A DNA stretch of 64,000 nt from Paraphysomonas bandaiensis (lineage: Eukaryota > Protista > Chrysophyceae). Below are positions 1 to 64,000 of this stretch, one piece after another. A program made the position numbers and the translations under genes. The notes under the pieces are model-generated. The model was not told where the DNA came from. It was given only the letters and a program-made list of their open reading frames with translations, and searched no databases. Numbering within the stretch: position 1 is the stretch's first letter; the number at the start of each line of letters is the position of its first letter. The stretch spans positions 62,001 through 126,000 of the forward strand of contig CBFFRP010000181.1 in NCBI GenBank assembly GCA_965644295.1, in the 5' to 3' direction.

Positions 1-877
1 ACAAGTCTCTAGACAAGAGTAGTCGGGAAAAAAGTTCATTGTTTTGATAGAAGCCACCTTCAATTCTGTCCAATCAAACGTTAAGTATCCATCGCAGTGC
101 CACATTGCATTATTATACGAAGCAAACATTGCTTCAGACACCCGACCAACAGCAGCAAACGTGAAAACCAAATAGAGATTGTACAATGAATACTTCTTCA
201 CTTCTAAATAAAGTTTATTAGCATACAGTAAATCATAGATATGTGAAGTATGTCCACTTACCGGAGAAATCAGATGCCCGATGTATAATGTATTCACCTA
301 TGCGCTTCATTAGTTCTTTCCCCACTGGACTTGTTTTCTCTGATATACGCACTCCTTGTGCGATACACCGCTTGATAATATGCTTTGATACTGCCGCTCT
401 CACATCTTTGTACCACAGCTCATTGGAGCTGCTTAATAACTCATTTCTTTTAAATCGCTTCGTCAGCGCAGTCTTCGTGTCTGACAAATACTGCCAAGCA
501 GTACCTAGGGTCAAAGGCTTCTTCGTTGTTCCATGGACGGCGTGATCGATCAAAAAGCCACCGAAACATTGAAATAGTTCTACATTTATATCACTGTCTA
601 TGAGTTCCTTATACCTCTTCTTCCCGTCGAACCGCATCTCCAAGTACTTCGCAAACTGAGCTAACGCAGAGGAGTTACGATTTTTGGTTTCCCCATCACC
701 GACTTTTCTAATGCCCCCTGTGGTAGTTGATTCCGTGGTAGTTGATTCCGTGGTAGTTGATTCCGTGGTAGTTGATTCCGTGGTAGTTGATTCCATGCTA
801 CTATGATATGTTCTCGCTGTTATTATGTTCTGTATGTATGATACCATGCTGTGATGAGAGAGCTCCTCCTTCAACAC
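1..877 (-). mobile_element. Crypton-like tyrosine recombinase gene, N-terminal part (runs off the left edge); one intron at 204-261
   Basis: ORF 233-877 splices via GTAAG..TAG (261->204) into an open exon to position 1 reading EVKKYSLYNLYLVFTFAAVGRVSEAMFASYNNAMWHCDGYLTFDWTELKVASIKTMNFFPDYSCLETC. GRxSE plus a downstream K is the tyrosine-recombinase catalytic Arg box. The preceding region (TLGTAWQYLSDTKTAL) resembles the SAM-like core-binding domain. HxxR and Tyr lie outside the window. Confidence 0.7.
720..794 (+). repeat. 15-bp tandem repeat x5 (GTGGTAGTTGATTCC) encoding (ESTTT)5 on the minus strand
   Basis: Perfect tandem copies are directly visible. Confidence 0.95.
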
Positions 878-1810
878 CCACCTCCCTGGATCTATTACTC
901 ACCAGCAACACCATACATACCACTGGTCACTCATCATCACCACTTATATAGTTCCACACCATTATGGTGCGGGCTTGAGTACGGTACCTTCCACATTTTA
1001 CAGAAAACTGTATGCACTGAATATCTATTACAAGCGCAATCTTTACGATCTTTAATGGCCAAATTCAGTTTACATTTTACTCTGTAGAACACAACAATAC
1101 AGCAATATTGATATGAATGCTTTGTTGAATTTTAGTTTTTGTCCAGTTACGAAATGTTTTTATACCATCTGTATGATATGTACTGAACATATTTCTTGAG
1201 TAAAAATATTTTCTGAAAATTGTCACCATCTATGTAGTTCTGTACAATATGGCCCTAACAAATCGTCCAGAAATGTTCCTTCATTAACCAGTTTAGTCCG
1301 GCTCTCATAATCGAGACTGTCCTTTCGCTATAACTGAACATTTCAAAGTTATTATGATCTATAGCGATACCTGTATTAACAGGATATCATCCATCAATAA
1401 GACATAAGTATATATATATATCGGCTGAAGATATCTGTTGCCGTAGAAATACTGTGTTCTTGATATCGTTTGTGTCTTCTGTTATGAGAACTCGAATCAT
1501 TGTAGTCGAATCCTATTACGATGCACGATACATGTGTCCAAAGCAACTTCCGTCATCATCATAGTTCTTTAGGTGAGCTTTTTTTCACCTGTAAATGATC
1601 CCTTATACTTCTGTTCTTTCCGTGTCTCTTCGATTGGATAAATTTAGTGTTTTCTTCATTAATCCAATCACTGTAATCTGCAAATTGCTTTTATCTCACT
1701 ACAATGGTGCATCATTATCTGTTAGGTACGTATTAGTGTAAAGTTGATTCAATTCCAACGCATTTTATCAGGGCCCGATAACAATATATTGCTAGCAAAA
1801 ATTAATAATA

Positions 1811-1930
1811 TATATTGAAAGTCTTATTATTAGCAATAGGCGTTAATTATCTGCACCAGCTTAGAAAACCAGTCAAGCTGTATAGGCATCTCCCATTTAC
1901 CATTAACTAACTCTTATATCCTACTAAATA
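1811..1930 (-). mobile_element. Short 3'-end fragment of the non-LTR retroelement family found at 40075-40995
   Basis: The reverse complement contains TAGTAGGATA ... TTAACGCCTATTGCTAATAATAAGACTTTCAATAT, matching 40869-40997 (TAGTAGGATA ... TTAACGCCTATTGCTAAATAAAAAGACCTTCAATAT). Confidence 0.7.
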
Positions 1931-2021
1931 TATTGCAATATATTGATAATAAAACATTAGCTCGATCGGTAGTTAGTAGAGGTTTTAACATGATGACGAA
2001 AACCCAATAACAATGCAGCAA

Positions 2022-2260
2022 TTAGCACTCTAAGTATTCCAAGTCTTCGCCACTGTCATCCTCATTCTCGTCATGATCGGGCGTTCTATCATTGACTTGC
2101 TGCACTGTCTTTGCGGTCCACAAGTGTTTGTTAAAGCTTTCGAGATGTCGTGGGGTTATTCCTTGTCGCAAGTGTGTCATGATAATCTTGGCTCTGCTGA
2201 ACAAACGCTTTCACAATGTTAGTTGTACTGAATATATGCTGATCGATCGATGCTGGGTGT
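2022..2260 (-). pseudogene. Degenerate hAT transposase C-terminal dimerisation domain
   Basis: With one frameshift it reads STTNIV/RLFSRAKIIMTHLRQGITPRHLE..NKHLWTAKTVQQV followed by an acidic tail, matching the hATC motif S..VERLFS.AK.I.T..R..L.P. No upstream ORF survives. Confidence 0.65.
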
Positions 2261-3573
2261 CAATCTGTCGCCGTAAGAAAAAATGAGATGTGATTATGAA
2301 GAGTATTTTATGATTAATCAAATACATTTTCAAAGACACACAAGAATGAAGAATGTATATCAATATATTGCAATATAGTATTACGAGGCCAAATATTTAT
2401 ATAGTAGGAAGCAAAACGTATTGACCTCTTTTATACAACCAAATTATGTGTTTGTCAAAAAAAATACTTCAAATTATTGTCGTAATTTATCTGAACTACA
2501 ATGTGAAGAATTTGACACTTGAAATAAGCTGATTGAACTCTGTAAATACCACATGCATTTTAATTTTGATAGCTATTTCTCATTAGGCATTGCAGGTTGA
2601 TGCACTTATTGGCTTCGCCAATCAATAACTTACAGTTTTATACTGTTACTACTCTAATCAATATCAAAAATTACTGTCTTAAGTGCTATAACATTCTCCA
2701 ACGCTTGAATTTAAAACTCTAAACTAATTGATCCACTTCAATCAAAACTCACCAATGCATTTAAGCTTGCTTCGATGTGCACAATGCTTTGAAGAGTTGT
2801 AATATTTAAAATTATTTAATATTACGTTATTAGGTGAACATATATTATTCTTTGTGTATATGTGTTTATTAAGATTTTAATAGTTAGTCGTGATATTCTT
2901 TTCGACAACATAGTAAAGTTAAATTGATGTAATAGTTAAAGATTAACAATAAAATACTTCACAACATGAAGACTAAAGCCTAATAATATATAATATAACA
3001 TATAACAGCAAAACACGATTATAAAGAGCATTCGATCCAATTACATAACAACGTACCTTGTACAGGCACATATCTTATGTAGTATGATGATAATTGTTAT
3101 CACATTGTATCTTGTTGTGTTTACTTATGTAGTTATGTATAGTACATATTACATATGTTAAGGGGTATAAAGTGTTTTATATTTTGCAAGTCAATTCCAT
3201 ATCCATGAACGTCTTTCTATTAGGTACATATAAACATAAATTATTGGTAAATACAAATATCCTTATTATTAGGACTTGTGCCACCCACTGTACGCCATTA
3301 ACTTTCTTCATGATATCATATTACAGCACTCAAAGTAATCATTTCGTAGTTAAACGGGGCGCTTTTATTTATTAAACAATTGAGGTTTAGCTCGCCGGAC
3401 ATGATCAAATAAAATATATAAAGTACATTAATTATAATGTTACATTGAAATTTAACACATTGGATATCAGTTCTGACTGTTGATATTACAATATGATAAA
3501 CACCGTTAAGTTGAGAAGCACAAACAAACTGGAACTATATGCTGGGCAACATTCTCAAAGTTTTGGTAATATT

Positions 3574-5163
3574 TTATAGAAATGAAGCAATATGTGAGCA
3601 AAGATCATCGACGTACATAACTTTTATAAATGAAATTGGCGGAGAAACAACGCGATCTCGAGAGAAGCCACACTTGAGGTTCTGGATCCCCTCTGTGTTC
3701 ATTACAACTCGTAGTGAGTGGACAAAGATCGCCATCGACTTCCTTCTCTCCCAATTTATATCACAAATAATTCGATCAAGATCCCACATCTGCAGAGCAG
3801 CTGAATCTGTTCCCCCAGTAGCAATAACTGGACGACAACCAGATCCTGAAACAGCCACACAACATACAGGCGATACATCTTCTAACGTGCGGTATAAACT
3901 TCCAGTTTCCATATCCCACACTCGTACAGTTGCATCTCTCCCACCAGACACAATGATAGGATGTCGCGAGAGGCGATTGTTTTCCCATTTACACATATAT
4001 GGCGTATGCATACGGGCATTGGAGTCAACATAACCACCCAGCAGTGCGATACACTCAACTCCTCCACTGTGACCACCCTGTAACACTCGGAGAAGTTCTC
4101 CTTTATCAAGATCCCACACGCGCACAGTCCAATCCGCAGACGACGAAACCAATCGTCGCTGCAAGTTCTGAAACCCAATAGATTCGCTGCTTGTACTTCT
4201 AACTGGATGACGATCACGATATAGGGACATATATAGGGTACTTTCAGTCGCGCAAGCAGCAGCTCGGCGTTCGGATATGCAGAGCCCACTTATCGGTCCG
4301 AAGTGCCCTTCTAAAGTATAAAGACGTTTGCCGCTGGCTGCATCCCACATAATAATTGTTCCGCACGAACTACCTGACACAATGAAGGTGTCTGAGCCTT
4401 TAGAAATGGCTACAGAAACCACAGCCCATATATGTCCATGTGTATCTGGGTTGTGCTCGAGGGACCTCACAGTTTCACCAGAACATAAGTTCCATAGAAC
4501 AACCCGACCATCTTCACCCCCAGAGACTGCAACAGGCGGGACAGATGAATGGCAGGTACTACAGTTGAGAGTACGAAGACAATGAGTGAGAGGTACTGTG
4601 CACGAGTCACACACAGAGAGCGATTGAACCGACCCCTCGTGGCCATGAAGTACCCAAAGACGGGCCCCTGTAAGTAGATTCCATACGTGAATACCGTCAT
4701 GGCTACCTCCAGAGACAACTAAATTGGAAACAGACACACCAACTGCATATACACGACAGGAGTGGCCTGTATATGTGAGGAGGTGGTCGCCCCTAAGCAT
4801 GTCCCAAACTCTAATAGAAAAGTCCCACGACGCAGAGATTATCTTTGGTTGACGACCAGAAGAAATAGCAACAGCAGACACATGACTACAGTGACCCTTC
4901 AGTGCCTGTGGAGTGGATATGACACACACTTTATTCTGATTTAAATCAGATGTACCAAGAATTGATCCCCACACCACTAACAGCGCCATAGTTAACATAA
5001 GTACATAAACACCACATTCTGGATTGTTTACATAGCTAGCAGGTACAACTTTTCCAAGTAATATCGCTACAGTTCCTACATATACTCCTTGTTTTAAGTA
5101 GGGATAATAGCCGCCTATATTGGCTTCACCTACTTTATATAGCAGGTCCTGCAATTGGTTCAT
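3574..5163 (-). CDS. WD40-repeat protein with N-terminal hydrophobic segments; intronless, 529 aa
   Basis: About 7 GH...WD/WN repeats (e.g. LKGHCSHVSAVAIS...ISASWDFSIRVWD). Two hydrophobic stretches at aa ~25-70. Confidence 0.9.
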   Translation of the reverse strand: MNQLQDLLYKVGEANIGGYYPYLKQGVYVGTVAILLGKVVPASYVNNPECGVYVLMLTMALLVVWGSILGTSDLNQNKVCVISTPQALKGHCSHVSAVAISSGRQPKIISASWDFSIRVWDMLRGDHLLTYTGHSCRVYAVGVSVSNLVVSGGSHDGIHVWNLLTGARLWVLHGHEGSVQSLSVCDSCTVPLTHCLRTLNCSTCHSSVPPVAVSGGEDGRVVLWNLCSGETVRSLEHNPDTHGHIWAVVSVAISKGSDTFIVSGSSCGTIIMWDAASGKRLYTLEGHFGPISGLCISERRAAACATESTLYMSLYRDRHPVRSTSSESIGFQNLQRRLVSSSADWTVRVWDLDKGELLRVLQGGHSGGVECIALLGGYVDSNARMHTPYMCKWENNRLSRHPIIVSGGRDATVRVWDMETGSLYRTLEDVSPVCCVAVSGSGCRPVIATGGTDSAALQMWDLDRIICDINWERRKSMAIFVHSLRVVMNTEGIQNLKCGFSRDRVVSPPISFIKVMYVDDLCSHIASFL

Positions 5164-6020
5164 TTACTGGATAAGATCTTATAATCCAGATAACTGAATG
5201 CTTCTAGAGATATCAGAGATCATATCAATGAATGAGTGAACGAAAGAATAAATATCAAGAGAAGAGAATGTTTATATATAGAGAGAGGGAGGTTGAGAGG
5301 AGTGCGAACTGAATCTGACATGGAACAGATTCACTGTAGTTAAGTATGACATGGACTGACATACGATCATGACACTGACGCTAAAAAAACAGATGGAATA
5401 GAAAAGCATTCAGTATTGTGATGTCCGCTGTATGTCCGGGTTTAGGTTGCGAACTTCATTTCTCTGGTTTTCAGAAATGCCCTACAGAAAATAATGGAAA
5501 AGAGTTACTAAAAATGCCTCTTTTCATAAATACTTGAATTGGTACATTTAGACATTGCTGTACATGCTCCGTGCTGTACAATTGGAATCTACCAATTAAA
5601 ATTTTGGAATGACGTATGCCGATGATGAGGAAAAAAATAACAGTATTTTGTACCTTTTTTTGATGACCAACATTCTACAGGTGTACAGTACTGTACATAC
5701 AATACGTTCTGCTGTATATAAAACCCTGGGTTTTTGGTCTGATCACAAATTCGGGTATACTTTTTTTTAATTTTTGAAAAAAAATCTATCTATCTACGTA
5801 TGAGCGATATACAGCAGTATACTGAGTTTTGCTGCTGTGTATGGCTACAAATGCTTTGGACAACTTTGTGTCTAATATCCCCAATTTATACACCTTGAAA
5901 CCTTGTATTTCTGCACCATCATTTCCGGTCTACTACAAAACAAGGGCAAGTAAAGAAGTCAAAGTCACTTCCTCTGTCCACACTCTGTGCACTTTAAAGT
6001 CCCTGTAATTATATACTAAT

Positions 6021-7765
6021 ATGCCGTTTCATACTTACAAAGATAAAGATTGTCCCATATGTGGGACCATACTTCCTTCAGGTTCAATAGCCACACCAGT
6101 GTGTTTAAATACAGATAATTCTATCCAATCTAAACCTCGTATTGAATGGGTTCATGTTCACTGTATAAGTGATACAGATGAACGAATTCCTATATGTAAA
6201 CATTGGAGAACTAAAGGAACATGTGTATTTCAATATAAATGCCAATTTCGTCATCCATCTGAATATAAAAAAACTAATCCAAGAGCTGAATGTCGACATG
6301 GGACATGGGGTAGAAGACGTGTATATAATGAAGGACGTGCAAGTGCATTACGCCGATGGTTAATTAATGTATTTGGAATTGATTATTTGAGAAGTGGTAG
6401 TGGTATACTTGATGTAGCTGGTGGTAAAGGTGAAGTTTCCTTTGAATTAAGGAACTTAAATGATATCCACTCAACTGTTTTTGACCCACGACCATTAGAT
6501 TTATACAGATATAAGAGGAAACTATATTTTGGATTTTATCATCGTAATGAGGTGTTAAAGAGATTTAATCATCGAGATATGCCTGCTGATGAGTCTGATG
6601 TGTTACTTCCTTCTCATATTAGGGGATATTTTGAGATGTTTGATAGTAGACGATGTGCTGGGAGATATGTACCTGGTCAAGTGGAAACGTCTGCAGAAGA
6701 CGACGAAAGCACACTACCTATGGTGTTGAGGACGGTGGAGGCTTTTGATGATGGTCTGGGATTAGCTAGAAGTACGGCCTGGACCACTAAGGGTCTCGTT
6801 CATGAAGATGAAGTGGCAGATACCGACGAGGGATCGATTTCGTCGGATTTGAGTTCTCTATTAGCGGATTCGATTTCAAATCCTCGTGACGACGCAAGTG
6901 AAAGCGAATCAGTAGGGTGCTCTTCGTGCAGCACAAGCACTACGATGACAAGAACTAGAGCATTTGAGGGGGGCATCGAGATTGATGACCATAGCAAGGC
7001 TCAAGATATAGCCCGTAATTGCTCGGTTGTGGTGGGCATGCATCCCGACCAGGTAATGTTTCGAATAATGTACCAAACCATGCCTAGCTGAGTGTATTCG
7101 TATTCTGATATACATATCTTTCATATGTATTCATGTGTGAATGGTTCAGGCAGCAGAGCACATTATTGACTTCGCACTTGCGAATAACAAGCCATTTGCT
7201 CTTATTCCGTGCTGTGTTTACCATAAGCAGTTTCCATTAAGGTACATGCTACGTACATGCGTGGTCTGTTTATATAATATTATTGTATATGGGTGAATAT
7301 GTAGTGGCGGGTGTTTATAAATGTGTGAGGGAATGTATGTTTTGCAGGAAAATTGAAGGTGGTAGTGGTGGATATGTGAAACGATATGGAGAGCTTATTG
7401 AATATCTTTTGGCCAAGCATCCAGATATTCATGCTCTTGAAATGGACTTTGACGGCAAGAATATAATGCTATACTATCTCGGAGGCAGAAATCCTGTCAG
7501 TGATCCAAGTACAGCTTACACACACATATGCAGAGGAATTGCCCAGCCCGAAATGTGGTGGGCGCTTTCCACTAACCCAAAAAAGCAATTGCGAGCGCAG
7601 TGCAAAACCAAAAGGAATAAATCGAACGGGCGGTTAGATTCTACACCTGATGAAAGGAATAGTGTAGACACTGTGAAATCATGTGGGAAGAAAACAATGA
7701 CTGATAGTAGTGATTGTTTGGTTGACGCTTTTGATTTGTTCGGGTGTTTTGAACACGAAAACTAG
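6021..7765 (+). CDS. CCCH zinc-finger + SAM-dependent methyltransferase-like protein; exons 6021-7052, 7150-7241, 7348-7765
   Basis: CKHWRTKGTCVFQYKCQFRH (C3H1), ILDVAGGKGE (SAM motif I), and spliced VVGMHPDQ|AAEHIIDFALANNKPFALIPCCVY. GT-AG junctions keep the frame. Confidence 0.8.
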
Positions 7766-8143
7766 GGTTGAATGATACGGGCACTTTATGCGAAGCTACT
7801 TAATGTTTTCATGTGTTTCAAATATATATTTTTGTATCTTTCGTTTATTCGCTGTATACTAGTCGTATCAGCTTACATTGAAAAGTAATACGTAGTCAAT
7901 AGTCAAAGGTGGTGCTATATAGCTATAACTGTGAAACTGAAGTATTATATCATGACGATTCAAGATACGGAAGTTGAGCAGTGGTTGACATGAACGAAAT
8001 AATTTATCATGTTGTTGACATGTGTTAAATTACAACACACACAGTTGTGTATACAATTATAATAAAGTAATCTATCTAGTTTGACTAACTTAAACTTCTC
8101 TGACAACGATCTTAATCATCTGAAAATGGTCAATTGTCAATAC

Positions 8144-8935
8144 CAGGCTTGCGTAACCATTAATGGCCATTAATGGCGACGCATTGCTTCCCCCATTTTT
8201 ATGGCCATTAATTTTAAAAATCCCACCATTTTTATGGCCATTAATGGCCATTAATGGACCATTTATGGTTTGATTACTATTGCTTTATCATAAGCAAGAG
8301 ATGGATGAAGTTGCAGATCAACATGACTGAGAACTCTGAGCAAATGGCGATTTAATAAGTATTAAAAATGCAATATTTGTTCATTACATTATATATGCGT
8401 TGCCACCTACACATTGCAAATATGATCGAGCCACTCGTGTTGTAATTTCTTCTCGTTTAAATTAGGGTTTAAACGTCTCCGTTTATTGCTTATTCACTAT
8501 ATACTCACAGTCTTTACATATCTTTACCTTTTTGTATTATGATATATTACATAAAGTTCTTATTGCTTATGCTGACAAGTGGCTGGGCTGTGAATTTAAA
8601 ACTAGAAAAGAAGGTGGTACAATCAATTCATGTTAACATTCACAACATGATTGTGCTGTTATCACATCAATAGAATTTATATGAATTCTTAAAACAGATT
8701 GTTTAAATGACTTAAATACGTATATAATATATTAATAACTAATAATGCACAGGAAGGTCGTGGCTTGTCACGTATTCTTACATGATGCTGACAACTGGAT
8801 ACTAACTAATGGATATTGCCATTAATGGCCATTAATGGGCACTACATCTCTCCCCCATTTTTATGGCCATTAATGAATTGCTTTTTTTCCATTTTATGGG
8901 GGAAGGCCATTACCATTAATGGTTACGCAAGCCTG
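8144..8935. mobile_element. Non-autonomous hAT element (MITE), 792 bp
   Basis: Perfect 23-bp TIRs CAGGCTTGCGTAACCATTAATGG (8144-8166 and 8913-8935). 8-bp TSD GTCAATAC at 8136-8143 and 8936-8943. Subterminal arrays of ATGGCCATTA/CCATTAATGG. Confidence 0.95.
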
Positions 8936-9444
8936 GTCAATACACTTGCTGTACTGTGCAGAAAATTAGTATGATATTGACTGCAGTACACTTTCTTACA
9001 CACTACGTGAAAAACATTAGTGACTAGTTCTAAGTTGACGTTTGTATACTGTAGTAAGAAGAATGTGATTGTAGACGACAGTGCAACGCGGTATGCCTTA
9101 GTCAACGTATCAAAGTTGCAGTGAGTCGCATCAAATATCTCATCAACGATTGCAGGAAAGTAACAACTTATTGAGTTCTTTTCAACAGAATTCAGTTAAC
9201 TTATTTCAATGATAATTTCTCATATATCCAGAAAGTGTATACGGTCCGGGCAAGGTAACATGTTTGAGATTTACTGAATTAATATCAAAAGTAATTATTG
9301 TGTCTGGCTGGCGTGATATATCAAAAACCAAGAAAGCATCGTGAAATTGTGCCTAGGCATGGTAACATCCGCATATTGAGAGTGGAAAGATTACGAGCAA
9401 ACTATATGCTCCATGCATTATCACTTAAAAGCACGTTAGGGGAC

Positions 9445-11166
9445 TCATGCGTCTTCATCATCATCATCCTCTGCTGACTCATCCTCGTCACTATCTCCCT
9501 CCTCATCAGCTTCCTGTAGCCAAACAATGAAGAGCTTCGCAGCTTCTTTCAGATGCTCTAAAGTCTCAAGGGAAATCATGCTCTGCTCTGCACTGTACTC
9601 ATTCCGAGTGAGATCAGTGTGCCAAGCATAAAAAGTTTCCTCTTCAACAATATCTTCATCGTAGAGCTGCTTCAACATCACAGGAAACATGCGTAATAGA
9701 TCAGGATAGCGAGTCCCACAGAACCACTCAGCTGCCTACATATCGTTGGAAGTGAGAGCAGTTAATCAAGTTAAAGTTCGGGCCGTACCGCAATAAGTTG
9801 TCTCTGTTGGATTTCACTACTCTTAGGAGCCAGCAATGTCAAAACATCCTTGTGTTTCTCCACGTCATTATCTGGTATCGAGCTGGAAGTAAATGTCGCT
9901 CCTATGTATATGATGGCTCTATCAGAGGGTCGCAGTGAAGACAGTGTCTGAATGGACCGAAGTTCCTCCACGATGGAAGCAAGATGCTGCTGTTTGGGAA
10001 GAACCACACTAGAAGAGTTCGAAGGGGAGTTGTTATTAAGCCAGAGCTTGAATTGCTCAATGGCTGCATCTGCAGTAATACCATTACAAAAGTAATTGCA
10101 TCAGAGTTACTATATTGATAGAAAACAATGATGAAGTGTTATCGTAATGGAGCCTCCTGGGGAAGGAAAACTGAGAAGCTAATGCTGTCACCCAGACACC
10201 CCCAGGAGGACTATGGTACGATAAATACTGTATGGTCAGATGGGGTTGTCTCATACGTACAAAACCCTGTCATCCCCCGTCATGTAGCCAAATACTGGCC
10301 ACTATGAAGGGGCCCGTCCAATAGATATAGACAGACGTCGGAAGACCGACCAAATATATACTGGTAACAGGGATTCCAATAATATGATATAATAGCAAAG
10401 AATGGCTCGATTTCACTCACCGATACCTTTCCTCAATACCATAGAACATAGCATATAAATACATAACGGCAAAATAGAAGTAGAGCAAAACGTGCCATAA
10501 TGTGGAAAAAATACCTGTAGCTTCACTCTCAGTGTCGACTTCAACATCATCGGCGTCCACTTCAGCTACGTCATCCTTCGATTTTGACTTCTTCTTCGGC
10601 TTCTTCTCTTTCTTCACCTTCGCTGGAGATGACTCACCCTCATCCTTAACATCGCTTTCATCCTTGGACTTCGATTTCTTGTCTTTCTTTTTATCCTTTT
10701 TCGACTCCTTGTCTTTGGTTTCCTTCGCCTTTTTGTGCTGCTTGAGGATGAATGTCGTCAACTTGTGGGTCATGTCACAAGGGTCCTTGGAGCCACATGC
10801 CATACACTTCTGACAGATAATCCCACTTTTAATCTTGTAGTGGGTCTCAGGAAGGCGACAATTCTTACACAAGACAAACGATTCAATATATCGATGCATA
10901 AAATTCTGAAGGTCACCAGTGCTGTGAGCTCCATTGACTATGAATCGATCATCCTCTACACTCATTGTCGTCTGAGCACCAAGTTCACAACCAAAAAACT
11001 TGGTAATCTCTGATGCATCACGATTCAATGCAGTCGCAATATCAGATACATTAACTAACACAGTCTTAATACCATTCCCTCTCCCTTCAACCTTTGGAAC
11101 AATACGAGGCATCTTATACCGATAGGATGGATCATCAACTGCGGTTGTTCCCGCGATATTAATCAT
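9445..11166 (-). CDS. EIF5: Eukaryotic translation initiation factor 5; exons approx. 11166-10515, 10069-9789, 9735-9445
   Basis: N-terminus DDPSYRYKMP...VEGRGNGIKT (GAP Arg), Zn ribbon CKNC...CMAC, Lys-rich boxes, and a C-terminal W2 domain (LYDEDIVEEE...FIVWLQEADEE). Confidence 0.97.
10134..10372 (-). ncRNA. Putative intronic box H/ACA snoRNA in eIF5 intron 1
   Basis: The 445-nt intron has a GC-rich folded core. In transcript sense: H box ACAGTA (10231-10226), lower stem TATCGTA/TACGATA, pocket CCATAGT/CTCCAT, 10-bp upper stem CCTCCTGGGG/CCCCAGGAGG, then ACA (10139-10137) plus 3 nt. The pocket is complementary to LSU helix 69 GGAG-UA-ACUAUG. Confidence 0.7.
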
Positions 11167-11167
11167 G

Positions 11168-11284
11168 TTAACTTTCTTTTATAATAGGATATAATGTACA
11201 ACAACCAAGCCGTCTCCGTGTACGACTTTTAGATATGAGTTCTCGGAATCCTCGTGTGATTTTGCAATGTATACAATGTTGCAT
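11168..11284 (-). promoter_or_regulatory. 38-codon uORF with poor-context AUG in the eIF5 leader
   Basis: TAT-ATG-C (-3 T, +4 C) opens MQHCIHCKITRGFRELISKSRTRRRLGCCTLYPIIKES*. It is out of frame and stops 1 nt before the eIF5 ATG (AAC-ATG-A). Requires a TSS upstream of 11284. Confidence 0.55.
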
Positions 11285-11775
11285 ATAAAGATGCAACAAA
11301 TGATTTCAATAAAAAAAGTTTTTTATTTAATGAATTCTCACCACAGATAAGGGGGGAATATATTTAAGTCGTAATGTATGTATATGATTGTTTCAAGGGG
11401 TTCTGCATGGTCCATGAATATATATATGGATTTGACCATCATTACCACAATTGAGAAACTTCAAAGAACAGCCTGTCAAAGCAGACGTATCTTAAAGAGA
11501 CACTTTCAACAAATTCAGTTGCTTTGGAATTATGCCACTAAAATGTTATCTAGAAATTCCAATTGCTGTTTTTGTCTGTCTGGTCACTAAAAAACTACGA
11601 CTTCGATATATTCTTGCCCAAATATACCCGTTTTCTTCATTTTTAGCAGTTTATTCGAGCACCAGCAGGAGAGTTTTTACAGCGATTATGGAGCAGTATG
11701 TGGTAGATATGATATATATATATGGATATGGCGGATATATAATCATATAGCATCCATAGCATAATATAATAAACT

Positions 11776-13884
11776 ATGTCCTCTGCACCAATCTCTCGCA
11801 TATCATTCTCTAATCGTAACACATCATGTGATGAATCTGAACCCCAATCATCCCCTCTCCATCCTCATCTAGAGAGAAAGACCACTCTATCTCCCAATCC
11901 ACGTACTAGTCGTGTATTATCTCGTGGAAGTATTTATGGAGGTAGAATCTCATATTTAGAGCCAAGGAAGGCTTCTGTAGCCTATCGTGGCAGTGTGATG
12001 GTTGCTATAGCAAGAGAGGCGGATAGTATTAAACAAGAGCTTCAACAGGGCTTCATAGGAAACAGAGTATTTCATATATCGTGGGCTGTATATTTTGTTG
12101 TTTTATCTCTTATTGGTGGATTCATTTTATGTACCTCTGACGACACTAGTTTTGTAGATTCACTATTCGATTCCACAAGTTGTGCTGTGAATAGTGGTCT
12201 TACTGCTGTGTCTGTGGCTGAACGGTCTAAAGCATCTTTTGTATGGATGGCAATCTTGATGCTTCTAGGATCTGGTCCGATTTTACTTCTCCCCACCATT
12301 CTCTTCCGTTGCTACAAACTGAAAAAGCACATACCCAAAATGCAAAGTGCTCTGGCATCTTTGGAGACGCCAGACAGTTCGAAACTCGTAATCCTAGATC
12401 ACTTGCTACTTTATGACGCGAGTATGGTGTCTGCCGTCGTTATCCTTCTTTATGTTTTGTTGTTTCTTCTACTCGGCACCCTTACTCTTACCCTTGCCTA
12501 TCAATTGTATGATATGGAACCAGCTCTTCGGAACCGAGGCTTCACCTTTTTCCAAATAGCTCTTTTTACTGCCGTATCTGCTTTTACCAACTCCGGTATT
12601 CTCCTTTCCCCTGATAGCTTATCGTATTACACTAATAACGCTGCGGTACTGATTATCTTGTCGATAATTATCACCGGTGGGAACGTTTTGCTCCCGGTTT
12701 TGCTAGGTCAGCTTTGCCAGTGTGTGCGCTGGATGAGCAGACACGTTTTAGGCCCCGCACATAGGTGGACCAATGCTCTCGACTACGTTCTCTTAAACCC
12801 ACGTCTCATTACAACACACATGTACTTTCACGGAGAGAATATGTATTTGTTCCAGTTCTTTTTGCTGAGTAACACTCTTATGACGATATTCTTTGCATGT
12901 GTGAGTGCTAATCGCGAAAAAATGATGCAGTACGGCTCCAACTCGGAGGTAGCTCTCTTGGGTCTCTTTCAGATTATCAATGCCCGGCACTCTGGATTTG
13001 CAGTGTTTAATTTTAGAGATTTAGGGTCTGATGTTTTATTCATGTATGCATTGGCAATGTTTCTAGTTCCGGTTCCATATATAGGCGTTCTCAGAGCTAC
13101 CAGTGCGTACACACTTTTGTCGTTGTTGTGTATGTGTGTGTACTTCGTTGTTGTTATGTAGCAATTTCCTTGCATCCACTCTGTAACAATGGTATGTGTG
13201 TTCTTAGGTCAGACTGCGAAAGTTGATGAGAGTGAAATGTTATTAGTGACTGTCATGAAGAAGATTGTGTTCCGCGTATGGTTTCTACGACTTCTCGTTA
13301 TTCTGGCGTTGGTTGTATGCGAGAATCACACGATAGAAGACAACCAAGAGGATGTACAGTTATGGTACATCATATTCGAAGTCATATCCGCTTACAGTAA
13401 GTATTCTTTCGCGCCTACTCATATATCTGGTAAAAATTTATTACTCTGTCTTTGAGTCTGCTAAATATTGGTATTCGTATTTCCGATCGTATGTACGTTA
13501 CCTACTTTGTGCTGCATAGAAGTGGCTCGGAATATAATCTTCTTCTATGATGAACGCCCTTTAATGCTTGTGTTAGGCTTAGTTGGCGTTAGCGTGTCTG
13601 CACCTGGCACAGAATACTCACTCTCAGGAAAATTTACGACATATGGTAAACTTTGTGTCGTACTTGCATTCCTAATTGGGAAGAATAGAGGACTGCCGGA
13701 ACTGTCAGATCCCGTTATAGACTTCACTTTCCCGGAACTTCGAAACGCGTTAGATCAGTATGACAAGCTGGCGAAAATCGGTGGTGCTATTGGAAATGAT
13801 AGAGCCATGTCTCCTATAGAATTGAAAATGATAGAAGAAAATGATGAGAATATTGAGAATGATGTTGGCAATGTAGATTTGTAA
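11776..13884 (+). CDS. Trk/HKT/Ktr-family cation (K+/Na+) transporter, 3 exons
   Basis: Four MPM pore loops: DSTSCAVNSGLT, TAVSAFTNSG, FQIINARHSGF and spliced FEVISAYS|LVGVS. C-terminal SLSGKFTTYGKL...GKNRGLP is typical of Trk/HKT. Confidence 0.9.
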
Positions 13885-14532
13885 TTGGGGAGTCATAATC
13901 GTTCCTCTCGTAATCGTGGTGAATAGTACCTACAAGCAAACGGAAAAATTTTGGCTTGTACGAAGTTGTACCACTATTTCTGATAATGTGTGTGCATTTA
14001 GAAATAGCTTTGTGTAAGTAATGCTCATAAAGACTACAGTTTAATTTGTTCTTTTTAGAGTAAATATAGTGGTTCTGACCGTTTGAATTGCATTGATTTA
14101 CGATTTGCTGATTCAAGTAAAAATATCTCCGTAGGTCCTAGGAAATAAATCTTTCATACTATGCAACTCATCAGTAATCTATTGATAGTCTTCACTTCAA
14201 TGTGCACAATTACAACACGCGTTCTTCTTACTTTTGGTGCGTAATATCGAAAATCGAGACTATTAGGATGTGTTCAACCACTCTAAGTCTTTTTGGTATT
14301 AGTGCTTAGTATATAAGTCGAAGTCAATGTATCACTACTCAATAATCAATTAAATTTAGGACATAGTCACAGTAGACTAAATTTAAAAGTCCATTTAGAG
14401 GGGGGAAAAGCCAATGACATATACATTAATAGCATTACTGTGACTACAAAAAAAGGTTTTCGACGAATCGCACCCCCCCCATAATATTGACACACCACGA
14501 ATACACAATTATTATTCGAATTATAAGAACTT

Positions 14533-16776
14533 TCAAGAGCGACGTAGCCGTGCATTCCACGGCTTGTCCGAGTAACCGCTATTGCTAAGGTCCCCATATA
14601 TCAACCTGGCTTGCGCTTTTGTCATAGCCGGCTTCTTTACCTGTTTCTCGTAGCTAGCAAATCGATCATACCCTTTCTTTGGACTGCTACTTCCATTCAA
14701 CTGTCTTCGTTCTTGACTACTACTCCTACGAGTAGTATTACGCCCACTATGGCTGCTTCTATTCAAACCACTCGTTTCGTGCCCTCGATCATCCGACGGG
14801 CCAATAACACTAGGATAATTTCGATTCCGTTTCATCGCAGCCTGTTGCTCTCTTATCCTCCTGCGGTGATATATATCTTCTTCAACAGCCCTTGCATCCG
14901 ATATGCGATCACTATGATCACTTCGCCTACGGGGACTGAGTAGGGCATCTTCTAGAGTTATCTCTGACGGAGCATTGTCATCTTCCAGACTACCTTCATC
15001 GGCACTCTTTCTACGAGCACGAAGAGAAGTACCTACAACTGTCTCGCGATTGTGGCGGTGGCTGTAACCTTGCACACGGGATTCGTTCACCGCTGCGACA
15101 TGCTTGTCCCAAAGGCGGACATAGCCATTAGGAGTAGACTGTAGCGGCTCGCCTATAGACGATTTAGCGCGCTCTTTTCTAGTGTCACGCTGTCTATCAT
15201 CAGCAGCTCCATGCTCACGAGAAGCACTGCCTGTATCCAGAGACTGGTGTACTACCCGACCATTCCGTCGATGAGACGGTTCTGACAGATAGCTAGCATT
15301 GCGTGATTGCTTTTCAATGGATCTATTCGCAAAGTCAGTTCGTTGGGAATGCTTCGGAGCAGAATGTGTGCGCACGCCGCTCTTCGTTAGATCTTTATGA
15401 TAGGTGCCCGTTCTACTTCGAAGAGGAGAGTGAGACGCAGCTTGTCGTCTAATAGTGGGCTCTACACGAGTTGGGCTAATTTTATTCCTACTACTCTGCG
15501 TGGGCTCCATCAGGGATGATGCACGGCGAGTATAAACTCTTTTCCGCCCCCGCTCGCTCGTGCCACCGTTCTCCTGATTCACAGTAGTATTACCACGGTG
15601 TTCATCAATAGCTGTTGGTGGCTTCAGACCGGTGCGAATTCCATGTGAAGGAGATCGGATGGGAGAACGGCTGGCACGTAGAAGAACATCTGCAGCGGCT
15701 TTGGCCATCGCTGCCCGATGCTCACTGTCCCTGAGCAGAGAGAGTATATAAGACTCATGTAATCATTCAGAACACAGTGAAAAAGCTGGTGCGGTAATAC
15801 ATTCATATCCATAGTGTTCAAAATAAAAAAGCGATACACTTTAATTTGCACCAAGACAAGATCAAATGTAATATACAAGATTAATGGTAATAAACTGTTG
15901 TCTAAAAGAAATAAGTGAACACTCCTCATATGATATGGCGCGTACCGTTGAGCATCGATATCACCTTCCCTTGAGTAACTAGTATAATGGACCCTATCCT
16001 TGACAAGGTAATCAGTTTGAATTGGCGGGGCAGAGTGGTATGATCGGTCGGTGAGCTGATTGCTAGAGTGGGTAATAATATCATACGCCGCAGACACTGC
16101 TGCGAAAGGAACGTAAATAGTATGTATTACATGAAGTAGCAAATCGAAACTATCATGGCAGCAGCACAATATATGTATAACATATGGAAATACATTGTAA
16201 TCGGATGCAATGTATGAAATAGTGCCAATACGTACATATAGCTTCCCGCTTAGTGCCAACTGGGTCAGGTACCACTGATCGATCAGGTTCTCTATAACGT
16301 GGCTTCTCCGCAACAGTCACACCCATGCCCACGACTGGCTCTTTATAGCGAGGTTTCTCCACAACAGTCATACCCTTGCCCATAGCAAATCGTACCCATC
16401 GATGAAACGCCCTTGCCTCAGCTTTAACGATCTGGCACCGGAACACCCACATGCAAGTCATAGTCGCCGCCCGAACATTCTCATTCAAGAGTAAATGGAG
16501 AGGCAAATCAATTGACCCTTTATCATGTTGTTGCTTACGAAGCTGAAATCAATAACAAATATTAGATAATACTGTGATGATAATAGAGGCTATACATACA
16601 GCTGATTTCAGACTCTGTATTTCAGCAATTAATGTGTGTTTCTCCTTATAAGCTCTGTGTATATATCTCATTGAATCCCTTATAATCAGAGGAGTATATG
16701 ATTACCTCTGTAATTGTGAACTTAATCCACTATGTCGCTGATCTGATTTTTGTGTATCATTATCACTATTGTCCAT
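14533..16776 (-). CDS. Uncharacterised multi-exon protein, Arg/Ser-rich and low complexity
   Basis: A 391-codon terminal ORF plus upstream exons (MDNSDNDTQ..., ...RAFHRWVRF...EKPRYKEP/EKPRYREP duplicated) flanked by GT-AG sites. Exon boundaries are approximate. Confidence 0.55.
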
Positions 16777-17479
16777 TGCTATCATATATATATATATGGA
16801 ATAGTAATATACAGATATATGCTCACTGTATTAATTAATATCAGTTATTTACTTATCATTGCATGCAGTTGGCATTCATTTGAATATTGTTTTCATATCA
16901 GGTACTCATGGTTTCCACTGTTCTTATATCTGTTAATAATAATGACCTGTGAAGCCTCATATATAAGTGACAGCGGAGCTATTCATTGCAAACTACAGTC
17001 CAAAAATACATCGCCAATATAGCAGAGTTTTTTTCAACCTTCACGCACACACATCTAGACATACACATATGGACATCAGGATATGATACGTACTGTATGT
17101 CAAAAAACTACAAAGCATCACATACATCCAAGTTCTTCATCATATATTCCCACGTCAGGAGCAGCAAAGACTACTCTACATACGACTTTTATGTTTACTA
17201 TGTATATCATAGTAGAAAGATGAAACGAAGTAAACTGGATTGTGTACGACAAAATCAGTATGAATTGGACAAGAATTATATGATACATACATACATATGA
17301 CATGTACATAAAAGTCATACTAGAATAATCATGAAACTACGAAATTTTGTAGAGTGATATCTATTATTTGTTGCCATATCAAGCGAGAACTGATGTGGAT
17401 TCATATAAGCTGATAGTATATATAATATGATGCTGTTGTAGTGGTGTACATTTTAACATAATACTCACATTATTTAGTC

Positions 17480-20400
17480 ATGCCAGTGGCTAAACATCGA
17501 GCCGATCTAGCTGAGCTCATATCCATTGCAGCCGTGCAAAGGAAACGTTTAAATCATAGGCAAAGACGGCATCATAGCTTGTTTACAACAAGGCGAGAAT
17601 CTCAGCCTCGTATCCGAAAATTCTCAAAATCCATAAAACAGAGATTAGAGAATGTTATTAAAAATGTTTCCCGTCAGGAATGCTCAACTGTACTTGAGGA
17701 AAGTGTGAGTGATTTTGAACAGGAAGATAATCTGCCAGAGAAGGAAACACAGCCTAACGGAAGTAGAAAACAGCAGCGTCAACTGGCACTGCGTTTATCG
17801 AGTCAAATACATTGGTTTCTGGAATTACCTTTGGTTCGATTTTCTCGTCTATTTGTCATTTTCATGGCATTTTTTACACTCTCCTACGAAGCATCTAATG
17901 GAATATCAAGTTTCATGGATAATGCAGTAGTTGAAGCCGATATTGTTATCGACAGCTATTTTATAATGGAAGGCGTTCTCAAGCTGCTTGCCCTCTATGC
18001 CCATCTAGATATGCACAAAGTGTTTCGTCAGAAAGTGGGGGTGATATTATTCCTTCGGCGGTCGGGAATAATCGATATCATAATAGCTTCTTGTAGCGTG
18101 ATATTTGCACGGAATAGGGTAGGCGATTGGTTTCGACTGGTGCGGATTCTTCTGATTTCTTCGTTTGCTTTGGAGGAAATGCCACATTTAGAAGTCCTGC
18201 TAGTAAGTGGCTATAAATTATGTTTTAGTTCGTAGTGGTCTTGATTGAGATCATTCATGTTTGCTCTGTGTGATCTCCTTGTGATATGCTGCGTATATGT
18301 GATCAGATGTTTGTAAGATTCTAATTGTGTTGAATGTATAGAGTGGTATATCATTTGGAATGAGGTCAATCGTGTCCACATGGCTGCTGTTGTCCCTAGT
18401 GTTTCTAGTGTTTGCGTCGTGCGCCTTGACGGTGTTCGAAGATAATGACCCTTTCCATTTCGGGTCCATCGCTCTCAGCATGTGGACATTCTTTGAGCTG
18501 GCAACCTTAGATGTAGGTACTGATGAGTGCTATACCTGTTATATTTATTGGTTTTGTAGAACTGGAGTCGCGTGATGTATATAAACATGTACGGTTGCGA
18601 TTCGTACCCCTCTGACTACACAGCACCTGATAATTCTACTGCCACAACTGAGCGGCACCGTTATGGGAAAATGATATTACCCGTATGTGACAAACCAGAA
18701 GCCCAACCAATTGCGGCGACGGTTATTTTTGTCACTTTTATTATTCTCTGTGGCTTGATATTGATCAATCTGACGATTGCAGCAGTGACAGCCGGTATTA
18801 ACGACAGATTAGATGAACTACGTAAAGAAGATCTCATGCGCGAGCTCAGTGCTGTGGGGCCCCTGGATGCATCCGATGACAAGAGTGGTAAAAATTTAAT
18901 TACTGATCCTGATATGCTTCTGCTTTTGATGCAGCAGGTATGAATTCTGTGAGATGGTTTAACTGCTTGTTCATTGCTGAAAGTCGGTGTGTTTGAATTG
19001 TTGTGTATTTGTGTTTCTACACTGCCGAAAATTTCATAATGAACATCTGGTAGGTATGGAAAGAGCATGACGATCATGCTAGAAAGCAAGCTCGTGCACA
19101 GCATGAAGGAGAGGGGAATTCTCGTGGCATTAGGCAAACTGTTCAGGACCGTTTTACACTGAGCTCTGATGCGAATAACCGCAATAGCTTTTTTTATGTA
19201 TCAACGGCTTTAAAGTGTACGGATATGAGACAGCAAAGTGTATTTATGCGAGATCTGACTGGATATTATCTATATAAGTACGTTGCTGCGACCTTAGTGA
19301 CATTTTCTGCTCTAGTAGAATTATGGTCTCTTCAGCATCCTGAAAGTAGATACACTGCAGACTATGTTCAACTGGTTCTTCAGTTTTTGTTTTCCTTTGA
19401 TTTGTACTGCAAAACAATTGCTTCATATCCAGCTTTCGCAACCTACTACAGGAATCGATGGAACGTCTTTGATACAGCTATAGTCATCGTAACTTGGGTT
19501 CCGGTGTTTACAATAGGAATGAAAGGGAAGGGTGTAAAATACATAGGTAGGGTGATGTACTACATCATGTGTTTGGCAAATATTTTCTGTCGTATATTTG
19601 TCGTAGCGCTTATTTATATATGAACATATATCTACAGTCAGTTTCATATAAGATATTTACTTTTCTTTTAACTATGATTCAGGGTTATTCCGCGTTCTGA
19701 GGATTCTCCGCCTACTTAAAATGCTTACGTGGATCCCGGAGTTAAATGTTATCTTGCATTCGATTGCCTCTTCTGCTCGAGCTCTCGTATACGTTATTAT
19801 GCTTATGTTTGCGTTCTTTTATCACTTTGCTGTTGCGGGCATTTTCCTTTTCGAGGATAATGACCCACAGCATTTTGGATCACTGTTTAAAGCTTTTGTT
19901 ACACTCTTTCAGGTGAGATTTAGTATAACGTGACAGAAATACAACCCCCACTGTACTGAGTGAATAAAATATTTTTTGTAGTGCTCCTCTTTGGATGACT
20001 GGTCAGAGGTTGCCCGGACGAATATGTATGGGTGTGATCTCTATGGATATGATACTGGGGAAGACTACTATGACTCTCAGTGTGTTAATCCTGTGGGGCT
20101 GGGATGGATCGCCGCGTGGTAATAAACATAAGTAGTTGCATACCCACAGCTTCTTTTATATACGTCAGATTTCTTTTAATCTTTCACCTACTTCTATATA
20201 GCTTACATGACATTCGTTGACAGGTACTTTATTCTGATTGTGATCATCGGGGTAATGGTGCTTCTTTCCTTGTTTGTTGGTATCATTATAACGTCCATGG
20301 AACTTCTCAAAGAAGGCATCAAAGAAGAAAAAGAAGTGTGGGCAAAAGTCAAAGTTAAACAGAAACAATACAACATGAGAGATACGACTATAAAGAATCT

Positions 20401-21611
20401 GTTGGAAATATTTGATTTGATTGATGTTGGCGAAAATGGGAAACTGACGGTAATAGCCCCGCTAATACTGAATAGTTTTGTCGTTATGTTGAGCTTTGTA
20501 TATGATCGATGGTGTGCTTCGTTGCTTTGTTCTAATATATTTGTTTAGCTTAACGAGCTGAAACCAGTGCTGGAAATTGTGGCGCTTTCTGAATCCAATC
20601 AATTTTCTCTGTTTATGATGGTGAGGATCCTATGTATTTGGTATATAGCATCAAGGGTTTTATTCCTCCAAATATTGAATATTATTAGTTACACCAACCC
20701 CTAAGCATCTGTTGTAGGTGGATAATGATTCGTCGGGCCAGATAGATTTCAGTGAATTTTTAGAGCTGATACATCTTGTGGGAAAGGCGTATAAGGCAAA
20801 TAATGCGAAGCGACTAAAGAAAGGAAAACTTCTCCCTCATGAACTGAAAAGTAAAATAAAACATGCTCATAACCAAAGCAGTGGTAGTGTATTGGAAAAA
20901 CTGTTTCAATTTGGTAGCTCGAACGCGCGGAGCGGAACTAGTTCCAAAAGCATAGTCGGGAGTGCAAATTCCCAAGTTGTGCCTGCAGAAATGTTAGCGA
21001 ATGAAGTTAGTGATGACAATGATGACGAGTCGTTAGTTGAGTTCGTTCCAATCGGTGAAAATATTGACGGTGAAGAATTCTTGAGTATGTGTCGAAAGGA
21101 TTCCGATTATTCAAGCAAATATTCCGACAGTCAGAAGGAGCACAAAAGTGATGACGGCACTAAGGGTGCTAAAGTTGTTAGTGAGAATGAATTAGGAATG
21201 TCGTTTTATCAAAAAGAACTGGGCAGCGAGATTGCTTCTATTGTCAAAACGACCAAAGACAGCGATGACGAGTGCCAGTCGCTCAAGCAAAGTGACTTAA
21301 CAGATGTTAGAAACTTTTCTGTCTCGTCGATGTCCTCTTTGTTACCCTCTCGAAAAAGCGGTGGAAATGGTGTGAATGTGTACACTCGCATAGTAGAAGA
21401 TCCACAAGATGAACAGCCCCTTGCTACTGATGTCTCAGTGAATCATGGGGTTGATGACGGAAAACACAAATCTATTGTGTATAGTTATAAGGATGATGCG
21501 AGCTCTAATGTAGGAAGCAGTACAGAATTATCACCTCAACAGAAAGAATTGAAAGCTATACACGAGAATCCTGACCCTGATAGCATCAGTGAACGAGAAG
21601 CAAAGTCATAA
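17480..21611 (+). CDS. Two-repeat (2x6TM) voltage-gated Ca2+/Na+ channel-like protein with a C-terminal EF-hand pair
   Basis: Repeat I: NDPFHFGSI...ELATLD|NWSRVMYINMYGCD. Repeat II: RWNVFDTAIV, S4 LFRVLRILRLLK, NDPQHFGSL...FQ|CSSLDDWSEVARTNMYGCD. EF-hands DVGENGKLT|LNE and DNDSSGQIDFSE. About 9 short introns. Confidence 0.88.
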
Positions 21612-22499
21612 CACATATAGAATGCCATGAAGCTTGGAGCTCACCACTGTGAATATCGCTTGTATTATGTCTTATCCTCGTTTAAATTTTAGATTCTATC
21701 GTGTTTGATTAATCTGAACTCATCTGTTACTCGTCCATTAAGTAAATATTTGTGTTTAGTATGGTAATGATGTCCAATCTCAATAGATAGGGCTTTCAGT
21801 ATGAGGACCTTTCGTATCAGGAGATATCAATGTAGAGCACGGTGTATTACTATAATATCAAGAGTTGTTGACCGTGTTCGAGGTTTGATTGATATCACCA
21901 ATGTTGACATTTAAAGTAGGGCTACTATAGGCTATGTTATGGCCATTAGCATCCTATTTACGAACTACCAACGATATTTACACCACACGTAAACAGTTTG
22001 AGCATCTCAGTATTCAACATGAAAAAGCATTACTATGATTTCATTCGATAATTTGGTGTTTTGCTGCTTGAGAGCAATTAAAAACTGTAGTTCTAAAGTA
22101 TTTGAAGTACGACCGTAACTTGAATAATACAGTTGTGAGTTGTGAATAACAGTATTACATGAACTAATGCCATGATAGTAATAATCATAGTAGTGAAACG
22201 GAAATATATTGACCTATAATAAGGTCGTGATATATCTAAGATTGCATGTAAATGATTGGTATTTGAGACAACATACATACATACTATGATACTATGGCGA
22301 TTGACAAAGAATTGATCGTAATTTTACTATATGTTTATATTTTACCCTCAACAAAGTCAGACTCGCATCTTTTCGTTGTGTTCTAGGGGATAAGTACCGG
22401 AGATATTTCTCCGGAAAACTAACGTGAATCGTATAGATATAGTTAGCAGATATTATTCTGCCCACTCATTGCTAAATACTTGTGAATAAGTGTCACTTG

Positions 22500-22780
22500 T
22501 ATAGAGCTTTGGGCCTTGACGAATAAACAAGCATCCGGGAATGGGCCCACCTCAAGGGCATCCGGGGTATTGGGATGTCTACTGAATCAAGCATTCGGGA
22601 TGTTACCTTAAGGACAGATAGCAAAAGAGGTTGAACCTTGGTGCTTGCGGTGACGCACAAGCAGCTTTCGTAGCGTAAATCAGTAGGATATCAGAGCTAA
22701 GCACTAGTCAGTAAAATTGTTTTGCTACATTAACTCTTACACGCCTATTGCTAATAACCAGACATTCACTTCTATTTATA
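22500..22780 (+). mobile_element. Second copy of the retroelement 3'-end module (diverged subfamily or SINE-like)
   Basis: 22635-22667 is 32/33 identical to 40823-40855. AGTAGGATA and ACGCCTATTGCTAA (22741-22754) are also shared. The 5' boundary is uncertain. Confidence 0.75.
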
Positions 22781-23309
22781 TTTTTTATAACAACAGCATC
22801 AATAAAATATACATTTCACTGAAGTTAACTTTGCTCTACACGTAAACCTGAATCATGCTTTGTTGAATGCAATGCACTTTCAAGTAAGAAATTATAATTA
22901 TTAATCTAAATACTACACTACATGTTCATGTAACATTTGGTGAACACCTGTTCATAGCAACATCTGTTTATCATATGTTCACCAGTCACTCCTATATCTT
23001 ATATAGTCAGTAACTGAGTTTAATTTCTTTGTAATCATAATCACCCGTTACACATATGAGTTGACTTCACCTGTTACAGACTATTAACTCGCTTCAATTG
23101 CACAATATATATCGCATCAAAATGCAGAACTCAGTATATACAAAAAGTCACTGATAATGTGTAGTAACTGTTAAAGATAATACTTGTAGACGAAATATTG
23201 ATGTTGGTGAGTGATGCGTTGCCACAATCATATTGCTACGACATCACTATCTCTCCTAGTACAATTCAGCGAGTACTGTACCTCAGATCCTGGTTCCTGG
23301 TTCATAAAG

Positions 23310-23394
23310 GCATTAATGGTGGTCCAGTTTCCGGCAATTATAATGGCCATTAATGCCATGATTACCATTAACGGTTACCAGTTACCAGGCCCTG
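23310..23394. mobile_element. Solo right end of an hAT element related to the 8144-8935 MITE
   Basis: ATGGCCATTAATG subterminal motifs followed by TTACCATTAACGGTTAC...CCCTG, parallel to TTACCATTAATGGTTACGCAAGCCTG at the MITE end. No partner end was found. Confidence 0.55.
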
Positions 23395-23638
23395 CTACTT
23401 AATGCCAGCTACTGATATTAACTAGAAAATATGAGAGACATAAGATTGTAGAAAACGATCCATGACATGAAACTAGCACATTGTCTTATCATCATATATA
23501 TATTCAGTGTTATTTTGAGGTCAGTAAAAATTTGAATACATTTGTGGAATATGCTTGAAATATTCAACTGGCTATATATAAAAAATACCAACCGCAAATT
23601 AATACTTTTCATGTCATTTAAGTTCATTCCAATGTGTT

Positions 23639-25252
23639 TCAGTTAGAAAACCCTGCAAAAGTTTCTTCGATATCTTGTGTTGTTCTTGGAATGGAGCAAC
23701 TGAGGCAGTCAGCAGTGCCATCACTTCCGATCGCAACCACATCCTCTATCCTCACTCCACCAAAACCGCTGTACGAATATATTAGCTCACAGTTATACCA
23801 GTAAGCGTCGGGGCCATTACAAGCCTCATCCATAAGTTCATCAATGAAATATACCCCCGGTTCCACAGTCATCACATATCCTGGTTCCAAAATAGAGCTG
23901 CAGGAAGAATAGGTGGCACCCATGTCGTGCACGTTCAAACCTACACCATGACCAAGTGAATGAGGGAGGAAAGTACTCCAGACCCTCGGAATATTCTGGG
24001 AAGAATCTCCAAACACAAGTTGCTCAACTGTCGCTTGGTTCTGATACACGAATCCGGCGTCCAATAAAGCCTGCGTCAGTGCCCAGTATGCTCCTGGAGC
24101 ATCGGAAGTTCCGTAACAAACATCGATATTCCAATCCGCACCTGCTTTCATTGCCGCAATGCCGGCGTCAGCTGATGCCAAAACAATGTCATAGACGACC
24201 TTCTGAGCAGAACTGAATACTCCTGAAACGGGATACGTGCGAGTAATATCACTACAATACCCCTGGTCCTCAGGACTCGCGTCAAGAAGGATGAGTTCAC
24301 CGGGTGCCGCATTCGCAGTCGCTTTGTAGTAGTGTAGCACTGCGCCGTTCTTACCAGCCGCAACTATAGGAATGTAGGCCTGAAATCTCATTCCACACGA
24401 TTGGCTAGCTTCCACAAAACTTGCCTCTAAAGTCAATTCGGATATAGTGTTGTCCTCCGCGGTCGCCATCCATGCGGTAAGATGTGATACTGCAGCGACA
24501 TGACTAGCATGTCGAAGCAACTCAACCTCCACATCATCTTTCACACAGCGCGCTGCATCTATGCCCTGCCCCACTGCCGCCGTGTTGATATTCAATGGGA
24601 CACCACCCACCAATGATTCCAGTTTGCTCTCGTCGTCGGTATACACTGTAGGTGTTGCTGAAGAGGACACCAAGTAGGCGTCCAAGAGAGATGGTAACTC
24701 ATCTACATAGGCTGCATAATCAACAGCAAATCCTTCTGCCAACTCCTCCATTGGAGGGAGAAACCCGTTGAATATATCTTGACTACGAGTTTGGCGTTCA
24801 ACCAAGGCAGTAGTGTTTAGAGCATTGTTATCACCCACAGTAATCATCAAGACACAGTTGTACATGTCCAAATTCGCCATATACCAAATAGAAGAAATTT
24901 GACGAAACAATATTTCAGTGTCACTTCCTTCTCGAAATTCAAGTTCGCCTCCAAAGAGAACTAACACGTCACCCGGTTTAGCTCCAATAGCAGTAACAGC
25001 CTTAACTCTATGAGCACTGTACATACCCTCTACACTGTCATCATTCGGTCGTGTATCTGGACACTGTGATATTTCTTTACTTGTAGGTATAAATGGTGTG
25101 ATAGATGACAGATTGAGTGATTGAGATTTAGTGTGTATGTGTGTCTGTATGTGTTTGTCTGTGTTTATATCTAATATTTCAGGAGGGGTCCATATAACAC
25201 TCCCAGTTGATAATCCACATATTAGGAGGGCACTGATAGATAGGAAAATCAT
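23639..25252 (-). CDS. Xaa-Pro aminopeptidase/prolidase (M24B) with signal peptide; intronless
   Basis: FRQxS N-domain motif, AVLHY, LLDAS..YCSDITRTYP, HSLGHGVGLNVHD, TVEPGVY, GGVRIED. Hydrophobic N-terminus MIFLSISALLICGLSTG. Confidence 0.93.
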   Translation of the reverse strand: MIFLSISALLICGLSTGSVIWTPPEILDINTDKHIQTHIHTKSQSLNLSSITPFIPTSKEISQCPDTRPNDDSVEGMYSAHRVKAVTAIGAKPGDVLVLFGGELEFREGSDTEILFRQISSIWYMANLDMYNCVLMITVGDNNALNTTALVERQTRSQDIFNGFLPPMEELAEGFAVDYAAYVDELPSLLDAYLVSSSATPTVYTDDESKLESLVGGVPLNINTAAVGQGIDAARCVKDDVEVELLRHASHVAAVSHLTAWMATAEDNTISELTLEASFVEASQSCGMRFQAYIPIVAAGKNGAVLHYYKATANAAPGELILLDASPEDQGYCSDITRTYPVSGVFSSAQKVVYDIVLASADAGIAAMKAGADWNIDVCYGTSDAPGAYWALTQALLDAGFVYQNQATVEQLVFGDSSQNIPRVWSTFLPHSLGHGVGLNVHDMGATYSSCSSILEPGYVMTVEPGVYFIDELMDEACNGPDAYWYNCELIYSYSGFGGVRIEDVVAIGSDGTADCLSCSIPRTTQDIEETFAGFSN

Positions 25253-25764
25253 TGTTTATGAGGGGGATAAAGGCGGGGGGGGTACGTGAAGGTCGATAAT
25301 ACCACTTAGAGGGTATGAGATTATGATTATATACATATATGATAATGTATGAAAAAACCTACTGGAAGATCCATACAATACATGCATGCAGCAGTACATA
25401 CTGCTGTATAGTACGATCGTAGGACGTGTGATATCACACCATACGTATAGTTGTAGGGCACACACTCACTGCCGCATCTGTATATCTGTGTCCTAGCGTG
25501 TAGCCGGGGAAAGCGGATCAATATCCGTGTTCAGATTACGACTACATCATTCAACTAGAAAAAAATAACGACCTCACAACGTAATATATAGAGAGACATA
25601 GCTGTTTATCTTAAGCATTTACAGGCACGCTTTTGCTCTAGATATTCGGCAGCTTAAAGTGAGTCTTTAACTATCACTTTTCTTGTCTATCAAGGAATTG
25701 TGTATCCCCGAAGCCTGCTTGATTGTGCTGATTAGGTTGTCGATTTGCTATAGACTACCGACAC

Positions 25765-26598
25765 ATGCATTGTAGATTTGCCGTGATACTTATTATCCCA
25801 TCCCTGGTATCAACTTGTAACATTTGGGGAACTGATTCCGGTGAATGCAGTGAGTTACCACTGGATAAAATATGGCGACTATCGAATATGCCTTTTTGTG
25901 GATCAGTAGTGTTATATCCAACATGTCTCCCCAAGTTCCAGGTACGCCTCAATGCCGTGTATTTAATCTTTTAATTTCTTTTTTCGAAGACTTTGCCACC
26001 GTCGCGTGAGTATCCATTTGGGCGCTGGTTTAATCATACAGTGTTAACAAAAGACAAGTGGGTAGAGTATGAAGCCAAGGAGCATGTCAAGTACCGCATG
26101 CGCCTTGAGCGGAATAATTCTTTGCGTGAACGTGGTGTGAACGAGCATGGCGATCCTGTTGTTATTCGCCGCCGATTCTGGCATCATGAAGATTGCCGCA
26201 ATGCATATAAGAATTATTTTTGTTGGATCAACTTCCCACGGTGTGATATGAATAGAGATGAGAGTATGGCTACATGCCGCAGTGCATGTGAGAATTATTT
26301 CATTTCTTGTGGATTAGACAGGGATATTTGGAGGTGTGGGCCATCAATGTACTTTAACGGTTATGAACCAGAAGAGGGCAAAGTGAATGGATTTGGTGAG
26401 GTAAACTACATGCGTGACTACTTTCCGGGCCAACCATTCAGGGAGAATAAATTTAACCGCCAAGGTCTACATAGGAAAATATGTACACCAGCAATTGACG
26501 GATCCGCATTTGGAGTAGACAGTAAAATGCAGTTTGCTATGGCATTTGGAGTATCCCTTCTCAGCGCCGTGATAGTCATGGCGTTTGCTGGGCTGTAG
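25765..26598 (+). CDS. Secreted/C-terminally anchored Cys-rich protein with a Frizzled-type CRD (Mid1/NALF-like); exons 25765-25941, 25990-26598
   Basis: Signal-like N-terminus, MPFCGSVVLYPTC, CRNAYKNYFCWINFPRC...CRSACENYFISC, and a hydrophobic C-terminus (TM or GPI signal). Confidence 0.65.
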
Positions 26599-28141
26599 TA
26601 TTGTTGCAACATTTTATCTTTGTGAAGAATTTCGGGGGTATTAGACATTCCCATTGGTGTAATGTTAGTATAGTATGTGTAGGTTATCACCTTTAAGTAC
26701 CACTGTTGCGTATTATAATTAGAATTAGTTTGCGCTTCCATTCACATTTATTGCTTTCCGAATACTGTGGCGCTAGCAGAATTGCAATATGTAGATATCG
26801 GAAAAGTAATGTGCCCTCTAAGGGTAATAGCAACACAACCACACTCGTACTATGATGGTGGCTATATTCAAAAAAGTAGAAGGGTTACGAAAACTCACAA
26901 ACCTGTGCAGAATTTGTTGATTGTTATTCGAAAGCAACATGATTCCAGCTAGTTGTAGTATTCAGCTAAATGCTTGACGCCAATATAATACGTAAATCAG
27001 AACAATAATAAGTTGTGTCTATATTCAGAATAGTTATTATCTCAAATATGTAACTCTGTAACACTATCACCATCAAATTTTATGCCAAATGAATCGACCC
27101 TCCCTATACTTGCACTCTTCTATGCCATATCTTGTAAACTTTATATGGAACATTATCCTATCAACTTACATTATCGCTGTGGCTTGAAAAGATATCCATC
27201 AATCGGGTATTCAAATGAAGTTGCTCGGAGTACTCATCTTTCTGCATCAATCGACTTTACACACTTTACAACTGGGAATTCCATGGATTAGTGGAAAGCA
27301 AATTGAAACTTCAGGTGTTGGGATATCCATTACAGCGCAGTCCTCAAGAGCGCGGTTACACTATCAGTACGTGAAATATTTCTTCATGGGCAAGGTTCTT
27401 CAAAGATATTCTTGTATAAGACCTCGACTGAAACATCCTTATAGGTTCACTAAGAAGTTCGGCGATGTTAATCGTTATGTCCCAAAAACAGCCAACATCG
27501 CACAGCATTAAGGAAGGAGACCTCGGACCTGAAAACCAGGATATTCAATGAAATGCCCAACTTTGCACTGTACTTCATTATAAAATACAGGCAGTATCCT
27601 GTTTTTTGCAGTTGATGCCACCAAAAAATGTGTTCTGCTACACATGTGGCATGCCATGGTACAGCAGTATATACTCCTGCTGTATGATCTTCTCATATGA
27701 TTGATATGATATACTATTTCTATAAGTAGAGTATCTATATCTATATATATAGTCTGTATAGTCTGTATGTACCATTAACACATGTTCTACCATACGATGA
27801 ATATGTGTCCTTGAGTCCTATCTTCCCCTTTCTGTTTTTCTTTATTAGTTTGATTATATTATATGTATTGTGTGTTACGTGATCTGCTTACTGTGTGTAT
27901 AGCAGTCATATCACTCCATCAAACAGGTAAATATATATATAACCCGCTATACGATATGTATTCAATCTACATTCATATTACTGATGATATACACTCACAA
28001 TATATGCACTGAAGTTCCTCTGTGTGTACACTGCTTACTGTTTTGTCTGACTGTCAAACTCTATTGCTTTATAATCATGTCAACAATGAACGGAACTATT
28101 CATATTTATTTAGTGAAAGCTTATAAATTTCATTTTATTTT

Positions 28142-31100
28142 ATGACTCAATGTTTGCGTGTATTGCTTCTTGCTGATTGCGTGTATTCTGTGACAGAATC
28201 TATACTGTGGACAGAAGTCACCTCTAGTGCAACTTGGAGTGGCCGTTACTCCTTCGTCAGTCTTGTGACCAATGATACTGTATGGATACTTGGAGGTTTA
28301 AAGGACAGTTATAGTAGCTTGAATGATGTGTGGTACACAGTAGACGGTGTGACGTGGACTGAGGTGACATCGGTAGCTTCCTGGAGTGCTCGATACGCAC
28401 ACAGTGGAGTAGTATTTGACAGTAAACTATGGGTTATTGGTGGTCGTGATGTTACATCTAGATCATATACATCCGACGTGTGGTATTCTGAAGATGGTGC
28501 TACATGGAACAGTGCAACGCTATCTGCGCCCTGGAGTGCACGGGCGTATCACACAAGTGTTGTATATAACGGCAAGATGTGGATTATGGGTGGATATAAT
28601 GGTGCTTCGAAGTTTAGTGATGTGTGGTACTCTCTGGATGGAGTTGCATGGACGGATATATCTCCAGTGGACGCATGGCAAAAGCGGCACGCATACTCCA
28701 GCGTAGTATTTGATAACAAGATGTGGATTATCGGAGGCAAAGACTTGACAAGCTTTAATGATGTGTGGTACACCGCTGATGAGATCAACTGGATTGAAGT
28801 GACTTCATCGTCGTCCTGGATACCGCGACACACACACAGTAGTGTAGTTTACAATAATCAAATTTGGGTATTAGGTGGATTTCACAGTGATTCAGGTTTA
28901 GGTGATGTCTGGTATTCTTCGAACGGCTTGTCATGGTTTGAAGATGTGTCCAGAAGTAGTTGGAGCGATCGCTACTACCTGTCAAGTTTTACTTTTCAAA
29001 ACAAGCTTTGGGTGGCGGGAGGTATAGGTTCGACGCCATATAACGATGTGTGGTGTGCTATGGTTGAAGCTGTGCCCACAGGTGAGTTTTACGAGCAGAA
29101 CGTGTTCTATACGTCGTTTGTGGTGCATATACTTTGCCATGAATATGGAGACTGGCAATTTCGGATTACATTAAAATATTGAATGCAGATGTGCCCAGTG
29201 GGGAGCCAACTTCTGTTCCGAGTGAGTTACCCGTAGGTAAGAGACAATAGCTCTTCAACATTGCGTTGACTTCTAGCATAAGCTGGCACCGTGCTAACAA
29301 TTGCGAATGGAGCTGCTTTCACACAACCGTATAGCGTTTGTATACCTTTGAGTGGGTTGTATGCGTTGATAAGTGAGTATGAAGGGAATAAAATTCAATA
29401 CTTGGATACAGTTTCTGGAGAAGTAAGAACTCTTGCTGGATCGGGATCCCACACTACTTTTGATGGACTTGGGTCTCGTGCATCATTTAAAGGCCCGAAG
29501 GGTGTGACTATATCTTCAGACGAAGATTTTGCTTTGATTGCAGAGCGTGATGGTCATAGTATTCGCAAAGTTATATTATCTACAAGTGAAGTGTCTACGC
29601 TTGCAGGAACAGGTGTATCTGGCAACGACGACGGTACAGGAACGCTTGCTAAGTTCAACGCTCCATGTTCGGTAAGCATGTCGTCTGATGACTCTTATGC
29701 TCTCGTTGCCGATATTGGTGGCCACAACATCAGACATATTGATATGTTATCTTATGCTGTGACCACACTTGTCGGTACCGCGTCACCTGGGTCTGTTGAC
29801 TCCATTGGAACAACAGGAAGTTTTGATAATCCGTCATCGGTTAAAATATCCCCTGATGGGTCGTACGCTCTCGTTGTTGATCAAGGAAACGCTAAAATTA
29901 GAAAGGTAATACTGGAAACTCTTGTCGTGAGTACCCTGGCTGGTTCTGGTGCACAAGGAAGTGCTGATGGTACAGGATCGTTGGCGACTTTTGATTCTCC
30001 CGAGGACATTACTTTTTCTCCAAATGGTTTAAGTGCACTTGTGTCTGATAACGGCGGTGTGAAGATTCGTGTAATTGATCTTTATACTGCGACGGTGACT
30101 ACTCTTGCTGGTTCGGGTGCTGCAGAAAGTTTGGATGGAGTTGGTATATCAGCTAGTTTTCATAGCCCTCGTGGCATTGCAACCCATCCGTATATAGAGT
30201 ACGCTTTTGTAATGGAAGAAGTCACAGGCGAGATTCGCAAAGTGTTTTATTCATTTTTCACAGGTATGGTTGCATATTTGATATCTCTTTTAATCTGGCT
30301 TTAGCGATTCCCTCCTCTCATCCTTCTTTTCTTCCTTCTGAGTTTGTGGATTTGACTGTGCGAGGTAAAGCCGATATTTATTCTCTTAAATCTAATTTCC
30401 GGAATAGGATGGCAAGTGGCTACACCTGATGCCGCTTGGTCGGCTCGTTACAGACATACCACTACTATATATAGTGGGAAAGTATGGGTCATGGGTGGTA
30501 TCGGAGGGGAGAACTCGGTGTGGTGGTCGGACACAGGAATAAATTGGACTATGGCTGTTAACGCCGAATGGAGTTCGCGTTATGGACACTCAAGTGTGAT
30601 GTATGATGACAAGATGTGGGTAATCGGTGGAGAACATGAGGGACTGTATTTGAATGATGTGTGGTATACTGAGGATGGAGCTAATTGGATCGAAGTTATT
30701 TCTAATGCGGAATGGGATTCGAGATCTCACCATACCAGTGTAGTTTTCAACGACAAGATGTGGCTACTGGGTGGAATCGGCTCATCAGTAATGAGTGACG
30801 TGTGGTATACTAGCAATGGAATACACTGGACAGTTGCCACAGAGGTAGCTGAATGGAGTGCTCGTTTTTTGCACAGCAGTGTTGTGTATGATAACAAAAT
30901 GTGGGTTATTGGTGGGCAGGATGTAGACTACATGCAAGATGTGTGGTGGTCTACCGATGGTTCGTTTTGGACACAGGCATCCTCAAATGCTGACTGGAGT
31001 GCGCGGTCCGCTCACAGCAGTGTTACTTTTAATGATAATATGTGGGTTATTTGTGGTCGATTTGAGAGTGAAACATTTAGCGACGTCTGGTATTCTGCAG

Positions 31101-34100
31101 ATGGGGTCACGTGGACTTTGAGCAGTGGTAGCGGACTGACTGCGCGGTCCTCTCACACTAGTATTGTATACAATCAAAAAATATGGACTTTAGGTGGGTA
31201 TGGTGTTAACAGTTTAAGAGATGTACGGTACACTGTATCTATGGTGCCCCCTTCGTTTACTCCAACAGAAGTTCCAAGTAATTTGCCTAGTATGAGTCCC
31301 ACGTGTGTTCCAACGACATATCCTTCAGAAGATCCCTCTGGACAGCCATCAGAAGAACCCTCTGGACACCCTTCTGGGGGGCCTTCCACGCTGCCTTCTG
31401 GAGTCCCTTCTTGTCAGCCTTTGGGAGAGCCATCTAGACAGCCATCAGGAAAACCCTCTGGAGTCCCTTCTAGTCATCCTTCGGGGGGGCCTTCCATGTT
31501 GCCTTCTGGGGCTCCTTCTAGTCAGCCTTTCGGAGAGCCATCTAGACAGCCATCAGGAAAACCCTCTGGACACCCTTCGGGGGGGCCTTCCACGCTGCCT
31601 TCTGGAGTCCCTTCGTGTCAGCCTTTCGGAGAGCCATCTAGACAACCATCAGGAGAACCCTCTGGACACCCTTCTGGGGGGTCTTCCACGCTGCCTTCTG
31701 GGGCTCCTTCTTGTCAGCCTTCCGGAGAGCCGTCTAGACAGCCATCAGAACCCTCTGGACACCCTTCGGGGGGGCCTTCCACGCTGCCTTCTGGAGTCCC
31801 TTCTAGACAGCCCACTGACTCACTAACCTCTGAGCCGAGTATCCGGCCCACTGGATGTCCTAATGGACAGCCTTCTCTTAACCCAACAACCCCACATCAG
31901 TTGCCGCCTTCTCGACCAAGTCTTCTGCCCACAGACCATCAACCCATACCAACGTATCTTCCATCATGCAAGCCAACAGCCCGAAATTCTGATCATCCGA
32001 ATTCCACTGCGCCGTCAAAAGATCCTAATACACTTCCATCATATTCACCTAGTAGAGCTTCTTCAATACCAAGTGGTGTTCCGTTATCATTACCTAGTCC
32101 GCATTCACTGACTCTGAATCCAACAGTTGGAGGGGAGACTCCCTCTCCTTCTTTTCTACCATCGTTGAACCCAATAAACATCCCTCCCAATATTATGTCT
32201 TGTCAACTATCTTCAGGAGGCAGATATGCCGTTATAACGTTCGACAGGCAGTCGAGTATGGGAGATACAGCAAGTGTTTTTCAATGTTCAAAGATTCTGA
32301 TGTTCAATGGTGCTGAGAAAGCATCCTGTCGGTGGAAATATGGTTCATCGTCTTTATGGGCCTATCCATCCGCGCACTACTACTTCAATGTAAGTGATGA
32401 ATTGATTTTAGTACCTCATGTTCTTCGGGCGGCTTGCCCAATTCAAGGTGGTCTGGAGTGCGACGAATGGCCCACGGCAGCAATTCAATCGTGCAAAATT
32501 ACTTCCCCAGATGATCCTATTGTGCCCATAGTATCTTTGTCTGCACCATCGACTATTGGTCGATGCGTGGACTTTGAGCTAGATGTCACGGGCTCAGTCG
32601 GATCTGGTGGACGCAAATGGGAAAAAATAACTGTGAATGTGACAGTCAGTTCTACTTCTTTATACACCATAAAAAATTTATCCGATATTAACTACTTCTA
32701 TTCCTATATGTACCAGATCAGTCCTCCAACACGTCTTCCTGGGGCTTATCTTCACACTGACGTAGACTACTTATTTACTGTCACGCTATGCAATTTTCTT
32801 AGACAGTGCGGTGTGAATAGGCATATGTTGACAGTGGTGAATTATTTTTTGCCTGTGGTGTCGATTGTTGGGTTGCCGAATCGGATGACTTACTCGAGGC
32901 ATGCACTGAGACTTACGTCGAAAGCGTATGTACCAGCTTGTGCAGCAGAGTGGTCTCAACGTGATCTATCTTATAATTGGTCAGTGGAACTGAATGACAA
33001 AGTGCAGCATGGTTTGGTCAACACTCTGGAAGATGAAACGAAATTTAAGTTGCCGGGATATGCTTTACGTGTTTGGTTGGAGTATAAGGTCACAGTAATA
33101 GCTTCGCTTGACCTGCTGAACGTAAAGTCAATGGCATCTGTGCTGGTAAATGTCATTCCTTCTTCAGTGGTTGCTGTGTTGAGTGGAGGATCTGCCCAAA
33201 CTGTAAGATTGGGAGAGGTAATTGTAGTGAGTGGGTCTGACAGCTACGATGAAGATGTATTTGGTACAACAGGAATTTCTGCTGGATTGAATTTTAGTTG
33301 GACATGTTTTGAAGTTACGACTGGTGGAAGTTGTGTACTTGCTGTCACGTCTACTGTCAATGCCGATGCATTTGTTGGCATGGCTGATATTCAGTCCAGT
33401 GTAGGTAAAACAGTAGCCGTAAAGTTGACTGTGTTCGGCAGTTACAACCGCACCGATACTGCTGTAACTTATGTCTCGGTGCTGCCTTCCGTATCTCCTA
33501 AGGTAGCGTTGTCAGTGAGTACTTTTAGAATCAGGCATGCAGACAAAGCGAAGATATTTGCAAATGTTGAAATTCCTGTTGCTTCCCAGGCTCTGTGGTC
33601 TATAAATGACACCACAGTTGATTTGAGATCTATAGCTCTCACCCCAGTTGGTTCCCGCTTCGGCAATGGATCAGTGGGGACGTTTAACTTAGTAATAGGA
33701 GGAGGAAACCTTCATCTTGGATCAGCCTATGCATTTTGCCTTACAGTGGGCCAGAGTGCTGCCATAATCACAATTGAAGTGATGGATTCACCTATACCTG
33801 GAGCGTTTGATGTGTTCCCGTCCTTAGGGTATGAGTTCCGTGACATATTTGTGATGTCAGTATCACAGTGGGTCGACTCTGAGCTCCCACTGACGTATTC
33901 TTATGGATTTTTAGCATCTGATGATTCATTATTAATTGTGCAACCTAGATCTGAGCTTTCTCATATCTCAGCTAGACTTCCTGGAGGATTCAGTACTATC
34001 CAGTATTCACTGACTTGTGTTGTGACTGCATATAATATTTATGATGCAAAAGCAAGTTTATCTCATATAGTTACTGTTTTGCCACTCTTCACAGATGTGA

Positions 34101-37100
34101 TCAATTTGAATATTACAATTGAGGAATTACTCGAAGCCAGTGCTAGTGATGTAGACTTCACGTGGCAAACGATATCTGTTGGTTTAGCGATGCTAAATAA
34201 TAATCACAACTGCTCAATGGCTCCTAACTGTACGATGCTACATCGCGATGCGTGTACAACAACTGATCATGTGTGTGGTGCGTGTTCGGAGGGATATTAC
34301 GGAGAACATACTGGGCATCATGCTAATACGGAGTGTTATCCTGTATCTTCGAAAGAAATGTCGATCGATGATAATGCGTGTGATGAAGACAACTCCTGTG
34401 GTATCTTTGGAAAATGTTTAGACGGTGTGTGTCTATATCCATCAAAGTCATGCCCGTTGGATTGCTTTGGTAAAGGCATGTGTTTAATGGTGCGACTGGC
34501 AACCGGAGAAATTGTTGACACCTGCTTGACAAATGATGTGACATGTCGTGCAGTATGTTCCTGTTACTCAGGTTATTCAGGAGTCTCATGTGGCACCAGC
34601 GTTGCAGTAATTCATGCAAAGCAGGACGTCAAACTAAAACTTGCACAGACTGCTGAAAAATTAATCGTAGAGTACAGTGACCAATCTGAAGAGTCCGTGG
34701 AGGCTGCAGTATCACTTGTCGCACAGCTTGGAGTGAATCTACATGAGTTGATTTCTGAATCATGCAGCATACTGGAGCGCATGATATCACATTTACTCAA
34801 TGATGCACAGGAGTTGGGTATGGCCTACGAGACGGTAAAGAAAGTGTTTGCCGTAGTTGATGCATGTGTGGAGATAGAATTTGTACATGGAAATGTCAAC
34901 ACTTTTGACCAGGTCTTGAATCAATACACACAGCTTGCAATTTCGAATATGGAATTAGGACAAGAGAATGTGGGTTTTATTGGGGATACTATACGGACAG
35001 TGCTTTCTTTACAACCGCAGGCTGAAAATAGTTTTGTCGTAGACATACCTCGTTCAGCAATTGAAATTTCTCAGGGTATCAATAAGTCTTCTGTTAGATT
35101 CCATGGGACCTATAGCTCACGCGTATCAGGATCAGTTACACTTGTTGAAGTTTCTCAGAAGATATATTCGAATTATTCTGCTTTACTTGCCAATCCTATT
35201 AAGATTGAAGTTGTGGTTTCTGACGCTGCTGTGGGGGAGAGGTTAGAATTCTCCGCAATGATGATAAATAATATAGCGATTGACTACAACAGCACCACTG
35301 GGAGAAGTTCTTCTATGCTGAATGACTCCTTTGTCAACGTATGTGCCACGGGTGAGCACAGTGTGTTCAATCACACATGTCCAATTTCTGGAATAGTAGT
35401 CACTCATAGATGCCTGGGGACAAGACAAACACTTGTATCGACATGCCCTCGAGTTCAGTTAGTTCCTGTATGCCGCGAAATCGTATCAGGTATATTGGAT
35501 GTTGACAGCATTGCCTGTAAAGTGCTATCATATGATAGCACGTACACACTTTGTTCTTGCACTATGGAAATAGCATCTATTAGACGGCTGTCAGATTCGT
35601 CAAACGAAGACGTAAAACGAAGTGGTGCTATGGAGTTGGTGGTAATGGCAACATACACATACACAGGGGCAGTGGAAACAATATATCAGGCGGATGATAT
35701 CACAATACGGAGCGTTGTGAATAGTGTCTTGGTTTTGTCATTTTTTGCCGGGTTGTGGTAATTCAACGACTATGTGCACTATATATAAGTCTCATTTTGA
35801 AACATAGGGGATGTGGTCTTCTATTGATTGCAGAACTGACCCGGTTATCAGCGATTAAGACTATGACACCTACCGGTGGAAGAAAGCGTAGTGAGAAGTC
35901 AGTTGTGGGTTCTCTTTTACATGACACATCACGGGACAAGAAAGATTACTTAATGATGTACATTAAGTATGCTATTCCAGGTAGATGGCCGGTGCTGTTT
36001 GAGTTGTTTTGTGATATTTGCACAGAAATATTTTTGACACCAGGGTACGACCTCAAGTCTATGGTCGTCGAAGCAATGCGTCATCATAAGATTTCCCTCA
36101 TTGTTTTCTCCTCTGGACGGGATGCTGAGGAGAAAAGACTGTTGATGGGATTATATTTGCTCTCTATTCAAACCATGTAAGAAACTACTCTCATGATCAT
36201 TGAAATAATTCTTTCTCAGGCTGATGTTCACATTGGCATTGTGCTATGATTTAGGTGAGATCTTTGACTTAGCTCTTGTATTTGCGTTATTGTGTTTATG
36301 TAGAAAACCCAGAAGACGATGGAACATGCAAGGGCTATACAACTCAAGCTACGTGCTTGGATGAAAGATCTATGTTTGATGCTAGTAAAACAATGTGCAA
36401 GTGGGTTCCTGGCGACTCCGGTGTATTCGTCTGCGAGTATAGAGATCCAGACTTCTCAGCAAGAGTGGGTGGACAATATTTTAAATACTGATATACTTAA
36501 CTTTTATGATTAGGTAATAATCATTGTCTCTATATTTGTATCTATTGTTACGGCACCCATGAATTTGATTGTGGTTTTCCTATTCGAAAGGTATAAATAG
36601 CTTATTTGAATTGCAGCTGATATTTCTGTTTCTTAGCATCTTATGCGCTCCCAGCGAAGACGATCATAAAGCGAAGTTGTCCTTTATGAGTAACTTGAGC
36701 AGGAAAATGTCACATACTGTTAGACGTGCTTCCAATGTCATCCACAAAATGTCTGCAGCGATGGAAATGCCTAATATGAGGGTTAAGAAGCAGTCAAGTA
36801 TCTTAAGTGGTTTGATTACTGATGTAACTCGAGATATTCCTGATACAGTTGCTAATGCTCATGCACTTGCGACTTCAGCAATGAAAAGTGTTGTCGATAG
36901 AACTAATGACGATGAAGAGAGAAATTTTTCACACGTTACGTACCCCGACGATGAGCAGTCACTTAATTCAATTCTACGGCAAAGAACTCTCTCCAGGTTG
37001 AGCTCCGTTGAAGAATCAGGGATCCTGCAGCAACTATCTATCGTTCTGGGAAACACCACAGGGTATGCGCTAGAAAGTGAATGCATTCAGGCAACGTATT

Positions 37101-39007
37101 CGGATTTTCTTCGCGCGATTACTAACTATCGGGACTCAATTTCTGACGAGGAAAAAGTCAAGCTCGATAAAGCATGGGGGTACTTTTAATCTATATGAGT
37201 TTATTGTCTAATTTTTTGCGTTGTTTCAGCTGGAATGCTCGAAGATGTCGTGTAGGCAACGAATTCGCTGCGAAGCGAGCGATACTACAAGCGGAGACCA
37301 TATGTATCGAAAAAATTAGTAAACTTTCATCTGCCAGTGATTTAGAAGCGGTAGTACATCAACATGCTATTTCGTATGAACATTTATGTGGCCTCGATGA
37401 ATTGTTCATAGGGCTTGGAGATAATTCATTTATTTGTTTTTGATCTACTTGGAAGGTGAATGTTTTTGATATAATATATATATTTTAATTTTGTGATGCA
37501 GAGATACTTCTGCTGGGATCATATTCAACAGAATTACAGAAGATAAGTAAGTGGAGGGAATCAACGTTGACGTGATTTTGTGACGCATAACATAGGTTTA
37601 AATACACTTATGTTGTCACATTCTATTCCAAATTTCTGGCTTGGGTCGCAGTTATTTTCTTGAATTTTTTCTTTCTCTTTTTTATATTTCTGAGGGCATC
37701 CAGCAGAGAATTTGCCTGGCAGGTTGGGTTCGTAGTGGCGTGCATTATACAGCTGGTTATTGAACTTATACTCTATGGTAAGGAAAATCAGTGCAATGTG
37801 ATACATGCCTTAATACTGCATTGTTTAGAAACAACTGAAATGGTGTACATATATTTTTTGATTCCGAGACTAGTGGCTGCTGATGTAGCAGAGTCACTGG
37901 AAGCACTCAAGCAAGCAGTTGACAAGGCCTATTCGAATGATTCAAGGAAAAATGAATCCTCATTTAATAGTGCAGCATTTTTTTTTGCATCTCATCAATT
38001 GGCTACTTTTTTTCCGAACTCGTTCGAAGCTTCAATTGTACAGAGCTTTAGTTCCACCTTACCTCCACCTGGAATGCTGTTAAAACCCAAACGCAGATTA
38101 CGTGACCGGCATCGTAATCGATTTGAAAGCGTAGTAAAGATTCTGCGACGATTTGGCGTCACGGCCATGCTAGTAGCTGCTCTCAAATTTATTGGTAGTT
38201 TGCCAATACGGTAAATTATTCTATGATACAGATTGCTTGTCTAAAACTGGACATATGCTTAGGTATCAACAAATACTGCTTCATATAGTGCAGCCTGTGA
38301 TAATTGGATTGATATACTTAGCTGGTTTGATGCTTTGGAGGAATCCATTTCTCTTTGTGATACCAGGAGTTTTATTTATGCTGACAACGGTGTGGCTTTA
38401 TTTATGTAGTGGGAAGATGCCACCAGTTGAAGAGAAATTAATATCGCGAAACCTGACACCTCACAACACGGTAACCCCTGTGGTGTCATGCACAGGTATA
38501 AGTGAAGAGAGGATCGATGTTGTAACAGAAGAAGGTGATTTGCGACGAGTCTACCCTCGAGACGAAACTGATGGTATGAACAAACTAGAAAAAAAATTAG
38601 GAATAGAAGAAATTCGAAACCCTAGGTGTACCTATGCTCACCCATATGAAGGTAAGCTTCGACAGGGTTTATTTATTTCCAACATTAGTAGTGGTGAGAA
38701 CGATGATTCTTCAGGAAGTAAAGCAGTTAGCAGTTTTGAAGCCTGTTATGATATGAACGGAAGCGTTGAGACCAACAACACGAATGACCAAAGCAGTGAT
38801 GCGTGCAATAGTTCTACTATTAGCGAGTGCTATGATAAATATGGAAAGCGACGATCAAATCGAGACGTATATGATGTTCTTATATCAGACTGCAGCAGTG
38901 ATGAATCCAAGGAATCACTAATTTCGGAGGAGTGTGCAAGCAGCTACTCTTCATCATCGTCGGTTTACAGTGATGGTTTTTACAGTTCAGAAAGTGATAC
39001 GGCATGA
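28142..39007 (+). CDS. Giant multi-exon cell-surface protein: Kelch-like propeller, NHL propeller, second Kelch-like propeller, PS/PT stalk, REJ/PKD-like region, EGF-like Cys modules, multipass TM (polycystin-1-like architecture), ~3,000 aa
   Basis: WSARxxHxSVVFxxKMWVIGG...DVWYSxDG repeats, TLAGSG..G..DG.G..A.F..P NHL repeats, PSxxPS repeats, and REJ motifs (GSGGRKW, GSDSYDED, W.D.ELPL.Y.YG). Frame-preserving junctions were checked at 29081/29189, 29236/29283, 30262/30305 and 30364/~30408. Later exons are approximate. Confidence 0.8.
31321..31830 (+). repeat. Coding tandem repeat (~105-120-bp units, ~4 copies) encoding PSGHPSGGPSTLPSGVPSCQPxGEPSRQ
   Basis: Near-identical DNA units such as CCCTCTGGACACCCTTCnGGGGGG.CTTCCACGCTGCCTTCTGG recur. 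Confidence 0.9.
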
Positions 39008-40074
39008 TAATGACATGCCTCTTGTCTTTTTAGATTACATGATAGTTTAAAACTAAAGCTGATTCTAGAGTTTTTTTACGTTTTATTGAAAGCAATATCA
39101 TATTATGTTTTTTTGTCAATATGCACGTCTTATATGTGTGGAAGTGTAAACAGAGAAACGGCAACTTTAAAATGCAATTTTCATGTGTAATATGTAACGT
39201 ACCTAAAACTGTGGAATTGATTTCAACTCTCAACCTCACTGCCTTGAATGGTTCTAGTTTCTGCTGACAGATGAACTACTACGAGAACTTTCTAATAATC
39301 TTATCTTACTACACACGTAGAGATTGTTTTCATTTGCGCAAGTTTGACGTTACTGTAGCCGGACATGCGGACTCATGATAAGTATACTTAATAAAAGTGA
39401 GTCGTACAAGACAAAAATAGAGGGTTTTCAAACTACCATTGAGCTCTGTTTCCACAAGGTAGCACACGGTTCACATTTAATTGCTGTAGCACACTCAGAC
39501 AAATCTTATTATGAATTACGTGGCCAATACGACGCAATCCCCTTCTTGGGTTAATAAAACAATGGCAAGGTCGTGAAATATGCAGTTATAATATGGATTG
39601 AATATTGAATACAGCTGATGTGACAATTACTGTGATCTATGGTTATTAATATAACACTGTAATAGACATGGAACATTTTGGGAATCTTTGCGTGCCAAAT
39701 CTTGTCATTCATTAGATAGGCCGCCTATATTCCTCCACATTCCACATCCCTGACATAAGCTTAATCTCTGAAAATAAGACACTTACAACCATAATTGCAC
39801 CGCCAAGCTCTACTAACTTTTTTACAAGATCAGATTCATGCCATGCAAGTATGAATACTTTGATTACATGCAACCAGCTCTAAAAAGGCCTTTTCAATTC
39901 TCTAAAACCTTTTTATGATATTTATAGTTTGCTAACAGCCAATGGAACAGCTGAGGAAGATATGTTAAAGATTCGTCAATAGCTTATCAATAAAGAATAT
40001 GATTATCATCAATAGTCTTATCGCTCATCGTCCCATGTGCACTAATGACTGGTGATAGTGGATAGGAAAAGTAG

Positions 40075-40995
40075 AAATCCTAGAAGAATTGAGAAATCCG
40101 GAACTACCCCAATGGACCACCACTGTACTCCAGCGACTCTCCAGCAGGGCCTGGAACCCTTCCGTGCCACAGGTGGAGAGATTCTGGACGGGTACCATCA
40201 CAACTACACAGCTTGAAATGGTTTTTGGAGATCACATCCATGAGTCACTGACATCCCAAGGACTGCGCAGCATCGAATCAGCGATCATCAAATTACTTCT
40301 ACCGCTTTTCGCTGCAGCAAAGCTAATGATCCAAGATCGAAGTAGAAGATACGTTACCCTACAGAAAGGTCCCCCAAGGCTACTACCGCGGCCGCGTCCA
40401 AAACACAGACAGAAACGGAAACGCCCAAGGGTGCTAAGATTACTAGGAATCCACAGACGAACCGAGACTGGAACACCACTCACCGCATCTATGAACCCTA
40501 CCAACCATACACAAAGGACCATAGCACCGGACCGTATGACACCAACAGGCCCTAGACAACGGCGACGACGTCTCCGGCAACTCCACCTATGCCCAACGCC
40601 CAGACGGTGCATGGTGACACCGCCACATTCCACCACATTATCAACCTCTCAGTACACACATCTAGTGCTCGGTACACTCAGGACCTTAATACAGAACCCT
40701 GTACCTCAGAGCCAGGCGGAACCTTATCCCAAGGGGAGACCCCCGGATAACACGCGCCAGTGAGTCCTCAGAGACACGAGCAGGGCGAACTCACACACAA
40801 CATCAAGAACGGAAGTGGTCGCACCTTGGTGCTTGCGGCGACGCACAAGCAGCTTCTGTAGCGCTAAATAGTAGGATAATAGAATTTGTGCTGATTAGTT
40901 ATGAGTAGAGGTCTAACTAGTAGATCTAGCATTCAACTAGCCACTGTATCGGAACGAGTTTTTAACGCCTATTGCTAAATAAAAAGACCTTCAAT
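40075..40995 (+). mobile_element. 5'-truncated non-LTR retrotransposon-like insertion with 13-bp TSD
   Basis: ATAGGAAAAGTAG duplicated at 40062-40074 and 40996-41008. The GC/C-rich interior has an ORF open from the 5' junction to 40763 with no start Met at its 5' end. The 3' UTR is shared with copies at ~1.8 kb and ~22.6 kb. No RT domain is visible. Confidence 0.75.
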
Positions 40996-41764
40996 ATAGG
41001 AAAAGTAGTGCTAACGCCTGACTACAACACTCGACACTAACTGTAATTTTATTACTATCTAAATCCTAAAACTCTGCTATATTTCTAAAAATATATATCC
41101 TTGTCCCTATTTTCCCATATATATCTAATTCTAGAAGCGTTTTCTCAACCACAAATAGCCATATACCATATACAAGTCTCTTAACATCTTAACATCGTAC
41201 TACGACCTACTCCCATACCGTCCAACAGAAAACCTACGTATACCACCATAATACTGTACGAGATACCATAAACGCCCGTTACGTGCGTATGCATGGATAG
41301 TCCCGGCTCAATCCAACCTAATGTCTGGCCTTAATACTCATATCATTTTATGTGACCATGACTATTACCAACATCTCATATCATACTATTACCTGCACTA
41401 CTTCATCCTTGTACCATATAATAGCTTCATAAGTCAACCATTTTTGTTACATATCTCTATACGCAGCAGCATCTTCCTCCAAATATTATTCAATGGCAGT
41501 TCCCACTTCTACAAGAACAGATTCAAAAATCGGTAATTAATTCGAAGGCTGATGTGCAGTTCAAACCGTAAAAGCACTGTTGAATTACAAAAACATAAAG
41601 TCCATGCCAAGTTTGGAGTTTTGAACTACCTAGCTACCCTCAAATTTTCAGGGGGATATAGTAGTTATGAACACAACCTTCATAAGGAAAAAGAGTTACA
41701 GTAAATATATCACAAGCTAACAAAACAAGAAGTTATCACTATTCCACAACTATCAATACTGCGG

Positions 41765-44700
41765 TCACGTCTTACTGCATTTTAAAGTTTTACTTTTGGG
41801 TTTCCATAACGTTAAGCGCGTCTTGTTCAACACAACCCCCTTATTAGACTCTGCAATCTGTCTCATGATACCACCGGCACTCATCGAGCTCCCACTGCTA
41901 ATAGATGACATACTCTCGAATGCAATATTCCTATCCTCTGCTGATACGCACGAGTCATCGTCAGCCTTCACATCGCTCAAGACACTAGTATCGGTATTTA
42001 CACTTGAACCACTCAAAGCACTAGATGATCTTGAATCTGGGTCAGTGTAGCTGCAGGTACTAACATCTGACACATTAAGTCGAGATTCTTCAGCTTCACT
42101 CACCCCAGAACTCTCATTACTAGAGTGGCTTGTCGTTGACGGGTGTTCATACACTCTATTTCTAACGGATTCATACACCTTCCTTCGAACATGCCTTTTA
42201 GCTCCGGATTTGCTGGATTGCACACTGCTGTAGGAATCACTAGAAGCCGACGCAATAGAAGCATCTGGAGAAAGTGTTGGTGTGGAGGGTTCATAGTCAC
42301 TGGGTGTGGGACCAAACTTAGTGTACTCCATTTTCACGAAAGCGACATTTCGAGTGCTCGTAGATTTATTGAACTTAACAGCCTCCGACTTAGGAACAGT
42401 TGGTGTAAATGTTCCATCAGTGCTATCTTGAAGGGATACAAATGAATCCGAGGTGTGAGTAGAGTCGGAGTAGCTATGGTCCCCGTGTCCACGCGAGGGC
42501 TCTTTGTCCCTCTCATCTGAGCTGTTTACGCTAGAGGTTGCAGCATCATGCAAACCAAGAGAAGCGAACTTCCGTTGTTGCTTCCTTCGAGTGGTTCCAT
42601 GTGCCTGCAGAGGAGCGGGAAGAGGTCTGCTTTGAAAATGTGCATGTAACTTATTCGATACATTCACATCCCCCCACTCTTGACTGTTAAAAGATCGGCC
42701 TTCACTATCCACATCAGATTGGGAGCCAAGAAGCGAATTCTCATCCCAGGCCATAGCCTCCTTAGTTGCATCATTGGGCACTAATGCAGATACCAGAGGT
42801 TTCGGCAAAGCATTCCCACGAACCTTCGTTGCAACATCGTTCCGACGGGAAGTTCGATCGTAACCTCGTGGCTTCGCAGTTGATGCACCGCTTACGTGTC
42901 GCTTTCCTTGGCGCCGGGTAAAGGGTTTCGCATTATCACCACTGAACCAATTCTCATCATCCGAATCACTGGGGGCGCAACTTTTACCTCTCGGTTGGTC
43001 AGACATAGCCGGGGGATGTGGGGAATCATCAAAGTCACGTAAGGACCCATCACTACTGCTGGCGTTGCGAATATATACTTCTGGTTGTTTGAGCTTATGA
43101 AGAGCTTTCCTACTTATTTCAATGTCACCCCGTACCATTGCAAATAAATGATCATGTTGCATATTCGATTTCGCATAAATATCTTCGTCACTGTAAGAGC
43201 TGTGGTAGTTGGAATCACCGCGGAAATTGTTAAACCGGTCTTTACTTTGATTTCTGTGGCGATATCTGGGACTATCAGCTGTATATCGACGACGAGAAGA
43301 AGCAGGAGCACTATGTCCTCTGTCCCGTTTGCACTTTCCATTGGAATCATGACCGTTTCCACTATTCCTTCTAGCTCTGTATGGATAGGCAAAAGGGTAC
43401 GCATACTCTCTGCCCCAATCCCTGCCAGTGCCCGACCCATATCCATGAACTGCGCTGGGGGGATACCCATACAAGCCACTTTCATTGAAAGTCGATAAAG
43501 TATCTCTCCCGTCGTTCCAATACGTCTTCCCGTAACGCCGTGAAAACTTTGAGTCCACCCCGTAGCCTGGACAGTGATCTCGATAAGTTTGAACAACAGG
43601 GCTCGCGACGCTTTTATTTCCCGTATTAGCACCAGAATGCATGAGTTCCTGTAGAGCTCGAACCATAACGTGCGCCACAGCAGACACTGCGCCGTCTACG
43701 TCTCTGCTACTCGAATCAACTTCACCACGATGGCCGCCCCGCACCAAATACTGTTGTCGTCCTTGTGAAGACTGAGTCTGTTCGTTGTTTGAGGACACTT
43801 GAGGGCTTCCAGCAATAGTACCTCGTGCAGAGAGCATTGCATCCACCGTTACGCGACTAGCTATTCGCTTCCCTTCCGGTTCATAGCCGCTATTGCGAAC
43901 CTCTCTGTATCCGTCGTACAGTACCCTTTGTGCATCTTTATCAGCTGTACATACACTACTTCCATCCATGAGATTCGTTCCAGTCGGTGGCAGAAGGGAT
44001 GGCTTTGCTTCCGATGAGCGGTCGCTCGGCTGAATATATTTCGTTGTCTCCTTAGAACACGATTCCTCTGGTGGCACAGAATCTATTTTGCTCGCTTCCT
44101 TAATATCTTCTTCGTTTTCAGTGGCAACTACGCCAGGGCTTTTAAAGGGGTCATCGCCATGACTTCCTGTGCCTTCGTTGCCTCTATTAAGAGCCGCAGA
44201 GCGCGCATGAGTCACACCAAACTTCCACCCTTCCCCCAACAACCTCCCAAATGATGATTTGTATGCAACATCAGCAACGCATGGTGGTAGTGAGAGAACT
44301 TCCTTGAGCTTAACTTGCGCCCATTTGCTCTCTTTCGGAGCTGGACTAGAAGAGTTCGTATCGTCGGCCGCTTCATTCGCGGCGCTATGTTGACTGATGT
44401 CATCAAATTTGTCGTCATCTGAAACAATAGTCATCATGTCACAAAGGAGCGAGATACCACATAATAATACACCATAAACAGAAACATCTACATACAAACT
44501 ATTGCGTACCATATTCGGGGTCCGAGGCCCTAGATTCTTCATACGACTCATCATACTCCTCATCTTTGGGCTGAGGTGGTGGCAAATACGGACCTTGATT
44601 GCTGAGCAGCTTCATGATAAGATCATTGTGTCCCTATGAAGATCCGTTAACAACACACACACTTCAAGCGTTAATTGGCCATAAAACAACACCCGCTATT

Positions 44701-47017
44701 GTATAATTACTGCGTCTAAATTATACTACCACATTCCCAACTACAGTGGCATACCCCTAGATCATGCTGGGGTATATACACATCGGTCTATAGAGCAGTG
44801 ACCATGTGTTTCACCTGCATTGTCTTTTGCTGTGTTGTGACTAACATTTCCAGTAGCCTCATCATTTCCTTTGAAGCAAAATAAGGGTCCTCTACTTTTT
44901 TTTCTTCGTTCGCCACCTCCTTCTCGTCTTCTGGCGGGCTTTCTGTGTGTTCCGCCTCCTCTCCTACTTCTGGTGGTTGAGGCTTGTGGATTCGAACTCG
45001 CGAAATGAACGGAGGGATAACGCGGCCTATATCATCTCCAGTAGATTCCACAACCCGTCCTTGCATATCATGATAGCACCGTTTGTCCAAATATCCAGCA
45101 GGGCCGAAAGCTGTATCTGGAAGGCTCGGCGCGCCGGCAGCGTGCAAAGAAATGGGTACAACAGGGGCATCTGCAATCGTATCCTGAACTACATTTCTAC
45201 GAATCGGCTGGGAAATTGTCGAGTTTTCCTTACGAATAAAGATAAAATCTTCCTGTCCACTAATACTGTTCGTGAGGCCCAAGACAGCATCACCACCAGT
45301 GTATGTATTCGAGTGAGCGTTGGTGGGACAAGTCGAATCTGATAGTTTCTTCATTGCACGCCACTTTGAACCAGAGTCATTTACAACCAGTATACACTCG
45401 TCAGGTGCTTCGCAACTTTCACCTGAGTCTCCACTATGCCTTCCTTCCTTCACCTCTTCCTTCGTTTGAACTTTCTCGTTAATCTGTTCCTCACTGATGG
45501 ATTTCTCTTCATACTGATTCTGAGTGGCCGCATGTACCAGACTGGTCTGCCCATCATTATCAGATGACACAGAGAGAGGAGTTGTATGATCCCTCCCAGG
45601 GACTTGTGTGCCTGAACGAGCAGTTATCACACGATAACCTCCACTGGGCTCATACTCCACAACTTCTTCCACCACGCCGTGCTGATAACCTCGAGGTGAC
45701 ACAGGCTGAGAGGACTTCAGTTTCCAGGCCTACTTTCAAATATCATCAGGTTTATATAGACTTATAAGTTTGTATTGCATGGCTTATATACTCAGCAGTG
45801 TAATATAACTCAAAAACTCAGAGAGTACTACAAACAGAAATCGAATATATCTGAACCCACCTGTTCTCTCAAGGACCGACGCAACTCATGCCCTTGGCCT
45901 TGCAGAGAGCGCTCGATGCGATTGAGTTGCTGACGTTGATCATTCAAACTCTTGTTGTACCTAGCCATGTATGAGGTGTAAATGAATGTACCATGTGTTA
46001 TATTTTTATACCTTTCTTCGTCCTCACGTACCCTATCCTGAAGTACTTTTAGTTCTGGATTAGGTGTTACTGTCTTTGGTTTCTTTTTTACAACCCTATC
46101 GATTGCAGAACAATTAAATACACAGAAGCGACGCGGAACAAAAGCACAATAATGCCAGATGCCATACAACAATTCAAGCTCTCTACATCATATCGCTCAC
46201 TTTTTACTTTTCTGCTTGAGAGGCCTGGAAGTGCCACTATTGAATGGTTTAGTTTTCAGGAAGGCAATCTCCTGTGGCACAGCGCCTGCGACCATCCGAG
46301 CTGAAGGAGAGCCGCGTCTCCTGCCAGAATGTGCACTGCCAGGCAGTTTCGCGTTCACCATATTACTCGGGGATTTAGTGTGATCAGGTGAGGTGGAGCC
46401 TGTCGGTGGTTGCGGGGTACTCCGATATGTTGGTATGGGAATGAAATCGTCATCAGTCACACTTGGTACAACCGCAACGGGAGGATTAGAGTGCTCATTT
46501 GATCGAGATGCAGTCGATTTAGATTTACTGGAAGAAGGCTCGTGAGGTGTGTTTCGCTGTGTATAAACTGGTTTACGAGTCATTGAAGTGTTCTCTTTAT
46601 TGGATTTTCTGCGACCCCTCTTTGCAGCCAACACGGCATCACGAGTAATTACATCAATAATAGCCCTCTCATACGCCATTCCTGTTAAATCGTTGCGAAC
46701 TTGTGATAATTGACGATCCTGTATCGCTAATTCATCATGATCCTTTTTACTTAACAGCGCTGCATTAGCTGTTAAGTTCTTGCGATGAGTGGAAGCCATG
46801 TTTAACACATCCACCGGCACCTATCCGTCTCATATATTACCATATCAATATACATCTGTATGATATTCATACCTGTGTAGATATGGCTTCAAGATGTTCA
46901 TATCCTTGTATTAAATTACGCATTCTTTCCTATAATAAAATTATATTATAATAACATACACAAATAAATTATAAGTACCTCTAAATCACCCGCTAACTCA
47001 TTCGTTGCCTGTAACAT
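41765..47017 (-). CDS. Large uncharacterised low-complexity (Ser-rich, partly coiled-coil) multi-exon protein
   Basis: Collinear long ORFs 46820-46197, 46172-45828, 45702-44788 and 44563-41765 with GT-AG-bounded gaps. Probable start MLQATNELAGDLE near 47017. No recognisable domain. Confidence 0.6.
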
Positions 47018-47613
47018 GATTAATGGCTAGCGTTAAGGCGAGATGTATCCGCCAATTAAGTGAATATCAGCTACAATGTGTATATTCTTATCTGATATGT
47101 GTGTATATATATGAGACGTAAACACAAATTTTGAATTCTAATAAGCAACAATCTAGACTGCTGCTCCTGCTTACATTACATACATGTTGCTGAAGTACGT
47201 TTGTACGTTTGTAGTGTATGCAATATTCAGACTTTTGGAATATTCAGACGGCAAAATGGCAAAATACATCAGTTTACACTGAAAGAAATCCAAATATTAA
47301 ACACAAATTAGGTGTTTTTCACCAAATTTTTGAAATTTTGGACTATGGGCAGTGCATAAGGTATGAAAAAACAAAGATTTTATAATATGAAATACACGTA
47401 CTTTTGGATAGCTTCTGTCAGTTTCGTCTCATAGTGAGTGTATGAGATGGTGCCTATATGTGTATGGAGGTCTTGTTGATAGATTTAGAAGCATACTATA
47501 ATTAGTTTAATATACAGCCTGTTGCCAATAGGTGCTTAGCAGGATTGTTGTGTATAGCACTTGTGTGTAAAGGTCTCATTATTTAACATAATTAAAAGAA
47601 TAGATTATAGATC

Positions 47614-49089
47614 ATGTCAGAAGATATTGAGCGACATGTTGTACGCAAATTTGAGATCTGTCAACGTCTCGGTAAAGGGGTATGCAAATATCTTTCCTAC
47701 AATAAAAGAGATCTAATAATGATAAAAGGCTTATGGAATTGTGTGGAAAGCAGTTGAGAAGAGATCTAGGGGTGTGGTGGCATTGAAAAAGTGCTTTGAT
47801 GCATTTCGCAATGCCACTGATTCACAACGAACATTTAGAGAAATAATGTACTTACAGGTATTGTCCATTTTTTGGTAGGGTCAAGCGGTTTGATATCTAT
47901 TTTAGTGTCTGACGGGGCATGAGAATATCATTCGTCTGCAGCATGTCATCAAAGCTGAGAATGACAGAGATATATATTTAACATTTGACCACATGGAAAC
48001 TGGTGTGATATTTGATATGTTATTCTTCGCAGTATTTCATTATGCCAATATGTAGATTTGCACGCAGTTATTCGAGCGGGAATATTACAGGACATTCATA
48101 AGAAATATATCATATGGCAACTTCTTAAGGCTTTGAAGTACCTTCACTCAGCCGACCTTCTACACAGAGATGTGAAGCCGTCTAATTTGCTCCTAAACTC
48201 AGACTGTCATGTAAAGATATGTGATTTCGGGCTGTGTCGGTCGATAGCTGAAACGAGTGGACCAGCACCAGTACTTACTGATTACGTGGCAACAAGATGG
48301 TACCGCGCCCCAGGTAATGAAAAGCATTGCTTGTGCACTCTGCGGTTGATGCCATCGATGCATTCAATTATTTCACTAGCTGAAAATATCGTTTACCTTT
48401 AATGGCGACAATTGGTGGATATGTGATAATGCTGTCAACATGCTATTGGAAATGTCCTATCCTGTACTGTTCTCACATTGCATTCTGCAGAAATTCTTCT
48501 GGGATCAACACGATATACGTTCGGTGTGGATATATGGGCAGTGGGCTGTATACTGGGAGAGATGATTAACGGCCGCCCAATGTTTCCTGGAACATCTACA
48601 ATGAATCAGATCGAGAGAATCATTGAGGTTACTGGTGAGTATACAGGCACCGTTAGAACAATATACTGATTTTTCATGACCCCAGGAATGCCACCAAGAA
48701 ATGATATTGATGCGGTTGCTTCCCCTTACGCTTCCACCATGCTTGAATCTCTCCCTCCTCTTAATACTCGCTCTGTCAATGAAGTCATCCCGACTGCAGG
48801 GGCAGAAGCAATAGATTTCATCAAGGAATGTCTTCACTTCAACCCTGACAGTCGACCGTCATCGACTGAGCTGCTCAGACATGTGTATGTGGCAGAGTTT
48901 CACAACGAAGACGAAGAACCCATTTATCCCCATGGACCTCTGCGACTTCCAATTGATGATAACACTAAACTCACCGCCCAGCAGTATCGCGAGCGGTTAT
49001 ATGATGAAATCACTAATCGGCGAAAGGAATCACGTGTGAGGGAGCAACAAAGACAGAAGAATCAACTTGCAGCTGGAGTTCCTGTGTAG
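47614..49089 (+). CDS. MAPK15: Atypical MAP kinase ERK7/MAPK15 orthologue, multi-exon
   Basis: [22 protein letters not shown]|[47 protein letters not shown], activation loop [13 protein letters not shown]|EILLGS. Confidence 0.93.
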
Positions 49090-49863
49090 TGGATTTGGTA
49101 CGAGTAGTTGCGGTTAAAGCATATGTGTGGAGTAGCCGTTTTCATTCTAGGTTGCTTGAATGTGTGTGATACTTATGGTGTTGTCGTGAATTTCGGCAAC
49201 TCTGTTTGGTGTAGAGTCGTACTTTTGTTAGTGCGATTATGTCCAGTATTATAACACTAGTCTACGTAGGTCTAGTTTCATTAAGTAATACCAGACTATA
49301 CCAAAAGTTGTATACGTACTGTTGTACACCGCTATAAGTAGTATCTTAACATAAATGCAAGTACGACTACTAGTCTAGTTAGATACAGTCTGTGTTATAT
49401 GTTACACGTTACACATCAAGTTTGCATTCTGGTGTTTGTAGTTTTTAATTCTTACCGGTTGAAACAATCTATTCTGTAAATAGTATATAAGAAACAGAAA
49501 TATTATGAGTCACTATTGTTGTCTTTAATCTCGCATCAAATTACGGCGATATATGTAGATATGTAGTCGCTAAATAGGACTACTACATACCTACATACAC
49601 TTGATCAGTGACCTACTATATATTCTTTCTCGAGTACAATGAAACATATAAAGCGATGCTACATACATGCATACTACCATAACAATATTTGATTGTAAAA
49701 GGTATATTCTGAATTAGTTATAGTGGTCTAACTGTCTGGTTGCGGAAAATATTATACATATGTAATGATATACTCCTGTGTCATAGGATGACCAAGACAC
49801 GATATATGTCAAAGGCATGTAGAACATTAGAAGTCATAATAAATATTCTTGTCCCAGAAAAAC

Positions 49864-50328
49864 TCAATACACTCTACCAGCCCACCTGTTTACTTGCGCG
49901 CAATATGTCTCGTAGTCCTTGTCAAATGTTTTCTTCAATACGATTTCTTCATGACGAATAAAATGCCACCGACTAATAAAACCAAATATCAATGGAAATG
50001 CGAAGTTGTAGTAGGACGGCAGTAATATTGCAAGTCCCAATAATGCAATTGCCATTCCAAGATACATTGGATTTCTTGTGTACTGAAACCAGCCATCTAT
50101 ACACAGTACTGGTGGTGGCGTATCATAGCGCGATGGTATTTTACTGCATTGGAAATCTCTTTCAGTCTGAAAAGCAACTTTAGCACCGCAGATAAATAGC
50201 AATCCTCCGAATAAATTGAGAGGGAAGCCAATGAGATGAGTATCTTCAGAGAATATAAAGTAAACGGCAACTGTACATACACAGAATAATTTATATAATG
50301 TGGCCGGATTATCCATAATACTTTGCAT
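49864..50328 (-). CDS. Isoprenylcysteine carboxyl methyltransferase / PEMT-family membrane methyltransferase
   Basis: DGWFQYTRNPMYLG and IRHEE..L...F...Y..YC..V.RW motifs with several TM helices. Start Met uncertain (50328 or 50313). Confidence 0.85.
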   Translation of the reverse strand: MQSIMDNPATLYKLFCVCTVAVYFIFSEDTHLIGFPLNLFGGLLFICGAKVAFQTERDFQCSKIPSRYDTPPPVLCIDGWFQYTRNPMYLGMAIALLGLAILLPSYYNFAFPLIFGFISRWHFIRHEEIVLKKTFDKDYETYCAQVNRWAGRVY

Positions 50329-50858
50329 GATAGCAATGAAATACAATTACTCGTGTTTGTGAAGGAACATGAAGATAGATGAACAAGTGAGAATGAATGT
50401 ATTGTGAATAGAGTAGACCAATCGCTATAGATATATATACATGCTACCTGCCGCACATGACACCATGTATACTGCAGTATACATGTGTATTCTATATTGC
50501 ACCTCTCATCCATCAGTGTTTTTCTAATTGTAGAATAGACCGATCCCTCTGTAAGATTCCCACGAATCATATTCTTATAAAGTAATACCATTGGTTGCAG
50601 ACAACTACCCTGGTCGCACTTGCACTTTACTTTAGTCCCTTTTCTCTCAACTATTCGAATAGTCTCATTCTGTTGTTGTAGACACTATCACATACATACT
50701 TCGTACTTCATAGGGAAGTATACCCTATACAGGTATCTACAGTACTTATACATCACCCTCCAAGATATTTCCATCATTCAACTTACTTCTAGAATTAGCT
50801 CCTATAGCATACAGTCTAGTATAGTAACATATACTAACACAAGACTCATCTAAATATC

Positions 50859-51194
50859 ATGAGTGGATGTAAGTATATATAATCATTCTTATATATTATA
50901 TCCCTCTTATTTCTATCATAGTGCGCCGTATATCACGTGAGCATAATTTGGAAGAAGAAGCGAATAAGATCATACAACAATCCTCTAACATAGACAGTAT
51001 TGGAGGTGGTTTAAACAAACGCTTTGACAGGTACTACAATACAATACAATATCACTCTAATTTCTTCGTATAGTGCAGATTTTAATATTGCTAAAGCAGC
51101 AGAGGCTAAGAAATGCTCCTCTGATACGCCCTCTGCTAAAGGCACGGGTCACAATGGGGCTCGAATGGTTGCATTCAGAGCTCTCAGTAAATAA
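50859..51194 (+). CDS. Endosulfine/ARPP19-like microprotein, 79 aa; exons 50859-50868, 50922-51030, 51074-51194
   Basis: Two GT-AG introns give 240 nt in frame: MSGLRRISREHNLEEEANKIIQQSSNIDSIGGGLNKRFDSADFNIAKAAEAKK...ALSK*. KRFDSADF matches the endosulfine FDS(G/A)D(Y/W/F) motif. Absent from the ORF track. Confidence 0.7.
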
Positions 51195-52249
51195 TATGAT
51201 AATACAGTAGATAATACGCTATATACTATATACTATATACTATATGCTATATGCTATATACTTATGAGTTGACGATAATATATTGTGGTGTGTGTTTACA
51301 TACAATGGAATAAGGCTTTAAGAGTGATAATACGTTACAGCTTCTCGCTGTCGAAATGCGATATGACGTTGTGAGGTGCAGTTCAATTTCAGTACTTTAG
51401 TCACTTTGAAGGTTGATATATAAAGACCTTGTTATAGCTAGTAGCTATATGTTCGAGACTATGGAGTTTGGCAAGCCTATCACCCTGCAACCCAAAAGGG
51501 AGACTCTCTCCTCGATTGTTTCTATTTACACCGCAGGGTGTGTGAACTCTCTCCTTGTCAATTTACTTAGTAATTATAATATATAGTATTTATAATTTAT
51601 ATTCTTATATAATAATTAGTAAGATATACAATTCCAGATTGAACAGAACTAATACTCAGTTGTAATACTGCCTACGCGCGTAATACATGTCATTTTGAAC
51701 CATGTGAAGAATATGGATAATTATTTTCCTATATCCCTTCTTAAATCCTTAAAAATATGCTTTGCGATTTTAGTGAAACAACTAACATATATGATAATGA
51801 TATTGTATTGTTTTAATTTATTGATAAGAAAGGACGACATGACAAGGCACAGTACTTATTAAAAATAGAATATCACGTTATTCTACATGAGTTTCCTAAT
51901 ATAAGAGAAGAAGCAAGTGGGGAATTATGTTCAGAGATCACTTTATAAATCTAGAAAAGAAATATCATCAAGTTCATCATTTTGAGAGTCTTCATATCTT
52001 TACTGATAATTTCTCCCTTTATCGATCCTGTTGTCAATGGTGGGTACGACGAGAATGATGAGAATAATAAAGAACCAATGAATACTCCCAAAAGAATAAC
52101 TTAACAGTCGTTAATATATATTGTGTTGACTTTTGTCCAGTATATAGAGGTGAAAATCAATAGGGCTAGTTTTTGAACAAACGGCAACAAAGTATACACG
52201 CATGTATTATATATGACATTACATCATTATACAGGCTGCTAGATGCATA

Positions 52250-52715
52250 ATTAATGAGTGTTAGCATCTATCTCTGATGCTGCGCCTTCGTCGGCCCTAA
52301 TTACTTTAGCGAAGTAACAAAGTTCTCAATCAGAGCGAATTAGAATGTCCGCTGCCACGCTCTCACGGAGAGCTATACCATTATCAATAGTGTCAACCAA
52401 AGCCAGATGAGAAAGATTAGCATAATATGCACAATATTAATTCGAATCTACGAGTAGAGTAGATGAAATACCACCTCTGCAATTTCAGCTAACTTCAACA
52501 GCATTCCACGCGATCAATGGCTGACACTTTACTCAACTAAGGAAATGCCAACTCTACTGCACTGACTGCAACCTCAATGTCTTTCTCATTGGAACTTGTG
52601 GCATTGGTGAAAGCCTTTTCGGTGATAGGAGAGATGTTGTCGAAGTATTATCAATTGACCATTCATAAAGTTGTCGTCATGAGGATAGAGACTTGGACGT
52701 TCAGCAGCCGTATTC
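52250..52715 (-). pseudogene. Aldehyde dehydrogenase N-terminal pseudogene fragment (AldB/ExaC-like)
   Basis: The broken translation reads ERPSLYPHDDNFMNG../YFDNISPITEKAFT...NEKDIEVAV...*../MLLKLAEIAE...LALVDTIDNGIALRESVAADI../YFAKVIRADEGAASEID, with a stop and frameshifts. Confidence 0.8.
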
Positions 52716-53313
52716 AGTAATGTTATTTAAAGAGATTAGAGCTTTGTATTAATAGATTGCTTTGCATGTACGCAAGTAGATCTATATCTATCTCTATACT
52801 GCAGAGTATGTATGGATCGTTAACTGTAAACAGTCCAGTATATGCAACCCCAAAAGATACGTACAGGTGCGATCTTTGACGACAAACACCCCAACTGAAT
52901 AATATTTTTGCGAAATTTTTTATGAAATATTTGATATCGACAACTGTATACCGTATAGCCGTATATGACATTGGGACAAAATATGTAAAAACAAAATATT
53001 ACGTTAAATTTTGTGTAGTGACTGTGTAGAGTTTCTTGTGTATTTCTGCTGCCAACGGCAGTATATATATATACTTGTATATGTACAGCAGTAGATCACC
53101 CCTCAAATATTTTGCTTGCTTATAACATCGTGTCTATCTACATATATATATATATATATGCAGCATTACAACTTTACTTGAGAATATATACACTCCATCA
53201 TCATAATATCATCTCTCATACTTTCATTTATGGATCAACAGAGATACTAATGATTATTATTACATATACATACTAACATAACACTATAGTTTGAAGATTA
53301 TATTATTTGTTAC

Positions 53314-54960
53314 ATGTTTTCTGCTTTATTTGGACCTGATCCTGCTTTAAATAATGTCATACGTCCGGAGCTACTCTATATGGAGCTCAATGATGGTAAG
53401 TTAGCAGAAGATGACTACTTAGCCAAGTCGTATAAGTATTTAGGTAAGAGGATATGGAGAATGTAATAGAATGGATATCAATGATGGTATGTGTGTAGGG
53501 GATGTCGTTGCTACACCTCCTCCGAGGGGTCAATATACCAGAGATGATGCCCTTTTAGCTCATCGTGTTAATGATGCTTTGAGTCCAACTTATTCAGGTC
53601 TGGAGCATGGACTCATGCGACTCAGCAATGGAACATGGTATCTTGCCGGAACCACTGAACTAGGATCAGTCACCGGGGAAATGTTTGAGTGGTGGTTCAA
53701 CCACTGTGATTGCTCGGAGAGGTTTCAGTGGTCACATCCCATTCATAACTTGGAGGGAGAATACGACCCCACGTTTTATGCTACGCAACCCGAAGATCGT
53801 ACGTCTATGCCTATATAAAATTGGTGATTTGTAAATGAATGGGTGCTATTGCGGTAGCCCTATTTTTTCTTACACACATCATGCAGTGTTGTACATAGTA
53901 TTATCAGTACTGATCTTCTACATTTTATAGGCCTCCCCGGGCACTACATCGGCCACAGTTTTATCTACAAGCAGCGGATTGGTGAAACAAACTATCGCAT
54001 GCATGTAGATTACTTGAACCCGTCGGAGTATTGTGATACGTCTCTCTTTGTCACTGCTAACGTAACAGCATGCATAACGGGTCAACTGTATCAGTACCAT
54101 AAGGACTTTGGCGAAATATATATTGGCGAAATCGTGTATATTGTGAAGGAGAACGGGATCAGGAACCAACTCGTTACGCGCATGTGGCTGGGAGATGTAC
54201 GCAAAGTCTCCTCTGGCTTTCCGCCGAGCTCATTCGTGAACTATGTAGCTAACTCTTATCTTTACCGTTTGCTTGCAATGCCCTATTCATATGCGTTTGA
54301 TATGTGGAAGCACATACTGGAGGAGAACGGATGCATTGCACACTTGCTACCCCATTTCTATCGTGCTGAGAATGCTCGTCTAAGAGGCAAGAGCGGCGGT
54401 AAAGATTTTAGTGAGGTTGAACAAGAGTTTGAGGAATACAGCGATCCTGAGGAGTCGCCGCGCAGTAAAGAAGGTAAAATACACAATTCGAAGTGCTTAT
54501 CTGTGCGCCTATTATTTAATGTAAACGCTATTTCCCTTGATTGTGCCATTGAGATGCTATTATTTCAGGAAATGCCTGGGAAGAGGTGAGTATGGCCTCC
54601 AGTGTGTCTCCTCGCACCGCCCCTGCTACTACATTCGAAGAAGAATCAGAACCTGACGTTCCAGGTCCTCTTTTAGCTCCTGCTCCTCGTAGTGGTAAAG
54701 CACCCATGCTGAAAACCAAGCAACCATCATTCGAAACTGTGGATTCTGCTCTAGACCCTATATCAATCGATATGTCTGCTGTAAGTGGCGAGAGAAATGC
54801 GAAACATTCTAAAAGAGAAAGCGAAAGCTCTGCTTCAGATGAGGATAGTGAAGACAATGCCTCGGATGCCAGTGGCGAAAGTGCTGGGAGGTTCCAGCAC
54901 TCCAGTAGCTCTGGCAAACCATCTTCAGCTAGTAAATTGGGTGGAGGTGTCGGTGTATAA
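53314..54960 (+). CDS. PhlG/DAPG-hydrolase-like (Bet v1 fold) protein with acidic low-complexity tail; multi-exon, start uncertain
   Basis: NGTWYLAGTTELGSVTGEMFEWWF...ERFQWSHPIH, YIGHS...IG, TRMWLG and MWKHILEENGCIAHLLPHFY follow the PhlG-family pattern (VT.EMFDWWF, WHP..H, RFWLG, H...E..HLA..LP.LY). Confidence 0.7.
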
Positions 54961-55936
54961 GCATTTGATTTGCTGCACCATTAACCGCCCGTGTTGTACA
55001 TTCTGAGTTTACAAAATTAGTATCTCAGCTTGCCACAATTCTCCCATATTTGCACGATATACTTTAAACATTATCTTGACTTTTTTAGGAGAAGTATATG
55101 ACGAATTGCAATACGTAGTAAATGTGAGTGTGAAGTAGATACGATATCGTAGTAAATAGGATTTTAATGATAGTATAATTCATATGAAATCTGCTTGTAT
55201 GGATGGCTTTTATTAGCTCATTGAATTGTGATATTAATGGATTCATTGCTAGTACAGCTTACTCAAGGAAATGCAGTCACAATTTACTGAAGCATGAGAA
55301 CTATAGAGATCTTAAGATATATAGTTATTGTTCTTCTTATAATAATTCTGAAAATAGTGTTGTCATATATTCTATACTTAACACTTTTATACATCGCTGC
55401 GCCAGATATTGCCAGTGTTAGACAATATGCTAACAGTAATTCATAATTCAACGCACAGATTTTCTAAATAAAAAATTGTAATATATTTGGTATCCAAACA
55501 ATAGTTACATTGCACCCTAATACTCGTAATACTGGTAAGGAAGACATTGCACAAGATAGATCAAATATCTGTTAATAATAGACTGTTATAATACACGTTA
55601 TATTTATAGTTTTCTCACTTGACACTGTGAATAATTTATGTGTAAAAGAAAGGCTTATTGACTATGTCTCATTTAGCTATATATATATGATTACAGTAGA
55701 AGTAATATTTTTCTACACTTCTAGCACAGTACATCAATGAATTTACTTCCAGTGAATTTTTTTATTTTATTTAAAATTTAAATACGTCAATGATGCAAGC
55801 ACTACGATCAAAGAAATACTTAGCCCCACTTACTATACGAAACCTTCACAACTAAACGCATACTTTATAGCGTACACATCATCCATAACCATCCTCGCTA
55901 GTCTGCTGCCATCCCAGCAAGGCTACTACACCGCTT

Positions 55937-57734
55937 TTAGGCGGTTTTGCGATTCAATGCAATTCCTGCACGAATCTCTTCAATCAGGTGATCATCATCA
56001 CACATAGCTCGGAAGAAATCTTCTGAGAACTCTCCCTTGGGGGTGAGAAAGTCAGCCATTCGGTCGACCGCCACATGGGCAAAGCATGCTTGCACGAATG
56101 CATCAATAAGGTTGTCTAGGGATAAGCCGAGAGTGTTAAAGTCTTTCCTATCCATCAGTAGCAGACGACCAGATTCAGAAGAGAACAGTCCATGGCCTCT
56201 TACAACTGATAGATTGGTACCCAACATCTCCCAAGACGTCGCACCATCTGGTGATGGTAGGGTATGCGCAAGTGGTTTAGCCGCACGACGAGCGTACATT
56301 GCCACTGGGCGAAATCCGCCACCTGAGGCATTAGCACATACTTGAATTCGCAAATCGCAGACATATATATGGTTCTTCTTGTTCGGTACCGTCCCGTTAT
56401 GGTACAGAGTGGCTCGATTACCACCTTGGAACCCTTTCGAGGACCAGTTCGAGTTCGCAATGAGACTTTGAATAATAAACAGATTGTAAGGATTCCCAGA
56501 TTCCTTGACCTCGAATTCAACAAGTTCTTGTTCTGATGTGATCGTGTACACTCCTTGCCCTCCATTCGAATAAGGAACTTTAATGCAGGCGTGTCCCCCA
56601 AGCTTCTTTACCCACTTGCGGATATCGTTGAACTGCACATCTCGAATTGTAAGCGGAGTGCGAATTCGAGGAAGAGAGGCGGCATCAAGCTCAATTGACA
56701 TATTGTCATATGCCTTGGCGGCTACAAGTTTGTTGCGCCCACCTGCCAAACAGGCTATGATTGGATTCACAATGAATGTACCGCCCAGAGGGAGATGAAC
56801 TGGTATTTTTGACCACGGTTTCTGAGTCACATACCTATACGCAAATAAGTTACGAAATATATCAAAAAATATATAAAAATTGTATTCATACTTTATATAA
56901 ATATTTACAACACATGAAAATGGAGCTGTGAGTCTCACCTAAACGCGGCTCTTATGGGCACCCACTCTTCTGATGTGACTACAGGATCATTCGTCGGTCT
57001 TCTTGTGTAAAGAATATCATTCTCAAACTTGTAAATTGAAGGACCAAAAAGTTCTGTGTTAGACCACGCGGGAATGAGATGCACAGGCTCGCCTATACAT
57101 TTAGTAGATTAAGACTTTTTAGATAGTGGAAGAGTAAAAACCATAACTTACCCGTAATATCTGCCAATGCAGCGGCATACCCAGATACCTCCATAAGGTT
57201 CTTGTCGTAAATAACTCCCAGCTCTCCTTCTGGCAACATTCCCATTTCTTTTCTTCGCTCCATTTCAGGAATAAAGCAATTGCGCAGAAGTTTCCCATAA
57301 CCTCCATCTTCCACAGTTTCATCATAGAGTGGATTGGATTTCTGTCCGGATGCACAAGAGTTTGTTTCAATAATAGTACATCCCGATCGACCACTTTCAC
57401 GTTCTGTAACATACATTAAATCACTACCTGACCATAACATATGCTGCGGTTTATAGTCATTCAAGTATGTCAGTAGTTCAGCACGATCAAATTCAGGTCT
57501 TGTATGACAAAATCTTGAAGCAATTTGTGCATTTGATAAACTTAAAAAATGATGTACAGTTGCATGCATTTGTGCATTTAAACAACGTGGATAGAAGTGT
57601 TCTGAGGGTTCAAATGATCCAGGATGATATGTTCTACTAGGAAAATTTTGTGCACGTTCAGTCATAGGTGATACAACTGGAGTAGAACCACTATCAGGTG
57701 TACTATTCTTTGTTTCACTTTTATCGCCTTCCAT
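55937..57734 (-). CDS. Circularly permuted ATP-grasp amide/peptide ligase, 544 aa; exons 57734-57152, 57092-56939, 56834-55937
   Basis: Exons total 1635 nt in frame. N-terminal GSDL...IIETNSCASG (D...ExN..SG metal site placed first), then IKVPYSNGGQGVY, FIIQSLI and CDLRIQV. Confidence 0.8.
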
Positions 57735-58259
57735 TCTATTTATTTATTTATATAATATGTTGAAAATTATGGTTAGTATGTTAATTTGACGGTCATAAGT
57801 GATGCATTCCAATTACATATGTGGCAGTATGAATTCATAGGGATGGATAGGGAGGTATATATATGTAGTGGATGTATGATATGTACGTGTCCAAAGATTC
57901 CCTCTTGTATTGGTTGGATATTCTGTGATACTACACAGCAACTGGTGTGAAAACATATGTTCTACATATGTACCGTATGGAGTATACAGCTTGTTGTAGT
58001 TATGTTTTCATATGAACATATGTTTGTATCATATAGATGGGTTGGAGGATACGGGATTGATACGGGGGGTGGATGGACCGTTCAATAATGTGATATCCGT
58101 ATTAACTGAGAAAGCCAATTATATGTTCTGTTGAAACATATGGCTAAAGAAAGATGAAGTGAGAGATATCTGGCGTCAGTGAATATGATTCATCATACTT
58201 CATAGTTAAGGTCTCTATAGCTATAGTGCATTATTACTTGTATTGATTACAGTTTAGTT
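57735..58259. promoter_or_regulatory. 525-bp divergent intergenic region (candidate bidirectional promoter)
   Basis: Lies between the ATG of the ATP-grasp gene (-) and the ATG of the SPX-AstE gene (+). Contains several CATATG-centred motifs (e.g. AACATATGTT, GAAACATATG). Function is inferred from position only. Confidence 0.5.
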
Positions 58260-60325
58260 ATGAAATTTCAAAAGTATCAAGCTATCTTTTCTTCTGATGC
58301 AACATGGGCTCAGGATATTGTACGCTACTCAACCTTGAAGAAATTGATCAAGTCTTATGTACGTATGACCAATACAGAAGAGCAGATATCATCTAGTTCT
58401 CAAAAACCAGTTAAAGCTGTTCAATCTAAGCCACGTGAAGGTGGTGGAATTCTAGCTGAATTGGAGAATATGGAGGATGAAAGCAGTGAGGATGAAGAGA
58501 CCTTTCAAACGTTCAATAAAGAGGAGGCTCAGGAGAAAGTTACCCGACTGCTAAAAGAGGATATTGAACGTAGTAATCGCCGATTTGTGGAAGATTTGTC
58601 TAACGTACGAGCCTATGCGAAGGCTCTGGCCGATTCAAGTGAAGCACCTTCTGAGGAAGATTTGCAACAGCTCCGATTGCGAATTAAGAACTGTTTTGAT
58701 TATGCTCGTATACAAGAAGAAGCATTTGATTGTATATTAAGAAAATGGGATAAAGTTATGAATGTGGAGAACGACTGTAGCCTGAATGGTGAAACTTTCA
58801 TGGCAGAGCTTCGTAAGGAGCCCTTCATGGATCATTCATGTCTTGACGAAGAGCTAAATATCTCTCAGCAACTCATGATGCGCCTTGTAGAAGCTAAAGC
58901 ACAAGGAACTAATGAAGTCAACTACAGTGACGCAGACATGGATAAGAGGATTACAGTAGTGAGTGTATTTGATCTTCACATATTGGTTATCATACGCTTT
59001 TCATATTGTGTAAATTCAGGACTCAATGGATATTGGTGTACTTTCACCATGCTGCAAACATCGATTTTGGCTAACGATGATCGAGGATGCCTTTGGTTGC
59101 CACTTGAGAGTACCTGTTATTGTGGTGAAAGGTATTCTTTGTAGTTTGTGTAGGAGAATATATATACAGCATGACTTATTCTCTGACTTAGGCGCTTATG
59201 TTGGACCTGTGGTATGTGTTACCGCTTGTGTACATGGGAATGAACTCAATGGTGTGCCTCTGGTTCACAAACTTGTCGATGATATTGACCCCACAACTCT
59301 GGTCGGGACTATAGTGGCTATTCCCGTGGTCAACGGTCCAGGATATTTGGAAAACAAGAGAGGATTTTCTGACGGTGTAGATCTCAACAGGTGCTTCCCT
59401 GGTAAGTTTTCTCAGGATGATAGTGTGTGGTATATGTGTAATCACACATGTGTTCAGGTCAGCCGGATGGCACACGGTCAAAGCAGTATGCTTATGCTTT
59501 TATTCAAAAAGTGATCAAAAATGTTGATTATTTGATCGACCTACATACGGCCTCCCATGGAAGAGTTAATTCTCTCTATGTGAGAGCAGACCTGCTCAAC
59601 CCCATTGCCAAACAGATGGCTCTACTGCAAAACCCTATGATTGTTGTGCACAACAGGTACGTTTCCCTTGCCATATAGTCATGCGTATTAACTCTTTTAC
59701 TTTCTTCTGCAGTTCTCCTGGCGGGTCACTAAGGGGCGCCGCTCAGGCAATGGGAATCCCAGCAATTACAGTTGAGATTGGCGACCCTGCTCAACTGCAG
59801 TATGATATGATACTTGCTGCATACCAGGCATGTTTTAATATTTCTATTTTATGTTTCTAACGACTATATCTGATATAATGTATGACAGGGAGTGAGAAAC
59901 ATATTGACATTTTTGAATATGCTTACAGAGGAAGGCAACACGAAGCCTCCTCGAGCTCGATTGGTTCTGTGCACATCGAGTAAATGGTTTTACACTGACT
60001 CTGGAGGTAAGGAATTGGTATGCAGTGTTTATAGATTAATTGTAATTGCGACGTTCATTACGTAGCTTTGATATTTTTATAATGGGTTATTTCAACAGGT
60101 ATCTTGGTGGTGCATCCTGATGTAGGTACCTGGATACGCTCCGGCCAAGTTTTTGCCACTATTTTTGACTCTTTTGGTGACCGAGTAAAGGAGTTTATTG
60201 CTCTAGAAGATGCTGTCGTTGTTGGTAAGTCATGTAATCCTGTCGCAAGTGCAGGGGACCGTATCGTTCACCTGGGTTTTGTTGGAAGCACGTTAAATCA
60301 AGGACAACTTGATGGACACGAGTAG
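58260..60325 (+). CDS. SPX domain fused to a succinylglutamate desuccinylase/aspartoacylase (AstE/AspA, M14-like Zn amidase), 559 aa, 7 exons
   Basis: Exons 58260-58958, 59020-59131, 59192-59401, 59458-59656, 59713-59827, 59889-60006 and 60099-60325 total 1680 nt. SPX: MKFQK...W...YSTLKKLIK...AFDCILRKWDK. AstE: TACVHGNELNG, DLNRCFPG, IDLHT, ITVEIG and a C-terminal barrel-sandwich hybrid. Confidence 0.88.
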
Positions 60326-61491
60326 TGTATGCAGCTGTGGTGGAAGCAGCTGCATTGGAAGTAAATTACTTCAATGATGGTTCTAAACATCGTTATTTAC
60401 ACTGTACGTAGACAGGGTTAAAGTAAAATCTATTGTAATCTAATCTACATAATTTACACACTCTATCTGTGTTCTTTTTTTTTCAGCAAAGTAGTGTTTA
60501 GTAGATCTCAGTGGGGTAACACATCAATGGATTCTGTAGGCGATCATTACATCACAGCAACATATTCTGCATGTAGATATGTTCCTCAGATAGATTAATT
60601 ACGTATACTTTGCCACACATGTCGATAACCTCATAGACCCTTACTTAAATCATATTTCTAGAAAGCGTGTAGTTGAAAGTTTTAATTGCAGTAATCTTAA
60701 ACTATCGTACATATAGAAAGTGACACTGATGCTTTTAAAATATACACAGTTCACTAGCGTTTATGCAACAAAAAGTTTACCTTCATAAGCAAGACAGTTT
60801 TAGAAAAAGAGACGATGATGGTTTTCTTCTAAGGGAGAGCCTGCGGATGCTTGCCCAGACCAATATTTCGTTTAACTTTGGTGTTCGAATTTGAAAGCTA
60901 ATGATTAGAAAGAAATGAAGATTGAAAATGGTCCAATACGTGTCCTATGCCTCTACAATTACTTCAGCAGTTCCCAGGTGGAATTCAGCTCTTGCTTCTA
61001 ACGTCTAGACGTTGGATTGTTCCAGCAAAAACAACAGACAATATTTTTGTACTTGACAAATCTGAGAAAAATAAGCTGTTTTCATGACAAAAATTGCTGT
61101 AATCTCAAAAAACAGTAAATTTCAACTTTTATAAATTCCATGATTTTACTGAAGTTTATATGATAATTCGAATTTGAGTGCAAAATACGTATGTAGAATA
61201 GAGATAGACCCTTGCTTCCCATCAGGTACGATGATATTTGGGGAAGAGAGTTACGATACCCATTTGTGGAAGTCTGAAAAGTGATGTGAAGTGATCCTGT
61301 GAAGTGAAGTGTGTGGGGTATGCCAATATGTGTATGATGTGTGATAAGATATGAACTCGTGGTATATGGATAGTATATAGTCATATATGTCATATATAAT
61401 ACATGTACCATACCATACCATAATATATAGACTCAATTAATGATAGAAACACCTTTCTAATCTCCTTTTTGTGAAAGCATCTGTCATTGTG

Positions 61492-62706
61492 ATGGATCGT
61501 GAGGAAACTGCGTATGAAAATTCCCCTCTATCTGTATCAGATACATCAATCCCTGAGTTTGGTATGTATATATATGTATATATATCGCTCTACTCATATG
61601 ATATAAAGGAGATATTGTCACTATGATCTCTCACTCTACTGACTATGGAGAAATGGATCAGATGATAAGATGTGTTAGTGCACGTATATCATGTGAGGTG
61701 GAGAGGTCTGTAATGGACCAATATACCCCTTCACAACACTATCAGGCTTTCTGTAGAGAGCCATCAGCTGAAACCACTAATCCAGAGGTGAGTTGTGTTA
61801 TTGTACTATACTGCTATTGATACTCTTATGTATGTGATAATTAGTAAGTATATTATTTAACACTGTTTATAGAGTTATTCTGTCGATACGGTGCACATAA
61901 TATTCTCCAACATCGCCCAAAAATGCAGAATGGAGATGGAATATGTCGTCCTTACAATGCTGTACTTAGAACGTTTGCCACGATTAACTGATGGTGCATT
62001 TCGCCTCTGTCCTCTCAGCTGGCGGGACACTCTTTCCACTTGTATGTTACTTGTTTGCAAGTTGTGGAACGACAATAAAATCGACAACAGTCGATTTGCA
62101 GATATATGTTCTTCTATCAGTCTGTCCGTTATAAATCGCTTGGAAATTTTACTTCTGCAACTATTTAATTACTCGATGTTTGTCTCCGAACTAGACTACT
62201 GGAAGGGAATGGACATTATCCAAGAGATGATATTTATTGCTAAGTATAAATCTCTCTCTGAATGTAATCGGAGAAGTAGCTGTTCCGCTCCGGCGAGTAG
62301 AACCACTAGTAATGGCAGACTTGAAACGGAGAGTCAGCCGTCTGACTCATCAATCTTAAAGAAGCTGCACGGTTGCACTGTTTCAAGTGAATTACATGTT
62401 CACACACCAAGCATACGCCAGAAGCCAGAGGTTTCTGTTTCTAAAAATAATGGTGGTAATAGCAGTGATGCTAGCATTTCGCCGGGACCCTCGCGTCGAA
62501 AGACACAGCGGCCCGTTTCCGCAAGAATTTTGAATGCTTTTGTTAGGATGGCACGGGCACTACTACCCCACGGTAAAAGGAATAAGAAGGAATCTACAGT
62601 TGCTGTTACCACGAAGAATAATGATAGTAAATATGTGGCTAACACACAGTATGTCCAGACTATAAGTCATGTATCCAGCTCTTCTGGTGAAGAATATGAT
62701 GTATAA
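61492..62706 (+). CDS. Cyclin-box protein (cyclin Y / Pho80-like), 3 exons
   Basis: CRMEMEYVVLTMLYLERL...SWR....CMLLVCKLWNDNKIDN..FA....SVINRLEILLLQLFNYSMFVS is the cyclin-Y-type N-terminal box. Confidence 0.8.
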
Positions 62707-63420
62707 TTTATCGGAATGATGTGTAGTGATGTGATTGCGTGTATATTCGAAAGAATGGATTTTACTCTGGTGTTATCTGCGCTGGACCTTTTGAAGCTGT
62801 ACTTAGAGTATAGCCTTGTCTCTTTAGATGTTTCATGCTGTGTTTAATGTTGTTGGAGAGACTACAGACATTGAAACATCAGAATCCATTTTAATAATGG
62901 AAGTGTGTGCATGTTATAGTTACAAAATATATAGTGATTACTGTTTTTGGTACTTTGTATTGCATCACCCACTGATAAGTTTTCATTTATATGCGAAATG
63001 CGCTCATATACAACCCACATTAGCTATATCTACCATGAATATATGATGACTTCCAGCTTCCTACACGTTTGAGGGATCATGAGTGAGCTGGCTTTAAGTT
63101 TCAAGCGTACAACTTAAAAATTTTCAGCTTGCCTGCAAAATTTAGTTGACATAAATATATTTCCGGGTCTATTAGACACGATCTTATATTACATATATAA
63201 TAATATTACTATTTCAGTTTCGCTACTATTACTCCTATCAGCTCAATAGTTCATGTAACACTGTTCACCATTTCTGCAATCTTCATGTAACGCTCATAAT
63301 ACAAATACCTTAGAACTAATGCTTTTAATTGCTCTCAAACAGCAAAATCAACATGCTGACCAGTAATATTACCAGATCATTATTATTCTAAAAATCGACT
63401 ACTGCTTATTGCCGAGAAAA

Positions 63421-64000
63421 CTATTCGAACAATCTTTCTGCCTTCATTGGAGATGTATCCACTCTATAATTCACTTCCTCTGTGTCCCCTTCAGCGCGGC
63501 GCACATTAGCTGCCCTTGCATACACCTGCTTACCTCCCTCTTCATATGAAGCTGGCGGTGGGATTTCGTACGCATAGTAGGGGGGTTTGAGCAAAATAAT
63601 AAGAGCAGATAAATTGTCCGTGCTTCCCTTCCGAAGGCATTCAGCAAGAAGCGCGTCCGTGGCTTCTGCAGCAGCCTGCTGCAACTCTTCGTCGGAAGCA
63701 TTCTTATACAGCCCTACATACAGTTACAAAGGTAGTTGATATCGTGGACTCAAATACTCCATACACGTATTATGTCACTGCTATCTAATACGACATTAAA
63801 TACGTATTATACCAAGAGTATATATGCTCAGCGATTTCTAAAGCAGTATGTATTGTTCCAATAGTACACGTACCTAACCACGTAGACTCTCCAGACGAAA
63901 ATGCAGAGGGGACGCAGTCCGTGGTGGTACTGTGGGCGCTAATGTACCCCATGCGCACTGCCACAAACTCCACCGCTTCGTCGTTACTCATAACATCCCA
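63421..64000 (-). CDS. PP2C (PPM) phosphatase, C-terminal exons (gene continues beyond the window)
   Basis: WDVMSNDEAVEFV and CLRKGSTDNLSALIILL are PP2C motifs 8 and 11. Confidence 0.85.

What the first reader, a model, noticed from the sequence alone, without database searches (positions are those of the whole stretch)
55937..60325. Head-to-head ligase/hydrolase pair: circularly permuted ATP-grasp + SPX-AstE/AspA, a candidate phosphate-regulated peptide/polyamide turnover system
Seen: two intron-containing genes diverge from a 525-bp spacer. One encodes an amide-forming ATP-grasp enzyme, the other an amide-cleaving Zn hydrolase with intact HGNE, NR, DLH and E motifs fused to SPX. Established: bacterial RimK-type and circularly permuted ATP-grasp ligases are often operonic with peptidases including AstE/AspA-family enzymes, and SPX domains sense inositol pyrophosphates as a phosphate-status signal. 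Inference: a bacterial-style writer/eraser module has stayed linked in a eukaryote and is now wired to phosphate signalling. It could make and mobilise an acidic peptide, an N-storage polymer (cyanophycin/polyglutamate-like) or a protein tag according to P availability. I know of no described pathway of this form.
Basis: partly seen in the sequence, partly recalled or inferred. Interest (0 to 1): 0.9.

Follow-up and report, generated by a model that had tools for sequence, protein, structure and literature searches.

The report
Linked ligase and phosphate-sensor-tagged amidase genes
A chrysophyte protist keeps side by side two genes of bacterial type, an uncharacterised ATP-dependent amide-forming ligase and a zinc amide-cleaving enzyme; in eukaryotes the amide-cleaving enzyme carries a phosphate-status (SPX) sensor domain. 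The same pair sits together in most bacterial relatives and in several distant eukaryotes, so it points to an undescribed small-molecule make-and-break pathway.

Summary
Two intron-containing genes diverge from a 525-bp spacer. The minus-strand gene (544 aa) is identical to a Paraphysomonas transcript. It belongs to a large, highly conserved family with no Pfam model. Its predicted fold best matches circularly permuted ATP-grasp ligases: eukaryotic glutathione synthetase, 3k1t/3n6x and glutathionylspermidine synthetase. The plus-strand gene (559 aa) is a divergent but real SPX domain fused to an intact DoeB-like AstE/AspA zinc amidohydrolase.

The linkage is not chance.
- In 60 of 81 bacterial loci an AstE gene lies within 1.3 kb of the ligase. 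A glutathione-synthase-like second ligase often lies between or beside them.
- The pair is also adjacent in Balamuthia and on two metagenomic eukaryotic contigs.
- Both genes occur, unlinked, in Plasmodiophora and Coemansia.
- Eukaryotic SPX-AstE proteins form one clade nested among the bacterial ligase-linked AstEs.

Best reading: a make-and-break pair for a small, probably anionic amide metabolite, with breakdown placed under inositol-pyrophosphate control in eukaryotes. The product, the polymer idea and the phosphate regulation remain untested. I found no description of the module or the fusion in the searchable literature.

The parts
57152..57734 (-). Ligase gene, exon 1 (ATG at 57734). 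It carries the conserved ETNSC.SGQKS block (E123-x-N125).
   Evidence: Splice model. The protein is identical to transcript product P0001. Invariant columns are listed in A1.
56939..57092 (-). Ligase gene, exon 2. It is flanked by GT-AG introns at 57151-57093 (59 nt) and 56938-56835 (104 nt).
55937..56834 (-). Ligase gene, exon 3 with the stop codon. It carries K331-VPYSNGGQGV (Lys plus Gly-rich loop), Q368SLI and D406-L-R408.
   Evidence: AF2 model with pLDDT 89.5. Foldseek hits to permuted ATP-grasp ligases.
57735..58259 (.). 525-bp divergent intergenic spacer, presumably a shared promoter region. It holds the only two exact AACATATGTT palindromes of the window, at 57952-57961 and 58015-58024.
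   Evidence: One GNATATNC site lies at 57916, but the motif is not enriched in the window.
58260..58958 (+). SPX-AstE gene, exon 1: a divergent SPX domain (residues 1-233). At the inositol-phosphate-binding positions it has Y23, K27, K165 and C158, R161, K162.
   Evidence: Pfam 20.4 bits, below cut-off. 45 bits against the family profile built without it. Family profile against SPX structures, E about 1e-24. AF2 model and Foldseek hit SPX only.
59020..59401 (+). SPX-AstE gene, exons 2 and 3 (59020-59131 and 59192-59401), separated by a 60-nt in-frame intron. They hold the start of the AstE/AspA catalytic domain, with H285-G-N-E288 and L-N336-R.
   Evidence: Pfam AstE_AspA_cat E 1.6e-16. Junctions checked. 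Conserved columns.
59458..59827 (+). SPX-AstE gene, exons 4 and 5 (59458-59656 and 59713-59827). They hold D368-L-H370 (third zinc ligand) and E428 (general base). Exon 5 is followed by the GC-AG intron 59828-59888.
59889..60325 (+). SPX-AstE gene, exons 6 and 7 (59889-60006 and 60099-60325, including the stop). They encode the C-terminal beta domain of DoeB-like AstE enzymes, ending in the conserved DGHE.

Best explanation
The two genes encode the two halves of a make-and-break cycle for one small, probably carboxylate-rich amide metabolite. Candidates are an N-acyl amino acid, an acidic di- or tripeptide of glutathione-like build, or possibly a polyamine conjugate.

The 544-aa enzyme is a glutathione-synthetase-like, circularly permuted ATP-grasp ligase. 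It would activate a carboxylate as an acyl phosphate and join it to an amine. The partner is a DoeB-like AstE/AspA zinc amidohydrolase that would hydrolyse that bond again.

The module arose in bacteria. There it is an operon that often includes a glutathione-synthase-like second ligase, and sometimes a mechanosensitive channel or polyamine-synthesis genes. This fits a cytosolic solute or storage compound.

Eukaryotes inherited the ligase-hydrolase core. The hydrolase gained an N-terminal SPX domain once. Breakdown, and so the pool size, is probably tuned by inositol pyrophosphates, that is by phosphate status. The two genes share a bidirectional promoter here.

Shown: the gene models, the folds, the intact catalytic residues, the conserved linkage, the co-occurrence and the single origin of the fusion. 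Inferred: that both enzymes act on the same compound, what that compound is, and that SPX regulates the hydrolase.
For: Ligase fold:
- AF2 model with pLDDT 89.5 and pTM 0.91.
- Best Foldseek hits are 3k1t, 3n6x, human, yeast and plant glutathione synthetase, GspS and trypanothione synthetase, and Cp1B, all at probability 1.0.
- Sub-threshold RimK and MptN hits occur in permuted order.
- The window protein shares all 77 columns that are invariant across the 40 aligned family members.

Hydrolase:
- Pfam AstE_AspA_cat.
- The nearest solved structures by sequence are 3cdx, 3na6 and DoeB. NCBIfam's best model is DoeB.
- The catalytic H285, E288, H370 and E428 and five conserved Arg residues are present.

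Linkage in bacteria:
- AstE is present in 62 of 81 loci and lies within 1.3 kb in 60, often overlapping the ligase stop codon.
- A second ATP-grasp gene is present in 45 of 81 loci.
- MscS is present in 14 of 81 loci. A decarboxylase (Orn_Arg_deC_N), agmatinase and deoxyhypusine-synthase trio is present in 7-9 loci, in two different arrangements.

Linkage in eukaryotes:
- Window: head-to-head, 525 bp.
- L090: head-to-head.
- L088: head-to-head, 2.8 kb.
- Balamuthia: tandem.

Co-occurrence without linkage: Plasmodiophora (P0300 and P0453) and Coemansia RSA1813 (P0290 and P0483).

Phylogeny: the eukaryotic AstE clade (98/98) is nested in the ligase-linked bacterial AstEs.

SPX.
Against: - No biochemical datum exists for either family, so the substrate is a guess.
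- Sequence methods do not connect the ligase to any ATP-grasp family.
- Foldseek TM-scores are only 0.35-0.49.
- 21 of 81 bacterial loci lack a nearby AstE. Eight of these are cut short. The Lewinellaceae-type loci have pabB, Aminotran_4, ligase, mscS and fhs instead.
- Galdieria, Picocystis-like, Mortierella, Chytridium and Plasmodiophora loci show only one of the two genes within 10 kb.
- The ligase tree splits eukaryotes into two groups. An all-eukaryote clade is only just not rejected (AU p = 0.057).
- The window's SPX is sub-threshold in Pfam and has Cys at one lysine-cluster position. Relatives P0123 and P0281 have lost the SPX motifs.
- Co-transcribed ligase and hydrolase could equally be successive steps of one pathway.
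Confidence: 0.55

Rival explanations
1. The two enzymes are successive steps of one biosynthetic or salvage route, not antagonists. One version: the ligase attaches a protecting or carrier group and the AstE-like enzyme removes it later, as LysX and LysK do in LysW-mediated lysine synthesis. Another version: the hydrolase releases from an N-acylated precursor the amine or acid that the ligase then uses.
For: - Operons usually unite steps of one pathway.
- Many bacterial loci hold a second, GshB-like ligase, which suggests a multi-step assembly line.
- Some loci add pabB, Aminotran_4 or polyamine genes.
Against: - The core conserved in most Myxococcota, Bdellovibrionota and all eukaryotic loci is only the two genes, with no modifying enzyme between protection and deprotection.
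- AstE, ASPA and DoeB are catabolic enzymes (my own knowledge).
- A sensor domain on the hydrolase alone fits control of a pool better than control of a pathway intermediate.
Confidence: 0.2
2. A protein-tagging writer and eraser. The ligase adds amino acids to the C-terminus or a side chain of a protein, as RimK or the tubulin TTLL enzymes do. The carboxypeptidase-fold AstE enzyme trims them, as RimB or the CCP enzymes do.
For: - ATP-grasp writers paired with peptidase erasers are an established pattern (RimK and RimB: PMC11957051).
- AstE/AspA has the carboxypeptidase-A-like fold (my own knowledge).
- Weak RimK hits.
Against: - The best structural matches are small-molecule ligases, not RimK (rank 28 and lower).
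- No conserved small target-protein gene is present in the loci.
- The hydrolase's nearest relatives act on small N-acyl amino acids.
Confidence: 0.1
3. The SPX-AstE enzyme works on its own substrate, for example an N-acetyl or N-succinyl amino acid, independently of the ligase. The adjacency is inherited synteny without a shared metabolite.
For: Several eukaryotes show SPX-AstE without a ligase within 10 kb, and ligase loci without AstE. I could not test whether Mortierella or chytrids have the ligase at all.
Against: - Linkage is kept across at least seven bacterial phyla with rearranged gene order. It is also kept in eukaryotes of at least three supergroups, in both head-to-head and tandem form.
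- Both genes are present in Plasmodiophora and Coemansia although unlinked.
- The eukaryotic AstE clade derives from the ligase-linked bacterial subfamily.
Confidence: 0.1
4. The pair is bacterial contamination or a recent transfer of no consequence in the assembly.
For: Both proteins are about 45-55% identical to bacterial ones.
Against: - The two genes contain eight spliceosomal-type introns.
- The ligase is identical to a transcript of the MMETSP transcriptome project.
- The hydrolase carries a eukaryotic SPX domain.
- G+C content is like the rest of the window.
- The neighbouring ORFs are eukaryotic in type, for example a cyclin.
Confidence: 0.01

Closest known systems
Glutathionylspermidine synthetase/amidase (E. 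coli Gss; trypanothione synthetase-amidase)
   Same: A glutathione-synthetase-like ATP-dependent ligase is paired with an amidase that hydrolyses the ligase's own product, which gives a regulated pool. The synthetase domains are among the Foldseek hits (2io7, 2vob, 3o98). Polyamine genes neighbour some bacterial loci.
   Different: In Gss the amidase is a cysteine (CHAP) peptidase fused to the ligase. Here it is a zinc AstE/DoeB-like enzyme encoded by a separate gene. There is no detectable sequence similarity, the substrate is unknown, and the eukaryotic hydrolase carries SPX.
Eukaryotic glutathione synthetase and the structural-genomics proteins 3k1t and 3n6x (circularly permuted ATP-grasp ligases)
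   Same: These are the best fold matches, at probability 1.0 with TM-scores of 0.35-0.49. The putative Mg-binding E-x-N block lies N-terminal to the Lys and Gly-loop block. Size is about 480-550 aa.
   Different: No Pfam, NCBIfam or PDB sequence hit. This is a separate family of at least 2,400-3,600 proteins with 77 invariant columns across the 40 aligned members.
DoeB (N-alpha-acetyl-L-2,4-diaminobutyrate deacetylase), AstE and aspartoacylase
   Same: Same Pfam catalytic domain. Zinc ligands and general base are conserved. DoeB is the best NCBIfam model and is among the nearest solved structures.
   Different: Scores are far below the DoeB equivalog cut-off (72-83 bits against 402.7). This is a distinct subfamily defined by linkage to the ligase, and in eukaryotes it has an N-terminal SPX domain.
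SPX-enzyme fusions such as Vtc4 (SPX-polyphosphate polymerase) and Gde1 (SPX-glycerophosphodiesterase)
   Same: An N-terminal SPX domain precedes a catalytic domain. The SPX structures of Gde1, Vtc4 and XPR1 are the top fold hits.
   Different: All described SPX outputs handle phosphate or phosphoesters (my own knowledge). This one would cleave a carbon-nitrogen amide bond. Full-text searches for SPX together with aspartoacylase, succinylglutamate desuccinylase or deacylase found no paper on it.
RimK with RimB, and TTLL with CCP (writer and eraser pairs)
   Same: An ATP-grasp amide-forming enzyme is genetically or functionally paired with a peptidase that reverses it (for RimK and RimB).
   Different: Those pairs act on protein C-termini or poly-glutamate. 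Here the fold and the hydrolase subfamily point to small molecules, and RimK structures rank low.

Membership tests
ATP-grasp superfamily (glutathione-synthetase-like, circularly permuted) | ATP-grasp fold of the GS, GspS or permuted type | tested here: met
   AF2 model with pLDDT 89.5 and pTM 0.91. 42 PDB matches at E <= 0.001, nearly all ATP-grasp ligases. The top 27 are permuted or GS-like enzymes. TM-scores are modest (0.35-0.49).
ATP-grasp superfamily (glutathione-synthetase-like, circularly permuted) | Permuted order: the C-terminal Mg-binding E-x-N element precedes the ATP-binding Lys and Gly-rich loop | tested here: inconclusive
   The invariant E123-T-N125 lies upstream of K331-VPYSNGGQG. 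In P0017 the MptN profile positions 245-272 hit residues 95-125, while the RimK-family profile positions 100-174 hit residues 281-353. All these hits are below threshold, and I could not inspect model coordinates.
Pfam CP_ATPgrasp_1, CP_ATPgrasp_2, RimK and GSH_synth families | Match to the family HMM at the gathering score | tested here: not met
   No Pfam hit for the window protein at E <= 1. Relatives give only chance-level RimK or YheCD hits. The A1 profile finds no ATP-grasp sequence in the PDB. hhalign against the neighbouring GshB-like family gives probability 0.4%.
ATP-grasp superfamily | ATP-dependent carboxylate-amine ligase activity through an acyl phosphate | not testable with these tools
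   Needs an enzyme assay.
AstE/AspA (succinylglutamate desuccinylase/aspartoacylase, PF24827) | Match to the catalytic-domain HMM | tested here: met
   The exon pieces score 60.9 and 28.2 bits against a cut-off of 25. Full-length relatives score 87-122 bits.
AstE/AspA (PF24827) | Zinc ligands His-x-x-Glu plus His, and the catalytic Glu | tested here: met
   H285, E288, H370 and E428 are present. The window agrees with all but one of the subfamily columns that are at least 93% conserved.
DoeB equivalog (TIGR02994) | Score above NCBIfam's equivalog cut-off (402.7 bits) | tested here: not met
   72-83 bits for bacterial and eukaryotic members. The proteins are related to DoeB but are not DoeB.
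SPX domain (PF03105) | Match to the Pfam HMM at the gathering score (27.8 bits) | tested here: not met
   The window N-terminus scores 19.2-20.4 bits. Orthologues P0122, P0129, P0135 and the L088 protein score 55-64 bits.
SPX domain (PF03105) | Homology and helical SPX fold | tested here: met
   45 bits (E 6e-16) against a profile of orthologous N-termini that excludes the window. That family profile hits XPR1, Vtc4 and plant SPX structures at about 1e-24. The AF2 model (pLDDT 81.8) has six helices, and its top 35 Foldseek hits are all SPX, with target-normalised TM up to 0.76. Caveat: the alignment used for folding contains canonical SPX sequences.
SPX domain (PF03105) | Basic inositol-phosphate-binding surface: Tyr, Lys and Lys of the phosphate-binding cluster, and three Lys of the lysine surface cluster (positions recalled from Wild et al. 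2016, my own knowledge) | tested here: inconclusive
   Y23, K27 and K165 are kept. The lysine cluster reads C158, R161, K162, where most orthologues have K..KK. Binding itself was not tested.

The most novel reading that the evidence does not exclude
The pair defines an undescribed, widely distributed metabolic module, present in thousands of bacterial and many protist and early-fungal genomes. It would synthesise and degrade a still unknown small amide compound. In eukaryotes the level of that compound would be set by inositol pyrophosphates through a new class of SPX protein, SPX-amidohydrolase. This would be the first SPX output that acts on a C-N bond rather than on phosphate. It would link phosphate status to nitrogen, osmolyte or polycation balance, for example counter-ions for polyphosphate.
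Probability: 0.35. Interest if true: 0.85.

Novelty: new variant of a known kind. Interest (0 to 1): 0.72.

Why it matters
- It gives a name and a testable partner to a large 'dark' enzyme family. The family has no Pfam model and its members are about 50% identical between bacteria and eukaryotes.
- It adds an amide hydrolase to the short list of catalytic outputs of SPX phosphate sensing.
- It offers a rare case of a bacterial operon core that has stayed physically linked in several eukaryotic supergroups. Such linkage is strong guilt-by-association evidence for function.
- Finding the metabolite could reveal a new compatible solute, storage compound or thiol- or polyamine-type peptide. It could also show how protists and early fungi couple it to phosphate supply.

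Tried and rejected
- Pfam and NCBIfam on the ligase exons and on full-length relatives gave nothing usable.
- A profile search of PDB sequences with the ligase family gave only a chance hit.
- hhalign of the ligase family against the neighbouring GshB-like ligases gave probability 0.4%, although the short aligned stretch was the Lys and Gly-loop.
- The plant and algal phosphate-starvation element GNATATNC occurs once in the spacer but is not enriched in the window (20 sites found, 22 expected).
- A search for a GshB- or RimK-like gene in the window and in the eukaryotic loci found none.
- Literature searches found no description of the module or the fusion. The terms were SPX with aspartoacylase, deacylase or succinylglutamate desuccinylase; ATP-grasp with desuccinylase and gene cluster; 'circularly permuted ATP-grasp'; and Gasu_38420. 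Iyer et al. 2009 on amidoligases is not held in the library.
- My first single-linkage clustering of neighbour ORFs was spoiled by spurious high-GC ORFs. I replaced it with targeted BLAST.
- The spliced 559-aa SPX-AstE protein has no reference form and was not found in the protein collection. It could therefore not be folded or searched whole. I used its exons, the SPX exon with alignment A2, and orthologues instead.
- I rejected contamination, chance adjacency and a polymer synthetase of the cyanophycin or polyglutamate type. The last is not excluded but has no support.


Full report
WHAT IS THERE

The window is eukaryotic, with about 40% G+C and short introns. The region holds two divergent genes.

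The minus-strand gene has three exons: 57734-57152, 57092-56939 and 56834-55937. It encodes 544 aa. That protein is identical to P0001, a transcript product of MMETSP1103 from Paraphysomonas, a heterotrophic chrysophyte.

The plus-strand gene has seven exons between 58260 and 60325 and encodes 559 aa. One of its introns (59828-59888) has GC-AG ends. The model aligns without gaps at every junction with orthologues. The start codons are 525 bp apart.

THE LIGASE

Pfam sees nothing in the exons or in the full protein. NCBIfam gives only sub-threshold RimK and MptN hits. Their order is permuted in one relative, P0017.

The protein belongs to a very conserved family:
- 2,426 and 3,670 hits in two searches, mostly bacterial proteins of about 480 aa at 50-56% identity.
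- 77 invariant columns across 40 diverse members, all shared by the window protein.
- No member carries a precomputed Pfam domain.

With this alignment AlphaFold gives a confident model (pLDDT 89.5, pTM 0.91). Its best PDB matches are:
- the structural-genomics proteins 3k1t and 3n6x;
- human, yeast, potato and soybean (homo)glutathione synthetases;
- glutathionylspermidine and trypanothione synthetases, and YjfC;
- the E-64 pathway ligase Cp1B (identified from the title and abstract listed).

RimK and D-Ala-D-Ala ligases come further down. These top matches are the permuted or GS-like branch of the ATP-grasp fold. The invariant E123-x-N125 block lies N-terminal to the K331 and Gly-loop block.

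Sequence-profile methods cannot confirm the relationship. So 'circularly permuted ATP-grasp-like ligase' is a fold-level assignment to a new family. It is not membership of the Pfam CP_ATPgrasp or RimK families.

THE HYDROLASE

Exons 2-5 match Pfam AstE_AspA_cat. The nearest solved structures by sequence are 3cdx, 3na6 and DoeB, the N-acetyl-diaminobutyrate deacetylase of ectoine breakdown. DoeB is also the best NCBIfam model, far below its cut-off.

H285, E288, H370 and E428 are in place, and so are all but one of the subfamily columns that are at least 93% conserved. These columns include five arginines, which suggests an anionic substrate. The enzyme looks active.

THE SPX DOMAIN

Exon 1 scores only 19-20 bits on Pfam SPX against a cut-off of 27.8. 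Other evidence shows it is a real SPX domain:
- The closest relatives of the AstE domain in a search of 1.84 billion representatives are long proteins. Seven of the ten I scanned carry SPX, with whole-protein scores from 23 to 64 bits.
- The window's N-terminus scores 45 bits against a profile of those N-termini built without it.
- That family profile hits XPR1, Vtc4 and plant SPX structures at about 1e-24.
- An AF2 model of exon 1 (pLDDT 81.8) retrieves only SPX domains in its top 35 matches.

The ligand-binding positions are recalled from Wild et al. 2016 (my own knowledge). At these positions the window keeps Y23, K27 and K165, and has C158, R161, K162 where most orthologues have K..KK. Two close relatives (P0123, P0281) have lost the motifs altogether. 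The SPX is real but divergent in this lineage, and its ligand binding cannot be assumed.

IS THE PAIRING MEANINGFUL?

In bacteria, yes. I fetched 80 bacterial loci by the ligase and added two from exact look-ups. The ligase ORF was called in 81 of them. In those 81 loci:
- An AstE gene of the same subfamily (42-49% identical to the window's) is present in 62. It lies within 1.3 kb in 60, usually on the same strand and often overlapping the ligase stop codon.
- Eight of the 21 remaining loci have less than 2.2 kb of downstream sequence.
- In 45 loci a second ATP-grasp gene lies between or beside the two. It is a glutathione-synthase paralogue that scores below NCBI's equivalog cut-offs.
- A mechanosensitive channel gene (MscS) is in 14 loci. 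In Lewinellaceae-type loci that lack AstE it directly follows the ligase.
- A trio of an Orn/Arg-type decarboxylase (Pfam Orn_Arg_deC_N), an agmatinase-type enzyme and a deoxyhypusine-synthase-like enzyme, read here as a polyamine operon, is in 7-9 loci. It appears in two different arrangements and in two phyla.

In eukaryotes, the pair is adjacent in four loci:
- this window: head-to-head, 525 bp;
- L090, a metagenomic relative whose ligase is 64% identical: head-to-head, about 270-450 bp;
- L088, an intron-poor 802-kb eukaryote-type contig: head-to-head, 2.8 kb, with a second SPX-AstE paralogue nearby;
- the amoebozoan Balamuthia mandrillaris: tandem, 478 bp apart, with introns.

The two genes are not within 10 kb of each other in Galdieria, a Picocystis-like contig, L091, Mortierella, Plasmodiophora, Chytridium or Coemansia. 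Plasmodiophora and Coemansia sp. RSA 1813 nevertheless have both genes elsewhere in the genome.

EVOLUTION

SPX-AstE proteins occur in Amoebozoa, Rhizaria, stramenopiles, dinoflagellates, chytrids, Kickxellomycotina, Mortierellomycotina, Glomeromycotina and Basidiobolus.

In a careful tree the eukaryotic AstE domains form one clade (98/98). It includes the window, Balamuthia, L088, L090, the fungi and Plasmodiophora. The clade is nested within the bacterial ligase-linked AstEs and is separated from other AstEs by a 100/100 branch. This argues for one origin of the eukaryotic gene from that subfamily and one SPX fusion.

The ligase tree shows two eukaryotic groups:
- Group A: chrysophytes including the window, Picocystis and Galdieria. 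Support 100/99.
- Group B: Balamuthia, Kickxellomycotina, Plasmodiophora, Chlorarachnion and L088. This group sits next to two Myxococcota sequences.

An AU test does not quite reject a single eukaryotic clade (p = 0.057). Both groups contain linked pairs.

HOW IT PROBABLY WORKS

GS-like ATP-grasp enzymes join a carboxylate to an amine through an acyl phosphate. AstE, ASPA and DoeB enzymes hydrolyse exactly such N-acyl amino-acid bonds in small molecules (established knowledge of the families).

I therefore favour a make-and-break pair acting on one small, carboxylate-rich amide compound. The reasons are:
- the two-gene core is conserved, often with translational coupling;
- the hydrolase has a conserved arginine-rich site;
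- many bacteria add a GshB-like second ligase, which fits a di- to tripeptide logic;
- some loci add MscS, which fits a releasable cytosolic solute, or polyamine genes.

In eukaryotes the SPX domain sits on the hydrolase only. This suggests that degradation is the regulated step and that it responds to inositol pyrophosphates.

The nature of the compound is open. It could be an osmolyte-like acidic peptide, a glutathione-like peptide or a polyamine conjugate. A polymer or a protein tag has no specific support.

NOVELTY

Ligase-amidase pairs are a known kind (Gss, RimK and RimB, TTLL and CCP). This ligase family is undescribed in Pfam and NCBIfam. The AstE subfamily is distinct from DoeB, AstE and ASPA. 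An SPX-amidohydrolase is not mentioned in any paper of the searchable library. Databases only auto-name members 'SPX domain-containing protein' or 'predicted deacylase'.

LIMITS

- There is no biochemistry for either family.
- Foldseek TM-scores are moderate.
- The full spliced SPX-AstE could not be submitted whole.
- The eukaryotic census is anecdotal. It rests on 12 exact look-ups of encoding contigs, which yielded 11 eukaryotic loci.
- Whether Mortierellaceae and chytrids have the ligase is unknown.
- The contig is not human, and no restricted step arose.

Noticed in passing
window 59828-59888: The fifth intron of the SPX-AstE gene has GC-AG rather than GT-AG ends. The flanking exons join in frame and align without a gap to orthologues.
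   Followed up: partly
window 61891-62706 (+): An ORF 1.5 kb downstream of the SPX-AstE gene hits Pfam PF08613, the PHO80-like cyclin family (E 9e-6). This puts a phosphate-pathway-type cyclin next to an SPX gene, which may be coincidence.
   Followed up: no
window 53471-53818 (+): An upstream neighbour ORF hits the DAPG hydrolase (PhiG) domain (E 2e-12). It is probably part of a multi-exon gene that extends to about 54960.
   Followed up: no
window 57952-57961 and 58015-58024: The only two exact copies of the 10-nt palindrome AACATATGTT in the 64-kb window lie 63 bp apart in the shared spacer. A third similar copy lies at 58129-58142. These are candidates for a shared cis-element.
   Followed up: partly
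L088 10001-11992 and 20565-21992: This eukaryote-type metagenomic contig carries two SPX-AstE paralogues (P0284 and P0170, 95% identical in the AstE domain) 8.5 kb apart, plus the ligase head-to-head with the first.
   Followed up: partly
P0142 (protein); P0141, P0154 and P0199 clade: A sister group of the SPX-AstE clade has other N-terminal extensions. P0142 is a HutD-AstE fusion. The same hydrolase has therefore been fused to different N-terminal domains.
   Followed up: no
L034, L049, L052, L055, L068, L075 (about 9000-14500 in those fetched with full 10-kb flanks): In Lewinellaceae and Haliscomenobacteraceae the ligase sits in the order pabB-like, class-IV aminotransferase, ligase, mscS, formate-tetrahydrofolate ligase, with no AstE nearby. 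Coemansia (L093 7744-8985) also has a class-IV aminotransferase just upstream of its ligase, and a Pho88 gene just downstream.
   Followed up: partly
L002 4523-7800; L050, L061, L064 about 13500-17500: A trio of a decarboxylase (Pfam Orn_Arg_deC_N), an agmatinase-type enzyme and a deoxyhypusine-synthase-like enzyme (read as a polyamine operon) neighbours the module. It is either divergent upstream or co-directional downstream. It is found in Bacteroidota and in a gammaproteobacterium (Halioglobus).
   Followed up: partly
P0123 and P0281: The closest full-length relatives of the window's SPX-AstE, both from marine protist transcriptomes, have N-terminal regions in which the SPX lysine motifs are gone. 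This suggests that the sensor is decaying in part of this lineage.
   Followed up: partly
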